From positions 48,295-112,294 of the forward strand of contig JBBDQU010000085.1 of NCBI GenBank assembly GCA_040905865.1: 64,000 bases of DNA. The letters are read 5' to 3'. The position numbers and the translations under genes were made by a program. Below, piece by piece: positions 1 through 64,000 of this stretch. Below the pieces are notes generated by a model. It saw nothing but the letters and a program-made list of their open reading frames with translations. It was not told the origin of the DNA and made no database searches. The stretch's first letter is position 1, and each line of letters starts with the position of its first letter. This stretch comes from Alphaproteobacteria bacterium (lineage in GTDB: Bacteria; Pseudomonadota; Alphaproteobacteria; UBA8366; GCA-2717185).

Positions 1-1
1 G

Positions 2-259
2 GCCGACGGGATCGATCCGGACACGCTTGCCGGATGGACCGCCGCCCTTGGCTGGGAAATGCTGCTGAACCGGCGCGGCGCCACCTGGCGAAAACTCCCG
101 AACGCGGACCGGGAGAATATCGGAGCCGAATCCGCCGCCATACTGATGCTGGCTAATCCGACATTGATAAAGCGGCCGGTGTTCGACCTTGGTGGCGCAT
201 TCGTTGTCGGGTTCAAGGAAGCGGAGAAAGCGCGGATCCGCGAAGCACGATCCGCGTAA
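2..259 (+). CDS. ArsC/Spx-family (YffB-like) protein, 5' end outside window
   Basis: The frame is open from nt 2. The C-terminal ...LGWEMLLNRRGATWRKL...PTLIKRPVF...VVGF resembles the ArsC-family YffB-type C-terminus. Confidence 0.8.
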   Translation, partial: ADGIDPDTLAGWTAALGWEMLLNRRGATWRKLPNADRENIGAESAAILMLANPTLIKRPVFDLGGAFVVGFKEAEKARIREARSA

Positions 260-267
260 CGGGAACA

Positions 268-1233
268 ATGGATGTTTCCATTGCCCTGCCAGCATGCGAA
301 AATCACCGGATGACAGAACTCAATTTCTATAGCGGGGCAGGCGTTAATCGCGCCGGGCCGTTGCGTCCCGACACCGACTGGGTCCGGGGTCGGATGACAT
401 CGTCCGACGCAAGGATTCTGCCGGTCTGGCGGGAGAAGAACTTCATCGCTTTTGCGGATGGCTCACAAGGTGGACCGCTCATGGCGTGGATTACCGCCGC
501 CGACGCGGCGGCACTGGCCGGGGACAACCCGAACCTGATCCTGCTGGGCGAGCGGGACGGAACATCGTTTTTCGCCATAGATCTGTCGCATCTGGAAAAC
601 CCGGCGGCGTTGCCCGCGCTGTCGCATGGCCGGTTTGTCGGCCTGCGCGACGTCGGCGGCATGCTGGACCGGGCCGACGGCGCGCTCCTGGCTTATGCGA
701 AGGGACTGATTCACTGGCATGAACGGCATCCCTTCTGTTCGCGCTGCGGCAGCCGGTCGGACATCAAGGACGCCGGCCATGTCCGCGTCTGCGCCAATCC
801 GGACTGCGGGACATCGCATTTTCCCCGCACCGATCCCGCCGTCATCATGCTGGTGCACATGGGCGACCGCTGCGTTCTCGCGCATAACAGGCGCAATCCC
901 CAGAAAATGTTTTCCACGCTGGCAGGATTCGTCGAACCCGGCGAAAGCCTGGAGGAAGCAGTCGCCCGCGAAGTGGAGGAGGAAGTCGGCATCAGGGTCG
1001 GCAGCGTCCGCTACCACTCCTCCCAGCCCTGGCCGTTCCCGGGAAATATCATGCTCGGTTTCCACGCCGAGGCGGTGTCGACCGACATTGTCGTCCAGGA
1101 ATCCGAACTTGTCGAAGCACGCTGGTTCGAGAAAGAAAAGATACTCAACGCCGCCAAGTACGGGCTGCGGCTTTCAAGGCCGGAGTCAATATCCCGCCGA
1201 TTGATCGATGACTGGATGCATGACCGCGTATAA
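268..1233 (+). CDS. nudC: NADH pyrophosphatase (Nudix hydrolase NudC)
   Basis: Zn-ribbon CSRCG...CANPDCG is followed by the Nudix box GFVEPGESLEEAVAREVEEEVG and the SQPWPFP motif, collinear with E. coli NudC. The start may be the Met at 310. Confidence 0.9.
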   Translation: MDVSIALPACENHRMTELNFYSGAGVNRAGPLRPDTDWVRGRMTSSDARILPVWREKNFIAFADGSQGGPLMAWITAADAAALAGDNPNLILLGERDGTSFFAIDLSHLENPAALPALSHGRFVGLRDVGGMLDRADGALLAYAKGLIHWHERHPFCSRCGSRSDIKDAGHVRVCANPDCGTSHFPRTDPAVIMLVHMGDRCVLAHNRRNPQKMFSTLAGFVEPGESLEEAVAREVEEEVGIRVGSVRYHSSQPWPFPGNIMLGFHAEAVSTDIVVQESELVEARWFEKEKILNAAKYGLRLSRPESISRRLIDDWMHDRV

Positions 1234-1397
1234 TCCGCCATATGAATAACAGATGCGGCAAAGATAACGGATTTTAAAGATTTATCGGTGAGGCTGGACC
1301 CGGTACGGGGTTAATATCGGACGGCGCAGGATTTCCATTGGACAGATAGGTTTATTTACCCCATTATTCGACTGCCATAAGAACTAATGCATTGATA

Positions 1398-2195
1398 ATG
1401 AAACACTATTTTTCCTGTTGTTTGGCGGCTAAGGCGCGGCTGCGCATCGGCGTCATGTTCGCGGGACTGGTTTTCTCGGCATTCGGCGCCGCACAGCCGG
1501 CCCTGGCGGGTGACGCAATGCCGGCATCCTATGCCGATGAACGGAATATTGACCCGTTCGAGCCCGTTAACCGGGTATTTTTCCGGTTCAACCAGATTCT
1601 GGACGAACTGCTGCTCAAACCCGCGGCGCGCCTGTACATCATGGTTGTACCGGACGGCGGCCGTGTCATCGTGTCAAATGTCATCAATAACCTTAAATCG
1701 CCCGTCATCCTGGCAAATGATCTGCTGCAGGGCGACCTGGACCGGGCCCACAACACGATCGCGCGGTTCACAACGAACACAATTATAGGATTTGGCGGCA
1801 TGGGCGACGTCGCCGCCGATCTTGGCGCGCCGCGTCATAGCGAGGATTTCGGACAGACCCTTGCGGTCTACGGCGTCGGCCAGGGACCCTATGTCATGTT
1901 GCCGTTCTTCGGCCCGTCGACGATCCGTGATGCGGTCGGCCAGTTTGTCGATACGTTTTTTGACCCGCTCGGTTATGTGCTGAGCACCGAGGAATCGTTC
2001 GCCCGCGCCGGCATTGAAGGCCTGGACAAGCGCGCAAATTACCTCGATGCCAGCGAAGCCCTGGAAAAGACATCGATCGATTACTACGCATCGATCCGCA
2101 GCGTGTTCCTGCAGAACCGCGCCTATGAAATCCGCAATGGCGTTCCCGAACCGATTGTCGATATCTATGGCGACGCCCCCGGCTCCGGGAACTGA
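1398..2195 (+). CDS. mlaA: MlaA/VacJ-family lipoprotein
   Basis: VacJ-family motifs are present: DPFEPVNR..F.FN, NDLLQG, EDFGQTLAVYGVGQGPYVMLPFFGPSTIRD. ATG at 1398 lies inside the TTG-started ORF 1392. There is an N-terminal signal-like hydrophobic segment. Confidence 0.88.
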   Translation: MKHYFSCCLAAKARLRIGVMFAGLVFSAFGAAQPALAGDAMPASYADERNIDPFEPVNRVFFRFNQILDELLLKPAARLYIMVVPDGGRVIVSNVINNLKSPVILANDLLQGDLDRAHNTIARFTTNTIIGFGGMGDVAADLGAPRHSEDFGQTLAVYGVGQGPYVMLPFFGPSTIRDAVGQFVDTFFDPLGYVLSTEESFARAGIEGLDKRANYLDASEALEKTSIDYYASIRSVFLQNRAYEIRNGVPEPIVDIYGDAPGSGN

Positions 2196-2222
2196 ACCGC
2201 GGGCAATGACGAAAGCGCCGCC

Positions 2223-2822
2223 TTACCCCGGGGGTGTCAGCTCGCCAATCCGCGCCTCTATCGTTTCCACCAGGCGGTCGAAGCCCTCGCGCTGAATCAT
2301 TGCCGTATAGTCGGCCCGTAGCCGCGCCAGCTCACTGAACCGCGCATCCAGGAACACATCGATGATCCGCCAGTCGCCGTCGGCGGGGCGCAGCAGATAG
2401 TTCAGCGCGACGGGCGTTCCATCGGACCGGATCAGGTTTGTCTTCACAAGGACGGTATTCCGAACCGATTCTTCGTCGGATACGATTTCAAACTTTTCAC
2501 CGGAATAGCCGTCGAATCGCGCTGCATAGGTCGCGATGCTCATACGCTTGAAGGCATCGATCAATCGCTTCCGGTTGCTTTCGTCCAGTTCATTCCAGTA
2601 GCTGCCCACGGCAACCCGGGACATCAGCGAAAAGTCATACAGCCCCGTCATCACCGGCTGCAGCTTTGCGTAGCGGCCCTGAAAGCCAAGCGCATCGGCA
2701 TTCTGCATGACGTCGAGCAGTGTCGCGTTCAACTGCGCGATCCTGTCACGCGGTGATTCAGCGGCCGAAACCGGGCCCGCCAGCGATAACAGCAGCGCCG
2801 CTATACCGAATATCCGAAGCAT
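2223..2822 (-). CDS. hpnM: HpnM, hopanoid-associated MlaC/Ttg2D-family periplasmic protein
   Basis: It has a signal peptide and an MlaC/Ttg2D-like body (..FDFSLMSRVAVGSYWNEL.., ..DGDWRIIDVFLD..). It is divergent from hpnN inside the hopanoid cluster. Confidence 0.8.
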   Translation of the reverse strand: MLRIFGIAALLLSLAGPVSAAESPRDRIAQLNATLLDVMQNADALGFQGRYAKLQPVMTGLYDFSLMSRVAVGSYWNELDESNRKRLIDAFKRMSIATYAARFDGYSGEKFEIVSDEESVRNTVLVKTNLIRSDGTPVALNYLLRPADGDWRIIDVFLDARFSELARLRADYTAMIQREGFDRLVETIEARIGELTPPG

Positions 2823-2926
2823 CCTCGTTGCATTCCTTTCTGGCCGTCATCGACGCCGGCACTTATATGAAGGTTTCTGCTGACAGGTTATTGGTACTTT
2901 ACCAAAAAAGCGCCCCCGCCATACCG

Positions 2927-5530
2927 ATGAAAACCAGCTTCTCTTCAGAAAAGGTAACCGCGGTACAGCAGGCCTTTGCGGCCTGGACGCTGACCGTGGC
3001 GCGTCATGCCCGCAGCGTTATCGTCATTTGCGGGATTTTGACCGTCGCGGCGGCATGGTTTGCGGCCGGCAACCTCGCCATCGATACCAGTACGACGAAC
3101 ATGATTTCCGCGGAAACCCCGTTTCGGCAGAACGCCATCGCCTATGACCGGGCGTTCCCGCAGTTCAGCGACCTGATCGTCATTGTTGTCGATGCTCCCT
3201 CGTCTGATGCGGCAACCGCGATGGCAAAGGCATTGACCGGCGCGCTGCGCGGGAAAGGCGACCTGTTCAAGGGAATCGAATATCCGGAAGGCGATCCGTT
3301 TTTCAGGCGCGCGGGCCTGCTCTATCTGGACCTGGAATCGTTATCGGCGCTTGCCGACCGGCTGGCGGCAGCCGAACCGTTTCTGGCAACGCTCGCGCAT
3401 CAGCCAAACCTGAACGGGTTATTCGATTTTCTCGGACTCGCCCTGCGCAACGATGGCGCCGCCGGGGGAGCGGAACTGGCCGACCTGTTTCGCCGCGTTG
3501 ACGGCATCGTGGACGCGCATGTCGCGGACCGCCCGGCAATGCTGGCATGGCGCGACCTGATCGACGGCGAACGCAAGGACGGCGCGCGCCAGATCGTCCT
3601 GGCGCGGCCCAGGCTGGAGCATGGCGGGCTTTCCCCCGGTGCGGACGCACTTGCCGCAATCCGGCAAGCGGCCGCGGACCTCCGGGACGACGGGCTGCGG
3701 GACGTCACAGTCAGACTGACCGGATCTGTCGCGATTGCGGACGATGAACTGCGCAGCGTTGCGCTGGGCGGCGAGAAGGCGGGACTGCTGACGCTCGGCC
3801 TCGTGGTCCTGCTGGTGGTGATCGGCTTGCGGACCATCCGTTTGATCGTGCCCGCCATCGCGACCCTCGTTGTCGGGCTCATCTGGACAGCGGCCTTTGC
3901 CGCGCTGGCGGTCGGCCACCTGAACCTCATTTCAATTGCCTTCGCGGTCCTGTTTATCGGGCTCGGCGTCGATTTCAGCATCCATTACTGCCTGTACTAC
4001 CGCGAACGCGCCGCCCGCGACGCTACCGGCGCGCTGGTCGCCACGGGGTGCGGCGTCGGCGGATCGCTGGCGATCGGCGCGCTTTGCGCCGCGGCCGGGT
4101 TTCTGTCCTTCCTGCCGACGGACTACAAGGGCCTCGCCGAACTGGGCCTCATATCGGGGGGCGGCATGGCAATTGCGTTTTTTCTGAACATGACCCTGCT
4201 GCCGGCGATCCTGTCGCTGTTTCCCGGCAAACCGATTGAAACCGCAGCGCCCGGCGTCCCAACGGAACCGTTCACCGGGAAATATCACCGTCCGATACTG
4301 TGGATTGCGGCCGCCTGCGCGATACTGGCCGCCAGCGCCATGCCTTTCGCAAAATTCGACTTCAATCCTATGAACCTGAAGGACCCGACCAGCGAATCGG
4401 TATCCACCTTTCTGGATCTCGCGAATGATCCCCGAAACGGCGTGTACGCGATTGATGTCCTGGTTGCCGGCCTGGACCACGCGGCCCGGGAGGCGGAGCG
4501 GCTGAGCGCGTTGCCCGGCGTCGGGACCGCCGTGACCCTCAACAGCCTTGTTCCGGAGGATCAGGCGGAAAAACTGACCGTCATCGACGACATGGCTTAC
4601 TTTCTGGGTCCGGTGCTGACGGCGCCGGCCGCGGACCAGCCCGCCGCCGGTTCGTTTGCCGAATCCCTGGAAGATTTCAGGCGCACGGCCGCCACGTTCC
4701 TGGCCGGCGATCCCGGCGGGCCGCTTGCCGACGCCGTGGCGCAGCTCGACCGCGCCCTGTCGTCCGTCGACCCGGCCAACGCCGCGCGCCTCCAGGATCT
4801 CGACCGCAGGCTGACAGGATATCTTCCCGGGCTGCTGGACGACCTGCGTCTCGCGCTGGAAGCAGGCCCTGTCTCGGTGGATGACATTCCGCCGCACATC
4901 CGTCGGAACTGGCTCACCAATGACGGCGTTGCGCGGATACAGCTGCAACCCGCAAAGCCTGTTCGATCGAACGACGAATTGCGGCAATTCGCGGCGACCG
5001 TTCTGGCAGCGGCGCCGAATGCCGTTGGAACGCCGGTTACGATTTCCGAGGCGGGCGACGCCGTCGTATCCGCGTTCCGGGAGGCGTCGATTATCGCCTT
5101 TGTGCTGGTTTCCGCGATTCTGATCGTCCTGCTGCGCGGTATCGCACGGTCCTTTCTGGTTCTGCTGCCGCTCTCGCTCGCGGCCGTGCTGACCGGCGGC
5201 ACCTCCGTCGCGCTGAACCTGCCCTTCAATTTTGCCAATATTATCGTCCTGCCGCTGTTGTTCGGTCTTGGCGTCGCCAGCGGCGTTCACATGGTCATGC
5301 GGGAGCAGGCGGCGAACAGGGCAATCGACATCATGCAAACCAGCACGCCGCGTGCCGTGCTGTTCAGCGCATTGACGACAATCGCATCCTTCGGCAGCCT
5401 CGCGCTGTCGGGACATCTTGGCATGACCAGCATGGGCCAGCTCCTGACCATCGCCATCGGCTATACGCTGGTCTGCATGCTGCTCGTCCTGCCCGCCATG
5501 ATGGCCTGGCGCGACCGGCGCAGCCCATAA
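2927..5530 (+). CDS. hpnN: HpnN, hopanoid-associated RND-type transporter
   Basis: 867 aa with two 6-TM bundles separated by large soluble domains (MMPL/RND architecture), located next to hpnM. The ORF track begins at 2720. ATG 2927 (or 2867) removes the overlap with hpnM. Confidence 0.85.
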   Translation: MKTSFSSEKVTAVQQAFAAWTLTVARHARSVIVICGILTVAAAWFAAGNLAIDTSTTNMISAETPFRQNAIAYDRAFPQFSDLIVIVVDAPSSDAATAMAKALTGALRGKGDLFKGIEYPEGDPFFRRAGLLYLDLESLSALADRLAAAEPFLATLAHQPNLNGLFDFLGLALRNDGAAGGAELADLFRRVDGIVDAHVADRPAMLAWRDLIDGERKDGARQIVLARPRLEHGGLSPGADALAAIRQAAADLRDDGLRDVTVRLTGSVAIADDELRSVALGGEKAGLLTLGLVVLLVVIGLRTIRLIVPAIATLVVGLIWTAAFAALAVGHLNLISIAFAVLFIGLGVDFSIHYCLYYRERAARDATGALVATGCGVGGSLAIGALCAAAGFLSFLPTDYKGLAELGLISGGGMAIAFFLNMTLLPAILSLFPGKPIETAAPGVPTEPFTGKYHRPILWIAAACAILAASAMPFAKFDFNPMNLKDPTSESVSTFLDLANDPRNGVYAIDVLVAGLDHAAREAERLSALPGVGTAVTLNSLVPEDQAEKLTVIDDMAYFLGPVLTAPAADQPAAGSFAESLEDFRRTAATFLAGDPGGPLADAVAQLDRALSSVDPANAARLQDLDRRLTGYLPGLLDDLRLALEAGPVSVDDIPPHIRRNWLTNDGVARIQLQPAKPVRSNDELRQFAATVLAAAPNAVGTPVTISEAGDAVVSAFREASIIAFVLVSAILIVLLRGIARSFLVLLPLSLAAVLTGGTSVALNLPFNFANIIVLPLLFGLGVASGVHMVMREQAANRAIDIMQTSTPRAVLFSALTTIASFGSLALSGHLGMTSMGQLLTIAIGYTLVCMLLVLPAMMAWRDRRSP

Positions 5531-5663
5531 GCATCTGTTTTACATGGACGCACAGGAATATCCCGCGTAAAACAGGCCCCGCCCTTCGGATTGCGTGTCA
5601 AAAAGCCGAAATCGGGCCGTTACAGGCCTGAAACGGAACCCCCTGCTCGCGAAGATTTCCGCC

Positions 5664-6407
5664 ATGAAAGCTGTCATGCTTGCCGCCGGAGTCGGCTCAC
5701 GGCTCGAAAAGGAAACCGGTTTTCCCCCGAAGACGCTGCTCCGCTTCGGCGGAAAGACCCTGCTGCAGCGTCACGCCGAAATCCTGAAATACCTGGGATT
5801 CGACGAACTGGTCATGGGCGTCGGCTATCAGGCCGAGCGTATCCGCGCGGAAATCGCGGCCATCGGCGCCGGCGATTTCGTGCGCACCGTGGATTGCCCG
5901 GATCACGCGAAGGGCGCACCGTATACCCTATGGGGTCTGCGGGCGGAATTCACCGGACCGACAGTCTTCATGGACGGCGATGTCCTGTACGACCACCGGC
6001 TGATGGCCAGGCTGGTGAATTCGCGCCATCAGACCTGTTTCGCCATGGACCGGAACGTCCGGCCGGGCGACGATCCTGTGAAGATATGCTTCAAGGACGG
6101 CCGGATAGTGGATTTTCACAAGATGCCGACCGCCCCTTTCGATACGTTTCACGAATGGATCGGCTTTCTGCGCCTGTCCGCGGATATCGCGCGCCGGGTC
6201 GAACCGGCCCTGCGCCCCTATATCGAAGCGGGGCGGACCGATTTCATTTACGAGCAAGCCTTCCGCGACATCCTGTACGCATCGCCCGACGGAACCTTTG
6301 CCACAGAAGACATTACCGGCCTTCCCTGGACTGAAATCGATTTCCCGCATGACCTGGTTTATGCCGAAAAGACCATTTTCCCCCGGCTGGAGCCGCTGCC
6401 CGCATGA
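5664..6407 (+). CDS. Nucleotidyltransferase (LicC/GlmU-N-like NTP-transferase fold)
   Basis: The N-terminal MKAVMLAAGVGSRL is a G-rich NTP-binding loop. The C-terminal ...GLPWTEIDFPHDL resembles LicC-type cytidylyltransferases. The start was chosen at ATG 5664 within ORF 5595. Confidence 0.75.
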   Translation: MKAVMLAAGVGSRLEKETGFPPKTLLRFGGKTLLQRHAEILKYLGFDELVMGVGYQAERIRAEIAAIGAGDFVRTVDCPDHAKGAPYTLWGLRAEFTGPTVFMDGDVLYDHRLMARLVNSRHQTCFAMDRNVRPGDDPVKICFKDGRIVDFHKMPTAPFDTFHEWIGFLRLSADIARRVEPALRPYIEAGRTDFIYEQAFRDILYASPDGTFATEDITGLPWTEIDFPHDLVYAEKTIFPRLEPLPA

Positions 6408-6519
6408 CGGTCCGGCGCAGGATATCGCCCCCGTGCGATCAGCGCCTTGCCCGCCCGGCAGCGGATTTATGGCGCAACGCCATTGGCTGGTTCACGGCGA
6501 ATGATTTTCCGGTGCGCCG

Positions 6520-7500
6520 ATGAAGTGGTCCATCCTCATCGGCCTGATCCTCGGCGGCGGGCTGTTTACCGCCTTGATCGCCTGGTATGGCGCGGCGGAT
6601 ATCCTGGCCGGCGCCATCGCCATCGGCTGGGGCATTCTGCTGGTTGTCCTGTTCCGCATCGCGTTGCTCGTCATCGACATGCTTTCCTGGCATGTCCTGA
6701 TTCCCCGGGAGAAGCGGATTTCCGTCGGCCGTCTTTTCTGGATCCGCTGGATTGCCGATTCCGTGAATACCCTGCTGCCTGTCGCGCGGATCGGGGGAGA
6801 ATTCCTGCGCGCGTTCCTGTTGCACCGCCGGGGCATCGAGGGGCCGATTGCCGGCGCAAGCGTCATGGTAGACCTTACCGCCGGAATTCTGGCCCAGTTC
6901 ATTTTCTCCGTTGTCGGCGTCATGGCCTTCGCGGCCATCGTCGGGGGCGGCCAGGACACGATTGTAAATCTTGCAATCGGACTCTCCCTGTTCGGCGCCG
7001 GGCTGGTCGGGTTTTACGTTGTGCAGCAAACCGGCCCGTTTTTGCGGCTCGCCAGGCTGATGGAACGTTTTGCCAGCGTTAATGCCTGGACATCGATCAC
7101 CGGCGGAGCCGCCGCACTGGATGCCGCGGTCATCGCGATGTACCGGCAGCGGCGCGCCACCACCCTGTGCTGCTTCTGGCGCATTATCGGCTGGGTCGCG
7201 GGAACCGGCGAGGTCTGGCTGATCCTGATGTTTCTGGGCCACCCGGTTACCCTGACGGAAGCCTTCGTGCTGGAAAGCCTCAGCCAGGCGGCCCGCAGCG
7301 CCGGGTTCATGATCCCCGGCGGCCTGGGGATTCAGGAAGGCGGACTTATCCTGATCGGAGGCTTCATTGGCCTGACGCCGGAACTGGCGCTCACGCTTTC
7401 ACTGATCAAGCGCGGGCGCGAATTGATTATCGGGATACCCGGCCTGGTCGCCTGGCAGATAGACGAGGGGCGCAACCTGTGGCGGCGACGGCATTCGTGA
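6520..7500 (+). CDS. hpnL: HpnL, UPF0104/LPG-synthase-TM (flippase-like) membrane protein
   Basis: Polytopic membrane protein with the ...NTLLPVARIGGEFLRAFLL... motif typical of UPF0104, in hopanoid cluster context. Confidence 0.75.
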   Translation: MKWSILIGLILGGGLFTALIAWYGAADILAGAIAIGWGILLVVLFRIALLVIDMLSWHVLIPREKRISVGRLFWIRWIADSVNTLLPVARIGGEFLRAFLLHRRGIEGPIAGASVMVDLTAGILAQFIFSVVGVMAFAAIVGGGQDTIVNLAIGLSLFGAGLVGFYVVQQTGPFLRLARLMERFASVNAWTSITGGAAALDAAVIAMYRQRRATTLCCFWRIIGWVAGTGEVWLILMFLGHPVTLTEAFVLESLSQAARSAGFMIPGGLGIQEGGLILIGGFIGLTPELALTLSLIKRGRELIIGIPGLVAWQIDEGRNLWRRRHS

Positions 7501-7693
7501 ACCATTATGGCGTCATTCGCAAGGCACGGAGGAGCCCGCGGCCTGCCGTTTGGCGGCTGGACCCTGTCGCGGTACCTGCGCGACAGGATTTCGGCAAAAC
7601 AGCTTGTAACCGTGCCTCCTTGAGGCATATCTCACTTCATGTTAGTTAGCGCCATGGTGAGAATTTCATGCCAGCGCATCGGAAAGGTAGGCG

Positions 7694-8638
7694 ATGAGTA
7701 AAAAGCCCTTAAAGGTCCTGCTGGCCCAGCCGAGGGGCTTTTGCGCCGGGGTCGTGCGCGCCGTCGATATTGTCGAGCGCGCGCTCGAAAAGTTCGGCAA
7801 GCCCGTCTATGTCCGGCATGAAATCGTTCACAACAAACATGTCGTCGAGACCCTGAAAAGCAAGGGCGCCATCTTCGTCGAGGAAGTCGACGAAATTCCG
7901 GAAGGCGCCGTCACGATCTTCAGCGCCCACGGCGTATCGCAGAAGGTCGAGGGCGACGCCGTCGGGCGGTTCCTGGAGGTCATCGACGCGACATGCCCCC
8001 TGGTCAGCAAGGTTCACAAGGAAGCCCAGCGTTATTCGCGCAGCGGATACGAAATCGTGCTTATCGGCCATCGCGGCCACCCCGAAGTCGAAGGCACGAT
8101 GGGCCAGGTACCGGGAACGGTGCATCTGGTCAGCCGGAAAGAGGATGTGGCGGGCCTCAAGACAACCGATTCGGGCAAACTCGCCTACGTCACCCAGACA
8201 ACGCTGAGCGTGGATGACACAAGGGATATCATCACCGCCCTGCGGACGCGCTTTCCGAAGATCGTCGGGCCGGATGTGAAGGATATCTGTTACGCGACGC
8301 AGAACCGCCAGAGCGTCGTCCGCGAAATGGTCCGGCACGCCGATGTCATCCTGGTCATCGGAGCGGATTACAGTTCAAATTCCAACCGGCTGCGCGAAAT
8401 CGGCCAGGAATCCGGCGTCCCGAGCTACCTGTTACCCGACGCATCGGCGCTCGACCCCGCTTGGCTCGAGAACGTCGGGACGGTCGGCATCACGGCCGGC
8501 GCATCGGCGCCCGAGGAACTGGTGCAGGGACTCATCCAGCGACTCGGCGACAGCTTCGAGGTCGATGTCCAGAACCTCGAAACCGTCAAGGAAAACATCC
8601 ACTTCAAATTGCCGCGCGAACTGATGGCAACCGCTTAA
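7694..8638 (+). CDS. ispH: 4-hydroxy-3-methylbut-2-enyl diphosphate reductase
   Basis: [15 protein letters not shown]..., HEIVHN, the conserved Cys trio context and full-length collinearity with IspH/LytB. Confidence 0.95.
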
Positions 8639-8667
8639 TCTCCGTACAAACCCCAACAGGAAAAACT

Positions 8668-9816
8668 GTGGCAGTACCTCTCATTCAGCAATTGCGCGTC
8701 GGCGCCTATGTTGTGAAACAGCGGATCAAGGGCGTCAAAAAATATCCACTGGTCCTGATGCTGGAGCCCCTGTTCCGATGCAATCTCGCCTGTCCCGGCT
8801 GTGGCAAGATCGACTATCCCGACGATATCCTGAACCGCCGGCTGAGCGTGGATGAATGTATAGAAGCCGTTGAGGAATGCGGCGCCCCGATCGTGTCGAT
8901 ACCCGGCGGCGAACCGCTGATCCACAAGGAAATCAAGGAAATCGTCGATGCGCTGATTGCGCGCAAGAAATTCATCTATCTGTGCACGAATGCGCTGCTG
9001 CTTGAAAAGAAGCTGCACCTCTTCAAGCCGAGCCCCTATCTGACGTTCTCCATCCATCTGGACGGGCTGGAAGCGGATCACGACCGGGCCGTCGACCGGA
9101 AGGGCGTCTTCCAGATCGCGACCCGGGCTATCGTAAAGGCGCGGGATGCCGGGTTCCGGGTCAATGTGAACTGCACCCTGTTCGACGGGGCCCAGGCGGA
9201 AGATGTCGCCGCCTTTTTCGACTACGGCATGTCGCTCGGCGTCGAGGGGATAACGGTTTCGCCGGGCTATGCCTATGAACGCGCGCCCGACCAGACGCAT
9301 TTCCTGTCGCGGCAGAAAACCAAACAGTTGTTCCGTAATGTGTTCAGGCTTGGGAAGGGACGGAACTGGCGTTTCAGCCAGTCGACCCTTTTCCTCGACT
9401 TTCTTGCCGGAAATCAGGAATACCAGTGCACCCCCTGGGGCAATCCGACCCGTAACGTCTTCGGGTGGCAACGCCCGTGTTATCTGTTGGGCGAGGGATA
9501 CGCCCCCAGCTACAAGGCCCTGATGGCGGAAACCGACTGGGAGTCCTACGGGACCGGCAAATACGAAAAATGCGCCGAGTGCATGGTGCATTGCGGATAT
9601 GAAGCCACGGCCGTGATGGACACGATTGCCCACCCGATGAAAGCGCTGAAAACATTCATAAAGGGCCCGGAACTGGACGGCCCGATGGCGCCGGAAATCT
9701 CGCTCGAAAACCAGCGGCCGGCCGAATATATCTTCGAATCGAATGTGCAGAAGACGCTGACCCAGTTGCACGCTGAAGCGGAAGAACGGGCGCGGGGGCG
9801 CAGCGACGCGGCCTGA
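8668..9816 (+). CDS. hpnH: Adenosylhopane synthase HpnH (radical SAM)
   Basis: Radical-SAM CNLACPGC motif after the conserved N-terminus VAVPLIQQLRVGAYVVKQ. GTG start at 8668, in frame within ORF 8461. 382 aa. Confidence 0.9.
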   Translation: MAVPLIQQLRVGAYVVKQRIKGVKKYPLVLMLEPLFRCNLACPGCGKIDYPDDILNRRLSVDECIEAVEECGAPIVSIPGGEPLIHKEIKEIVDALIARKKFIYLCTNALLLEKKLHLFKPSPYLTFSIHLDGLEADHDRAVDRKGVFQIATRAIVKARDAGFRVNVNCTLFDGAQAEDVAAFFDYGMSLGVEGITVSPGYAYERAPDQTHFLSRQKTKQLFRNVFRLGKGRNWRFSQSTLFLDFLAGNQEYQCTPWGNPTRNVFGWQRPCYLLGEGYAPSYKALMAETDWESYGTGKYEKCAECMVHCGYEATAVMDTIAHPMKALKTFIKGPELDGPMAPEISLENQRPAEYIFESNVQKTLTQLHAEAEERARGRSDAA

Positions 9817-9826
9817 CCGGATCTGG

Positions 9827-10525
9827 TCAGTCGCTGCCTGTCTCTCTGAACAGGACGCGCGCCGCAACGGCAAGGCTGCGCATTGCCGCCGCACTGTCGC
9901 CCGCCAGCCGGATGAGCCCCGGAAGGTCACTTGGGCGAAACAGCAGGCGCCCCAATACGGCAAACGGACGGCGGCGCCCGTCGGATCCCATGCCCGCCAG
10001 AGCGGCGGCAGGGACGGCCCGCATCGACGGATCGGCGACCGCGCGGATTACCAGTATCGGAATACCCAGTTCGGCCGCCGCCGAAGCCGTACCGTGGCTT
10101 TCCATATCGACGGCGAGAGCGCCGGACCGTAATCTAAGCGCCGCCTTCGCCGCGACCGAAACAGCAGGCGCATCGACGCCCGCGACGCCGCCGATCCGGA
10201 CGCGGCATTCCCGCTGCAGCCCGGCCGCGATGGATTGCGCCCAGGGCCCCGTCATGTCCAATGGCGGTCCTGAATTGCGCCAGACCGTCGCGCCGATCAC
10301 GATATCGCCCGGCAGCAGCGACGGATCGAGACCGCCCGCAAGCCCGAAACTGACCAGCGCTCTTGCGCCCGCCGCCACCTGTTGCCGCGCGAGACCGGCC
10401 GCGCGTTCGGCGCTGCCGCCGGCCACGCCGATAATCGGCATGTCGGCATCCTGCAAGCCGCGACTGGCGGTCCTGATGCGGGCAGCCTCCATCGACAGCC
10501 CCGTCACGATCCCGAGGCGGCTCAC
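9827..10525 (-). CDS. hpnG: HpnG, hopanoid-associated nucleosidase/phosphorylase (PNP/UDP family)
   Basis: PNP_UDP-like sequence (GIVTGL..EA.., SFGLAGGLDP, AVDMES) lies directly after shc with a GTGA start/stop overlap at 10522-10525. Confidence 0.85.
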   Translation of the reverse strand: MSRLGIVTGLSMEAARIRTASRGLQDADMPIIGVAGGSAERAAGLARQQVAAGARALVSFGLAGGLDPSLLPGDIVIGATVWRNSGPPLDMTGPWAQSIAAGLQRECRVRIGGVAGVDAPAVSVAAKAALRLRSGALAVDMESHGTASAAAELGIPILVIRAVADPSMRAVPAAALAGMGSDGRRRPFAVLGRLLFRPSDLPGLIRLAGDSAAAMRSLAVAARVLFRETGSD

Positions 10526-12501
10526 ATTCCGTATGGCGCCGACTTGGCGTTACCGGCTTTCAGGTTGCGGTAACGGGCCAGCGCCCAAAGCGGGAAATAG
10601 GCGCTGTAGCCGTGGTAGCGCAGATAAAAGACCCGCGGGAAGCCGACCGCCGTGTACCAGGGCTCCACCCAGCGGACCCCGTCGCGTTCCGCCGACAGGA
10701 GATATTCGATACCGCGCCGCACGGCGTCCGAGTCGATTTCCCCCGCGGCCATCAGCGCCAGCAGGGCCCAGGCCGTTTGCGACGGTGTGCTCGCCTTCAC
10801 CTTCGTCCGTGTCTCGGCCCAGTATGTCGCGCCATCCTCACCCCAGCCGCCATCGTCCCGCTGGCGGCTTTCAAGCCACGCCACCGCCTTTCGGATATGA
10901 GGCGCCGACATGTCTTCATTCGCCGCATTGAAGGCGCCGAGAACCGACCAGGTGCCGTAGATATAATTCGTGCCCCAGCGTCCGAACCACGAACCGTCCG
11001 GCTGCTGCATATCCCGCAGATAGGCGAGCCCCCGTGCCACAGACGCCTTGCCGGATTCACGCCCCATCTGCGCCAGCATGCTGACGCACCGTGCGGTTAC
11101 ATCCTCGGTCGGCGGGTCGAGCAGCGCGCCATGGTCGGCAAAGGGGATATAATTGAGATAGGTATAGGTGTTTTCCGCATCGAACGACCCCCAGCCGCCG
11201 TTCCTGCACTGCATGCCGACAATCCATTCTTCGGCGCGGTCCAGCGTCGACTCGAATGCCGGGTCGTCCATCCGGTCCAGCGCCATGGCCACCACGGCGG
11301 AATCGTCCACATCCGGATAGTAGTCGTTGTTATACTGGAAGGACCAGCCACCCGGCCGGACGCCCGGACGCCCGTCCGCCCAGTCGCCCCTGACGTCCAG
11401 CACCTGGCGATCCGCCAGCCAGTGCGCCGCCTTTTGCAGCGCATCGCTATCCCGCGATACGCCCGCTTCCATCATCGCCAGCGAGGCGAGGCCGGTATCC
11501 CAGACCGGCGACATGCAGGGCTGGCAATACCCCCGGTCTTCCTCCAGGACGAGCAACCGCCGGATAGCGGTTTTCGCCAGAACGACATCCGGATGATCCT
11601 TGGGAAACCCCAGCCGGTCGAACGCCATGACCGTATTGGCCATCGCAGGAAAAATGCCGCCCAAACCGTCTTCCCCGTTCAGGCGTTCGCGAACGAATGC
11701 CTCCGCCTTTCGGAAGGCGCGTTGCCGCCGGTTCTTCGGATATTGCCGTTCGATAATCCGCAGCACCTTGTCCAGGCCGATCATGATAGCACCCCAGGGG
11801 GACCCGGTCGCATTGCGCATGTAATGCTTGACGTCGTCGGACGGGGTGACGAACAGCTCCTCGATATGCACGCCGCGCGGATTGCGGGCGCGCGGCTTCA
11901 GCGCCATCAGGATCAGCAACGGCACCAGCACCGTGCGCGACCAGTACGATATCTTGGAGATATGGAAGGGAAACCAGCGCGGCAGCAACATGATTTCAAT
12001 CGGCATGACCGGAACCGCCCGCCAGGGAAGCTGATCGAAAAGCGCCAGCGCTATGCGCGTAAACACATTACAGGTTTCGGCCCCGCCATGGGCGAGAATT
12101 GCGTCGCGCGCGCGCGTCATATGCGGTTCTTCGGGACGGTCGCCAAACAGCTTCAGCGCGTAATAGGCCTTTACGCTGGCGCTGATATCGAAATCGCCCT
12201 GGTAAAACAGCGACCAGCCGCCATGCAATTCCTGCTTGTCCCGCAGATAGACCGCGAGCTTGTTCTCTATTTCCGGGTCGATTTCGTCGAGAAAATGCTC
12301 CAGCAGAATATACTCGGCCGGGATCGTCACATCGGCTTCGAGTTCGAACACCCAGTGGCCATCGCCGTTCTGGAGCGCGGCCAGAGCGTTGCCGGCATCT
12401 TCGACGGTCGCATCTACTTTATTCAGAAGTCCATCGTCATGCTGCTGTGGAACGCCGCCGACATATGCGTCGGCCCCTCCAACTTCCCTGGCTGCATTCA
12501 T
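10522..12501 (-). CDS. shc: Squalene-hopene cyclase
   Basis: Repeated QW motifs (..Q..DGGWG..) are present, together with the DVDDSAV (DxDD-type) catalytic motif, read on the minus strand around nt 11.3 kb. 659 aa from ATG 12501. The longer ORF running to 12876 would overlap hpnE. Confidence 0.95.
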   Translation of the reverse strand: MNAAREVGGADAYVGGVPQQHDDGLLNKVDATVEDAGNALAALQNGDGHWVFELEADVTIPAEYILLEHFLDEIDPEIENKLAVYLRDKQELHGGWSLFYQGDFDISASVKAYYALKLFGDRPEEPHMTRARDAILAHGGAETCNVFTRIALALFDQLPWRAVPVMPIEIMLLPRWFPFHISKISYWSRTVLVPLLILMALKPRARNPRGVHIEELFVTPSDDVKHYMRNATGSPWGAIMIGLDKVLRIIERQYPKNRRQRAFRKAEAFVRERLNGEDGLGGIFPAMANTVMAFDRLGFPKDHPDVVLAKTAIRRLLVLEEDRGYCQPCMSPVWDTGLASLAMMEAGVSRDSDALQKAAHWLADRQVLDVRGDWADGRPGVRPGGWSFQYNNDYYPDVDDSAVVAMALDRMDDPAFESTLDRAEEWIVGMQCRNGGWGSFDAENTYTYLNYIPFADHGALLDPPTEDVTARCVSMLAQMGRESGKASVARGLAYLRDMQQPDGSWFGRWGTNYIYGTWSVLGAFNAANEDMSAPHIRKAVAWLESRQRDDGGWGEDGATYWAETRTKVKASTPSQTAWALLALMAAGEIDSDAVRRGIEYLLSAERDGVRWVEPWYTAVGFPRVFYLRYHGYSAYFPLWALARYRNLKAGNAKSAPYGM

Positions 12502-12623
12502 GATGATTACGCTAATCTTCCCATCAACCGAACAAATATACCGATTCGGTGCTTCATGCTTCAATAATCCGAATGTTGTCAATACCGGCGGCCGGTTCGC
12601 GCAGGAATACTTTCTGATCGGTA

Positions 12624-13877
12624 TCAGCCCCCTAATACGGCCTGCGCCGCGGCGTGACCGGAGCGGATGGCGCTTTCGATGGTCGCGGGCAGCCCGGTAT
12701 CGGTCCAGTCGCCGGCAAGGTAAAGATTGGCGGTCGCCGTCCGCGTTTTCGCCCGCAGCCGCATTGCGGCGGGCGTTTGCGAGAAAGTTGCGCGCCGTTC
12801 CTTCACGATTCGGTACGGCGGGATCGCGGCGCCGCGCCAGTCCAGCGCGTGGCAGACGTCCCGCCATAACCGGCACGCGATTGAATCGGCCGGTTCAAGC
12901 GCCAGTTCATCGGCGGCGCTGACGGTGACGGAAACAATATCACCGCGGATGAACAGCCAGTGCGCCAGGCCGCCGACCAGTCCGAGCATGGAAACGTCGT
13001 CACCGGCGGACAGCGGCGCCGCGAGCCGGAAATGCGCGTTCACGATGGCATGACTGCCGTCCGGCAGCGCCATGTCCGGAAAAACCGCCTTCAATCCGGC
13101 AGGAGGCAGCGCCAGGATGACGGAATCGGCAGACTGCACCACGACACCGGTATCCGAAAAATCGAGGTAGCTAATCGCGCCGTTACGCCGTTCCACGCCC
13201 TTCAGGCGATGCGCATACCGGATATCCGCCCCCGCGGCCGCCAGCGTCGACAGAGCCGGCGTCACAAAGCTGTCCGACAGGCTGGTCCGGGCGGCCAGCG
13301 GCCGGCAAAGCGCCGCGCCGCCGGCAAAGGTCTCCGTCAGGACCTGCCACAGTGGCGCGGCCGCCGCACGATCCGCCGGCGTGTTGAGCGCGGCCACGGC
13401 CAACGGTTCCCAGAAACGTGCATACAATGCCCCTGTGTCCCCCAGCACCTCTTCGACAGTTGCGGCCGGGCCCGCCTGGCGAAGGCGCAGGGCGGCAAGA
13501 AAATCGACAGGGCGGGTTCCGGGCGGGCGTCTGCCGGGACACAGGATCCACCACGGAACCGGACCGGCGTTCGGCCGGACCGTCCAGCGCGCGCCGCTCG
13601 CCAGGTCAACGAAGGGAAAGGCGGCGTCCCCCGGTCCGGACAGCGGGTCAGCGGCGCCGGTTTCGTCCAGATAGGCCATGACGGAACGATTGCCGCTCAA
13701 CAGCATGTGGTTGCCATTGTCGATCACGGCGCCCAGGACGCTGTCATGAAATGAACGGCAGCGGCCGCCGGCGTGACCGCTGGATTCGTAGACCGTGACG
13801 AGACGGCCCGCCGCCGCGAGCCGGACGGCCGCAGCCAGCCCCGCCAGTCCCGCACCCACAACATGAACCCGTGTCAT
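12624..13877 (-). CDS. hpnE: Hydroxysqualene dehydroxylase HpnE (FAD-dependent desaturase)
   Basis: N-terminal FAD fold VHVVGAGLAGLAAAVRL..G..V.V.E, amine-oxidase-like body, and position between hpnD and shc. Start at ATG 13877. Confidence 0.88.
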   Translation of the reverse strand: MTRVHVVGAGLAGLAAAVRLAAAGRLVTVYESSGHAGGRCRSFHDSVLGAVIDNGNHMLLSGNRSVMAYLDETGAADPLSGPGDAAFPFVDLASGARWTVRPNAGPVPWWILCPGRRPPGTRPVDFLAALRLRQAGPAATVEEVLGDTGALYARFWEPLAVAALNTPADRAAAAPLWQVLTETFAGGAALCRPLAARTSLSDSFVTPALSTLAAAGADIRYAHRLKGVERRNGAISYLDFSDTGVVVQSADSVILALPPAGLKAVFPDMALPDGSHAIVNAHFRLAAPLSAGDDVSMLGLVGGLAHWLFIRGDIVSVTVSAADELALEPADSIACRLWRDVCHALDWRGAAIPPYRIVKERRATFSQTPAAMRLRAKTRTATANLYLAGDWTDTGLPATIESAIRSGHAAAQAVLGG

Positions 13878-13884
13878 CCCCGCC

Positions 13885-14790
13885 CTAGAAGAAACTGTGC
13901 CGCAGCACGAGGCGGATTTTCGCCCATCGCGACAGGCCAACCGGTTCGTCGAGCCGGTTCCATCCGCGCCGACGGAGCATCTCGAGCGTCTGCCGATAAA
14001 CCGCCATCATCAGAATGGCCGGCCGAATCCTGCGCCGGTCGAGACGCTGCATCAGGTACGCGCTGACGGTGAAAGCTTCCCGGGCCACTTCAGCGAGGTC
14101 CGCGCAGACGCGCGCCACCGCCGGGTCCGCCAATAATTCGGAAGCGGTCGTCGCCGTCACGCCATGTTTGTCCAGCAGTTCCCGCGGCAGGTAAAGCCGC
14201 CCTGCAAGGGCATCTTCATGAACGTCGCGGAGGATATTGGTCAACTGCAGGGCATTGCCCAGGCTGACCGCCAGGTCCGGCGCCGGCGGACGGGTTTCGC
14301 CAAAGGCGTGAATCGACAGCATGCCGACCGCACCGGCGACGCGCCGGCAATACAGAAACAGATCGGCGTAGCTGGGCCCCCAGATTGCTTCGCGCGCATC
14401 CATTTCCATACCGTCGATTACGGCAAGGAACTCCGCCCTGGGCAGTCCGAATGCCTGAACCGGATCAAGCAGCGCCTGCGCGGTGGGGAAATGGGGCCGG
14501 CCGTCATACAGGCTTTCGACTTCGTCACGCCATGCCGCCAGACGCGCCAGCTTGCCGGCGGCGTCTCCGGGCCCGTCGGCAATGTCGTCCACCTCCCGGC
14601 AAAAGGCGTAGATCGCATACATCGCCGCCCGCCGGTCCGACGGCAGCACACGCATGCCAAGGCGGAAAGACGAGCCGGAACGTTCCACGATCCGGCGCGC
14701 ATGCTCCCGCGCCGCCGCCGCATCGAACACGATCGGCGCATCGTCGCTGCGTGTCAGGTCGTCTGAAGCGGAAGACTGCAAGTTCGCCAT
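13885..14790 (-). CDS. hpnD: Presqualene diphosphate synthase HpnD
   Basis: Squalene/phytoene synthase family: SSF..GMRVLP..RRAAMYAIYAFCREVDDIADG and a second Asp-rich region. Canonical hpnC-hpnD-hpnE order. Confidence 0.88.
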   Translation of the reverse strand: MANLQSSASDDLTRSDDAPIVFDAAAAREHARRIVERSGSSFRLGMRVLPSDRRAAMYAIYAFCREVDDIADGPGDAAGKLARLAAWRDEVESLYDGRPHFPTAQALLDPVQAFGLPRAEFLAVIDGMEMDAREAIWGPSYADLFLYCRRVAGAVGMLSIHAFGETRPPAPDLAVSLGNALQLTNILRDVHEDALAGRLYLPRELLDKHGVTATTASELLADPAVARVCADLAEVAREAFTVSAYLMQRLDRRRIRPAILMMAVYRQTLEMLRRRGWNRLDEPVGLSRWAKIRLVLRHSFF

Positions 14791-14856
14791 CGTCGGATTA
14801 GATTCGGAATACGGCCGTTACCGTAACGCTACGGCGCCCGCCCCTCTATACCAGAT

Positions 14857-15705
14857 TCAGCCGGAGCGGCGAACCACATCCCAAAGCCCGCCCATACCGC
14901 ACAGGATATATTGCGGCCGGCGCAGGACGACCCGTTCCGCCAGGGGGTCCCGGCGTCGTAACGCCTGCGTCAGACGGTTGGCGATCCGCACGATCACCGC
15001 CGCTTCCAGCGCAAATCGGGTATTGCGCAACCGGCCGATCAGCGACTCCGCGACGGCCATAAGGGTTTCTGTCGAATCGAGGCTTTGATCGATCACCCTG
15101 CGCAGGCCCGCGCTGGCGGCAGCACCGTCCAGCGACGCCACGGTAATGCCCGCTTCGGACATCCAGTCGCCGGGCAGGTAGACCCGGTCCAGCGCCCGAT
15201 AGTCATCCTGGCAGTCCTGCAGGTGATTGATCACCTGCAGGGCGCAACACAGCGCGTCGGATGCGGCATAGGCGTCCTTCGTTTCGCCATGCAGGTCGAT
15301 CAGGTACCGGCCGACGGGGGCGGCGGACAGCATGCAATACGCCATCAGGTCGTCCCAGTCGGCGTAGCGCGATTTCACCGCATCCTGTTTGAACGCGGCG
15401 ATGAGGTCGAGGCAATGCTGCGGATCCACATGAGTCGCGGCCATGCTGTCGCGAATGGCGTTCGCCCTGGCGAAGGCGGGATTGGCGCCGCCGGGGTCGC
15501 GCAATGCATCCGCAAACCCGTCCAGCCGGGATATCTTCTCTGCCGGCGCGAGGTCGGGGTCATCGGCGATATCGTCGATAGCCCGGGCGTAGGCGTAGAA
15601 GATGGCGACATGCGGCCGCAGGGAAGCCGGCAGCAGCCACGATCCAACCGGGAAGTTTTCATCCCTGGCTTGTTTTCCGGAAGGCGTTTCAACGGTATCG
15701 GACAA
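14857..15705 (-). CDS. hpnC: Hydroxysqualene synthase HpnC
   Basis: Squalene/phytoene synthase family: ENFPVGSWLLP...YAYARAIDDIADD. Located upstream of hpnD. Confidence 0.88.
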   Translation of the reverse strand: MSDTVETPSGKQARDENFPVGSWLLPASLRPHVAIFYAYARAIDDIADDPDLAPAEKISRLDGFADALRDPGGANPAFARANAIRDSMAATHVDPQHCLDLIAAFKQDAVKSRYADWDDLMAYCMLSAAPVGRYLIDLHGETKDAYAASDALCCALQVINHLQDCQDDYRALDRVYLPGDWMSEAGITVASLDGAAASAGLRRVIDQSLDSTETLMAVAESLIGRLRNTRFALEAAVIVRIANRLTQALRRRDPLAERVVLRRPQYILCGMGGLWDVVRRSG

Positions 15706-15729
15706 GATTTCCTCATATGAACGGGCAAA

Positions 15730-16908
15730 TCAGTGCGGATAGACGCGGCCTTTCCAGCCGCCGCCCTTGCCTTCCCAATGCCGGATGGCGGATGCGATCG
15801 TCATTGCGGTGTAAAGCATGGCGGCCACCGGCAGCAACACCGCAGCGACACCAGGACGGCGATAGAATTTTAACGTGGGGAGATAGGCTACGCACATCAG
15901 ACCGTAAGCCGCCAGGCCCGGAACCGCGGCGGCGGGCCCGAGCCATGGCGAGACGAACACGGCCGCGGGCGGCGCCGCAAAGACCAGCAGCATGGCCAGG
16001 ACGCATCCGGCAAGCAGCCATGGCGAATAACCCAGCTGCGTATAGGCGCTGCGCGCGACCATGCGCCAGACGCCGCGGAGCCCGCCATAGGGCCGGACGG
16101 AACGAGTTTCGGCGCTCAGCCCGAGCCAGAGGCGACCGCCGGTATCCGCGATAAGGCGCGCCAGCCGGCAATCGTCGATCAGCGCGTCACGCATGGCGGA
16201 CATGCCGCCGGCGCGCTCCAGCGCGGACCGGCGCACCAGCATGCAGCCGCCAGCCGCAGCGGCGGTTGATTTACGCGCATCGTCGTTCACCCAGGCGAAG
16301 GGATAGAGCATCTGGAAAAAGAAGACGAAAGGCGGAACCAGCAGACGTTCCCAAACATCCGCCACCGCCAGCGTTACCATGATGGAAACGAGATCCTTTT
16401 GCCCTGACTCCGCCCTGGCGACCAGGCGGCGCAGGTTGGACCGCTCATGCGCGATATCGGCGTCGCTGAACAGGATGTAGCGCGCGTCGGGAAAATGGTC
16501 CCGTGCATGCGATACACCCTGGTCCATCGCCCAGACCTTGCCGGCCCAGCCGGGCGCCAGCGGCGCGCCATCGACGACGCGGAGCCGCGCCTGCTCGCGA
16601 ATGCCTTCGGCGGCGGCGCGTGCGGCCGCGACGGTGCCGTCTTCGCTGTTGTCGTTTACAAGGATCACGGAAACGGGGCGCGGATAATCCTGCGTCAGCA
16701 GCGATTCAACCGTTTGTCCGATGACATCGGCTTCGTTCCGGGCCGGGATCACCACGACAACCGCCGGCCACTCGTCCCGGCCGTCAAAGGTCTCGATAGG
16801 TTCCGATCCGACCCGGCATTCGCCGCGCCAGAACCCGCCGCGGAAAAGCACCAGATACAGCCAGACAATGCATGACAGGACGGCCAGACTGACGACGGTT
16901 TGCCCCAC
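15730..16908 (-). CDS. hpnB: HpnB, hopene-associated family-2 glycosyltransferase
   Basis: GT2 core VVVIPARNEADVIGQTVESLLTQDYP...ILVNDNSEDGT with DAD and C-terminal TM helices. GTG start at 16908. Located upstream of hpnC. Confidence 0.8.
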   Translation of the reverse strand: MGQTVVSLAVLSCIVWLYLVLFRGGFWRGECRVGSEPIETFDGRDEWPAVVVVIPARNEADVIGQTVESLLTQDYPRPVSVILVNDNSEDGTVAAARAAAEGIREQARLRVVDGAPLAPGWAGKVWAMDQGVSHARDHFPDARYILFSDADIAHERSNLRRLVARAESGQKDLVSIMVTLAVADVWERLLVPPFVFFFQMLYPFAWVNDDARKSTAAAAGGCMLVRRSALERAGGMSAMRDALIDDCRLARLIADTGGRLWLGLSAETRSVRPYGGLRGVWRMVARSAYTQLGYSPWLLAGCVLAMLLVFAAPPAAVFVSPWLGPAAAVPGLAAYGLMCVAYLPTLKFYRRPGVAAVLLPVAAMLYTAMTIASAIRHWEGKGGGWKGRVYPH

Positions 16909-16911
16909 CGG

Positions 16912-17664
16912 TTACACGCGAAACACATACTCTTTGCCGGCATCGCGTTCTATGTCGGGCGGATAGCTGTTGCGTTTGTCGGCATAATACTGCGCGCGAT
17001 GGTCGCCGTCGGAAAGACGGTTATAGGTAATATAAAGGACGCGCCGCGGCGATTCGGTCAGGTTCGGCGCGGATCGATGCGGCGCATATGAATCGAAGAA
17101 AACGACATCGCCGGGCCGGGTCGGGCACGACCGGTAGACCACTTCGCTGTCGGCCCCATCGTCCAGGGGACGCCATTCATCGCCGATCAGCCCCCTGTTA
17201 TGCCAACCGGCGGCCATTTCCAGGCAACCGTTTTCCGGTGTCGCGGCGTCGATGCTGACCAGGGCGGTCACATGGAAGTCCGCATACACGTTCCAGCCGG
17301 CCTGCGCATCCTGATGCGCCCTGAAACCATCGCCGCCGGGCATCTTCATGTTGATCTTTTCCTTGAACAGGACGGCGGGCTCGCCCAGCAATTGCGACAT
17401 GGCGTCAACCAGTGGCCCCTGTCGCATCAACGCATCGAATCCGGCGTGATACGGGCAGAAATTCTCGATCCGGGAAACAACGCGGGCCGCAGGGTCGATC
17501 AGGCTGGTTTCATAGTAGATCATGTGTTGGCCGGGGGATTCGGGCCAGCGCAGCACCTCCTCCGTCCATGCCGTTATATCGCGGATGACGGCCGCATCGC
17601 ACATACCCGGCACGACGACAAACCCGTCCCGCCGAAACGCCTGTACGTCTTCATGTGACAGCAT
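16912..17664 (-). CDS. PhyH-family Fe(II)/2-oxoglutarate dioxygenase
   Basis: Phytanoyl-CoA dioxygenase-like: HQD (HxD) in ..FRAHQDAQ.., a distal His in ..YAPHRSAPN.. and an Arg in ..PRRVLYITY. The TAA stop lies 3 nt before the hpnB GTG. Confidence 0.8.
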   Translation of the reverse strand: MLSHEDVQAFRRDGFVVVPGMCDAAVIRDITAWTEEVLRWPESPGQHMIYYETSLIDPAARVVSRIENFCPYHAGFDALMRQGPLVDAMSQLLGEPAVLFKEKINMKMPGGDGFRAHQDAQAGWNVYADFHVTALVSIDAATPENGCLEMAAGWHNRGLIGDEWRPLDDGADSEVVYRSCPTRPGDVVFFDSYAPHRSAPNLTESPRRVLYITYNRLSDGDHRAQYYADKRNSYPPDIERDAGKEYVFRV

Positions 17665-17855
17665 TACCAATAGATCTCTTCAAACTGTTTCCAACCGGGA
17701 ACCGGGCCGGAGCATGCCGTATATTTCGCATGCGACGGTACCGGCATCAATACATGCGATCCGCAAACCCATTCGTTAACCATGCTGCTTCAGGATCTGT
17801 TAACGCGCGTGAACGATACTGCAAAAATCCATCTGAATTCATCAGGAACCCGATC

Positions 17856-19541
17856 ATGAGGGCCATCGACTTGCTGGCAGAAAGCTTCCCGCAGCACGAG
17901 CCCGATGCCGACCATGAACGCATTGTCGCCGCCTTCGACAAATTGCGGGTCGCAATTGCCATTTTCGATGACCATGATCGCCTGACATACTGTAACACGC
18001 ATTTCCGGTATATCTTTCAGTCGTTCAAGACACTGGGCCGGATCGTTGGCATGACGTATGCCGATCTGCTTCGGCGCAAGATCGACAATAACGAAATCGC
18101 CGGTACCGATATTGTTGACGATCCCGAAGGCTGGATCGCCAGGCGGCTGATTCTCAGGCGGCGCGCGATGGCTGAGCCCTACGACGAACGCCTGACCGAC
18201 GGTCGCTGGATACGCATCAGCGAACGCATGCTCGAAAGCGGCGGCACGATCCGGATGTATACGGATATTACCGCGTCAAAGGTCGGCGAATACCGATTCC
18301 TGAGCGCTGTCGAGGACAGCCAGGACGCCCTTGCCTTCTGGGACCAGCGCGACAAACTCATCATGCGCAACGACGCGTTCGAAACGCTGTTCGTCACGCC
18401 GGGCGGGAATCTGCTGCCGGGCGTCTCCTTCACCGCAGTCCTGCGTATCGCGGCGGACTATCATTTTCAAATCGATACCGGAGCGGAAGACTGGGTTCGG
18501 GAAAGGCTGCGTCAACACCTGCTTCCCGATCACCGGGAAATCTGGCGGCATCGGGACGGCAGATGGTTTCTGGTCAACGAACACAGGTCGCGCGATGGCG
18601 GGATCGTGACGCGCCTGTCCGACGTCACAGAAGTAAAGGAAAACGAGCTAGCGATGATCGAGCGGGGCACCACGCTGTCCGGCACGGTGCATCAACTCGA
18701 AATGTCGAAGTACATGTTTGAAAAGCAGAGCATGGAACATGTCCATGCGCTGGAGAAACTGGCGAGCGCAAAGGCGGAGCTTGAAGCCGCCAATGCCAGC
18801 CGTTCCCGCTTCCTCAGCATTATCAGCCATGAATTGCGTACGCCAATGAACGCCATCATCGGCTTTTCAGAAATCCTGAAAAATGAGATGCTGGGCCCGA
18901 TCGGCCCGAAAAAATATGTCGAATACGCTGGCGACATATGCGCCAGTGGGCAGCATCTTCTATCGCTTATTAACGATCTCCTCGACATGTCGAAAGTCGA
19001 AGCCGGCAAATGGCGGCTCAATCGCAGCGAAGTGTATGTGGAGGCGCTGGTGCGTTCCTGTGCCAGGCTCATGTCCGAACAGGCTGCCAGTGGCAACGTC
19101 ACGATAGATCTGAGTTTTTCGAACACGCAGAATCCCGTGTACATCGACGAACGGGCGATACGGCAAGTGCTTCTGAACCTGCTGTCCAATGCGCTGAAAT
19201 TCACGGGGAAGGCCGGAAGCATCCGTATCGATACCGCCGTCGAAGGCACGCTTTTGACTGTTGCCGTCATCGACAACGGCGTCGGGATTCAAGAGTGCGA
19301 TCTGTCGCGGGTGTTCAAACCGTTCGAACAGGGGGAAAATAACCTGAACCGTACCCATGAAGGCACCGGCCTTGGACTGTCGCTTTGCAAGTCGCTGGTT
19401 GAACTGCATGGCGGCACGATCCACATCGACAGCCACGAAGGCGAAGGCACGACGGTCGCGTTCAGCCTGCCGCTGGAATACGCCCCGCCGTCAACAAACG
19501 GATCAACCGGTTCAACGGATTCCGAAACAGACTCGGCGTGA
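17856..19541 (+). CDS. Soluble PAS-domain sensor histidine kinase
   Basis: PAS-like repeats, H-box SIISHELRTPMNAI, N box LLNLLSNALKFT, G1 DNGVGI and G2 GTGLGLSL. AGGA lies 9 nt upstream of ATG 17856. No TM segment was seen. Confidence 0.88.
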   Translation: MRAIDLLAESFPQHEPDADHERIVAAFDKLRVAIAIFDDHDRLTYCNTHFRYIFQSFKTLGRIVGMTYADLLRRKIDNNEIAGTDIVDDPEGWIARRLILRRRAMAEPYDERLTDGRWIRISERMLESGGTIRMYTDITASKVGEYRFLSAVEDSQDALAFWDQRDKLIMRNDAFETLFVTPGGNLLPGVSFTAVLRIAADYHFQIDTGAEDWVRERLRQHLLPDHREIWRHRDGRWFLVNEHRSRDGGIVTRLSDVTEVKENELAMIERGTTLSGTVHQLEMSKYMFEKQSMEHVHALEKLASAKAELEAANASRSRFLSIISHELRTPMNAIIGFSEILKNEMLGPIGPKKYVEYAGDICASGQHLLSLINDLLDMSKVEAGKWRLNRSEVYVEALVRSCARLMSEQAASGNVTIDLSFSNTQNPVYIDERAIRQVLLNLLSNALKFTGKAGSIRIDTAVEGTLLTVAVIDNGVGIQECDLSRVFKPFEQGENNLNRTHEGTGLGLSLCKSLVELHGGTIHIDSHEGEGTTVAFSLPLEYAPPSTNGSTGSTDSETDSA

Positions 19542-19570
19542 GCGTTCCGCGGACGGCAGGTTGGTCGCGG

Positions 19571-20062
19571 TTAGTCGCGACGATAGAAATGGTACCGCCC
19601 CGGCGCGACGTCCGCGGGCAGGGGCGCTGGCGTCAGGCCGGCCACGCCGTCAAGAGACTGGTCGCAAATCGCGAATCCGCCGGGCAACATCAGGGTTGGG
19701 ATTACCGGACCCAGCAGCGCCACGTTCCGGGCCGTCGACGCCGCATCGCCATACCCGATATCGGCATGCACCAGTATCGCGTTCGGCCCCAGCCGCCTTG
19801 CCGCGTCGAACAGCGTTTCGGGCATCCGGCCCAGAAACAGGTGGGCTTCATCCGGCCGGCAATCGGGATGCGATGCGACTTCCTTGTCAAAGACATAAAT
19901 GTCCTGAACCGGAAAAAGATGGCGCAGATGATCGTAGGTCCGGCCGTTGCCGAGGCCGAGTTCCAGAATATGCCCCTCGCGGCCGCGCAGCATTGACGCC
20001 GCCGCATTCAGACAGCTGCGCTGCGCCTTCAGCCGTTCGATCACCGTGTCGAGCCGCGTCAT
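19571..20062 (-). CDS. Small class I SAM-methyltransferase-like protein
   Basis: Motif I-like ILELGLGNGRT and a later LVHADIG. It is the last gene of the ABC/cNMP operon. The assignment rests on these motifs only. Confidence 0.5.
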   Translation of the reverse strand: MTRLDTVIERLKAQRSCLNAAASMLRGREGHILELGLGNGRTYDHLRHLFPVQDIYVFDKEVASHPDCRPDEAHLFLGRMPETLFDAARRLGPNAILVHADIGYGDAASTARNVALLGPVIPTLMLPGGFAICDQSLDGVAGLTPAPLPADVAPGRYHFYRRD

Positions 20063-20098
20063 TGAACGACCTTTTTTTCTGTCCCTTCTATCATCGGA

Positions 20099-20554
20099 TC
20101 AGGATTGCGACCTGGCGACCGCTTCCCGCAATCGCTCGGTCGTCTGTTCCAGACGGTGCGCCAGTTCCCGCATGATTTCCACCGCGATTTCCGGAAATTC
20201 GACGACCAGACTGAAAAACAGTTCCTTTGAAATGCGCAAGGTCGTCATCTGTACCTTTGCGCGCACCGTCGCCGTTCGCGGCACATCGCACAGGATCGCG
20301 ATTTCGCCGACGACTTCATTCTGTTTCAGCGTGGCGACAACCAGCGGGCCGCCCGGCGTGTCGACGATGACGTCGGCTTCACCGCCGATAATGATATAGG
20401 CCGCATCGCCGGCGTCGCCCTGCTCGAAGACGGTGTCCCCGGCCGCGAACGTCAATCGCTGGCTGGTAAACGCCAGCAGTTTCAGCTTCGACGGATCAAT
20501 TTTCGCAAAAAGCGGAATGTTCCGAAGCAGTTCGACTTCCTGCTGCAAGCTCAT
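20099..20554 (-). CDS. Stand-alone cyclic-nucleotide-binding domain protein
   Basis: CAP-type cNMP domain: LLRNIPLF..., FEQGD.GD..YIII.G, phosphate-binding cassette VGEIAILCDVPRTATVRA. 151 aa with no output domain. Confidence 0.88.
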   Translation of the reverse strand: MSLQQEVELLRNIPLFAKIDPSKLKLLAFTSQRLTFAAGDTVFEQGDAGDAAYIIIGGEADVIVDTPGGPLVVATLKQNEVVGEIAILCDVPRTATVRAKVQMTTLRISKELFFSLVVEFPEIAVEIMRELAHRLEQTTERLREAVARSQS

Positions 20555-20571
20555 GACTTACCTCCTGGGCC

Positions 20572-23238
20572 TCAACCCGCCGCCAGCAATGCCTGAAAAT
20601 CACCATTCGCATTGCGCAGTTCCTCAAACGTGCCGGTTTCAGCGATACGTCCGGATTTCAATACCATAATATGGTCGAAATGTTTTGCATCCGAAACACG
20701 ATTGAGAATCCAGATAACACCCTGCCCTTCGCGCTCCTGAAGTATATTTTCCATGATCCTGTTCTGACTGACGGCGTCGAGATTCGCCGACGCCTCGTTC
20801 AGTAGCAGTATATCCGGGTGCCGGACCAGACCGCGCGCGATTGCCAGTTTCTGGCGCTGGCCCTGCGACAGCCTGCCGCCGCCGTTGCCCGCCGGAAATG
20901 CGAGGCCCGCGGAAACCACGATTTCCCGCAAATCCAGCTCGTCGACGATATCGCCTATCAGACGGCCGGCCTTCGCTTCAGCCTGAGCCTGTCCAAAGGA
21001 CACCTTGCCGAACAGAATATTGTCCTGCAGCGATGCGGCGGCGTTATAGGTATCGGCGTCGAAAAAGGCAATCCTGTCGCGCAGGTCCTCGGGCAGTCCC
21101 TCGGCAAAAACCCGGCGCGCCTCCAGGATCCGGGAGATCATCTGATCGTCGATCAGATCCAGGCGATGACGCGCCTGGATCAGCTTGAAAGGCAGCGAAA
21201 TGAGGCGCTGGCGGTCTGCCGGCGTCACCCCGCCGGCGCCGCGCGCCGCGCGGCCCAGAATAGCCTGAAATTCCGGCAGGTCGTCGGAACCGATAAAACT
21301 GAACTGCTCGAAAAATTCATGGCCAGGCGGCAGATCGGCAAACAGTTCCAGCATTGTCTGCGCAACCTGTTTACCCATTTCCAGGAAATCGTCGCTCAGT
21401 TTCACCTTGTCCAGAACACTCTTGATATAGTCGTTTCCGGCCAGATTCTCCGGATCGAAAGACCCGCCGATCGGCAGGCCGAACAGAATGTTTTCCGCGA
21501 CGGTCGCATTGGAATTGTATTTCTCTGGATCGAAGGGCTCGATCAGCAACGCCACGGCGGGGTCGGCCAGTCGGTCGCGAAGCGCCGAACGCGCGGCCAG
21601 TATCCGCTCGGCAATGTCCGGCTGGCGCGTCGGATCGATCACGCCGCGCAGGCCGAAACGGTATACTTCCTCGTCCATGTCGACCAGCCGCAGGATCTCG
21701 ACCAGTCGCCGTTTCAGGCCTTCCCGGTCTGCCACGCCGGCTTCGTTCAGATCGACCCAGTCCGCGTTGTAATCGAAGGGGGAATTGCCGGTCTCGATTG
21801 ACTCGGCGGGATCGATGGCGTCGCCGATTGACGGGGCGTCGGGGTCCGCCGGCCCGATCATGCGGTGTTTCAGCCCATAGAGAATGTTGTCGCCCACAGA
21901 AGCGGCCTGCAGGTAAGGGCTGGAGCCGACATAGGCGATGCGGCGGCCGGTCACGGCCTCCGGCAGTGTTGCAAGGTCGCTGCCGCCATACACAATCGTG
22001 CCGGAGGTCGGGCTGACCAGTCGCGCCAGAACGGTGCCGAGTTCGGTCTTTCCGCTGCCCCCGTCGCCGACGATGGCGGTATGCGATGCAACCGGCACTG
22101 TGAACGAAATCGCGTCCAGCGCCCGGACGCCGTCTTCGTCGGCAAGGCCTACGTTGTTGACGATCAAATTCCCCCTGATCGGCGATGGCCCGTCTTCGGG
22201 ATCCGCCGTCTGCAGTTCTTCTTCCAGCATGCCCTGCGGCTCGAACTGTTCGACCACCTGCTCGTACTTGATGCGGGCATCTTCCTTCTGCTGATACCAG
22301 GTCAGCAGCTCCTTCCACGGGCTCGCCAGGTCCTTGTAGGCATTCAGGACGGCGACCAGGGCGCCGACCGTGAGGCTGCCCTGAATGACCAGATAACCGC
22401 CGATGGAAAAGAAGAAGAAAGGCGTCAGCTTGTCGATGAAATTATTGAGAAACTTGATAAAAAACTTGCGGCGATAAATTTCGTACCGGATGTCGTAAAT
22501 CGCGCCCAGGCGGTTCGTAAACCGCGATAATTCGAAGAACGATGTATCGTGCGCATGGATTTCGTTGATGCTCGAAACAGATTCGCCCAGATGGTCGGAC
22601 AGGCGGCGGACATGCTGCACACGCAGCTTGCCAAGCGCGTTCACCTTTTTCTGCAGTTTGGGAATTATGTAGCCCTGTATCGGAATCATGCCCGCCGCCG
22701 CCAGGCCGAGCGTCCAGTCCTGCAACATGATATAGCCGACGATCAGGATCAGCTGACCGCCAAAAAACAGCGGGTCGGCGAATGCAATGCCGATGAAACC
22801 GCCCAGCGGCTCGACTTCGGCCGTGATCATCGGGATGATTTCGCCTTGGCTTACCTTTTTGAAATGCGGCGTCGGGAACCGCAGGATCCGCGAATACAGC
22901 TGGTAGCGCATCCGCCGCAGCAGCCGTTCCCCGAGCCGCCCCTTGTAGACGCTGATGTAGTATTTGAACCCGCCGGTAATGAAAACCAGGCCGAGATAGG
23001 CAAAACTCAATACCATAAGATAGGTCAGCTGGCTGACATCTATCGGTATTTCAAAACCGAATATCGGTATTTCAAACGGGGGCGCCGCCCCTTCGCTCTT
23101 GATCGCCCTGTTGATGATGATTTTCGGTAGGTCGAGCGACACAAACAGAAACGGATAAAACGCCAGAATTACGATCAGCAGCGTGATCTGCTGCGGCAGA
23201 CTGTACCGCAGGATATATTTGAAAATGGATTTTTCCAT
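20572..23238 (-). CDS. Atypical ABC exporter (TMD-NBD fusion) with expanded, non-canonical NBD
   Basis: N-terminal 6-TM ABC_membrane-like region, Walker A GDGGSGKT, signature-like LSQGQ, Walker B DILLLNE, H-loop position ILNRVS. About 330 aa lie between the Q-loop and the signature motif. Confidence 0.85.
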   Translation of the reverse strand: MEKSIFKYILRYSLPQQITLLIVILAFYPFLFVSLDLPKIIINRAIKSEGAAPPFEIPIFGFEIPIDVSQLTYLMVLSFAYLGLVFITGGFKYYISVYKGRLGERLLRRMRYQLYSRILRFPTPHFKKVSQGEIIPMITAEVEPLGGFIGIAFADPLFFGGQLILIVGYIMLQDWTLGLAAAGMIPIQGYIIPKLQKKVNALGKLRVQHVRRLSDHLGESVSSINEIHAHDTSFFELSRFTNRLGAIYDIRYEIYRRKFFIKFLNNFIDKLTPFFFFSIGGYLVIQGSLTVGALVAVLNAYKDLASPWKELLTWYQQKEDARIKYEQVVEQFEPQGMLEEELQTADPEDGPSPIRGNLIVNNVGLADEDGVRALDAISFTVPVASHTAIVGDGGSGKTELGTVLARLVSPTSGTIVYGGSDLATLPEAVTGRRIAYVGSSPYLQAASVGDNILYGLKHRMIGPADPDAPSIGDAIDPAESIETGNSPFDYNADWVDLNEAGVADREGLKRRLVEILRLVDMDEEVYRFGLRGVIDPTRQPDIAERILAARSALRDRLADPAVALLIEPFDPEKYNSNATVAENILFGLPIGGSFDPENLAGNDYIKSVLDKVKLSDDFLEMGKQVAQTMLELFADLPPGHEFFEQFSFIGSDDLPEFQAILGRAARGAGGVTPADRQRLISLPFKLIQARHRLDLIDDQMISRILEARRVFAEGLPEDLRDRIAFFDADTYNAAASLQDNILFGKVSFGQAQAEAKAGRLIGDIVDELDLREIVVSAGLAFPAGNGGGRLSQGQRQKLAIARGLVRHPDILLLNEASANLDAVSQNRIMENILQEREGQGVIWILNRVSDAKHFDHIMVLKSGRIAETGTFEELRNANGDFQALLAAG

Positions 23239-23451
23239 GAACCGGCGTAACGACCTTCTGCCGCAGAAACGGTATGCCCCTCTCGAGAATACCTTACCGC
23301 AGCAGTTTGCTATGGTAAACGTTTAGAAATTGCTCATTATTGCCCGGTATCGCTGCAATATTTATGACCAATCATAAGATTCGGAACTTCCGGTTATTAC
23401 ATGATACGTGCCATAGTAGGCGCGCTGTAGCGGGGAAAAAGGGGATAGGGC

Positions 23452-24669
23452 ATGAGCGGAGACCGTCGTCCGCCACGCGTGCTGATATACAGTCATGATT
23501 CGTTCGGGCTCGGCCATCTGCGCCGATGCCGCGCCATCGCGCATGCGATGTGCGAAGAGAATGAAGACCTGTCTGTTCTGATCCTTTCGGGTTCTCCCAT
23601 TATCGGCAGTTTCGATTTCCGCTCGCGGGTGGATTTCGTGCGGGTCCCCGGGGTCATCAAACTGCGGAACGGCGAATACACCTCTCTGACGCTGCCGATG
23701 GCGATCGAGGACGCGATTGAAATGCGGGCCTCGATCATTCGACACACGGCGGAGGTCTTCGACCCCGATATCATGCTGGTGGACAAGGAGCCATTCGGCC
23801 TGCGCGGCGAACTGGCGGAAACGCTCGACGTCATGAAATCGCGCGGCACCCATGTCGTACTGGGGTTGCGTGACGTGCTGGACGATCCCAGACAGCTGAG
23901 AGCGGAGTGGAAGCGAAAGAATGCCGCCGCCGCGCTGAAGGAATATTACGACGAAATCTGGATCTATGGTCTGCCGCAGATATGCGAACCGCTGATCGGC
24001 GTGGACCTGCCGGCGTCAACGCGGCGCAAGACGACCTATACCGGTTACCTGCAACGGTTCGCCGACACCGACACCGCGTCGGAACTGCCCTTCGTGAAGC
24101 ATGGCGACCCGTTCATACTTGTTACGCCCGGCGGCGGCGGCGATGGCGAGGAACTGGTCGACTGGGTCATTCGCGCCTATGAAAGCGCCGCCTCCCTGCC
24201 GCACCGGTCGGTCATTGTGCTGGGCCCCTTCATGCAATCGGATCGCCGCGCGGAATTCATCGCCCGTGTCGACCGGTTGCCGAAGGTTGAGGCCATCACC
24301 TTCGATGCCCATCTGGAAAGCCTGATGGTCAAGGCTTTGGCGGTCGTCGCGATGGGCGGGTACAATACATTCTGCGAAATCCTGTCCTTCGACAAGCGGG
24401 CGCTGATCGTCCCGCGCACGGAGCCGCGCCAGGAACAGCTGATCCGCGCCAGCCGGGCCGCCGAGCTTGGCTTGCTGACCATGCTGCGCGGCGACGCGGA
24501 ACGCAAGGCGGATGTCATGGCAACGGCATTGCGCCATCTGCCGCAACAGAACCTGCCTTCGCACTCGGTCGTACCGGGGCTGCTCGACGGGCTGGAAAAT
24601 GTGAACATCCTGACCCGGCGCGCCCTTGAGCATCAATCCCGCCCGTCCCTGGCCCGGCAGCGCGCGTGA
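23452..24669 (+). CDS. GT-B glycosyltransferase (COG4671/GT28-C-like), copy 1
   Basis: N-terminus RVLIYSHDSFGLGHLRRCRAIAHAM, and a C-terminal ...MGGYNT..E... typical of the MurG-like GT-B C-domain. Confidence 0.75.
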   Translation: MSGDRRPPRVLIYSHDSFGLGHLRRCRAIAHAMCEENEDLSVLILSGSPIIGSFDFRSRVDFVRVPGVIKLRNGEYTSLTLPMAIEDAIEMRASIIRHTAEVFDPDIMLVDKEPFGLRGELAETLDVMKSRGTHVVLGLRDVLDDPRQLRAEWKRKNAAAALKEYYDEIWIYGLPQICEPLIGVDLPASTRRKTTYTGYLQRFADTDTASELPFVKHGDPFILVTPGGGGDGEELVDWVIRAYESAASLPHRSVIVLGPFMQSDRRAEFIARVDRLPKVEAITFDAHLESLMVKALAVVAMGGYNTFCEILSFDKRALIVPRTEPRQEQLIRASRAAELGLLTMLRGDAERKADVMATALRHLPQQNLPSHSVVPGLLDGLENVNILTRRALEHQSRPSLARQRA

Positions 24670-25906
24670 CATCGTGTCTGTTCTTTTCATTCTGAAAGGG
24701 TATCCCCGCCTTTCGGAAACCTTCATCGCCCAGGAAATCCGCGCCCTCGAACAGCGCGGAATCGAAATCGAAATCGCGTCCCTGCGACATCCCACCGATA
24801 CGCAGACCCACCCCATTCATGACGAGATCGCCGCCGGCGTCCTGTACCTGCCGGAATATCTCCATGACGCGCCTGAACGCGTACAGGCGGCACGGTCGGC
24901 TGTGCGGCAAATGCCCGGCTACGCGGCTGCCTATGCCCGCTTTCGCGCGGATTTGCGGCGCGACCCGACCCGCAACAGGATACGGCGTTTCGGACAGGCC
25001 TGCATGCTGGCGCATGAACTGCCCGCCGGCATAACCCGGCTGCACGCGCATTTTCTGCATACGCCGGCTTCGGTTGCGCGGTATGCAGCCATGATGACGG
25101 GACTGCCCTGGAGCTGTTCCGCCCATGCCAAGGATATCTGGACGACGCCGGAATGGGAAATTCGGGAAAAACTGTCGGACCTGGACTGGCTGGTCACCTG
25201 TACCGCGGCGGGGACCGAATACCTTCGCGGGCTGGCGCCGGACCCCGGCGCGGTCTCTCTGGTCTATCATGGCCTCGATTTTTCGCGATTTCCACCGCCC
25301 GGCGCGGCGCGGCCGGCGCTTGACGGATCCGGCGCGCCCGTATCCATCCTCTCTGTGGGCCGGGCCGTTGCAAAGAAGGGCTATGACGAACTCCTGACGG
25401 CGCTCGCCGGGCTGCCGGCGGAAATCAACTGGACATTCCGCCACATCGGCGGCGGACCGCTATTGCCGGCATTGCAGGAACAGGCGCGGCAGCTGTCCCT
25501 CGCCAACCGCATCGAATGGCTGGGCGCCCGGTCGCAGGACGCCGTTCTGGCCGCGCTGCGGGATGCCGACCTTTTCGTGCTGGCGAGCAAGACGACCGCG
25601 GATGGCGACCGCGACGGATTGCCGAACGTCCTGATGGAGGCGCAAAGCCAGGGTCTCGCGGTCGTCTCCACCACGGTTTCCGGTATTCCCGAACTGGTGC
25701 ATCACGGCGTGACGGGATTGCTCGTCCCGCCCGGTGATCCCGACGCCACCGCCGGGGCGCTCGAGGCGCTGATCCGGGACCCGGCCCTGCGACGGCGCCT
25801 CGGGGACGCGGGCCGCCACCGCGTCCATGCCTGTTTTTCAATGGATGACGGCGCCGATTTTTTGGCCGCGCGGTTTCGGCACGACAAGCATTCCGCCGCG
25901 GCGTAA
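24626..25906 (+). CDS. Family-4-type (GT-B) glycosyltransferase, WcaL-like
   Basis: The C-terminal ...DGLPNVLMEAQSQGLAVVST.VSGIPELV.HG.TGLLVPPGD is an E-x7-E-type GT4 motif. An alternative GTG start at 24674 would remove the 44-nt overlap. Confidence 0.8.
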   Translation: MSINPARPWPGSARDIVSVLFILKGYPRLSETFIAQEIRALEQRGIEIEIASLRHPTDTQTHPIHDEIAAGVLYLPEYLHDAPERVQAARSAVRQMPGYAAAYARFRADLRRDPTRNRIRRFGQACMLAHELPAGITRLHAHFLHTPASVARYAAMMTGLPWSCSAHAKDIWTTPEWEIREKLSDLDWLVTCTAAGTEYLRGLAPDPGAVSLVYHGLDFSRFPPPGAARPALDGSGAPVSILSVGRAVAKKGYDELLTALAGLPAEINWTFRHIGGGPLLPALQEQARQLSLANRIEWLGARSQDAVLAALRDADLFVLASKTTADGDRDGLPNVLMEAQSQGLAVVSTTVSGIPELVHHGVTGLLVPPGDPDATAGALEALIRDPALRRRLGDAGRHRVHACFSMDDGADFLAARFRHDKHSAAA

Positions 25907-27024
25907 TGCGCGTCGCATTCTATGCGCCCCTGAAGCCGCCGAATCACCCGGTTCCGTCCGGCGACCGGCGCATGGCGCGCCTGTTACTGGAAGCCATACG
26001 GCGCAGCGGCAACGACGTATCCGTCGCCTCCACGCTGCGGGCATACGACGGCGCCGGCGACACAGACAGGCAGAACCGCATTCGGCGGCGGGGCGAGGCG
26101 CTGGCGCGGCAATTCATCGAACGGAACAGGGAGAACCCGCCGGATATCTGGTTTACCTATCATCTCTATCACAAGGCGCCGGACTGGATCGGCCCCCTGG
26201 TCTGCGACGCCTTCGCCATCCCCTATATCATTGCGGAAGCCAGTATCGCCCCGAAACAGGCCGGCGGCCCCTGGACCGATGGGCTGGCTGCCGTGACCGC
26301 GGCGGTCCGTGGGGCAAGCCGTGTCATCGTCCTGAACCCGGTCGACCGCGAATGCATCGAGCCCTTCACAGGACCGGGCAGCCGGATTGTCGCGCTGCCG
26401 CCCTTTATCGATACCGGGCCGCCACGGCGGGCAGCGGCGGACCGCCAGCGGCATCGGACGACGCTGGCCGCCCGTCATGGCGTCGCGCCCACTTATGTTT
26501 GGATCGCGGTTTCCGCCATGATGCGCTTTGGCGACAAGCTGGAATCGTACCGCGTGCTCGGGCGGGTCATGCAGGGGCTGCGCGACCTGCCGCTGCGCTG
26601 GCTGGTCGCGGGCGACGGTCCGGCGCGGGCGGATGTCGAAGCGCTGCTGGGCGCCGACGTGACCTATCTGGGCGCACTGGGCCCGCACGACATGGATATG
26701 CTGCACGCGGCGGCGGATTTTGCCGTCTGGCCTGCGATGCGGGAAGCCTTCGGCATGGCCATGCTGGAGGCACAGGCGGCGGGTGCGCCGGTCATCGCCG
26801 GCCGCTCTCCCGGCGTGGCGCAGATAATCGCCGATGGCGAAACCGGCATATTGACGCCACCCGGTGACGACATGACTATGGCGGCGGCGATCCGGGCGCT
26901 GGCGAAGGATCCGGAACGACAACGCAGCATGGGACGGGCGGCAATGTTCAAGGCGGAACGTGAGCATGATATCGCGGCGGCGGCAATCGGCATCGGCCGG
27001 CTGTTGCGGGAAGCGGTGTCTTGA
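25906..27024 (+). CDS. Family-4-type (GT-B) glycosyltransferase
   Basis: N-terminus MRVAFYAPLKPPNHPVPSGDR..., C-terminus REAFGMAMLEAQAAGAPVIAG...GETGILTPPGD. The start overlaps the upstream TAA (TAATG). Confidence 0.8.
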   Translation: MRVAFYAPLKPPNHPVPSGDRRMARLLLEAIRRSGNDVSVASTLRAYDGAGDTDRQNRIRRRGEALARQFIERNRENPPDIWFTYHLYHKAPDWIGPLVCDAFAIPYIIAEASIAPKQAGGPWTDGLAAVTAAVRGASRVIVLNPVDRECIEPFTGPGSRIVALPPFIDTGPPRRAAADRQRHRTTLAARHGVAPTYVWIAVSAMMRFGDKLESYRVLGRVMQGLRDLPLRWLVAGDGPARADVEALLGADVTYLGALGPHDMDMLHAAADFAVWPAMREAFGMAMLEAQAAGAPVIAGRSPGVAQIIADGETGILTPPGDDMTMAAAIRALAKDPERQRSMGRAAMFKAEREHDIAAAAIGIGRLLREAVS

Positions 27025-27617
27025 CGATCCTTGCCGTCGTGCGGCACGGCCCGACCCACTGGAACGAAACCGGCATCGTACAGGGCCGCAGCGACATCCC
27101 GCTGAGCGAAACCGGCCGGGCCCTGGTTCGCACGTGGCGTCCCCCGGTGGCGTTTACCGAATACGAATGGGTCTCCAGCCCGCTGCTGCGCGCCGTCGAA
27201 ACCGCAACGATCCTGCGCGGTTCACCGCCGCCCACCGACCATCGCCTGGTCGAAATGGACTGGTCCGAATGGGAAGGCATGTCCCTGCCGGACCTGCGGG
27301 CGCAGATGGGCAACCTCATGAAAGCCTGGGAAGCCAAGGGACTCGATTTCCGTGCGCCCGGCGGCGAAAGTCCGCGCGACGTGCAGGACCGGCTGCGACC
27401 GTTTCTGGCGGAACGGGCCCGCGCCGGTACGCCCACAGTCATGGTCTGCCACAAGGGCGTGATCCGGGCGCTTTACGCCATGGCGGTTGCCTGGGACATG
27501 ACCGACAAGCCGCCGGAAAAGCTGCTCGACAATTGCACCCATACGTTCCGGCTCGACCCCCACGGGGCGCCTGTCCCGCACCAGTTGAACATCCCCATGA
27601 CAACGCCGGAAGTATGA
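27021..27617 (+). CDS. Histidine phosphatase (phosphoglycerate-mutase-like) family protein
   Basis: Catalytic RHG motif in ILAVVRHGPTHWN, plus a later ...VCHKGVIRAL... (second His). TTG start within a TTGA overlap. Confidence 0.85.
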   Translation: MTILAVVRHGPTHWNETGIVQGRSDIPLSETGRALVRTWRPPVAFTEYEWVSSPLLRAVETATILRGSPPPTDHRLVEMDWSEWEGMSLPDLRAQMGNLMKAWEAKGLDFRAPGGESPRDVQDRLRPFLAERARAGTPTVMVCHKGVIRALYAMAVAWDMTDKPPEKLLDNCTHTFRLDPHGAPVPHQLNIPMTTPEV

Positions 27618-28774
27618 ACGGGCGAGGCGGCCGCGTGATGTTCTATGTCCAGCATCTGCTGGGCGTCGGTCACCAGGTTCGCGCGGCGGCAATAACGCGG
27701 GCGATGCAGGCACGCGGTATGGACGTGCATTATGTGTCGGGCGGCTTCGACGAAGCCGGACAGGACCTTGGCGGCGCGCGGCGCCTGCAGCTTCCGCCGG
27801 CGCGCACGGCGGATGCGGGTTTCAGCACATTGCTGGACGCCGCCGGACAGCCGGTCGACGCCGCCTGGGAAGACAAGCGCCGCCGCGCCCTGCTGGAGGT
27901 TTTTGAATCGGTTTCCCCGGATCTGCTCCTGATTGAAAGCTTCCCCTTCGGCCGTCGCCGCTTCCGGTTCGAATTGTTGCCCTTGCTGGAAGCCGCCCGG
28001 GGAAAGGCCGTTATCGCGGCGTCGGTTCGCGATATCCTGGTCGAGCGGGACGACCCGGAACGGACCCGCTGGATTGTCGGCATAGCGGAATCCTTGTTCG
28101 ATGCGGTTATTGTCCACGGCGATCCCGGCATCGTTGAATTCCGCGACACCTTCGCAGGCGCGGACGCCATCGAACATCTGATCCGGTATTCCGGTTACGT
28201 GACCGCGGCGGCGGCCCGAAATCGGCGGCGGCGAACAAATACCGTCCTTGTTTCGGCGGGCGGCGGCGCGGTCGGCGGGACGCTGCTGCGCACGGCCATT
28301 GCAGCGCGGCCGCTCACGCGACTGGCGGACGCGCCGTGGCGGCTGGTCACGGGACCGAATTTGCCTGAATCGGATAGAAATTCGATAACTTTGCCGGACG
28401 GCGTGACGGCTGACACTTTCATTGCGGATTTTCGCGGTACTTTAGATAAAGTTGCGGTTTCCGTAAGTCAGGCAGGATACAATACCGTCATGGATTTATA
28501 CGCGACAGCAACGCCGGCGGTACTGGTGCCGTTCAGCAGCCACGGCGAAACGGAGCAGTTTCGGCGCGCGTCCATCCTTGCGGAACGCGGGCATTTCCAG
28601 CTTGTCCCGGAACCGCAGCTGACGGCGGAAACCCTGGCCCGGGCCATCGACCGGGCCCTTGTCGCGCCCCCGCCGGATCCGTCCGGCGTCGATTTCAACG
28701 GCGCCGCCAATACCGCCGATATTGTTGCCTCCCTCATTGCCGACCGGCCCGCCCCGCCCCCGCTGCCGAACTGA
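27614..28774 (+). CDS. GT-B glycosyltransferase (COG4671/GT28-C-like), copy 2
   Basis: N-terminus MFYVQHLLGVGHQVRAAAITRAM is paralogous to the N-terminus of the 23452 gene. C-terminus ..SQAGYNTVMD... ATGA coupling at 27614-27617. The ORF track starts earlier, at 26960. Confidence 0.75.
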   Translation: MNGRGGRVMFYVQHLLGVGHQVRAAAITRAMQARGMDVHYVSGGFDEAGQDLGGARRLQLPPARTADAGFSTLLDAAGQPVDAAWEDKRRRALLEVFESVSPDLLLIESFPFGRRRFRFELLPLLEAARGKAVIAASVRDILVERDDPERTRWIVGIAESLFDAVIVHGDPGIVEFRDTFAGADAIEHLIRYSGYVTAAAARNRRRRTNTVLVSAGGGAVGGTLLRTAIAARPLTRLADAPWRLVTGPNLPESDRNSITLPDGVTADTFIADFRGTLDKVAVSVSQAGYNTVMDLYATATPAVLVPFSSHGETEQFRRASILAERGHFQLVPEPQLTAETLARAIDRALVAPPPDPSGVDFNGAANTADIVASLIADRPAPPPLPN

Positions 28775-28776
28775 CC

Positions 28777-29553
28777 ATGCCCGCACAATTGTATGCCCAT
28801 AATCCGGCGAACTGGTCGGACCTTACCGCGGAATTCGATGCCTGGGCGGCCGCGGGCAGACAGGCAGACTTATGGTGGCGCGACGATGACGCCACCGTTC
28901 CCGGACCCGCGCTGGACCGGCTGCTGAAGACTGCGGATTCGCGGCCCCTGTCGCTTGCCGTAATTCCGTCCGGCGCCACAAGGGAGCTTGTTCGATTCGT
29001 CGACGACAATCCCCATGTTGCCGTCCTGCAGCACGGCTATGCCCATGCGAACCACGCACCGGACGGCGAGAAGAAATCGGAATTCGGCGACCATCGGCCC
29101 CTGCGGACGATGCTGCCGGAGATCGTGGAAGGCCGGAAGCGGCTGGCCGGCCTGTTCGGCAACCGGTTTCTGTCCGTCTTCGTACCGCCCTGGAACCGGA
29201 TAGCCGATCCCGTCGCGGCGGAGCTGGGCGCATGCGGCGTGCGGGCCATATCCGCCTTCGGGCGGCGCAAGCCCGGATCCGTCCCCCGGCGGCTCAATTG
29301 CCACGTCGACATTGTGAACTGGCGCGGCAATCGGGGTTTTCTGGGCGCCGGGCCGGTACTGGACACGCTGGTCAGGCTACTGGCGGAAATTCGAACCGGT
29401 GCCCCGGAAGATGCGGAACCTGTCGGGCTGCTGACGCATCACCGCGACCATGACGACGCCGGCTGGCGCTTTCTGGAAGACCTGTTCTCGGTTTCGACGG
29501 ACCATCCCGGCGCGCGCTGGATGCCCGCGGCCACGGGGATCGCCGATGGATAG
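28777..29553 (+). CDS. Polysaccharide-deacetylase-like protein (divergent)
   Basis: ..LWWRDDDAT.. (Asp-rich motif) and ..VLQHGYAHANH.. (His cluster) resemble NodB-like/divergent deacetylase families. Assignment is tentative. Confidence 0.5.
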   Translation: MPAQLYAHNPANWSDLTAEFDAWAAAGRQADLWWRDDDATVPGPALDRLLKTADSRPLSLAVIPSGATRELVRFVDDNPHVAVLQHGYAHANHAPDGEKKSEFGDHRPLRTMLPEIVEGRKRLAGLFGNRFLSVFVPPWNRIADPVAAELGACGVRAISAFGRRKPGSVPRRLNCHVDIVNWRGNRGFLGAGPVLDTLVRLLAEIRTGAPEDAEPVGLLTHHRDHDDAGWRFLEDLFSVSTDHPGARWMPAATGIADG

Positions 29554-30064
29554 CCTGTCCCTGCGGTATCCGGCGCGCAGCCTCTATGGCGATTACCTGC
29601 GCGCCCTGGTCGGCGTCGTGATCCTCGGCACGCCGTTTTTCTATGCCGGGAGCAGCCCGGTTGTCGCGACGATTCTCGGTTCGCTGCTGCTGCTATTTGT
29701 CGGCTTCGGCGTGCGGACCTATCTTCGTCAGATCACCACGATCAGCGTTTCTCCGGACGCCATCGCCACAATCGGCCCCTTCGGCAAACGCATTGCATGG
29801 GACGATATCAGCCGTGTCGACCTGAAATATTTCTCCACGCGACGGGAAAAATCCGCAAGACGCGGCGACGGTTGGATGCAGATGAAGATCTGCGGTCCCA
29901 CGGGGTGTATGCAGCTTGATTCGTCTTTGCCACAATTTAACGATCTTGCCGCTAGAGTTGCCGCGGCGGCATTCCGGAACGGGGCGGAGATGACGGATAC
30001 AACGGTGGAGAACTTCACGACGCTTGGCGTTACCGTGACGTTCCCGGAAGAGGCTACAGAATGA
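29546..30064 (+). CDS. Small membrane protein (2 TM plus cytoplasmic domain), unknown function
   Basis: Two hydrophobic helices ([13 protein letters not shown]..., [18 protein letters not shown]) are followed by a soluble ~100-aa tail. It overlaps both neighbours: 8 nt upstream and ATGA downstream. Confidence 0.6.
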
Positions 30065-31959
30065 CAACGGCGAACAATCTCCTTTCCGTCGAGAACCTGA
30101 AGATCAATTTCAGGATCCCGAATGGCGAGGTTGCGGCGGTCAGGGATGTGTCTTTCCGGATCATGCCCGGCTCCACGGTCGCGCTTGTCGGTGAATCGGG
30201 CTCGGGAAAATCGGTCATCTCGCAGGCCATCATGGGCATCCTGCCCAAGGCCGCGGAAATTGCCGGCGGCCGGATCATGTTCAACGATCCGGCCAGGCCG
30301 GGCGAACCCGTCGATATCGCGGCGATGGATCCGGCGCGCGCGGAAATGCGGGCGATCCGCGGCGACCGCATTTCGATTATCTTCCAGGAGCCCATGACAT
30401 CGCTGTCGCCGCTGCACACGGTCGGCGACCAGATCAGCGAGGCCCTGCACCTGCACCGGTCCTGTTCGAAGCCGGAGGGCCAGGAGCTGACCCGGGAAAT
30501 GCTGCGCCTGGTCGGCTTTCCCGACCCCGCCCGTGCGTTGCGGACCTACCCGTTCGAACTGTCCGGGGGATTGCGCCAGCGGGCCATGATTGCGATGGCG
30601 CTGATCTGCCGCCCCGTCCTGCTGATCGCGGATGAACCGACAACGGCGCTCGATGTCACCATTCAGGCGCAGATCCTGAAGCTGATCGTCGACCTGCAGG
30701 CGGAACTGGGCATGGCGGTGCTGATGATCACCCATGATCTGGGCGTCGTCGCCAACATGGCCGACGAGATCGTCGTCATGTATCATGGCGAGGTCATGGA
30801 ATCGGGGACGCTCGACGATATTTTCCGCCATGCGCAGCATCCCTACCTGAAGGCGCTGCAGCACGCGGTGCCCCGCTTCGACATGAAACCGGGCGAAAGG
30901 CTGACCCCGATCCGGGGGATTGAACCGGCGCGCGGATTCCTGCACGAGGCGAAGAAACCCTGGCCGGACGGCGCGGACGCGGCTGGGCCGTTGCTCAAGG
31001 TGGAAAACCTGCGCAAGGAATACGTCATCCGCAAGAGCGGCTGGTTCGGTTCGGACGACGCGAGCCGGATCGTCGCCGTCGACGATGTGAGTTTCGAGAT
31101 CACCCGCGGCGAATGCCTTGGACTCGTCGGCGAGAGCGGCTGCGGGAAAACCACCCTGTCGAAGATGCTGATGCGGGCCGTGACCGCCGATAGCGGCGCC
31201 GTTTCGTTCAACGACCACGGCCACCTGATCGACGTGCTGGGCCTGAGCAAGGAAGCGTTGAGCCCTTTCCGCCGGAAGATGCAGTTTATCTTCCAGGACC
31301 CCTATTCTTCGCTGAACCCCCGGATGACCGTATTCGACATCATTACCGAACCGCTGGTCATCCATGACATCGGCGACGAGGCCAGCCGGCGCAACAGCGC
31401 CCGGGAACTGATGAATCTGGTCGGGCTGGATGTCCGGCACCTGAACCGCTACCCGCACAGCTTTTCAGGCGGGCAGCGGCAGCGCATCGGCATCGCCCGC
31501 GCGCTGGCCCTGCAGCCGGACCTGCTGATCTGCGACGAGCCTGTATCGGCGCTCGATGTGTCGGTGCAGGCGCAGGTGTTGAATTTGCTGAAGGACCTGC
31601 AAAGCGAGCTTGGCCTGACCTATCTGTTCATTTCGCACAATCTGGCGGTGGTCGACTATATCGCGGATCGGATCGCCGTGATGTGCCAGGGCCGGCTTGT
31701 CGAAACGGCGCCCTGCGCGGAACTGTTCCGCAACCCGGTGCATCCCTATACGAAGGCATTGCTGCTCGCGGTGCCGGATCCGAACCCGGATAATTTGCTG
31801 GACTTTTCAGCCATCCTGGAAGACCGCGCCTCGGCGCCATCCGCCTGGCCGGCCCCGTTTACGGAAAACGGTGTCGATCGGCCGATCCTGCGCAGTATCG
31901 GCGCCGGTCACGCGGTGCGCGTCCTGCCCGACGCCGATCTTGGAACGTGGATGTCATGA
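30061..31959 (+). CDS. Fused double-NBD ABC ATPase (DppD/DppF, YejF-like)
   Basis: Two complete NBDs: GESGSGKS...LSGGLRQR...[12 protein letters not shown] and GESGCGKT...FSGGQRQR...[12 protein letters not shown]. Confidence 0.92.
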
Positions 31960-33875
31960 GATACTGGTTGAAACGCAGCGCAATTGCGATTGCCGCGATT
32001 ATCATGCCTGTGGTTGGCGCCGCCGCCATGACCTATACGGAAACGCCGGGCCTGGCGCCAATGGTGGAAAGCGGCGACCTGCCGCCTGTGGCAGAGCGGC
32101 TGCCGCAGGTTCCGCTGGTCGCGCCGATGAACAAGCCAGGCCAGACGATCGGACGGCATGGCGGCGCTATAAATACCATCATGGCCAGCGCCAAGGATGT
32201 CCGGCTGATGGTGGTTTACGGCTATGCCCGGCTGGTAAAATACGGCCGGGACCTGGAACTGGCGCCCGACCTGCTGGAACGGATCGATATCGAAGAGGGC
32301 CGGTCCTTCACGATGCATCTGCGGCCGGGCCATAAATGGTCGGACGGTGAACCGTTCACGACCGAGGATTTCCGGTATTACTGGGAAGATGTCGCCAATA
32401 ACGAGTTTCTGTCGCCGACAGGGCCGACCACGGTCCTGCGTGTCGGAACCGAATTGCCGAAAGTCACCATTATCGACGCCACGACCGTTCGCTACGAATG
32501 GTCGAAGCCCAACCCGGCCTTTCTGCCGGCGCTCGCCAGCGCCACGCCGCTGTATATCTACCGTCCGTCACATTACCTGAAGCAGTTCCACCGGCGCTAC
32601 GTCGATGAAACGAAACTGAACGAAATGGCCCTGGAACAGGGCCAGCGGAACTGGGCAGCCCTGCATAACAAGGAAGACCACCAGTACCGTAACCAGAACA
32701 TAAAACTGCCGTCCCTGCAGCCCTGGATCAATACGACGGAAGGCCCGGCGGAACGATTCGTCTTCACGCGTAACCCGTATTACCACAAGGTCGATCCGGG
32801 CGGCCGGCAACTGCCCTATATCGACAGCGTCGTGATGAATATCGCCAGCGGCAAGATCATTCCGGCCAAGGTCGGTACCGGTCAGTCCGACCTGCAGGCG
32901 CGCTACCTGCGCTTCGACAACTTCACCTTCCTGAAACGAAACGAGAAGAAAAGCGGCTATTCGACCTATCTGTGGCGTATCGCCAAGGGGTCCCACCTGA
33001 CCCTGTTTCCCAATCTGAACGCCAACGACCCGGTCTGGCGCAAACTGTTGCGAGATGTGCGGTTCCGCCGGGCGATTTCGATGGGGATCAATCGCCACGA
33101 ACTGAATCAGGTGATTTACTACGGGCTTGCGCTGCCGGCGCAGAATACCGTGCTGCCGGAAAGCCCCCTGTTCAAGGAGGAGTATCAGAAGGCCTGGGCG
33201 CAGTATGACATCGCGGCCGCGAACCGGCTGCTGGACGAAATCGGCCTGACCGGCCGTGACCACCGCGGCATCCGCCTGCTGCCCGACGGACGGCCGCTGG
33301 AAATCATCGTCGAATCGACCGGCGAAAGCACCGAGGAAGCGGATGTCCTGGAACTGATGACGGACAGTCTGGCGCTGGCCGGCGTCAAGCTGCTGACCAA
33401 ACCGTCGCAGCGCGAGGTCATGCGCAACCGCATCTATGCGGGCGACACCATCATGGCGATCTCTTCGGGCCTCGAAAACGGTGTCCCGAATGCGGATATG
33501 GACCCGGAAAATCTCGCGCCGATCCACCAGATCCATTACCAGTGGCCGAAATGGGGCCAGCACGCCGAAACCATGGGCCGGATGGGCGAACCCGTTGACC
33601 TGCCGGCGGCCGCCCGGCTGGTCGAGCTGCGCAAGCAATGGTACCGGTCCACCAATACCGCCGACCGCCGGAAAATCTGGCACGAGATGCTCGCGATCAA
33701 TGCCGAACAGGTCTTCACCATCGGCCTGATTTCGGGCGTGCTGCAGCCGGTCGTCGTGCGGGACACGCTGCGGAACGTTCCCCAGAAAGGCATCTACAAC
33801 TGGGATCCCGGTGCGCATTTCGGAATCTACGAGCCCGACAGTTTCTGGTTCCTCGAAGAAACCGCAGGCAGATAG
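31956..33875 (+). CDS. ABC substrate-binding protein, family 5 (peptide/opine/nickel type, YejA-like size)
   Basis: Signal peptide [24 protein letters not shown], 639 aa, SBP_bac_5-like body. ATG 31956 overlaps the upstream TGA (ATGA). Confidence 0.85.
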
Positions 33876-33891
33876 GGCAGGGCACAGCGGA

Positions 33892-34890
33892 ATGTTTGGG
33901 TACATCATCCATCGACTACTCGTCATGATCCCGACGCTGATCGTTATCAGCGCGCTGGTCTTCATTATAATCCAGCTGCCGCCCGGGGATTATTTCACCA
34001 CCTATATGAACGAGCTGCAAAGCCGCGGCGAAGCCGTCGATGCGGAAAAACTTGAATTCATCAAGGAGCAGTACGGCTTCGGCAAACCGATGTGGGAACA
34101 GTATTTCGTCTGGGTCTTCGGCCTGCTGCAAGGCGATCTTGGCTATTCCTTCGAGTTCAGCCGTCCGGTTTCGGAAGTCGTCGGCGACCGGCTCGCTCTC
34201 AGTTTCATTGTCTCGTTCACAACGATCCTCTTCACCTGGATCGTGGCCTTTCCCATCGGCGTCTATTCCGCCGTCCGGCAGTACAGTATCGGCGATTACA
34301 GCCTGACCTTCCTCGGCTTTCTCGGCCTGGCGACGCCGAACTTCCTGCTGGCGCTGGTGCTGCAATGGCTGGCCTACAGTTATTTCGGCACGTCGATCGG
34401 CGGCCTGATGGACCCGGAATACATCGACCAGCCCTGGACCATGGGCAAGTTCCTGTCCGTGATGGAGCATCTCTGGGTGCCGGTCCTCGTCATCGGCACA
34501 TCGGGCACGGCCGGCATGATCCGCCGGCTGCGCGCCAACCTGCTGGACGAACTGCACAAGCAGTACGTCACCACGGCGCGCGCCAAGGGCCTGCCGCCCG
34601 GCAGGGCGCTGGTAAAATACCCGCTGCGCATGGCGCTGAATCCCTTCATCGCCGATATCGGCAACCTGCTGCCGGAAGTCATTTCAGGGGCGGCGATCGT
34701 GTCCATCGTGCTGTCGCTGCCGACCACCGGCCCGATGCTGCTGAACGCGCTGCAGAGCCAGGACATGTACCTCGCCGGGTCCTTCCTGATGTTCCTGGCG
34801 ACGCTGACCGTGATCGGGACGCTGTTATCCGACCTGGCGCTTGCGATGCTGGATCCGCGAATCCGGCTTGGCGGAGGAGGCACGCGATGA
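33892..34890 (+). CDS. ABC permease (DppB/YejB-like)
   Basis: N-terminus MFGYIIHRLLVMIPTLIVISALVFIIIQLPPGDY, and the EAA-type loop ..YVTTARAKGLP... Confidence 0.9.
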   Translation: MFGYIIHRLLVMIPTLIVISALVFIIIQLPPGDYFTTYMNELQSRGEAVDAEKLEFIKEQYGFGKPMWEQYFVWVFGLLQGDLGYSFEFSRPVSEVVGDRLALSFIVSFTTILFTWIVAFPIGVYSAVRQYSIGDYSLTFLGFLGLATPNFLLALVLQWLAYSYFGTSIGGLMDPEYIDQPWTMGKFLSVMEHLWVPVLVIGTSGTAGMIRRLRANLLDELHKQYVTTARAKGLPPGRALVKYPLRMALNPFIADIGNLLPEVISGAAIVSIVLSLPTTGPMLLNALQSQDMYLAGSFLMFLATLTVIGTLLSDLALAMLDPRIRLGGGGTR

Positions 34891-36059
34891 CCGATTCGCC
34901 AATTCCCCATTACGTCAACAAGGCCGAATTCGACCCGAATACGGTCGTCACCCTGTCGCCGGAGCAGGAACGCTTCTACATGGCGTCGCAGTGGCGGCTG
35001 ATGTGGTGGAAGCTGAAGCGCCACAAGCTGGCCGTCGTCAGCGGCATCTTCCTGCTGCTGGTCTATCTGTCGATCGTGATCAGCGAGATCCTGGCGCCCT
35101 ACAACCTGCATGCCCGCAATACCGAATACCTGTATGCGCCGCCGCAATCGGTGCACCTGTTTCATGAAGGCAGCTTCGTCGGCCCCTTTGTCTATGGCAT
35201 GACGCCCAGCCTCAACATGGAACAGCTGCAATGGACCTATGCGGAGGATACCTCGCGCGTGCAGCCGATCCGGTTTTTCTGCACCGCCAATGATTACAAT
35301 GGCGCGACGTACGAATTCTGGGGCCTGTTCCCCGCCAGTTTCCACCTGTTCTGTCCGGCGGCGGGCCAGCAGCTCTTCCTGCTGGGCACCGACCGGCTGG
35401 GCCGCGACGTGCTGAGCCGCATCCTCTACGGCGCGCGGATATCGCTCACCGTCGGGCTGATCGGCATAACGATCAGCTTCGTCATGGGGCTGACCATCGG
35501 CGGGCTTGCCGGGTATTACGGCGGCATGGTCGATACCGTCGTGCAGCGCATCATCGAAATCATCCGCTCCTTCCCGTCCCTGCCGTTATGGATGGCGCTG
35601 TCCGCGATCCTGCCGGTGACCTGGAGTCCGATCCTCGTCTTCGCCGGCATTACCGTCATCCTCGGCATGCTCGACTGGCCGGGGCTGGCGCGCGCGGTGC
35701 GGTCCAAGTTGCTGGCGCTGCGCGAGGAGGATTTCTGCACCGCCGCCGAACTGATGGGCGCCAGGCCGGGCCGGATCATCGGGCGGCACCTGCTGCCCAG
35801 CTTCATGAGCCATCTGATCGCCTCCGCGACCCTGTCGATTCCGAGCATGATCCTGGGCGAGACGGCGCTGAGCTTCCTTGGCCTCGGGCTGCGGCCGCCG
35901 ATCACCAGCTGGGGCGTGCTGCTGAACGAGGCGCAGAACATCAACGTGGTCGCGCTGTATCCCTGGCTGATGTACCCGGTCGTGCCGGTCATCCTGATCG
36001 TGCTGGCCTTCCAGTTCTTCGGCGACGGGTTGCGCGACGCCGCCGACCCCTACAAGTAA
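34887..36059 (+). CDS. ABC permease (DppC/YejE-like)
   Basis: ..LLGTDRLGRDVLSRILYGARISL.. and ..FCTAAELMGARPGRII..HLLP.. are typical of DppC-type permeases. ATGA coupling at 34887. Confidence 0.9.
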   Translation: MTDSPIPHYVNKAEFDPNTVVTLSPEQERFYMASQWRLMWWKLKRHKLAVVSGIFLLLVYLSIVISEILAPYNLHARNTEYLYAPPQSVHLFHEGSFVGPFVYGMTPSLNMEQLQWTYAEDTSRVQPIRFFCTANDYNGATYEFWGLFPASFHLFCPAAGQQLFLLGTDRLGRDVLSRILYGARISLTVGLIGITISFVMGLTIGGLAGYYGGMVDTVVQRIIEIIRSFPSLPLWMALSAILPVTWSPILVFAGITVILGMLDWPGLARAVRSKLLALREEDFCTAAELMGARPGRIIGRHLLPSFMSHLIASATLSIPSMILGETALSFLGLGLRPPITSWGVLLNEAQNINVVALYPWLMYPVVPVILIVLAFQFFGDGLRDAADPYK

Positions 36060-36068
36060 GGGGCCGGG

Positions 36069-37424
36069 TTAACGCCCGACGAGCACGACGGTATCGACAG
36101 GGTTTTCGACGCCGGCGATGCCCTCGGCCCGCCGCGCGAGGCAGGGGGCTGGCGGCGTATAGCCCTGGCTCTGCGCGAGCGCATAGGATTCGCCCGTCGT
36201 CAGGGCCGTGGTCCGCGCCGACCGGTTATGTTTTTCCAGCTTGGCGCAGAGGTTCACCGGGTCGCCGATCACCGTGTATTCCAGCCGCGTTTCATCGCCG
36301 ACCGCGCCGAACACGATCCGGCCGGTGACGACCGCCATGCCGATTTCCACCGGCTTGCGGCCCGCCGCGACGCGGTCCGCCCGCCAGACGATGAAGGCCT
36401 TATGCAGGTCGTCGACTGCGCGCATGGCGTCGGCGGCATAGGTATCGCTGGGCAGCACCGCGCCGAAGGTCGCCAGGATTCCGTCGCCCAGGAACTTGTC
36501 GATATTGCCGCCATGCGCCTGGATCACCGGCACCATCCGCGATTCATACTCGGTCAGCAGGGCGATGAGATCCGAAGGCGCCAACTCGTTCGACAGCGCG
36601 GTGAAACCGCGGATATCGGTCATCAGGATGGCGGCTTCGCGGGCCTCGCCCTGCCCGGGCCGGATCCGGGTGGCCGAATGGGTGATCTTGTCGGCGATCT
36701 CCGGCGAGAAGAATCGCGCCAGGTCCTTCGCCGCAGCCGCCTCGATCACCGACCGTTCGAGCAGCCGCCGCGCGCGGTACAGCGCGACCGACAGGATCGC
36801 GGTGACGATCAGGATGGAAATGATCTTGTCGAATTCCGCGCCGAGCAGGATGGCGTTCGAGGTCATATAGGCGACGTAGTCGCGCGTGATCATGTTGTCG
36901 TGCGGGTCGACGGTAATCACATAGCCGACCATCAGCAGCCAGCCCCCCGCGGCGACCAGCCCGGCAAGGATGACATAGCGCGCCTCGAACCGCAGCGCCC
37001 GCAGCACGATGAAGATGAAGACATAGAGCAGGGTGGGCGCCTTCAGATAGAAGGATGCCGGCTGGTCGTACTGGATATGGAAGCTCCAGATCACGGTCAG
37101 CAGCAGGGAAAGGTCGGCCACCACCGACAGCGCCAGGAACCAGCCGGGCAGCCGGATGCGGTAGGACAGCCAGATCCGGAAGACGGAGAACACGAAATAC
37201 ACGGCCAGCGCGATGCCGACCGGGGTCTGCCAGGGAACCACCGTCGATGTCTTCGGCGATATCGCATACAGGGCGCCGAAGATCAGCACGACGCCGAACT
37301 GGACCCAGGCGATCAGCCGTTCGCTGGCATCCTCCTGATTCGCGATCGTTTCCCGCACCCGTTCCGGCACATTGAGGCCGCTGTCGCCGCGGTTGAAGAT
37401 AGCGGGCAGAACCGGTCGTTTCAT
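36069..37424 (-). CDS. Membrane-anchored class III adenylate/guanylate cyclase
   Basis: N-terminal ~6 TM helices, then a CHD domain: ILMTDIRGFTALS, KFLGDGILATFG, YTVIGDPVNLCAKLE. Start at ATG 37424. Confidence 0.88.
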   Translation of the reverse strand: MKRPVLPAIFNRGDSGLNVPERVRETIANQEDASERLIAWVQFGVVLIFGALYAISPKTSTVVPWQTPVGIALAVYFVFSVFRIWLSYRIRLPGWFLALSVVADLSLLLTVIWSFHIQYDQPASFYLKAPTLLYVFIFIVLRALRFEARYVILAGLVAAGGWLLMVGYVITVDPHDNMITRDYVAYMTSNAILLGAEFDKIISILIVTAILSVALYRARRLLERSVIEAAAAKDLARFFSPEIADKITHSATRIRPGQGEAREAAILMTDIRGFTALSNELAPSDLIALLTEYESRMVPVIQAHGGNIDKFLGDGILATFGAVLPSDTYAADAMRAVDDLHKAFIVWRADRVAAGRKPVEIGMAVVTGRIVFGAVGDETRLEYTVIGDPVNLCAKLEKHNRSARTTALTTGESYALAQSQGYTPPAPCLARRAEGIAGVENPVDTVVLVGR

Positions 37425-37443
37425 CCTTGGCGCTTTCGTCTGT

Positions 37444-38304
37444 TCAGGCGCGCTTTTCGAGCCACAGGCTCGATTCCATCGCGCCCGCGAGCAGGGGCAG
37501 CCGCCCGGCGACGCTAGCACGGACTGCATCCGACATGCGGGTCACAACATGGTGACTCCCGAACAGGACCTGCCAGGCGCCGCCCGCCAGCAGCGCCGCC
37601 ACGCCGAGCTGTTCGTTATAGCCGCGCCAGTCCCATTCGGCGGGGTAGGCGTCCGGCAGGAAAATGTCGTGGAAATGCACCACCACGCCGGCCGGCAGGA
37701 TCGGCAGCACGGTGTTGAGCAGCAGGTCCACGTCGCTGCCGGGCATCAGGATATGGCTGGAATCGATTGCGAGAATATCGCCCGCCGTCAGCCCCTCGAA
37801 AGGGGACAGCCCGGCTTCCTGCACCGTGCGGCGGTCCAGCGTCACGCTGGACAATCCGTCCAGCACGGCCCGGGGGGCCGGATCGATGGCCAGGATTTCG
37901 GTCGCCAGCGCGCCGTCCTTCACGGCGCGGGCGAAGAAGCGGGTCGAATGGCCGGAGCCGATTTCGACGATCCGCCGGGGCGCGTAGCGGCGCGCCATGG
38001 TATAGGCCATCGCACCGTCGAGCCGGGGAAACCAGTCCTGGTACCAGCGGGGCGCCGGCGCCGGCGCGTCGTCGCCAATGGCCAGCAGGCCGTCGGCGTA
38101 ACCGTCCATTGTTTTCAGCCACCCTTCGAAACCCGGCGTGCCGGCGTCCAGCAGCGCCTCGCTGGCGGGGTAGCCGCGCCGCGCGACCGAGGGCGGCATG
38201 TCGCCGGCATAGCGGTAGGGGATGAAGAACCCCTGCGCGTTCAGCCCCAGGACGGTCGGCAATCCGGCCCGGAGCCGCCGCCGCCATGCCTGAAACGGCG
38301 TCAT
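37444..38304 (-). CDS. Class I SAM-dependent methyltransferase (Methyltransf_24-like)
   Basis: Motif I IVEIGSGHSTRFFA, with downstream ILAIDSSH and VVVHFHDIF. 4-nt overlap with the upstream MBL gene. Confidence 0.7.
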   Translation of the reverse strand: MTPFQAWRRRLRAGLPTVLGLNAQGFFIPYRYAGDMPPSVARRGYPASEALLDAGTPGFEGWLKTMDGYADGLLAIGDDAPAPAPRWYQDWFPRLDGAMAYTMARRYAPRRIVEIGSGHSTRFFARAVKDGALATEILAIDPAPRAVLDGLSSVTLDRRTVQEAGLSPFEGLTAGDILAIDSSHILMPGSDVDLLLNTVLPILPAGVVVHFHDIFLPDAYPAEWDWRGYNEQLGVAALLAGGAWQVLFGSHHVVTRMSDAVRASVAGRLPLLAGAMESSLWLEKRA

Positions 38305-39134
38305 GGCCGCAGCGTCAGCCCTTCACGGGCGACGACGGTGCCCGGCCGCAGCGCGTCCGCCTGGCGCGCGACCTCATCCATGAAATCGTCATTGTGATTC
38401 GGGTCATGATGGAAGATCACCAGCGTCTTCACCCGCGCCGCATCGGCCAGCTTCGCGCCTTCCTGCCAGGTCGAGTGGCCGAACCCCTTGAATCGCGGGT
38501 ATTCCTCGTCCGTATAGGTCGCGTCGTAAATCATGATATCGGCGTCCCGCACCAGCGCCGCGATGTTGTCGTCGATCCGGCCCTCGAAATGTTCCGTATC
38601 GGTGATGTAGCAGATCGCCCGCCCGTCGAATTCGATCCGGTAGCCGGTCGCCCGGTTGGGATGGTTCAGCGGTCCGGTGCGGATCGTCACCCCGTCGCCG
38701 GGGGTCAGCACCGCGCCGCATTCGAAGTCGTTATAGGTCACCCCGGCCTGGAAGATATCCGGCGGCACGGGAAACAGCGGCGCCATCATCATTTCGACCA
38801 GCACCTGGCGCAGGGTATGTTCCGGCAGCAGATGGCCGGCCCACAGCCGCACGATATTGCCCGGAATGAACATCGGGATGAAGAAGGGCAGCCCGCAGAC
38901 ATGGTCGAAATGGGTATGGGTGAAGAACAGGTCGATTTCGCCCGGCCCCAGCGGCACCAGCCTGTTGCCCAGCTTGCGCAGCCCGGTGCCGCCGTCGAAG
39001 ATGATCCGGCGGTCACCGCACATGACTTCCAGACAGGAGGTGTCGCCGCCATACCGGATCGTTTCCGGACCGGGACAGGCGATACTGCCGCGCACGCCCC
39101 AGAAGGTGACGCTGAATTCCTGCTGCTCCGTCAT
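38301..39134 (-). CDS. MBL-fold metallo-hydrolase
   Basis: N-terminus FWGVRGS..., metal motif THTHFDH (HxHxDH), and later His/Asp ligands (..ITDTEH.., ..FHHDP..). Confidence 0.85.
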   Translation of the reverse strand: MTEQQEFSVTFWGVRGSIACPGPETIRYGGDTSCLEVMCGDRRIIFDGGTGLRKLGNRLVPLGPGEIDLFFTHTHFDHVCGLPFFIPMFIPGNIVRLWAGHLLPEHTLRQVLVEMMMAPLFPVPPDIFQAGVTYNDFECGAVLTPGDGVTIRTGPLNHPNRATGYRIEFDGRAICYITDTEHFEGRIDDNIAALVRDADIMIYDATYTDEEYPRFKGFGHSTWQEGAKLADAARVKTLVIFHHDPNHNDDFMDEVARQADALRPGTVVAREGLTLRP

Positions 39135-39527
39135 ACTCCGCGTTTCCAGTTCCCTGGCAGCGCCCCTCCCCGATGCCTGAAGTGTAACCGTTACGATCCA
39201 TTACCGCCTCAAAAAACGGATCAAGGCCCCCATGCGCGGTATGGCCGGCATAAACCGGGATTCGATTGGCATCTATTGGCTTTTATCGGCATTTTCACGC
39301 AATCCTGCGGTGCGCGACCGGTTTTCCAGCGTCGATCCGGCCGATCGCGCCGGTGCCGGCCGGCAAAAAAATTGCCGGGCGATATACATCGATTAACATC
39401 GCTTAACATTTCACCCTGTCCGGCGTTAAAACATCAATACAGGAATATAGTCCGATGTCGCGCCAGTTCAAGGCCTGCGGGAAATTTCCGGGCCGCCGCG
39501 CGACGCAGGAGGAATACCGGTCGCCCC

Positions 39528-40031
39528 CTAGATCACCTCGTACAGCAGCCCCGCCAGGATTCCCGCCACCACCGGCAGGATCGCCGAGGCGGCGAGGCGG
39601 ATGGCGGTGAATCTTGTGCCCATCATCGGCAGCTCCCAGACGATGACGCGGAAGCTGGCATAGACCGACCAGCCGGTGATGAAGGCTATCAGCTGCGGCA
39701 GGCCGGCCCCGGTGTGATAGAGCGACAGCGCCAGCGGGAAGGAAAGGAACGGCCCGCTGGGCACCAGCCCGCCGGCCAGCGAGGCGATGACGATGCCGGT
39801 CAGCCCGGATTCCGGGCCGATCACCCCGGCGATGACCTGTTGCGGCACGATCTGCGCCAGCAGCATCGCCGCCAGCAGGGCGAAGGGTATGACGCGGATC
39901 ACCACCTTGCCGAGGTTGAGCGCGCCAATCAAACCCTCGCGCACGCCCCGCGGGCCCTGCTTGTACCAGGTCAGCAGGGCAAGGAACCCGACCGCGCCCC
40001 AGAGCACGAGGATGCTGGCGTCCAGGTTCAT
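39528..40031 (-). CDS. Half-size permease (predicted-permease/ArsP-like family), subunit B
   Basis: 167 aa with 4-5 TM. It is clearly paralogous to the upstream gene (e.g. ..GLVPSGPFLSFPLALSL..IAFITGWSVY..RVIVWELPMMG..). ATGA coupling at 40028-40031. Confidence 0.7.
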   Translation of the reverse strand: MNLDASILVLWGAVGFLALLTWYKQGPRGVREGLIGALNLGKVVIRVIPFALLAAMLLAQIVPQQVIAGVIGPESGLTGIVIASLAGGLVPSGPFLSFPLALSLYHTGAGLPQLIAFITGWSVYASFRVIVWELPMMGTRFTAIRLAASAILPVVAGILAGLLYEVI

Positions 40032-40612
40032 GCGGCGCCCCCCGGCTTCGCGGGCGGCGCATCGGGCTTGCGGTCGCCGATGAAATGGGTGATCAGCATG
40101 ATGGTCAGCCCGGCGATGATCGGCAGGGGAATCGACGCGATGTAGCGCACGGCGGCGAATTCGGCGCCCATGAAGGGCAGTTCCCACATGACGATGCGGT
40201 GGATGCCGAGCACCGCCCAGGCGGTGATGAAGGTGATGAGCGAGGTCAGCGACGCGCCCGAATTGCGCAGCACGAGAACCAGCGGGAAGGCCAGCATCGG
40301 GCCGCCGGGGGTCAGAGCGCCGACGCCGGTGGCGATCAGGATGCCGCGGAACCCGGCGCCGTCGCCGAGCCAGCGGGCGACCAGACTGCGCGGCACCAGC
40401 ACCTGGATGAAACCGCCGATCAGCAGCGCGGCGGACATGCGGGGGATCAGGTTGAGGATCTGGTCGACGTAATTGTCGAGCGAGGCTTCCACCGCCGCCG
40501 GACCGTCGAGCCACCAGCACAGCACGCCCATCGCCAGCGACACCGCAAGCCAGATGACAATACCCTTCCAGCCGCCGGGCCGCCGCACCTTGGCAGAGTC
40601 GGATTCGCTCAA
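40028..40612 (-). CDS. Half-size permease (predicted-permease/ArsP-like family), subunit A
   Basis: 194 aa with ..GALTPGGPMLAFPLVLVL..ITFITAWAVL..RIVMWELPFMG... TTG start as given by the ORF track, so the true start is uncertain. Confidence 0.65.
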   Translation of the reverse strand: MSESDSAKVRRPGGWKGIVIWLAVSLAMGVLCWWLDGPAAVEASLDNYVDQILNLIPRMSAALLIGGFIQVLVPRSLVARWLGDGAGFRGILIATGVGALTPGGPMLAFPLVLVLRNSGASLTSLITFITAWAVLGIHRIVMWELPFMGAEFAAVRYIASIPLPIIAGLTIMLITHFIGDRKPDAPPAKPGGAA

Positions 40613-40774
40613 CCGCTATTCTCCGAAAGACATGTGAACCGGATGCGCCGCCTTGCGGGTTGCGGCCCCTGCATGGCGCACCCGCCGCCCGGCAACCGGC
40701 GACAGAACATTTCATCGTCGTGAATGATCGGCGAGTTATACGCCGCTTTGCCGGCCCGGGACAATCCGTCCCGT

Positions 40775-40782
40775 GGGCTCAG
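40775..40782. repeat. Left copy of 8-bp direct flank GGGCTCAG (putative target-site duplication)
   Basis: It is identical to the octamer that immediately follows the right TIR at 40978-40985. Confidence 0.55.
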
Positions 40783-40977
40783 GCAGGGCAATCGGGTGAA
40801 CCCGATTGCCCTTTCATTTTCCTTCCCTCAAGCGCCGGGCGGGTGCTCCGCACCCTTGGCTTACGGTGCACGAGCACCGACGGCCGCTTGGCCTTGCCAT
40901 TTTCGCTTCGCAAAAATGGAAACTGCCCTCCAAGCCGGCCGGATCGGGAAATATTTTCCTTCACCCGATTGCCCTGC
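40783..40977. mobile_element. MITE-like non-autonomous element (195 bp)
   Basis: It has perfect 18-bp terminal inverted repeats, GCAGGGCAATCGGGTGAA (40783-40800) and TTCACCCGATTGCCCTGC (40960-40977). The interior has no ORF and several hairpins, including a 12-bp perfect hairpin AGGGCAATCGGG-TGAA-CCCGATTGCCCT at 40784-40811. Confidence 0.6.
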
Positions 40978-40985
40978 GGGCTCAG
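40978..40985. repeat. Right copy of 8-bp direct flank GGGCTCAG (putative target-site duplication)
   Basis: It is identical to 40775-40782 and directly abuts the TIR. Confidence 0.55.
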
Positions 40986-41007
40986 GCAGGTTTTCGGATT
41001 TTCCTGG

Positions 41008-41059
41008 ACAAAACACGAACGGAAAACGCCGCCGCGCCGTCATGACCGGCGCGGCGGTG
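41008..41059 (-). terminator. Intrinsic terminator downstream of the 41085-42155 gene
   Basis: On the minus strand an 11-13 bp GC stem (41047-41059 pairing with 41027-41039, loop GTCATGA) is followed by TTTTCCGTTCGTGTTTT. Confidence 0.65.
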
Positions 41060-41084
41060 GCTTATTATTCCGTATTCGTAACGG

Positions 41085-42155
41085 TCACGCGGCCTTCGTG
41101 CGGTTACGCGCCAGCCAGCTTTCCACCAGGCCGACGGTTTCATCGACCGTATCCAGGCTCATGCCCTTCTGCAGCGCGATCGTGCGCACCAGACAGTCGG
41201 CGCGCTCGATATTCGGCGCGCCGGCCGCCAGCGCCCGCGCGGCGGAGGACGGCTTCGCCAGCCCGTTGGCCGCGTTGGCGTATTTTTCGAACGGCACCTG
41301 GTCGGCCACATCGGCGCCCATCGCCGCGACGACCGACGTCACCCAGTTGTAGACCTCGCGGGACTTGTCCAGGTCGCTGTGCACGGCCTCGCGGATCGCG
41401 CGCATGTCGTTTTCCTGGACGCAGCGGTAATTGCCGGTCAGCAGCATGCTCCATTTCGCAAGCGGAACGAACACCGAATCATACACCTTCAGCTTCACCG
41501 GCAGTTCGATTTCGCCGTCGCCGGGATCGTAGCGGATGGCTTCGATATCCGCCTGCAACTGGCGCAGAATCGCGGTATGGGCGTCGGATTCGAAACGCGC
41601 GGCCTTGAAGTTGGTCGGCAGGCTGACCTGCAGCACGTTGGTCGGTTCGTCCGGCGGGCGGAAGGCCTGCGGGTCGGGGCTGCACAGGGTGATCGTTCTG
41701 GGATCGAAACTGTCCCAGACGGTCGGGTCGGTGTAGCACGGCTTCAGGCTGTCCGCGTCCAGCCCCGGAATGCGCGCCATGTAGGGCAGCGGCGGCATGT
41801 TCATGATCGACATGCAGGGCACGCCGGATTTCGCCACCCGGTCCAGCAATTCGCGCACGCCGGGCGAGCGGTATTGCGGTTCCTGCATGGCCAGCGCGAT
41901 CAGGTCGTAATCCTTCGGGTCCACGTCTTCCGGTCCGGCGGCGGACAGCATCCCCGGCAGGTTGCGCGAGTCGATTTCGACCAGCCCGTCGCGGCCGCGC
42001 ACCGGCATGCGCACGCGCTGCCCGTCATTGTTGATCAGCGTCGCCTCGTCCGGCAGGCAGACCATCTTCGCCGAATGTCCGGCCAACAGCATCTTGATCG
42101 CCAGCAGCGAACCGTAGGATGCACCCAGAATCAACGTATTGTATTTCTTGCTCAT
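41085..42155 (-). CDS. Putative NAD(P)-binding oxidoreductase (ketopantoate-reductase/ApbA-like fold)
   Basis: The N-terminal TLILGASYGSLLAIKMLLAGH resembles a Rossmann GxxxG-type loop. GGGAG lies 7 nt upstream of ATG 42155. The family call is tentative. Confidence 0.45.
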   Translation of the reverse strand: MSKKYNTLILGASYGSLLAIKMLLAGHSAKMVCLPDEATLINNDGQRVRMPVRGRDGLVEIDSRNLPGMLSAAGPEDVDPKDYDLIALAMQEPQYRSPGVRELLDRVAKSGVPCMSIMNMPPLPYMARIPGLDADSLKPCYTDPTVWDSFDPRTITLCSPDPQAFRPPDEPTNVLQVSLPTNFKAARFESDAHTAILRQLQADIEAIRYDPGDGEIELPVKLKVYDSVFVPLAKWSMLLTGNYRCVQENDMRAIREAVHSDLDKSREVYNWVTSVVAAMGADVADQVPFEKYANAANGLAKPSSAARALAAGAPNIERADCLVRTIALQKGMSLDTVDETVGLVESWLARNRTKAA

Positions 42156-42279
42156 CGGATCTCCCAACCCTGTTCAACGTTCGGTGGCTTTTTTGGCTTT
42201 CCCGCGGTTCACGCCCTAAACATTACCGGAAATGTGCCGCCTCCGCGATGTGGGGTCAAGTGCGCGCCCGGACCGCGCG

Positions 42280-42672
42280 CTATTCCTGCAACGGCGCCAG
42301 CGGATCGACATCCGCAAGCCGGGCCTCGTCCGCCGCCGTGCCCTTGCCCGCCTGGACCGCAACATGGGCGCGCGAGCGCTGCATGCGGTCGTTCATCAGC
42401 CGCATCATCACCATCCGAAGCTTGGTTTTCTGTGCATCCAGCGCGGAATCATCGGCCGCGTTCCCGAACAGCTCATCGGCGACCTTGTGGTAGGCGGCGC
42501 GGATTTCGGAATCGTTCCTGCGCGAAAACAGCGCCTCGATAATCACGCCGAAACAGGCCTTGAGCTGCGCCGACGTCGTCGATTGTTCGATCTGCGCGAT
42601 CAGCCCGGTTCCGGGCGCCTGGAAGACAGTCATCCAGTCAACGGTCCCATCGGGAAGAGCCGGCCAGTCCAT
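42280..42672 (-). CDS. Hypothetical protein (130 aa)
   Basis: A strong GGAGGTGA RBS precedes the ATG. Helical composition, no recognised motif. Confidence 0.5.
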   Translation of the reverse strand: MDWPALPDGTVDWMTVFQAPGTGLIAQIEQSTTSAQLKACFGVIIEALFSRRNDSEIRAAYHKVADELFGNAADDSALDAQKTKLRMVMMRLMNDRMQRSRAHVAVQAGKGTAADEARLADVDPLAPLQE

Positions 42673-42814
42673 CCTGTCTCACCTCCGAAACGCGGCATTG
42701 CCGCGCGCACCCGACCGGCCCGTCATGGACAACCGCGAATCATGTATTAAACCAGGCACCCTCTATAGTAATCGCTACAATATTACCGTTCGGTTAACAG
42801 CATGCGGCGGCGCG

Positions 42815-43732
42815 TCAGGCGCCGACGATCGCCTCGCCCCTGACCAGCGTGCGGTGCAGGACGCGCGGCTGGGTGTGGTCGGCGGGGGTCCGGCTGTGCA
42901 GGGTGCAGCGGTTATCCCACAGCAGCGCCTCGCCCGGCGCCCAGGAATGTCCCCAGGTCAGTTCCGGACGGGTCGCATGAGCCCATAACGTATCGAGCAA
43001 TGCGTCGCTTTCCGCTTCCGGCAGTTCGACGATATAGCTGGACGGGGCGGCGTAGCGGCGACCCAGATACAGCGCCTTGCGGCCGGACAGCGGGTGAACC
43101 CGGACCAGCGGATGCACCGGTCCCTCGACCTCGTCGCGCGTCGCGGGCAGCCTGCGGGTCGGCCGGGCGCCGCCGGCGGTGTTGCGGCTGTTGTCGTGGC
43201 GGACATGCAGGCCCGCGATCCGGGCCTTCAGCGCATCGGACAGCGAATCATAGGCCATGTACTGATTGGCGAACAGGGTTTCGCCACCGCCATCCACCGG
43301 CACCTGCAGCGAATACAGCAGGCTGCCGCTGGGCGGGTTTTCGACATAGGAATTGTCGGTATGCCAGAACAGCCGCTGGCTGCCCGATGCGTGTTCGGCC
43401 TTCAGGAAGGGTTTGCCGTCCTCGTCCAGGTTGGAGATATAGGAAATGCCCGGCAGTTTCGAGACGCGGGCGGAGCCTTCCTTGTATCCGGCGTCGACGA
43501 AATACTGCCGCGACCCGGTGGCCTGCGCGCCGCCCAGCGCCTCGGCGATGCGCAGCAGATCCGTATCCTCCAGCTTCTGGTGGCGGAACAGCAGCACCAG
43601 GTTGTCGCGCCAGGCCGCCTTGAGGAACGCCACCGTGTCGCCGTCCAGCGGCCCGGAAAGATCGATACCGGTCACTTCGGCGCCGAGCGCCTTGCCGGAG
43701 GGGATTACGTCGCGCGCCATCACGGTGGTCAT
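42815..43732 (-). CDS. TauD/TfdA-family Fe(II)/2-oxoglutarate dioxygenase
   Basis: ..GAEVTGIDLS.., the HxD in LFWHTDNSY, and the C-terminal ..WDNRCTLHSR.. typical of TauD-like enzymes. Start at ATG 43732. Confidence 0.85.
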   Translation of the reverse strand: MTTVMARDVIPSGKALGAEVTGIDLSGPLDGDTVAFLKAAWRDNLVLLFRHQKLEDTDLLRIAEALGGAQATGSRQYFVDAGYKEGSARVSKLPGISYISNLDEDGKPFLKAEHASGSQRLFWHTDNSYVENPPSGSLLYSLQVPVDGGGETLFANQYMAYDSLSDALKARIAGLHVRHDNSRNTAGGARPTRRLPATRDEVEGPVHPLVRVHPLSGRKALYLGRRYAAPSSYIVELPEAESDALLDTLWAHATRPELTWGHSWAPGEALLWDNRCTLHSRTPADHTQPRVLHRTLVRGEAIVGA

Positions 43733-43844
43733 TGGCTGTTTTCTCCCTGGGAAACGTCTCGCCTTCACCCAGCTTAACCCCGGCCGGATCGCGATGTAAA
43801 CGCGGGCCCGTTCGACCTTATCGACCGTTGGGCCCGTTCACGGG

Positions 43845-43876
43845 TTCAAATGGAACCTGTCACGGTTCCATTTGAA
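43845..43876. promoter_or_regulatory. Perfect 13-bp inverted repeat (putative operator) in the divergent tauD-like/amidase promoter region
   Basis: TTCAAATGGAACC - TGTCAC - GGTTCCATTTGAA, located 57 nt upstream of the amidase ATG. Confidence 0.5.
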
Positions 43877-43932
43877 TACGATGTGCTCTACGAAGTAACC
43901 GCACCTGTCCGTGAAATCACTGCGACCCCAAC

Positions 43933-45339
43933 ATGGCGAACGACGATCTCTGCTACACCCCCGCAACGGTAATTGCGGCCCTGATCCGTGACAGGACGGT
44001 ATCCCCTGTCGAAGTCATCGACGCGATCGTGTCGCGGATCGAACGGGTCAATCCGGAAATCAACGCGTTCAGCGATACGGATTTCGATCGCGCCCGCGAT
44101 ACGGCGAAGGCGGCGGAAGCCGCCATCATGCGACATGCCGCCCCTGGGCCGCTGCACGGCGTGCCGGTAACGATCAAGGACCTGGCCCCGGCGGAAGGGC
44201 TGAAATTCCGCGCCGGGTCGCACATCTTCGCCGACCGCACCGCCGCCCAGGATGCGCCCATGGTCGCGCGCCTGAAAGCGGCCGGCGCCATCGTCATGGG
44301 CAAGACGACGACGCCGGAATTCGGCTGGAAGGCAATTGGGCAAAGCCCGCTGACCGGAGAAACCCGCAACCCCTGGAACCGGGACCATACTTCCGGCGGG
44401 TCCAGCGCCGGCGCATCGGCGTCGGCGGCGACCGGGATGGGTCCGCTGCATCAGGGCGGCGACGGCGCCGGGTCGGTCCGGGTGCCCGCCAGCTTCTGCG
44501 GCGTGTTCGGCATGAAGCCGAGTTTCGGGCGGGTTCCCGCCGTGCCCCAGGCGAACAGCGACAGCACCGCGTCATCGGGTCCGATCACCCGCACGGTCGC
44601 CGATGCGGCGCTGATGCTCTCGGTCATGGCCGGGCCGCATCCGCTGGACAACACCTCGCTGGAGGGCGCGCCGGAGGATTATCCCGGACGGCTGCGGGAC
44701 GGCGTGGCCGGCCTGCGTATCGGCTGGAGCCCGGATCTCGGCGGATTGCGGGTCGATCCGGAAATCGCAGCGCTGTGCGCCGCGGCGGCGCGGCGCTTCG
44801 CCGGGCTGGGCGCCCTGCTGGAGGAACCGGTCCTCGACTGGCCCGACACCGCCGAAACCATCCGGGTCATGTGGAGCGCCCATGAAGGCGGCAATTACGG
44901 CAGCCGCCTGCCGCAATGGCGCGACAGGATGGACCCGGGGCTGGTCGCCTGCATCGAACAGGGGCTCGCCTGCACGTCCGCCGAATACATCCGGCACCGC
45001 AAGCAGAAAATGGTGTTCAGCAGCGCCGTCGCCCGTTTCTTCACCACCTATGACCTGCTGCTGACGCCGACGGTTTCCGTGGCGGCGCTGCCGGTCGGAC
45101 GGCTGAACCCGGAAGGCTGGCCGCAGCATGACTGGGACTGGTTCCCCTGGGCCGGGTTTTCCTACCCGTTCAATTTTTCCGGCAGCCCGGCGGCAACCAT
45201 TCCGGTCGGCTTCACCGCGGCGGGGCTGCCGGTCGGGTTGCAGATCGTCGGCCGGCGCTTTGCGGACCTGACCGTCCTGCAGGCCGCCGCCGCCTATGAG
45301 GCGGCGCATCCCTGGGCGGACGCGAAACCGGATATATAA
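43933..45339 (+). CDS. Amidase (amidase-signature family, GatA-like)
   Basis: Amidase-signature stretch ..GGSSAGASASAATG.. preceded by ..GKTTTPEFG... Confidence 0.88.
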   Translation: MANDDLCYTPATVIAALIRDRTVSPVEVIDAIVSRIERVNPEINAFSDTDFDRARDTAKAAEAAIMRHAAPGPLHGVPVTIKDLAPAEGLKFRAGSHIFADRTAAQDAPMVARLKAAGAIVMGKTTTPEFGWKAIGQSPLTGETRNPWNRDHTSGGSSAGASASAATGMGPLHQGGDGAGSVRVPASFCGVFGMKPSFGRVPAVPQANSDSTASSGPITRTVADAALMLSVMAGPHPLDNTSLEGAPEDYPGRLRDGVAGLRIGWSPDLGGLRVDPEIAALCAAAARRFAGLGALLEEPVLDWPDTAETIRVMWSAHEGGNYGSRLPQWRDRMDPGLVACIEQGLACTSAEYIRHRKQKMVFSSAVARFFTTYDLLLTPTVSVAALPVGRLNPEGWPQHDWDWFPWAGFSYPFNFSGSPAATIPVGFTAAGLPVGLQIVGRRFADLTVLQAAAAYEAAHPWADAKPDI

Positions 45340-45344
45340 GGAAG

Positions 45345-45728
45345 TCAGGCGGCGAAGCTGGAGCGGAGCTGCGCGGCCCACCGGCCATCGAGCCGGGCAA
45401 TGACCCAGAGCGACCGGAACTGCCCCAGCGCCGTACCGTCGGCCCGGTAGCGGGTAAAGCGGACATCGAGATGGACCTTGTCCGGGCCCGCCGCGATACG
45501 GTCCAGCGAATCCCAGGCAGTGTGGTCCCAGCCGTCGCCGGCGCGGGCCAAAAAGTCGGCGAAATAATCGTCGGGCGTTTCCCAGACCTGCATCCGCCCG
45601 CCGCTCAGCCGGTAATGCGGGAAATGCAGCGTCGCGGCAACGGCCGACTCGTCGCGGGCGTTCAGCCCCGCGAGATGCGCATCCATGACGGCCAGCGCGG
45701 CCTCGTAACTGTTGTCGGATTCGGCCAT
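45345..45728 (-). CDS. NTF2/SnoaL-like small protein
   Basis: 127 aa. The pattern ..HFPHYRLSGGRM.., ..W..T.W.., ..VIARLDGRWAAQLRSS resembles the NTF2-like fold. The gene starts 2 nt after the dnaJ stop. Confidence 0.5.
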   Translation of the reverse strand: MAESDNSYEAALAVMDAHLAGLNARDESAVAATLHFPHYRLSGGRMQVWETPDDYFADFLARAGDGWDHTAWDSLDRIAAGPDKVHLDVRFTRYRADGTALGQFRSLWVIARLDGRWAAQLRSSFAA

Positions 45729-45729
45729 C

Positions 45730-46851
45730 TCAATCCTTCAGGTCCTCCCAGAATTCCTTGACCTTGGTGAAGAAGCCCTCCGATTCCGGACTCACCGAAC
45801 GGCCGCCGCCGGCCTTTTCGAATTCCTGCAGCAGCTCGCGCTGCTTGCGCGACAGGTTCACGGGGGTTTCGATCCGCGCTTCGACATACATGTCGCCGCG
45901 CTGCCGGGAATTGAGGATGCTCATCCCCTTGCTCCGCAGCCGGAACTGCTGACCGCTCTGCGTGCCCGGCGGCACGGTCACCTTGGCCTTGCCGCCGTCG
46001 ATGGTCGGGACCTCGACATTCCCGCCCAGCGCCGCGGAGGTCATCGACATCGGCACCTTGCAGAAGATATCGGCGTCTTCGCGCTGGAACAGGCGGTGCG
46101 GCAGAATCGACAGGAATATGTACAGGTCGCCCGGCGGGGCGCCGTTCATGCCGGCCTCGCCTTCGCCGGACAGGCGGATCCGCGTGCCTTCCTCGACACC
46201 CGGCGGAATCTTGACCGCCAGGGTCCTTTCCTTGTGCGTGCGGCCCGTGCCGTTGCAGGCCGGACAGGGTTTGTCGATCACCCGTCCCGCACCGTGACAA
46301 CCGGGGCAGGTCCGTTCCACCGTGAAGAATCCCTGCTGCGAGCGCATCTTGCCGGCGCCCCGGCAGGTCGGGCAGGTCACGGGCTGGGCGCCGCCCTCGG
46401 CGCCGCTGCCATCGCAGGTGTCGCAGGTGACCGATGTCGGCACCCGGATATCGGCCGATTTGCCGTGAAACGCCTCTTCCAGCGATATTTCGAGATTGTA
46501 GCGCAGGTCCGAACCGCGCCGGTTCGCGCCGCCGCGCTGGCCGCCCATCGCGCCGAACATCTCGTCGAAGATATCGGCGAAGCCGCCGGAAAACCCGAAC
46601 CCGCCGCCCGGATGGCCGCCATTGCCGTTTTCAAAGGCGGCTTCGCCATACCGGTCATAGGCGGCGCGCTTCTGGTCATCCTTCAGGACCTCGTAGGCGC
46701 GGTTGATTTCCTTGAATTTCTGTTCCGCCCGTTCGTCACCGGGATTACGGTCCGGGTGATACTGCATGGCCGCCTTGCGGAACGCCTTTTTCAGCTCAGC
46801 CTGGCTGGCGCCGCGCTCCACGCCAAGGGTCTCGTAATAATCTACAGCCAT
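45730..46851 (-). CDS. dnaJ: Chaperone DnaJ
   Basis: J-domain with HPD (YHPDRNPGD), a G/F region and four CxxCxGxG zinc-finger repeats. Confidence 0.97.
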
Positions 46852-47060
46852 ATTCCCACCCTAGAGCACGTCCGGGTTACATGGAACCGCAGCAGGTTGC
46901 GGGTATCCCGGTGCAGGCGCTCTGTTTTCCATTGGACCGATCCGGTTCACGTGGCGGCTGGACCCGGCGACCGGGCCGGAATTCCTGATACGGAATGATG
47001 TCATATCCCTATATCGCGTCAACGCTGCCCCCGGACATAAACGGGCCTCGACAGGCCGAA

Positions 47061-47085
47061 GCCGGCGGAATGTTCGTCCGCCGGC
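47061..47085 (-). terminator. Stem-loop in the dnaK-dnaJ spacer (possible partial terminator/attenuator)
   Basis: On the minus strand, GCCGGCGGA-CGAACAT-TCCGCCGGC is followed by TTCGG. The U-tail is weak. Confidence 0.3.
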
Positions 47086-47151
47086 GTCCTGTTGCCGTTT
47101 CGACCGTTCTCCCCGTTTCCCCGAAGCACGACAGAACCGGATCAGCCGAGC

Positions 47152-49074
47152 CTATGCCGACTTGTTCTTATCGTCGTCGACTTCCTCGAAATCGGCGTCG
47201 ACCACATTCTCGTCGGCTGCCTTGCCGTCCGTCGCGTCGCCCATATCCGGCCCCGCCGCTTCGTCCTGGCTGGCCTTGTAGATGGCTTCACCCAGCTTCA
47301 TCGACGACTGCGACAGCGTCTCGGTCTTGGCCTTGATATCGGCGGCGTCGTCGCCTTCCAGCGCGGTCTTGAGCGCCGCGACATCGGTTTCGATCTGCGT
47401 CTTGTCGCCGGCCGGAATCTTGTCGCCATGTTCGGCAAGACTCTTTTCCGTCTGGTAGACGAGGCTGTCGGCGACATTGCGGACTTCAACCAACTCGCGC
47501 CGCTTCTTGTCCTCGGCGGAATGCACTTCCGCATCCTTCACCATCTTTTCGATGTCCTCGTCGGACAACCCGCCGGAGGCCTGGATGCGGATCTGCTGTT
47601 CCTTGCCGGTGCCCTTGTCCTTGGCGGAGACATTGACGATGCCGTTGGCGTCGATATCGAAGGTCACGTCGATCTGCGGCATGCCGCGCGGGGCCGAGGG
47701 AATGCCGACCAGGTCGAACTGGCCCAGCACCTTGTTGTCCGCCGCCATTTCGCGTTCGCCCTGGAACACCCGGATCGTGACCGCGGTCTGGTTGTCCTCG
47801 GCCGTGGAGAAGACCTGGCTTTTCTTGGTCGGGATCGTCGTATTGCGGTCGATCAGCCGGGTGAACACGCCGCCCAGGGTTTCGATGCCCAGCGACAGCG
47901 GCGTCACGTCCAGCAACAGTACGTCCTTGACGTCGCCCTGCAGCACGCCGGCCTGGATGGCCGCGCCGATCGCCACGACTTCATCCGGGTTGACGCCGCG
48001 ATGCGGTTCGCGCCCGAAGATGGATTTGACCGTTTCGAATATCTTCGGCATGCGGGTCATGCCGCCGACGAGGATCACCTCGTTGATCTCGCTCGCCTTC
48101 AGCCCCGCATCCTTCAGCGCCTTCTGGCACGGACCCTTGGTCCGGGTCACCAGGTCGTCGACCAGCGCTTCAAGCTTGGCCCGGGTCAGCTTCATGTTCA
48201 GGTGCTTCGGCCCGGACTGGTCGGCGGTGATGAAGGGCAGGTTGATTTCCGCCGTCATCGAGCTGGACAGTTCGATCTTCGCCTTTTCGGATTCTTCCTT
48301 CAGCCGCTGCAGGGCAAGCGGATCGCCGCGCAGGTCAATGCCCTGTTCGCGTTTGAATTCGTCGCACAGGTACTGGATGATCCGCTGGTCGAAATCCTCG
48401 CCGCCGAGGAAGGTGTCGCCATTGGTCGACTTCACCTCGAAGACGCCATCGCCGATTTCCAGAATGGAAACGTCGAACGTGCCGCCGCCAAGGTCGTAAA
48501 CCGCGATCGTGCCGGTCGACTTCTTGTCGAGGCCATAGGCCAGCGCCGCCGCCGTCGGTTCGTTGATGATACGCAGGATTTCAAGGCCCGCGATCTTGCC
48601 GGCATCCTTCGTCGCCTGGCGCTGCGAGTCGTTGAAATAGGCGGGAACCGTCACGACCGCCTGCGTCACGGTTTCACCCAGATAGGATTCCGCCGTCTGC
48701 TTCATGTGCTGCAGGATGAAACCGCTGATCTGGCTCGGCGCGTAGGTCTTGCCGTCCTTGCCTTCGACCCATGCATCGCCGTTGTCGCCGGCGATAATCT
48801 TGTACGGGACGTGGCCCTTGTCCTTTTCGACCTCCGCATCGGTGGCGCGGCGGCCGATCAGGCGCTTGATGGATGCGAACGTATTTCCGGGATTGGTCAC
48901 CGCCTGACGCTTGGCCGAATGGCCGACCAGCCGTTCCCCGCTATCCGTGAATGCGACCATGGAGGGCGTCGTGCGATACCCTTCGGCGCTTTCGATAACC
49001 TTGGCGGAAGAACCTTCCATGACGGCGACGCAGGAATTTGTCGTTCCCAGGTCAATGCCGATGACTTTACTCAT
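47152..49074 (-). CDS. dnaK: Chaperone DnaK (Hsp70)
   Basis: [18 protein letters not shown]..., [10 protein letters not shown], 640 aa collinear with Hsp70. Start at ATG 49074. Confidence 0.98.
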
Positions 49075-49179
49075 ACCGAATACCCTCTTTTCTTGCGGCA
49101 ACCCGTGCCGACCCGCATTGCGGCGCCTGGCGGGGCCCCTGAATGTTAAGGATCACAGAAACGTTGTGGACTGACGGTC

Positions 49180-49208
49180 ATATAGGGACGTTCCAAATCG
49201 GGCGCAAG
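49180..49208 (-). promoter_or_regulatory. Sigma-32 (RpoH)-like promoter upstream of dnaK
   Basis: The minus strand reads CTTGCG-N16-CCTATAT, resembling the alphaproteobacterial heat-shock promoter pattern CTTG-N17-18-CYTATNT. It lies about 105 nt upstream of the dnaK ATG. Confidence 0.45.
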
Positions 49209-49449
49209 CCACCGGACGGCAGAAAATTCACCCTGCAATTATCGATCGGCGTTTTCAGGTTTTCCCGCCGGACGGAAACGCTGTATCCATTTGAAGCCGA
49301 GGGATGCAAGATCGGAACAAAAGGAAAAGCGTGCCATATTCTCCCTTTCGAAGTTCGCGCCGCACCCGTCAACATCCGGATGACAAGTTGCGCGGTCCAC
49401 AATCCAAAGCTATATGTTCCATAATTGTTCTATTTTCGTCTGCAAGCCC

Positions 49450-50319
49450 ATGATCGTATCCGCCAGTTACAGAACCGACATTCCGGCCTTTTACGGCGAC
49501 TGGTTCCTGCGGCGGCTGGCCGCGGGATCGTGCCGCGTGGCGAATCCTTATGGCGGCAGGCCCTATACGGTGTCCCTGACGCCGGAAGCCGTTGACGGAT
49601 TCGTGTTCTGGACGCGCAACCTGCGGCCCTTTTACCGGCATCTGGCCGCAATCGGCCGGAACTACCCCTTCATCGTGCAGTACACGATCACCGGCTATCC
49701 GCGTGCGCTGGAAACGGGAACCGTGGCCGCCAACCGCGCCATCGCCGACCTGCGGCGGCTGGCCCGTGATTTCGGGCCGCGGCGCGGGGTCTGGCGCTAT
49801 GACCCGGTCGTGGCCAGCGACCTGACGCCGCCGGACTGGCATCGTGAAAACTTCGCCCGCCTTGCCGGATCGCTGGCTGGTGCGGTGGATGAGGTCGTGA
49901 TGTCGTTCGCGCATGTCTATACGAAGACGAAGCGCAACCTGGACGCCGCGGCGGCGCGGAACCGTTTCATCTGGAGCGACCCGCCGGATGCGGAAAAACG
50001 GCGGCTCGCGGCGGATCTCGCCGTCATCGCGCGGGATCACGGCATGACAGCGGCGCTCTGCAGCCAGGATTCATACCGCGGCGAGGGCATCGCCGCCGCA
50101 AGCTGCATCGATGCCGCGCGGCTGGGCGATGTCGCGGGCCGGCCGGTCGCCGCCCGGATCCGCGGCAACCGCCCGGATTGCCTGTGCCATGAATCGCGCG
50201 ATATCGGCGCCTATGACAGCTGCGCGCAGGGCTGCGCCTACTGCTATGCTGTCCGCGATCCGGGCAAGACAAAGCAGCGCCTGGCCGCCCATGACCCGGC
50301 GCGACCGATGCTCGGATAA
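49450..50319 (+). CDS. DUF1848-family protein
   Basis: N-terminus MIVSASYRTDIPAFYGDWF..RL, plus a C-terminal Cys cluster CLCHESRDIGAYDSCAQGCAYCYA. Confidence 0.7.
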   Translation: MIVSASYRTDIPAFYGDWFLRRLAAGSCRVANPYGGRPYTVSLTPEAVDGFVFWTRNLRPFYRHLAAIGRNYPFIVQYTITGYPRALETGTVAANRAIADLRRLARDFGPRRGVWRYDPVVASDLTPPDWHRENFARLAGSLAGAVDEVVMSFAHVYTKTKRNLDAAAARNRFIWSDPPDAEKRRLAADLAVIARDHGMTAALCSQDSYRGEGIAAASCIDAARLGDVAGRPVAARIRGNRPDCLCHESRDIGAYDSCAQGCAYCYAVRDPGKTKQRLAAHDPARPMLG

Positions 50320-50333
50320 GCCCGCCGAAACCG

Positions 50334-50960
50334 TCAGGCGGTCGTATCGACGCGGGAGTCTTCAGGGTCGCCCTTGGCGACGCCGACCATGGCCGGGCGC
50401 AACAGGCGGTCATGCATGATGTAGCCTGGCTGCATCAGCTCGACGATGGTGCCGGCCGGCTTGTCCGTGCCCGGCACCTCGAACATCGCCTGGTGTTCCG
50501 CATGGTTGAATTTCTCGCCCAGCGGCAGGATCTGCCGGATGCCGTGTTTTTCAAACGCGTTCAGCAGTTCCTTTTCCGTCATCTCGACGCCGAGGACGAA
50601 ATTCCGAACCGCTTCGTCGCCTTCGCGCATTTCCGGCGGCACCGATTGCAGCGCGCGGCGCAGATTGTCGGCGGCGTTCAACAGGTCGCGCGCCAGCCCG
50701 CTGGCGCCGTAGCGCAGCGTATCGGATTTTTCGCGTTCCGCGCGGCGGCGGATATTTTCCATTTCCGCCAGGTTGCGCAGCGACCGGTCATTGGCCTCGG
50801 CCAGCGCCGCCGCCAGTTCGGCAATGCGCTCTTCCGGCGTCTTTTCCGCCGCGGCGGCTTCCACGGGCGGATCGGTTTCGGCCTTGCCGGCGCCCGTTGC
50901 GGGAGCGTCTTCCGCGCCGGTTTCCGGTTCGGCCGGGGTCTGCTTGTCGTCTTCTGTCAT
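50334..50960 (-). CDS. grpE: Nucleotide exchange factor GrpE
   Basis: ..LRNLAEMENIRRRAEREK.. and the C-terminal ..GY..HDRLLRPAMVGV. Start at ATG 50960. Confidence 0.95.
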   Translation of the reverse strand: MTEDDKQTPAEPETGAEDAPATGAGKAETDPPVEAAAAEKTPEERIAELAAALAEANDRSLRNLAEMENIRRRAEREKSDTLRYGASGLARDLLNAADNLRRALQSVPPEMREGDEAVRNFVLGVEMTEKELLNAFEKHGIRQILPLGEKFNHAEHQAMFEVPGTDKPAGTIVELMQPGYIMHDRLLRPAMVGVAKGDPEDSRVDTTA

Positions 50961-50979
50961 CAATTCTGGTCCTCGCCTG

Positions 50980-52017
50980 TCAGCCGACAATGCGGCTGAC
51001 GATTTTTGCCGTGTAATCCACCATGGGAATGATGCGGGCATAGTTCATGCGGGCCGGGCCCACAACCCCGATCGCCCCGACGATCTGTTCTTCGCTGTTG
51101 GAGAACGGCGCGATAATCACCGAACAGCCCGCCAGCGAAAACAGCTCGTTGTCGGCGCCGATGAAAATCTGCACGCCTTCGGCCTTGTCCGCCGCTTCCA
51201 TCAGGCGGAGCGCCGATTCCTTCGTATCCAGTTTCTGGAACAGCGCCCGGATATGTTCCAGGTCGGTCATGCCCTTCACGTCGTCCAGCAGGTTGGCCTG
51301 GCCGCGCACGATCAGCACCCCGCCGCCCTGCGCGCCCGATGACCAGGTCGCGAGCCCGGCCTCGACCACGTCGCGGGTCAGGGCATCGACTTCCGCGCGT
51401 TCCCTGGCGATTTCCCGCCGGATGATTTCCTGCGCCTCGCTCAGCGTGTGCCCCGCCACATGCGCCGTGTAGAAATTGCTGGCCTCGACCAGGCTGGACG
51501 CCGGCATGCCGACCGGCAGGTCGATCACGCGGTTTTCCACCAGCCCGTCCTGGCTGACGATCACCACCAGCGCCCGGCCCATGCCCAGGCCGACGAATTC
51601 GATATGCTTCAGCGCCGCTTCCTTCTTCGGCGCGACCACGAGCCCCGCGTAATGCGACAGGCCGGACAGCAGCGAGGAGGTTTCCTCCAGCATCTGGTTC
51701 AGCGTGCGGCCGGCGGTGACGCACTGGCTTTCGATATCGCGTCGCTGTTCCTCGGTCAGATTGCCGATTTCGAGGATGCCGTCGACAAAGAGCTGCAGCC
51801 CCGCATCGGTCGGCAGCCGCCCGGCGGAGGTATGCGGCGCATACAGCAGCCCGGATTCCTCCAGATCCGCCATGACATTACGGATCGTGGCCGGCGACAA
51901 CGAATTGTTGAGCTGGCGCGACAGCGACCGCGAACCGATCGGTTCGCCGGTTTCCACATAGGCTTCGACGACGAGGCGCAATACCTCGCGCGAGCGCTGG
52001 TTCAGGTCCGGTTCCAT
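50980..52017 (-). CDS. hrcA: Heat-inducible transcription repressor HrcA
   Basis: The N-terminal wHTH ..REVLRLVVEAYVETGEPIGSRSLS.. and full-length collinearity with HrcA. Located upstream of grpE. Confidence 0.95.
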   Translation of the reverse strand: MEPDLNQRSREVLRLVVEAYVETGEPIGSRSLSRQLNNSLSPATIRNVMADLEESGLLYAPHTSAGRLPTDAGLQLFVDGILEIGNLTEEQRRDIESQCVTAGRTLNQMLEETSSLLSGLSHYAGLVVAPKKEAALKHIEFVGLGMGRALVVIVSQDGLVENRVIDLPVGMPASSLVEASNFYTAHVAGHTLSEAQEIIRREIARERAEVDALTRDVVEAGLATWSSGAQGGGVLIVRGQANLLDDVKGMTDLEHIRALFQKLDTKESALRLMEAADKAEGVQIFIGADNELFSLAGCSVIIAPFSNSEEQIVGAIGVVGPARMNYARIIPMVDYTAKIVSRIVG

Positions 52018-52131
52018 GCTGGGGGGAATGTAGTGACGTTACCCGGCGCAATTCAAGGTTATCCGGTAATCGCCCCTCGCGTGCTGGACAGCGGAAGCCG
52101 CAGACAGTAGCGTCCGGCCACGTTTCAGCAA

Positions 52132-52860
52132 ATGAAAGAGCATGACATGGATCGACCATCGGGCCGCGCGCCCGACGCATTGCGCGCCATCACCCTGGAA
52201 ACCGGCTTTTCGAAGTATGCGGAAGGCTCCTGCATGACGAAATTCGGCGATACTCATGTCCTTTGCACGGCGAGTATCGAGGAGCGGGTTCCCCCCTTCC
52301 TGCGCAATACCGGCCGCGGCTGGGTGACGGCGGAATACGGCATGCTGCCGCGGTCGACGGATTCCCGCATGGACCGGCGCCGCGCCGCGGAATCCGGGCG
52401 GACACAGGAAATCCAGCGGCTGATCGGCCGCAGCCTGCGCGCTGTCACGGATATGGCAGGTTTCGGCGAACGCCAGATCCGGGTCGACTGCGACGTCATC
52501 CAGGCCGATGGCGGCACGCGCACGGCCGCGATCACCGGCGGCTATGTCGCGCTGTATCTCGCCTTCCGGCACATGCAGTCGCTGAAAGCGATCGGGGACA
52601 TTCCGCTGAAGGACGCGGTGGCCGCGATTTCCTGCGGGTTGTGGGAAGGTACGCCGGTGCTGGATCTGGATTATGCGGAGGATTCCACCGCGCAGGCCGA
52701 TTCCAACTTCGTCTTCACCGGCGCCGGCGGCATCGTCGAGGTGCAGGGCACGGCCGAAGGCGATCCGTTCTCGCAGGATGAATTCCTGTCGCTGATGGGG
52801 CTGGCGCGCAAGGGCGTGCATGAGCTGGTCGCGAAGCAGAACGCGGCGCTCGGGCTCTGA
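52132..52860 (+). CDS. rph: Ribonuclease PH
   Basis: ..[34 protein letters not shown].. and ..[17 protein letters not shown]... The start may be the Met at 52147. Confidence 0.96.
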
Positions 52861-52865
52861 CAGCC

Positions 52866-53468
52866 ATGGCGCGGCATTTCGACGGCGGCAGGCTGGTCAT
52901 CGCCAGCCATAATCCCGGCAAGGTCCGGGAGATCGGCGCGTTGCTGGCGCCTTTCGATGCCGACGTCGTTTCCGCCGGGGATCTCGGCCTGCCGGAGCCG
53001 GTGGAGGATGGCGACAGCTTTATCGCCAATGCGGTCATCAAGGCGAAAGCGGCGGCGGAAGGATCCGGCCTGCCCGCGCTGGCCGATGATTCCGGCCTCG
53101 CGGTGACGGCGCTGAACGGCGATCCGGGCATCTATTCGGCCCGCTGGGCCGGCCCGGAAAAGGATTTCGGCCTAGCGATGACGAAGGTCGAAAAGGCGCT
53201 GGGCGACGCCGCCGACCGCAGCGCGCATTTCGTCTGCGCGCTGGCGCTGGCCTGGCCGGACGGGCATGTGGAAACGTTCGAAGGCACGGTATCCGGCGCA
53301 CTGGTATGGCCCCCGCGCGGCACCAGGGGTTTCGGCTACGACCCGATTTTCCTGCCTGACGGCGAAACCGAAGCCTTCGGCGAAATGGACCCCGACCGCA
53401 AACACGCGATCAGCCACCGCGCCGACGCCTTCCGCAAGCTGGTCGCGGGCTGTTTCGCCGGGAAATAG
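52866..53468 (+). CDS. rdgB: dITP/XTP pyrophosphatase (RdgB/HAM1)
   Basis: ..[11 protein letters not shown].., ..EDGDSF..NA.IKA.., ..GFGYDPIF.P..., ..SHR..A... Confidence 0.93.
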
Positions 53469-53475
53469 GACGGTG

Positions 53476-54636
53476 ATGGACCGATCCGGACACCCGCTGG
53501 CGCTCTATATCCACTGGCCGTTCTGCCTGTCGAAATGTCCGTATTGCGACTTCAACAGCCATGTGCGGGAGTCCATCGACGAGGCGCACTGGCGCACCGC
53601 GCTGCTGACCGAACTGGACAGCACCGCGCGGGAATTGCCCGGACGAACGATCACCAGTATTTTCTTCGGCGGCGGCACGCCATCGCTGATGAACCCGGCA
53701 ACGGTCGCGGCGCTGCTGGATCGCGCCGCGAAACACTGGGTGCTGGCGCCCGATGCGGAAATCACGCTTGAGGCCAACCCGACCTCGGTGGAGCAGGCGC
53801 GGCTGGCCGATATCCGCGCCGCCGGCGTCAACCGGGTGTCGCTGGGCGTGCAGGCGCTGGACGACCGGGCGCTGAAATTCCTCGGCCGCGGACACAGCGC
53901 CGCCGAAGCGCTGGCCGCCGTCGAAAGCGCGGCGCGGCTGTTCGACCGGTTTTCCTTCGACCTGATCTATGGCCGCCCGGAACAGACAACTGCCGGATGG
54001 TCACAAGAACTGCGCCGGGCGCTGACCTGGTCGGCGGACCATCTGTCCGTATATCAGCTGACGCTGGAAACCGGCACGCCGTTCCACGACCTGTGGCGGC
54101 AGGGCAGGCTGACGCCGCTGGAGGAGGAGCCGGCCGCCGCACTATACGAGGTCACGCAGGATATCCTCGAAGCCGCCGGCATGCCCGCCTATGAAGTGTC
54201 GAACCACGCCCGGCCGGGCGGCGAGAGCCGGCATAACCTGACCTACTGGCGCTACGGCGATTACGCCGGGATCGGCCCGGGCGCGCATGGGCGGCTGACC
54301 CTGGACGGACAGCGCACCGGGACGCAGCGGGTGCGCAGCCCCGACGCCTGGCTGCGGCAGGTCGACGAGAAGGGCGAGGGCATGGAATCGCGGGAACGGC
54401 TGGATCCGGGAACGCAGTTGGACGAGGCCGTGCTGATGGGGTTGCGCCTGGCCGAGGGGATTCCGGAGAGCCGGTTGCGCGGCATTACCGGGCGCGGCTT
54501 CGATGATTCCCTCAACCCTGCAAGGCTGGCGGCGCTGACCGAGGGCGGATTTCTGGTCCGGCACGATGGATGGCTGCGGGCGACGCCGGCGGGACGCACG
54601 CGGCTGAACGCCGTCATCGCGCATCTGATGGCCTGA
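53476..54636 (+). CDS. hemW: Radical SAM heme chaperone HemW (HemN-like, oxygen-independent coproporphyrinogen oxidase family)
   Basis: LYIHWPFCLSKCPYCDFNS (CxxxCxxC) and ..IFFGGGTPS... Start at ATG 53476, in frame in ORF 53266. Confidence 0.9.
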   Translation: MDRSGHPLALYIHWPFCLSKCPYCDFNSHVRESIDEAHWRTALLTELDSTARELPGRTITSIFFGGGTPSLMNPATVAALLDRAAKHWVLAPDAEITLEANPTSVEQARLADIRAAGVNRVSLGVQALDDRALKFLGRGHSAAEALAAVESAARLFDRFSFDLIYGRPEQTTAGWSQELRRALTWSADHLSVYQLTLETGTPFHDLWRQGRLTPLEEEPAAALYEVTQDILEAAGMPAYEVSNHARPGGESRHNLTYWRYGDYAGIGPGAHGRLTLDGQRTGTQRVRSPDAWLRQVDEKGEGMESRERLDPGTQLDEAVLMGLRLAEGIPESRLRGITGRGFDDSLNPARLAALTEGGFLVRHDGWLRATPAGRTRLNAVIAHLMA

Positions 54637-54644
54637 GCCCCGTA

Positions 54645-56054
54645 TCAGTTGGTCAGCGGCGTAAAGCTGGTCGGCGCCGAACGGCGCACGTTCACCCCGT
54701 CCCGGGTCACCTCGTAGATCGCAAATACGCGTTCCGCGATGCCGTCCGGGTTCAGCCGGAAGATACCGTCGACTCCCAGAAACCCGTTCGGGTCCATCAG
54801 GGCCCGGGCGGAATAGTCCGGTCCGTCCTCGGCCTGTCCCAGGATGGCGGCCAGCGCCGTCGCGTCATAGGCCAGGGTCGCAAGGCGCGGCGGCGTCCGC
54901 CCGAAGGCGCGTTTGAACCGGTCGTTGAAACGGTCGCGCTCCTCAACCGGCGACCCGGCGAACCATGCCCCGATCAGTGCCGGCTCGCTGCCGAGATTGG
55001 GGATCAGGTCCCAGGAGCGCAGGCCCAGAAGTTTCACGGCCGGAACATCGATGTCGAAATACGACAGCAGCGCCGACATCGTGCGCAGCCGCTCACCGCT
55101 TTCCGGCAGGACCAGCGCGTCAAAAGGCGGTTCGCCGATGGTGTCCACCCGCTCCAGCCGGCGCAGGGCCTGCCGGGAAACTTCATCGTTTTTTCCGGCG
55201 AGCGCCCGGCGCTGCGCAAGCAGCGCGCTGTGACGGTTGGCGTAGCCGGAAAAATCCCTTACCAGGTCCGTGTAATCGTTCGCCGCGGTATCGTATAAAC
55301 GGATCCGGACCAGCGCCGCGCCGCGCCGCTGCGCCGACTCGCGAACCGCGTCGACCACCGAATGACCGTAACTGTCGTCCGGGACAAGCGCCGCAAAGCG
55401 GGCCGCGCCTTCGCTCGCGGCATAACCGACCACCGCCTCGACCTGCTGGCGCGGTACGAAGCCGAGGATAAAGACGCCGTCGCCGGCGACCTCGTGCGAA
55501 TTGGAGAATGAAATGACCTGGACCCCCGCGGCCCGGGCAACGGGTGCGACGGCCAGCACCGACCCCGCGGTCAGCGGGCCGAGGATAAGCCGGGCATTGT
55601 GCCCGATCGCCATGGCGGCGGCCTGGCGCGCGCCCTGGTCCGTGCCGCCCGTATCGAACGGCATCAGCACGAAATTATCCCCCGCGAGTTCGAACATCGA
55701 CAGCTGCGCCGCATCGAGCATCGCCTTTCCCAGCGCCGCGTGCGCCCCGGTCAACGGCAGCAGGATCGCGACCCGTACTTCCGCCGGCGCCGAGAGGTCA
55801 ATCACGGGTGCGCCCGGGTGCGCCGGTGTCGCCCCTGAGGCGGCCGGCGCCGACGCAGCGCCCGCATTTTCCGGTGACGCCGCCGGGTTTGACGCATTCG
55901 ATTCGACTTGCCCGGTGGACGGTTCGAATTTGCGGAACTGTCCTTCTTCTTTTACGGTGGTACCCGCACAACCGGTAACGCCGAACAGTATGAGAACGGC
56001 AACGCACAGCCATGATCCTGCCGTGCCGCGAACCGGAGGAACCCGCCGCGACAT
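54645..56054 (-). CDS. LpoA-like penicillin-binding-protein activator / periplasmic-binding-fold lipoprotein
   Basis: Lipobox LFGVTGC after ATG 56054, then an Ala/Pro-rich linker and a type-I periplasmic-binding-like domain. It is divergent from rsmI as lpoA is in E. coli. Confidence 0.7.
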   Translation of the reverse strand: MSRRVPPVRGTAGSWLCVAVLILFGVTGCAGTTVKEEGQFRKFEPSTGQVESNASNPAASPENAGAASAPAASGATPAHPGAPVIDLSAPAEVRVAILLPLTGAHAALGKAMLDAAQLSMFELAGDNFVLMPFDTGGTDQGARQAAAMAIGHNARLILGPLTAGSVLAVAPVARAAGVQVISFSNSHEVAGDGVFILGFVPRQQVEAVVGYAASEGAARFAALVPDDSYGHSVVDAVRESAQRRGAALVRIRLYDTAANDYTDLVRDFSGYANRHSALLAQRRALAGKNDEVSRQALRRLERVDTIGEPPFDALVLPESGERLRTMSALLSYFDIDVPAVKLLGLRSWDLIPNLGSEPALIGAWFAGSPVEERDRFNDRFKRAFGRTPPRLATLAYDATALAAILGQAEDGPDYSARALMDPNGFLGVDGIFRLNPDGIAERVFAIYEVTRDGVNVRRSAPTSFTPLTN

Positions 56055-56082
56055 GCGGCATTTCTGATCTGGCTGGGAACTC

Positions 56083-56967
56083 ATGATGGCGGACACTAAC
56101 GAGCCTCCGATTGGAAGTAAACCAGCGCCTGCGCTGGATCCCGGCCTGTACATCGTCGCAACGCCGATCGGCAATCTGCGCGATATCACCTACCGCGCGG
56201 TCGACACCCTGAAGGCGGCGGACCGGATCGCCTGCGAGGATACCCGCGTCACCGCGAAACTGCTGCACGCGCACGACATACAAACCGCGATGACCGCATA
56301 TCACGAGCACAATGCGGCAAAAGTACGGCCGAAACTGATCCGGCAGTTGCAGGAGGGCGGGCGCATCGCCCTGGTCAGCGATGCGGGTACGCCGCTGATT
56401 TCCGACCCCGGCTACCGGCTGGTGACCGAAGCCGTCGCGGCCGGCATCGCGGTAACCGCCATTCCCGGCGCCAGCGCGACGCTTGCGGCGCTGGCGTCCG
56501 CCGGCCTGCCGACCGACCGGTTCCTGTTTGCCGGTTTCCTGCCGCCCCGCAGCGGGCAGCGGCGGACCGCGTTGCGGCCGCTTGCGGGCATTGGCGCGAC
56601 GCTGGTTTTTTTCGAATCGCCGCGGCGGTTCGCGGCGGCGCTGCGCGACATGCGGACCGTCCTGGGGCCGCGCCAGGCCGCCATCGCGCGCGAACTGACC
56701 AAGCGGTACGAGGAAATCCGCCGCGGTTCGCTGGACGATCTGATCCGGTACTACGAATCCAGCGAACCGCCGCCGGGCGAGGCCGTCATCGTCGTCGGAC
56801 CGCCAGGCGCGGACGCGGCGGAAGACGCGCCGGATATCGACGCCCTGTTGCGGCGGGCCTTGCAGGACATGAGCCTGCGCGACGCGGCGGCGACCGTTGC
56901 CGAGGCAACCGGTTCGTCCCGGCGCGAGGTCTATGCCAGGGCGCTTGCCCTGAACCTTGACAAATGA
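56083..56967 (+). CDS. rsmI: 16S rRNA (cytidine1402-2'-O)-methyltransferase
   Basis: ..LYIVATPIGNLRDIT.RA...L...D.IACEDTR.., ..SDAGTPLISDPG.. (tetrapyrrole-methylase-like RsmI). Confidence 0.93.
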   Translation: MMADTNEPPIGSKPAPALDPGLYIVATPIGNLRDITYRAVDTLKAADRIACEDTRVTAKLLHAHDIQTAMTAYHEHNAAKVRPKLIRQLQEGGRIALVSDAGTPLISDPGYRLVTEAVAAGIAVTAIPGASATLAALASAGLPTDRFLFAGFLPPRSGQRRTALRPLAGIGATLVFFESPRRFAAALRDMRTVLGPRQAAIARELTKRYEEIRRGSLDDLIRYYESSEPPPGEAVIVVGPPGADAAEDAPDIDALLRRALQDMSLRDAAATVAEATGSSRREVYARALALNLDK

Positions 56968-57335
56968 CGCCGGCGCGCCGCCGCGAGGCATGGCGTCGCG
57001 GACATGTCGCCGAAATACTGTGCATGGCATGGCTGGTCCTGCGGGGCTACCGGATCGTCGGCCGGCGGCGGCGTACCCCGGTCGGCGAAATCGACCTTGT
57101 CGCGCGGCGCGGCCGGACCCTGGCGATCATCGAGGTGAAGGCGCGGCGGAACCGCGACGACGCGCTCGAATCGGTCTCTCCACGCCAGCGCCACCGGCTG
57201 CGACGCGCCGCGGAATGGCTGATCGCCGGGCGGGCCGACCTGGCGGCGCTGGATATCCGTTTCGACGTGATCGCCGTTGCCCCCTGGCGGGCGCCGAAAC
57301 ATGTGATTGGCGCTTGGCGTCCGGACAACGGTTAA
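56964..57335 (+). CDS. yraN: YraN-family (UPF0102) endonuclease-like protein
   Basis: ..GEIDLVARRG.TLAIIEVKAR.. core motif. 4-nt overlap with rsmI. Confidence 0.88.
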   Translation: MTPARRREAWRRGHVAEILCMAWLVLRGYRIVGRRRRTPVGEIDLVARRGRTLAIIEVKARRNRDDALESVSPRQRHRLRRAAEWLIAGRADLAALDIRFDVIAVAPWRAPKHVIGAWRPDNG

Positions 57336-57348
57336 GTAGATAGATGCC

Positions 57349-57978
57349 ATGCGGACACATGACGACAGGAATGGTCACAACCGGACTGCAGGCGCCCGGA
57401 CCGCCGCGATGGCGGGAATCGTCATGCTGGCCCTCACCCTGTCCGGATGCGTCAGCCTCGCCGTCGGCGCGGGAGCGACCGCCGGCACCGCCGCGATGCA
57501 GGAGCGTGGCCTCGGCGGCGCCATCGACGATACGGTCATCAATGGCAGGATCGCGGCAGCGTTCATCGAACACGGCGTCAGCCTGCGGGACATCAGCATC
57601 GAGGTTCATCTGGGCGAGGTGCTGTTGACGGGCACGGTCCCGAAGATTGCCGACCGGGTGACTGCCGTACGGCACGCCTGGCAGGTCGACGGCGTGAAAA
57701 CGGTCATCAATGAAATCCAGATCGCCGACAGCAGCGACATCCTGGATATCGCGCGGGACACATGGGTCAGTGCGCAGCTTCGGCTGCGGCTGACCTTCGA
57801 CGGCAGGGTGCGGGCGATCAACTATGCCGTGGATACGGTCAACGGCACCGTCTATCTGATGGGTATCGCGCAAAGCAAGGCGGAACTGGAGCGGGTCCGG
57901 GACCACGCCCGGGAACTCAAATATGTCCGTCGCATCATCAGCCATGTCCGGATCAAATCAGCGGAAACAATGGGTTAG
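57349..57978 (+). CDS. Dual-BON-domain lipoprotein (DolP/YraP-like)
   Basis: Lipobox LTLSGC and two BON-like repeats (..I.VEVHLGEVLLTGTV.., ..VDTVNGTVYLMGIA..). Confidence 0.8.
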   Translation: MRTHDDRNGHNRTAGARTAAMAGIVMLALTLSGCVSLAVGAGATAGTAAMQERGLGGAIDDTVINGRIAAAFIEHGVSLRDISIEVHLGEVLLTGTVPKIADRVTAVRHAWQVDGVKTVINEIQIADSSDILDIARDTWVSAQLRLRLTFDGRVRAINYAVDTVNGTVYLMGIAQSKAELERVRDHARELKYVRRIISHVRIKSAETMG

Positions 57979-57985
57979 ACGGCGA

Positions 57986-58813
57986 ATGGAACGCAAGCAA
58001 GCAGAACGGATCCTGCGCGAGGTCGGCGCTTCCGACGGCGCCGCCGTCGACATTGCGGGCGCTGCGCTGGCGCTGGCGTCGTTCGACCGGCCACGCGTCG
58101 GACTGGACCGCTATCACCAGCATCTCGCGGCGCTGGCGTCGGATGTCGGCCGTGCGGCGGGCGGCGCCGACAGCCTGTCGGAACGGCTGGATGCGATGAA
58201 TACGACGCTGGTATCCCAGTACGGCTATTCGGGCGACGCGCTGAATTACGACGACATGCAGAATGCGAACCTGATGCGGGTCATCGACCGGCGCAAGGGC
58301 CTGCCGGTCGCACTGGGTATCCTGTACATCCATGTCGCCCGCGCGCAGGCCTGGCCGATCACGGGCCTTGCCTTTCCCGGCCATTTCCTGCTGCGGCTGG
58401 ATGGCGGCAACGCCAGGCTTGTGATCGATCCGTTTCACGGCGGCACGCCGCTGGAACCGCATAACCTGCGCGACATGCTGAAATCCATGACCGGCAGCGA
58501 CGCGGAACTGCTGCCCGAACATTACGCCCCGGTGAGCGACCGCGACGTCCTGATCCGGTTGCAGAACAATATCAAGCTGCGCAAGATCCAGAACAACGAC
58601 GCCGAGGGGGCCTGCGCCATCGTCGACAGCATGCTGCTTCTGGCGCCGGGCGAACCGGCCCTGTGGCGGGAATCCGGCCTGCTGAACGCCAAGGCGAGCC
58701 GCTTTCAGGCGGCCATGAACGCCCTCGAGACATTCCTGACCTTCGATGTCGGGCAGGCCGCCCGGATCGAGGCCGCTTCCCTGCTGCAACAGATTCGCGA
58801 ACGGCTGAACTGA
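57986..58813 (+). CDS. SirB1-like protein (transglutaminase-like N-domain plus TPR-like C-domain)
   Basis: ..YGYSGD...YDD..NANLMRVIDRRKGLPVALGILY..VAR.......G..FPGHFLLR.. is typical of the UPF0162/SirB1 family. Start at ATG 57986. Confidence 0.75.
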   Translation: MERKQAERILREVGASDGAAVDIAGAALALASFDRPRVGLDRYHQHLAALASDVGRAAGGADSLSERLDAMNTTLVSQYGYSGDALNYDDMQNANLMRVIDRRKGLPVALGILYIHVARAQAWPITGLAFPGHFLLRLDGGNARLVIDPFHGGTPLEPHNLRDMLKSMTGSDAELLPEHYAPVSDRDVLIRLQNNIKLRKIQNNDAEGACAIVDSMLLLAPGEPALWRESGLLNAKASRFQAAMNALETFLTFDVGQAARIEAASLLQQIRERLN

Positions 58814-58912
58814 CGGGCTGGGCGGCGCCGGGCGGCGTCGCTATGATGCCCGCCGTCCGCACGAAGTCAAACTACGCGGGATTCCGGATCGGGTTACAAG
58901 GGGGAGCCGAAC

Positions 58913-59854
58913 ATGAGCCTATCCGTCGCCATTCAGATGGACCCGGTCGAGAAAATCGACATCAACGGGGACAGCAGCTTCGTGCTGGGGCTCGAGGCGC
59001 AGAAGCGCGGCCATGACCTGTACTATTACCTGCCCAGCGACCTGACCTTCCGCGACGGCAGGGTCACGGCGCGCGGCCAGCGGCTGACCCTGCGCCGCGA
59101 ATCCGGCAACCATTTCGAGACCGGGCCCCGCGTCCTGATGGACCTGTCGACGATGGACGTCATCCTCATGCGCCAGGACCCGCCCTTCGACATGGCCTAC
59201 ATCACCGCCACCCATGTGCTGGAGCATATCCACCCCAAAACGCTGGTCGTGAACGACCCGACCCATGTGCGCAACGCGCCGGAAAAGATTTTCGTGACCC
59301 GCTTTCCGGAGCTGATGCCGCCGACGCTGATCACGTCGAGCCGCGAGGAAATCCTGGCGTTCCGCGCCGAGCACAAGGACATCATCGTCAAGCCGCTCTA
59401 CGGCAATGGCGGCGCCGGCGTTTTCCATATCACGCCCGGCGACGAAAACCTGGCGTCGCTGCTGGAAGTATTTACCGGCATCTACCGCGAACCGATCATC
59501 GTGCAGCGCTACCTGCCGGAAGTCCGCGCCGGCGACAAGCGGATCATCCTGATCGACGGCAAGGCGATGGGCGCGACAAACCGCATTCCGCCGGTCGGGG
59601 AGGCGCGGTCCAACATGCATGTGGGCGGCAGGCCGGCGCCGACCACGCTGACCCGGCGGGAAGAGGAAATCTGCGAGGCCATCGGCCCGACCTTGAAGGA
59701 AAACGGGCTGATCTTCGTCGGGATCGATGTGATCGGGGATTACCTGACGGAAATCAACGTCACCTCCCCGACGGGGCTGCAGGAAGTCAATCGCTTCAAC
59801 AATGTCTGCCTGGAGGCGGATATCTGGAACGCGATCGAGGCGCGCCTGCCCTGA
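58913..59854 (+). CDS. gshB: Glutathione synthase
   Basis: ..[10 protein letters not shown]...T..LE.., ..VKPL.G.GG.G.F.., ..R.ILIDG.. and ..EINVTSPTG.. (ATP-grasp GshB). Confidence 0.95.
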
Positions 59855-59861
59855 CCCGCTA

Positions 59862-59873
59862 CCGGGAATTGTG
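59862..59873. repeat. Left copy of 12-bp imperfect direct repeat flanking the islet (CCGGGAATTGTG)
   Basis: 11/12 identical to CCGGAAATTGTG at 61929-61940. It lies 8 nt after the gshB stop. Confidence 0.4.
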
Positions 59874-59944
59874 CGGCATTATATATCGAGCACATAACCG
59901 AACTGATTGCCGATGCCGAAGCCCTGGAAGCGGCTCTCCGCGTC

Positions 59945-60313
59945 ATGGACTCCGACATGACGATACCGCACAACAGCAAGGTGAAGTTCCAGAACAAGCT
60001 GGACTCGCACAAACACGAAATGTCCCGGTACATCGTAAGCTTCATGCGCCAGCAGGCCGGGACTGCAACGTCTCAGGATATCGCCCTCGCCTTCATGGCG
60101 GATCGCGGCCAGAGCCGGAACAACCCGAAAGAAGTCGCGGATATGAAAAAGCGGGTAGGCTATGCCCTTACGCGGCTGGGCCGGAAAGGGCTGATCCGGC
60201 AGGCGTCAAAGGATTCGGGCGGGTTCTGGAATTGGGGGGGGTTGTGCGTTAATGGATCCAATTCCAGCCTAACGAGTAAATGCCTACCCCAAGCCCAACA
60301 ACGCCTATTATAA
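59945..60313 (+). CDS. Small winged-helix-like ORF, probably a gene remnant
   Basis: ..TSQDIALAFMADRG...KKRVGYALTRLGRKGLIRQ resembles a wHTH. The frame is open, without a start codon, back to the gshB stop. The 3' end reads across a G8 tract (60234-60241) into low-GC DNA antisense to the next gene. Confidence 0.3.
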   Translation: MDSDMTIPHNSKVKFQNKLDSHKHEMSRYIVSFMRQQAGTATSQDIALAFMADRGQSRNNPKEVADMKKRVGYALTRLGRKGLIRQASKDSGGFWNWGGLCVNGSNSSLTSKCLPQAQQRLL

Positions 60314-60881
60314 TTCCACCCCATCCAAAGATGTCATTTCGTCTCGTGGTGGATCGTTGTTGGCCTGCAAGTTTCTCCATAAGGGGTTCTGACGACTTAA
60401 ATTTTTTATATAATTCGAGAATTTTCGGGAACTCGCCCTGCTCTATCGAGTGGTAGATTTTATCCCTATTCTCGCGGTCAGACCGGGAGTCCGCGATAAG
60501 ATCAGATAATTTAGTAAGCTTTAGGAGCAATTCAGGAAAATCTGGAAATGCCTTTAGAACAGGATCATATCCGAGATACTCAGGAACTGAATTGATTGTA
60601 ATGATGAACCCTGCGGAAGCAGCGTCTATCGCATCATGCCGCGCACGGAGGCAATTAAAATACGCATCATTCAAAAGCTTGCAAATATCTTCCTGTTCGC
60701 CGCCCGTGGCGAGCTTCTCAAGGGCCTCTATTAATCGCCGCCCCGCGTACCGTAGTTCTAAAATACTTGGCTGGATTGGCTCATTAATCGCCAATTCTGC
60801 GTCTTTTATGGTTCGTTCAGCTTGATTCCATTCCGCACGGATAGACGCAAGAATGTCTGCGTATGGGCTCAGGTCGGGCAT
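60249..60881 (-). CDS. Hypothetical protein with helical N-domain and C-terminal TM helix (low-GC cassette gene 2)
   Basis: 210 aa from ATG 60881. The C-terminal IFGWGGIIIGVVGLGVGIYSLGWNW is a predicted TM anchor. Local G+C is about 37-45% by hand count of sample lines. No motif recognised. Confidence 0.6.
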   Translation of the reverse strand: MPDLSPYADILASIRAEWNQAERTIKDAELAINEPIQPSILELRYAGRRLIEALEKLATGGEQEDICKLLNDAYFNCLRARHDAIDAASAGFIITINSVPEYLGYDPVLKAFPDFPELLLKLTKLSDLIADSRSDRENRDKIYHSIEQGEFPKILELYKKFKSSEPLMEKLAGQQRSTTRRNDIFGWGGIIIGVVGLGVGIYSLGWNWIH

Positions 60882-60899
60882 AATGGGCGGCCCCAAAAA

Positions 60900-61127
60900 T
60901 TACTTCGCCGCCCACTTAGTCAATTCAGCCAAACTCCTCCGACTTTTCTTATTTAAACGATCAAGACCCTCTTTCGTGAGCATCTTTCCATTTTGAGTTG
61001 ATACATTTCCGCGCGAAAAACGAGAAAACACCAACCTAAAGATACTCTCCTTAAATTTCCTGTACCCTTCAACGTCGGGCTGCTCTTGCTTTTTTCTAGG
61101 ATTCGTCAACATCATAGCTGCAACCAT
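60900..61127 (-). CDS. Small basic hypothetical protein (low-GC cassette gene 1)
   Basis: 75 aa from ATG 61127, preceded by GGAAGG 7 nt upstream. Lys/Arg-rich. Its stop lies 18 nt before the ATG of the next gene. The ORF track extends to the TTG at 61193. Confidence 0.5.
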   Translation of the reverse strand: MVAAMMLTNPRKKQEQPDVEGYRKFKESIFRLVFSRFSRGNVSTQNGKMLTKEGLDRLNKKSRRSLAELTKWAAK

Positions 61128-61394
61128 AATTTCGCCTTCCCCCAAGCGGGCAACAAAGCCGCGCCGCATAACCCAAGCAAACGCGTGAGTCAAGTAATAT
61201 ATGATTCAACCTTAGCCATTACAGCCCTTGACAAGAGCGCCGTCAATGCCGCTAGCGGGGATAATGTGATTAAAGCGATCTATTTTTTATTATACACAAC
61301 ATATTGTTGCAAATATGTCACGATCCAAGCGTTTGACTAAGGAATAGCGGTATCATGTACTAAGTTTGCTGAGATACATCTAGATGTAGTTGGT

Positions 61395-61847
61395 CTAGTG
61401 ATTCGGTTTCCAGCCATGTTGCCAGTACCCCTTCCAGTCCCGCGAAACCGGATGCGCCAGCGCGGCGGCAACGGCCAGCCCGTACTGCTCGCCATTCGAT
61501 ACCCGGCGATGATCTTCGCGCCACGCCATTTCGTAGGCGTACTGTTGCAGGTACTTGCCAAAAATATGGTGATGCGTGCCGACTTCGGCGCGGCGCAGGC
61601 GGGAGAAATAGCTTTCGGCCTGGTTGGTACAGGCGTCTTCGTCCTTGAACGGGACACTGTGGTTGACGCGGTGCATGGCGTACCGGGCGTGCAGGTCATC
61701 CCAGCTTGATGCTTCGTCCGCATAGACCGTGCTGCCGGGCTCTACACGCTGCTGGATTGTGGCCAGTGACGCTGCCTCGCTCTTGAACACGAAAGGCAGT
61801 GTGCGGCCCTGGGGTACGTCCTTGAAAAGTGTCAAAGCTACGAACAT
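61395..61847 (-). pseudogene. IS1595-family (ISXO2-like DDE) transposase, N-terminally truncated remnant
   Basis: ..STVYADEASSWDDLH..Y.MHRVNHS.....DACTNQAESYFSRLRR...G.HHH....YL..YA.E.AWRED.RR..NG matches the C-terminal half of IS1595-type transposases. Only ~150 aa are present, versus about 300 aa or more expected. Confidence 0.75.
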
Positions 61848-61928
61848 AGCGATGACTTACACGCATAAATCAGCGTCCTGCCGCTCTCTGGCAGTCCGCA
61901 GGAAGGCCTGGTGCATTTCCTATGAATG

Positions 61929-61940
61929 CCGGAAATTGTG
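61929..61940. repeat. Right copy of 12-bp imperfect direct repeat flanking the islet (CCGGAAATTGTG)
   Basis: 11/12 identical to 59862-59873. It abuts the stop codon of the 61941-63038 gene. Confidence 0.4.
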
Positions 61941-63038
61941 TCAGATTTCGAAGTCGAACAGGGATTTCTGCAGCATTCCCGCCAGCCCCTGCGTGCCGTA
62001 GCTCAGCGAATCGGTCAGGGACCGCTCGAACAGGATCTGCCGCTTCTGTTCCTCCAGGGAGAAGCGCCGCTCATTGGCGAATTTCTCCGCCTCGATGCGG
62101 GCGGCGACGCCCTTGTTTTCCTCGATCTGGCCCTCGCTGAATTTCAGCGCGACCTCGGCCCGGGTCTGTTGCGATTCGAACATGGTGATATTGAAGCGCA
62201 GGCTGGACAGCGCACTTGAGATATCCTCCAGCGCGGTGGCGCGCAGGGTTTCATCCTCGAAGCCGCCGTAGAAATAGGAATGCAGGAGGCCGACTCCCTT
62301 GCGCTCCAGCGTGCCCTCCAGGATCGGCGCGCCTTCGCCCTCGCGGGTAATCGAGACGGCGCCCGTCGTGCTGTCATAGGCCACGGTATCGGTGCTTTGC
62401 AGCAGGGTGCCGGTGTCGTTCGCGTCCGGCGGCGGAAACTGGATGAGCGTGGAGCCGAAAATATTGGGCATGAAGACATTGCCGCCGCCATCCGTGATCA
62501 CGTAATCGGCGCCCAGGAAATTGCCCTGGTAGGTCGTGGTGGCAAACGATTTCGGCTTGATCGGAACGGACAGGTCGTTGGCGTCGAAGATGTCGCGGAT
62601 GCTGGAACCGATCAGGTTCGTGCCAAGATGGCCCGCGCCCTTGGCCCTCAGATTGTACTGGCCGACCAGCTGGTCGAATTTCTTGGCGAATTCGCGCCGG
62701 GTTTCATCCGTGGTTTCGGGGTTCTGCGCCTTCACGATCAGTTCGCGGGCTTCGAGCAGCAGGGTCTTCATTTCGCCCAGCCGCTCGGTCGTCTTCTCCA
62801 GCGTCTTGACCGCGCGCTTCTGCTTTATCGTCAGCTTGGTGAACCCCTCCACAACGCGGACCGATTCCCGGGCCCGCGCCTCGAGCGCCGACTGGTTGCG
62901 GGATTCCACCGGGCCGGCGGGCCCGCTGTTGCGCCCCGCCAGCGCGACCTGGACCGTCCGCGCGGACGCGGCCTGGCCGATCGACGTGAACAGCGACGCG
63001 TTCAGCTGCTGGATCGAGTTGTTGAAGAAAAAGTCCAT
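61941..63038 (-). CDS. Orphan flagellin/hook-associated-protein-like coiled-coil protein
   Basis: The N-terminal segment ..LGEMKTLLLEARELIVKAQNPETTDETRREFAKKFDQLVGQYN..G..LIG resembles the flagellin ND1 pattern (L.R.REL.VQA.N.T....R.....EF.QL..EI...FNG..LL.G). The C-terminal segment ..ALEDISSAL..LR......Q.R.E......I.EN...ARIE...FA.E...L...QIL resembles the CD1/CD0 pattern. Confidence 0.45.
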   Translation of the reverse strand: MDFFFNNSIQQLNASLFTSIGQAASARTVQVALAGRNSGPAGPVESRNQSALEARARESVRVVEGFTKLTIKQKRAVKTLEKTTERLGEMKTLLLEARELIVKAQNPETTDETRREFAKKFDQLVGQYNLRAKGAGHLGTNLIGSSIRDIFDANDLSVPIKPKSFATTTYQGNFLGADYVITDGGGNVFMPNIFGSTLIQFPPPDANDTGTLLQSTDTVAYDSTTGAVSITREGEGAPILEGTLERKGVGLLHSYFYGGFEDETLRATALEDISSALSSLRFNITMFESQQTRAEVALKFSEGQIEENKGVAARIEAEKFANERRFSLEEQKRQILFERSLTDSLSYGTQGLAGMLQKSLFDFEI

Positions 63039-63459
63039 CCGACTCCGTCCGGTTCCTGTCAGGATAACGCGATTTCGTTAACAAATCCTGGCGCGGCCCG
63101 CCGGCGCCGCCGTGTTATCCGCCCTGTACGCAGCAAGAATCATGCCCCGGCGGATTGCCGGAAAACCGGGTCTTTGCCGCGGATTCCACGGGCCCGCGCG
63201 GTCGACGGGCGCAATCGACCCGGCAAATTCTGCCGGAAGGGGCAAATCCTGCCGGGCAATTCCGTCCGCGCCGTGTCGTCTTGCCGCCGGAACGAACGCG
63301 CCGGGCGCTGTACGGACCGGACGCGAATGACGTAACCTGCCCCCGTCCACCGCGACCCGGACAGCCGGCGCGCCGTGCGGGCCACCGCGTGGCTGAAAAA
63401 GGCGGCGCTGGCGACGCGGACGAAACCGTATCTCACCGGCACAGCGCAAGGATTTCACC

Positions 63460-64000
63460 ATGGTCGATCTGAAAAACGAACTGGATGGCAAGGTCGCCAT
63501 CGTCACCGGCAGCGCCCGCAATATCGGCCGCGTCACGGCGGAGGAACTGGCCCGCGCCGGCGCCGCCGTCGTCATCAACGCGGTGCAGGCGAAGGATTTG
63601 TGCGAGGAAGTGGCGGCCGGCATCCGCGCATCGGGCGGCCGGGCCATCGCGGTCATGGCCGACTGCCGCAAGCCGGACGATATCGAACGCATGGCGCAGG
63701 CGGCAATCGGCGAATTCGGCGGTATCGATATCCTGGTGCACAACGCCGCGACGCGGAACCCGAAATCCTTCGACGACCTGACGCGCGAGGATTTCCAGCA
63801 GGTCATCGACCTGTCGATCCTCGGCTGTTTCCACCTGGCGCGGGCCACCGTGCCCTCGATGCGCCAGCGCGGCGGCGGCGCGATCATCGGCGTCGGCGGG
63901 CTGAATTCGTATACCGGGCAGAAGGGGCGGTCGCACCTGATGGTCGCGAAGGCCGGGCTGAACATGTATATCCGCGGCCTCGCGCTCGACCTCGCAGCCG
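63460..64000 (+). CDS. Short-chain dehydrogenase/reductase family protein, 3' end outside window
   Basis: My own translation from ATG 63460 gives MVDLKNELDGKVAIVTGSARNIGR... (TGxxxxIG), ..DILVHNAA.. and ..MVAKAGL... It is not in the ORF track because there is no stop before the window end. Confidence 0.8.
   Translation, partial: MVDLKNELDGKVAIVTGSARNIGRVTAEELARAGAAVVINAVQAKDLCEEVAAGIRASGGRAIAVMADCRKPDDIERMAQAAIGEFGGIDILVHNAATRNPKSFDDLTREDFQQVIDLSILGCFHLARATVPSMRQRGGGAIIGVGGLNSYTGQKGRSHLMVAKAGLNMYIRGLALDLAA

Follow-up and report, generated by a model that had tools for sequence, protein, structure and literature searches.

How did two small genes of low G+C content come to lie among the much G+C-richer genes of this alphaproteobacterial contig, and what might they do there? 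The original prediction, made from the nucleotide sequence alone, regarded the pair as accessory DNA and proposed a two-gene cassette acting as a toxin-antitoxin or abortive-infection-like module, next to the remnant of an insertion sequence (IS). Here we follow that proposal through the window (the whole 64,000-nucleotide stretch of DNA analysed) and through related loci in other genomes. The two genes are called A and B, and the features of the region are given in Table 1.

Composition, coding status and promoter of the A-B pair

Over positions 60200-61400 the G+C content is 0.43-0.49, compared with 0.60-0.72 in the flanks, and the predicted A+T-rich region upstream of A (61128-61394) has a G+C content of 0.434. 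The third-position values (GC3) of A and B are 0.474 and 0.455, whereas those of gshB and of the flagellin-like gene on the other side are 0.879 and 0.855. Three tiers can thus be recognized: host genes (0.86-0.88), transposase plus a third gene, C (0.72), and A plus B (0.45-0.47). The foreign composition ascribed to the cassette is borne out and extends beyond this contig, as the cassette is 5-25 GC points lower than its flanks in all 49 loci of our genome scan.

Both genes are on the minus strand in one reading frame, and the 18-nt spacing originally reported (TAA at 60900-60902, ATG at 60881) is correct. Started at TTG codons, the open reading frames would extend over 60900-61193 (97 aa, A) and 60249-60896 (215 aa, B). 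In each of 50 distinct loci (the window and the 49 loci of the genome scan) B is directly preceded, on its own strand, by an A-type open reading frame, and the same holds for 16 of 16 loci of a metagenome scan seeded with A. More than 65 loci, nearly all of them alphaproteobacterial, share the conserved pair, and dN/dS is 0.15-0.27 wherever dS is unsaturated, which indicates purifying selection. A and B are real coding genes.

Scanning the region as a single sequence for promoters and terminators, or against Rfam, gave nothing above chance, and the promoter was missed; it emerged only when loci were compared. TTGAC-N17-TA(G/T)NNN then appeared at the same position before A in 27 loci, followed by a conserved GC-rich box, and in 14 of the 27 a GANTC (CcrM) site is positionally conserved within the promoter. 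A-B is a self-contained two-gene operon with its own conserved, predicted promoter.

Table 1. Coordinates of the features recognized in and around the A-B cassette
Feature	Position	Strand	Description
Whole element	59874-61931	-	Internally deleted, non-autonomous IS1595-family transporter IS; 2,058 bp; ends align with inverted repeats of complete relatives
Target-site duplication, left copy	61932-61940	-	CACAATTTC; abuts IRL directly
Left terminal inverted repeat (IRL)	61910-61931	-	CGGCATTCATAGGAAATGCACC, read on minus strand
Transposase remnant	61395-61847	-	Residues ~191-324 of a ~325-aa IS1595-family DDE transposase
Cassette promoter and leader (predicted)	61128-61193	-	-35, spacer, -10, GC-rich box, ribosome-binding site GGGGGAAGG, then ATG of A
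-35 (predicted)	61193-61188	-	TTGACT, then 17-nt spacer
-10 (predicted)	61170-61165	-	TATGCG
Gene A	60900-61127	-	75 aa from ATG 61127; proposed neutraliser/partner of B
Gene B	60249-60881	-	210 aa from ATG 60881; predicted C-terminal membrane anchor; proposed effector
C-terminal tail-anchor helix of B (predicted)	~60261-60332	-	
Gene C	59945-60313	+	122-aa accessory protein of the IS itself
Right terminal inverted repeat (IRR)	59874-59895	+	CGGCATTATATATCGAGCACAT, read on plus strand, outside-in
Target-site duplication, right copy	59866-59873	-	CACAATTC, 8 bp; abuts IRR directly

An IS1595-family element around the cassette

An IS1595 fragment is present, as originally noted, but the cassette sits inside the IS, between its inverted repeats, rather than beside it. 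Read on the minus strand, the element consists of IRL, a truncated transposase, A, B, C (convergent) and IRR, and it occupies the space between the stop codon of the flagellin-like gene (61941-61943) and that of gshB (59852-59854). Both ends align with 14 ends of seven related elements, from which the consensus repeat CGGCATTATGTAGCAAA was derived; IRL aligns to it with a 1-nt deletion, and IRR, which matches it at 13 of 17 positions, lies at the expected place just outside gene C. The two copies of the target-site duplication are identical except for one extra T in the left one, CACAATT(T)C. Exact 8-bp duplications (GGGAACTC, GAAGGCGA, CTGAATTC and AGCAGTTC) flank complete relatives (two copies in L046, and one each in L040 and L055), and the element of L015 has both inverted repeats. 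The element may belong to the ISNha5 / ISNwi1+ type, going by the inverted repeats and size ranges of that type.

The transposase remnant matches PF12762 (DDE_Tnp_IS1595; E=2.2e-28) over profile positions 50-153 of 153, and is thus a C-terminal fragment; it is 55% identical to the L015 transposase over residues 191-324 of the latter. Related elements contain the full-length DDE_Tnp_IS1595 domain, and the N-terminal Zn-ribbon (PF12760) is present in L015, L046 and L058, whereas the window copy, which begins around residue 191, lacks both this ribbon and the beginning of the DDE domain. Because the Zn-ribbon is deleted, the window copy is a decayed member of the family and not an active one. Transposition brought the element into the space separating the flagellin-like gene from gshB and left the duplication behind, and the 5' half of its transposase was lost after the insertion; it is therefore now immobile unless transposase is supplied in trans. 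An adjacent deletion of comM, considered as an alternative account of the locus, was dropped after both inverted repeats and the target duplication were found.

Gene C, which shares 65 nt with the 3' end of B and whose N-terminus is shorter in the alignment than those of its homologues, also belongs to the element, so that the proposed two-gene cassette holds for the A-B pair but leaves out a third gene. C homologues adjoin the transposase in minimal IS elements of 1.5-1.7 kb on plasmids (HMM E 6e-32 to 5e-35), and this minimal form consists of the transposase and C only. C has no Pfam or PDB match apart from one weak HARE-HTH match, and we infer that it is probably a winged-helix regulator. 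A and B, lying inside the inverted repeats and adjoining this accessory gene, are passenger genes. In the second copy of L046, different small open reading frames occupy their slot, which makes A-B optional cargo and not transposition machinery. Thus, A-B is cargo in the slot between transposase and gene C of an IS1595-family transporter IS, and the suggestion that homologues might prove to be IS1595 passengers is confirmed.

The insertion also bears on whether A and B are flagellar accessory genes. Their window neighbour (61941-63038) has a weak Flagellin_N match (E=9e-5, below the family threshold), and the Rhizomicrobium copy (L004/L027) lies inside a flagellar cluster, flgI/flgJ/FlaEY. However, the target duplication on either side of the element shows that it was the IS insertion that brought these genes together in the window, and some 60 other loci have unrelated neighbours; a flagellar role is effectively refuted by the insertion boundaries.

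Genomic settings of A-B in other genomes

An IS1595 transposase adjoins A-B in 10 of the 50 loci, and about 40 loci have neither transposase nor inverted repeats. Where neighbours are annotated, A-B forms an islet of approximately 1.1-1.2 kb among housekeeping genes (including mnmE/mnmG, pmbA, gshB, comM and hisD, as well as flagellar genes), and no neighbour gene recurs among these loci except the transposase and comM; the association with defence islands that might have been expected is not seen there. For one of these islets an empty site establishes that it was inserted. Direct repeats derived from the target flank several of the islets that have no transposase, with lengths of 12 and 19 nt and of 65-131 nt (L013, L010, L035 and L036). 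A search around transposase-free islets for IS-type inverted repeats, allowing up to 4 mismatches of 17, gave none except a 146-bp inverted-repeat pair in L010. Cultured carriers of A-B are Parvularcula maris BGMRC 0090, whose element has a complete transposase, Mesorhizobium sp. LjRoot246 and Ciceribacter selenitireducens ATCC BAA-1503 (B intact). The view of the region as accessory DNA was correct: A-B is a horizontally acquired two-gene module of low G+C content, carried as IS1595 cargo.

It is very improbable that A-B itself takes part in mobility or integration, or controls how the carrier IS transposes. The adjacent transposases, the target-derived repeats around islets that lack one, and conserved R/H/R/Y residues in B would fit such a role. 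The minimal IS, however, transposes without A-B, another copy has other cargo in the slot, most loci have no transposase or inverted repeats at all, and B is a predicted membrane-anchored, all-helical protein with no match to a recombinase fold.

Syntenic, vertically inherited copies under purifying selection are found in Parvibaculum (L037/L041), in L013/L021 and in L035/L036. A useful host gene would show the same pattern, which counts against a toxin-antitoxin reading of the pair.

Predicted structures and similarity searches

The predicted structure of A is a helix-loop-helix (helices 19-37 and 52-74) of moderate confidence (pLDDT 73). Its original description as small and Lys/Arg-rich is right as to size, but the conserved feature is a loop, RGNVSxQNG (invariant as R-G-N-(V/I)-x-x-Q-N-G), and not the basic residues. 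A word-index search with the window protein alone gave no homologues of A, which were found when the alignment was used as query.

B was expected to be all-helical with a Gly-rich C-terminal helix, and its model (pLDDT 95) agrees: the last helix (165-209) contains the Gly-rich hydrophobic tail. A hydrophobic C-terminus is present in 42 of 42 loci with undisrupted B, although the membrane helix itself is poorly conserved. There are 24 invariant residues, with the motifs ELRYAGRR, F.C.RARHDAIDA and SR..RE.RD.IY; they include a charged cluster made up of E22, K26, E29, E42, R44, Y45, R48, R49, D72, R79, R81, H82, D83, D86, R133, R139 and Y143. The reported absence of a HEPN Rx4-6H motif is also upheld, as the invariant stretch reads F-x-C-x-R-A-R-H-D-A-I-D and the sole invariant His, H82, lies within R79-A-R81-H82. 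Relatives of B number 28 in a set of 5.8 billion proteins, and 559 representative clusters. Longer B homologues, considered as possible A-B fusion proteins, turned out to have mis-called starts.

As had been stated, neither protein contains a known domain. Searches of Pfam, NCBIfam, PADLOC and PHROGs with A, B and C, using single sequences and all alignment members, returned nothing significant, and sequence-profile searches of PDB returned noise only. The model of B gave at best E 0.06 and TM <0.4 in Foldseek against PDB and BFVD, mostly with designed helical bundles, and that of A gave no match; A, a predicted two-helix hairpin without PDB or Pfam match, has no recognisable DNA-binding antitoxin fold. 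In PADLOC, zero families matched the window proteins and only scattered noise was seen among 27 homologues, so that no catalogued defence protein resembles A or B. Our literature search found the motifs of A or B, or DUF6471, in no paper, and the literature available to us contained no description of an A-B cargo operon.

Asymmetric decay of B and a phage copy of A

The two genes differ in how they decay. Truncation, a frameshift or an inserted IS5-family element disrupts B in eight of 50 genome loci, and B is also broken in three distinct loci among the 16 that the metagenome scan returned (one truncation is shared by L071 and L072). Taken together, about 17% of loci have a disrupted B and none has a disrupted A, although the asymmetry is statistically weak: in the B-seeded set about 2.7 disruptions of A were expected and 0 observed (P ~0.07). 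In a phage contig (L059) with portal, Mu-F and capsid genes, A is intact and adjoins a GIY-YIG-like gene, and about 21 codons are all that remains of B behind it. A second solo A (L061) adjoins an IS end, and is therefore more likely to be a piece of an IS than a phage gene. B is absent from the 2.9 million viral contigs of IMG/VR and from the plasmid collection searched, and A has no match among 50,697 cultured phage records. Decay of B with A intact, together with a phage A beside a stub of B, is what a toxin/antitoxin or effector/neutraliser pair predicts.

The phage copy raises the more specific idea that A-B is an anti-phage abortive-infection system that phages counter with their own copy of A. 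Its position beside the GIY-YIG-like gene, the membrane-anchored effector architecture predicted for B and the carriage of the pair by mobile elements are in line with this. We nevertheless consider it quite unlikely, given a single convincing phage case set against the cultured phage records, the lack of any PADLOC match and the location of the loci outside defence islands.

Proposed function

A toxin-antitoxin or abortive-infection reading of A-B, with a harmful membrane-anchored protein restrained by its small partner, is plausible, if tentative, and of the readings considered it agrees best with the comparative sequence data. The linked pair, the asymmetric decay of its members and the phage that retains only A speak for the original prediction, but A and B have no similarity to known toxins, antitoxins or defence proteins and do not lie in defence islands. 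The pairing of a small partner with a larger, predicted membrane-anchored protein recurs in every locus. Because of the lack of similarity to known proteins, the absence of a recognisable DNA-binding fold in A, the housekeeping neighbours and the vertically inherited copies, the functional label is offered as a proposal.

According to this proposal, A-B would act as a toxin-antitoxin-like pair, for addiction or abortive infection. The C-terminal helix would tether B to the cytoplasmic face of the inner membrane, and the site of action of B would be the invariant cluster of charged residues in the bundle of helices; since the membrane helix is poorly conserved, this cluster suggests an enzymatic or ligand-binding activity and not simple pore formation. 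The helical hairpin of A may bind B through the invariant loop and keep it inactive, and depletion of A, for example during phage infection, could let B kill or arrest the cell. Such a pair would stabilise the DNA carrying it, which would explain why A-B has outlived the transposase in most loci.

A different explanation, which we regard as somewhat unlikely, is that A-B is a non-toxic module of benefit to the host, such as a sensor, scaffold or enzyme that is tethered to the membrane and has a small regulatory subunit; the module would spread horizontally, at times within an IS, and its usefulness would then ensure that it is retained. The vertical copies under purifying selection in housekeeping neighbourhoods would be expected of it, the charged cluster of B suggests a specific biochemical activity, the GANTC sites in 14 of 27 promoters suggest integration into host cell-cycle control, and no toxin or defence protein resembles A or B. 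On the other hand, the distribution is patchy, and the low, foreign G+C content persists even in old, diverged copies; B is inactivated in roughly a sixth of the loci with A always kept, the phage retains A and not B, and no functional partner gene recurs outside the pair.

The toxin-antitoxin-like proposal can be taken a step further, to a version that we think unlikely to hold as a whole: A-B may represent an unrecognised alphaproteobacterial family of membrane-tethered effectors and neutralisers, with folds that have no PDB or BFVD relatives, which moves both as IS1595 cargo and as bare islets of approximately 1.1 kb that insert with 12-131-nt target-derived duplications and without detectable recombinase, and which phages disarm by keeping A alone. 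If true, this would add a further family to the known defence or addiction systems and point to an undescribed route of small-islet insertion.

Comparison with known systems

Few vehicles that move genes not concerned with transposition are smaller than transporter ISs, and to our knowledge hardly any work has been done on the cargo of the IS1595 family. The present analysis defines one full transporter-IS architecture, in which the inverted repeats enclose a transposase, the accessory gene C and a slot for variable cargo. The A-B module, which has 559 representative clusters and no Pfam family, behaves in evolution like an addiction or abortive-infection pair. If B is a tail-anchored toxin and A its inhibitor, they would form a toxin-antitoxin or defence family that is new, also in its folds, and is found largely in Alphaproteobacteria, and the persistence of the pair after transposase decay would be explained.

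B resembles HEPN toxins in being a small all-helical bundle with conserved Arg and His, but it has R-A-R-H in place of Rx4-6H, and no Pfam or Foldseek match to HEPN. With RexAB-type abortive-infection systems, A-B would share a small cytoplasmic protein with a membrane partner, carriage by mobile elements and possibly a phage that carries the small partner. However, B has a single predicted C-terminal anchor and a large conserved cytoplasmic domain instead of a multi-pass channel, and the two systems show no sequence or structural relationship.

Tn3-family transposons include toxin-antitoxin pairs as integral components (Lima-Mendez et al. 2020, PMC7157771). Like these pairs, A-B is a compact operon inside a transposable element with which it persists, and its small gene precedes the larger one. 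In contrast to them, it belongs to another transposon family and has no homology to any toxin-antitoxin superfamily; its putative toxin, B, is predicted to be tail-anchored, and its putative antitoxin, A, differs in having no recognisable DNA-binding fold. Passenger genes are also carried by ISNha5-type IS1595 elements, in which they are transcription regulators (PMC11891212). The window element shares with IS1595 transporter ISs the DDE_Tnp_IS1595 domain, short inverted repeats starting with CGG..TT, an 8-bp target duplication and passengers inside the inverted repeats, and it differs from those described in the literature available to us in being internally deleted and non-autonomous and in having A-B as its cargo.

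Carriage of A-B by an IS1595-family element

Two minus-strand ORFs, A and B, lie between 60249 and 61193, separated by 18 nt and sharing one reading frame (see table). The original prediction of a low-GC two-gene cassette is confirmed by the ORFs, their stop and start positions, and their GC and GC3 values. The GC content is 0.43-0.49 at 60200-61400, compared with 0.60-0.72 in the surroundings, and the GC3 values therefore define three tiers: host genes, core genes of the insertion sequence (IS), and the A-B cargo. A-B is AT-rich within GC-rich hosts, and its GC3 is lower even than that of its own carrier IS. The B protein is identical to a "hypothetical" protein of an alphaproteobacterial MAG.

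The IS remnant noticed earlier beside the cassette proved to be a C-terminal fragment of an IS1595-family DDE transposase (PF12762), of which only residues ~191-324 are left; the window copy has thus undergone internal deletion and is non-autonomous. Its two terminal inverted repeats (IRs), which align with 14 ends from seven related elements, are abutted on the outside by an 8-bp target duplication with one extra T, and the element therefore extends over 59874-61931 (2,058 bp). By its IR start and size range it may belong to the ISNha5-type subgroup. The element is inserted between a flagellin-like gene and gshB, in the spacer bounded by their stop codons (61941-61943 and 59852-59854, respectively). 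The flagellin N-terminal domain match of the former, a 365-aa ORF adjoining the element, is weak and sub-threshold (E=9e-5, 23 bits versus a cut-off of 26.6), as is its match to FlgL. The Rhizomicrobium copy of A-B (L004/L027) also lies within a flagellar cluster (flgI, rod-binding protein, FlaEY). We judge the flagellar neighbours of both copies to be coincidental, and a flagellar role for A-B to be extremely improbable.

Positions of features in the window and in related loci (L numbers: loci from other genomes, plasmids, phage and metagenome contigs)
Feature	Position	Strand	Remarks
Gene A	start ATG 61127, TAA 60900-60902	minus	75 aa; GC3 0.474
Gene B	start ATG 60881, end 60249	minus	210 aa; GC3 0.455
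Gene C	59945-60313	plus	GC3 0.724
Transposase remnant ORF	61395-61847		150 aa; GC3 0.728; PF12762 E=2.2e-28, profile positions 50-153 of 153
Flagellin-like gene	61941-63038	minus	GC3 0.855
gshB			GC3 0.879
IR, CGGCATTCATAGGAAATGCACC	start 61931	minus
IR, CGGCATTATATATCGAGCAC	start 59874	plus
Target duplication CACAATTTC	61940-61932		abuts IR
Target duplication CACAATTC	59873-59866		abuts IR
Promoter -35	61193-61188
Promoter -10	61170-61165
L046 element 1	3583-7240		target duplication GGGAACTC
L046 element 2	8136-11696		target duplication GAAGGCGA
L040 element	3224-8632		target duplication CTGAATTC
L055 element	5094-8939		target duplication AGCAGTTC
L063 minimal IS	3330-5020
L064 minimal IS	3414-4956
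L035 direct repeats	5477-5604 / 6638-6765		128 nt; duplicate 3' end of upstream amidinotransferase-like gene
L036 direct repeats	5478-5608 / 6608-6738		131 nt, 100% identity
L013 direct repeats	2579-2643 / 3772-3836		65 nt
L010 direct repeats	5011-5078 / 7958-8025		68 nt; 2.9 kb apart
L022 direct repeats	4083-4101 / 5241-5259		19 nt
L027 direct repeats	5538-5549 / 6713-6724		12 nt

With B as bait, 49 genomic loci were recovered, almost all from Alphaproteobacteria and a few from Opitutaceae, Flavobacteriales and Woeseiaceae MAGs; the window brings the set to 50. An IS1595 transposase adjoins A-B in 10 of the 50 (window counted), and three of these ten contain four elements with both IRs and exact 8-bp target duplications; both IRs were also found in L015. 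The minimal form of the IS, on alphaproteobacterial plasmids, is 1.54-1.69 kb long and consists only of the transposase and a convergent gene of ~140-155 aa. This gene is homologous to C of the window (HMM E-values 6e-32 to 5e-35), which places C among the core accessory genes of the IS. The slot for A-B is between the transposase (tnp) and C, in the order tnp→ A→ B→ ←C or C→ A→ B→ ←tnp, and in some IS copies the transposase is preceded by a DUF6471 or Xre-type HTH gene. The window C may be degenerate, because it lacks ~30 N-terminal residues of a conserved coiled-coil segment (GLxxKRAExAG...) found in its homologues and has a C-terminal extension of ~25 aa that runs 65 nt into the 3' end of B.

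Element 2 of L046, adjoining element 1, is another complete IS of the same type, with perfect 26-nt IRs and a 221-aa ORF beyond its DUF6471 gene. Its slot holds a different low-GC cargo, namely small Zn-ribbon-like ORFs (8615-9372) unrelated to A-B; the slot is therefore variable and A-B an optional cargo. Passenger genes are known in IS1595-family "transporter IS" such as ISNha5 (PMC11891212).

Three complete elements (those of L040 and L055, and element 1 of L046) interrupt the comM/yifB (Mg-chelatase-like) gene, in L040 and L046 within the same codon region (~aa 309-313). An intact comM lies within 1-4 kb of A-B in six more loci (L010, L016, L017, L039, L049 and L057), and comM adjoins gshB in L040 and L055; comM was not detectable anywhere in the 64-kb window. 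Just upstream of A-B in L010 is a MITE-like unit of 146 bp between two IS-type IRs (CGGAATTATGTAGC..., 5295-5440), adjoined by a comM fragment.

Promoter and transposase-free copies

Comparison of 27 loci revealed a promoter, TTGAC(N)-17 nt-TA(G/T)NNN, at a fixed distance before A, followed by a GC-rich box and a Shine-Dalgarno sequence; the module therefore carries its own promoter. In 14 of the 27 loci the CcrM methylation motif, GANTC, occurs 9-17 nt after the -10 box (5 nt in one locus), versus 3.8 +/- 1.8 in shuffles. The window leader (61128-61193) has no GANTC, and a GAATC is found just upstream of its -35 box.

Around 40 loci have no transposase or recognisable IRs, and where neighbours are annotated, A-B forms a low-GC islet of ~1.1-1.2 kb among housekeeping genes. 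In every genome-scan locus the GC content of A-B is 5-25 points below that of its flanks. The islet of L009 lies between mnmG and mnmE, a site that is empty in Parvibaculum genomes, which have their own A-B elsewhere, and syntenic copies exist in related genomes (L037/L041, L013/L021 and L035/L036). Six transposase-free islets are bounded by target-derived direct repeats, spaced 1.13-1.19 kb apart in all but L010; no recombinase or IS end was found at these repeat-flanked islets. That A-B itself serves mobility seems very unlikely. One MAG (CAWBUA01) has the same A-B region on two contigs (L026 and L029) with 99% identity over 4.25 kb, which could be a recent duplication or assembly redundancy.

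The A and B proteins

In each of the 50 distinct loci (49 from the genome scan plus the window), an A profile detected an uninterrupted A-type ORF directly preceding B on its strand. Metagenome contigs, scanned independently with A as seed, returned 16 loci, and B directly follows A in all 16. Both genes are under purifying selection (dN/dS 0.15-0.27 where dS is unsaturated). Relatives of B number 28 in a set of 5.8 billion proteins and 559 clusters in a 50%-identity library, none with a Pfam domain or an informative name. B has 24 invariant residues, grouped as ELRYAGRR, F.C.RARHDAIDA and SR..RE.RD.IY; a check of conserved residues agreed with the first reading of the sequence that the HEPN Rx4-6H motif is missing from B. 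Its AlphaFold model is all-helical (pLDDT 95), with a hydrophobic Gly-rich tail in the last helix. The C-terminus is hydrophobic in all 42 undisrupted loci, with a varying tail sequence. Because basic residues precede the tail helix and only ~5 residues follow it, the helical bundle should face the cytoplasm. The alignment and predicted structure of A indicate a helix-loop-helix with an invariant RGN(V/I)xxQNG loop. A, B and C gave no significant match in Pfam, NCBIfam, PADLOC, PHROGs or PDB sequences, and Foldseek found no structural neighbours of A or B in PDB or BFVD.

B is damaged in eight of the 50 loci, being truncated or frameshifted in L039, L046, L052, L054, L055 and L056, and split by IS5-family insertions, with A intact, in two independent genomes (L043, 4634-6001; L042, 5108-6001). 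Among the 16 metagenome loci returned, B is damaged in three distinct loci (L071 and L072 have the same truncation). A is uninterrupted in every B-damaged locus. The 3:1 length ratio predicts ~2.7 disruptions of A in the B-seeded set, and none was observed (P about 0.07), so the asymmetry is suggestive but weak. Phage contig L059 has genes for portal, Mu-F and capsid proteins; in its 6514-7310 region an intact A-type gene (7001-7222) lies beside a GIY-YIG-like ORF, and of B no more than the initial ~21 codons (MTLPKDHIDLLKHIQNEWNQA...) follow before a stop. Searches of 2.9 million viral contigs and of 72,556 plasmids yielded no B. A dedicated anti-phage role for A-B appears improbable. The other solo A (L061), which adjoins an IS end, is probably a piece of an IS.

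Interpretation

A-B is a self-promoted, strictly paired and horizontally mobile two-gene module, an optional cargo of an IS1595-family element, and it outlives the transposase. We tentatively favour the possibility that it is a toxin-antitoxin (TA)- or abortive infection-like pair, in which tail-anchored B would be a harmful or costly effector acting via its conserved cytoplasmic charged cluster, and A would neutralise it. Such a pair would explain why A and B are strictly linked, why they persist once the IS has decayed, why decay falls on B and not on A, and why the phage copy retains A alone. However, no toxin, antitoxin or defence family shows homology to A-B, A is without a typical DNA-binding fold, and the copies lie in housekeeping contexts, not in defence islands. 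Vertically inherited copies under purifying selection would be just as expected of a useful host gene, and a benign accessory function of this kind is conceivable, if rather unlikely.

The protein families of A, B and C are uncharacterised and have no Pfam entry; their vehicle, an IS1595 transporter IS, is of a known kind. A precedent for a TA-like reading is provided by the TA pairs embedded in Tn3-family transposons (PMC7157771).
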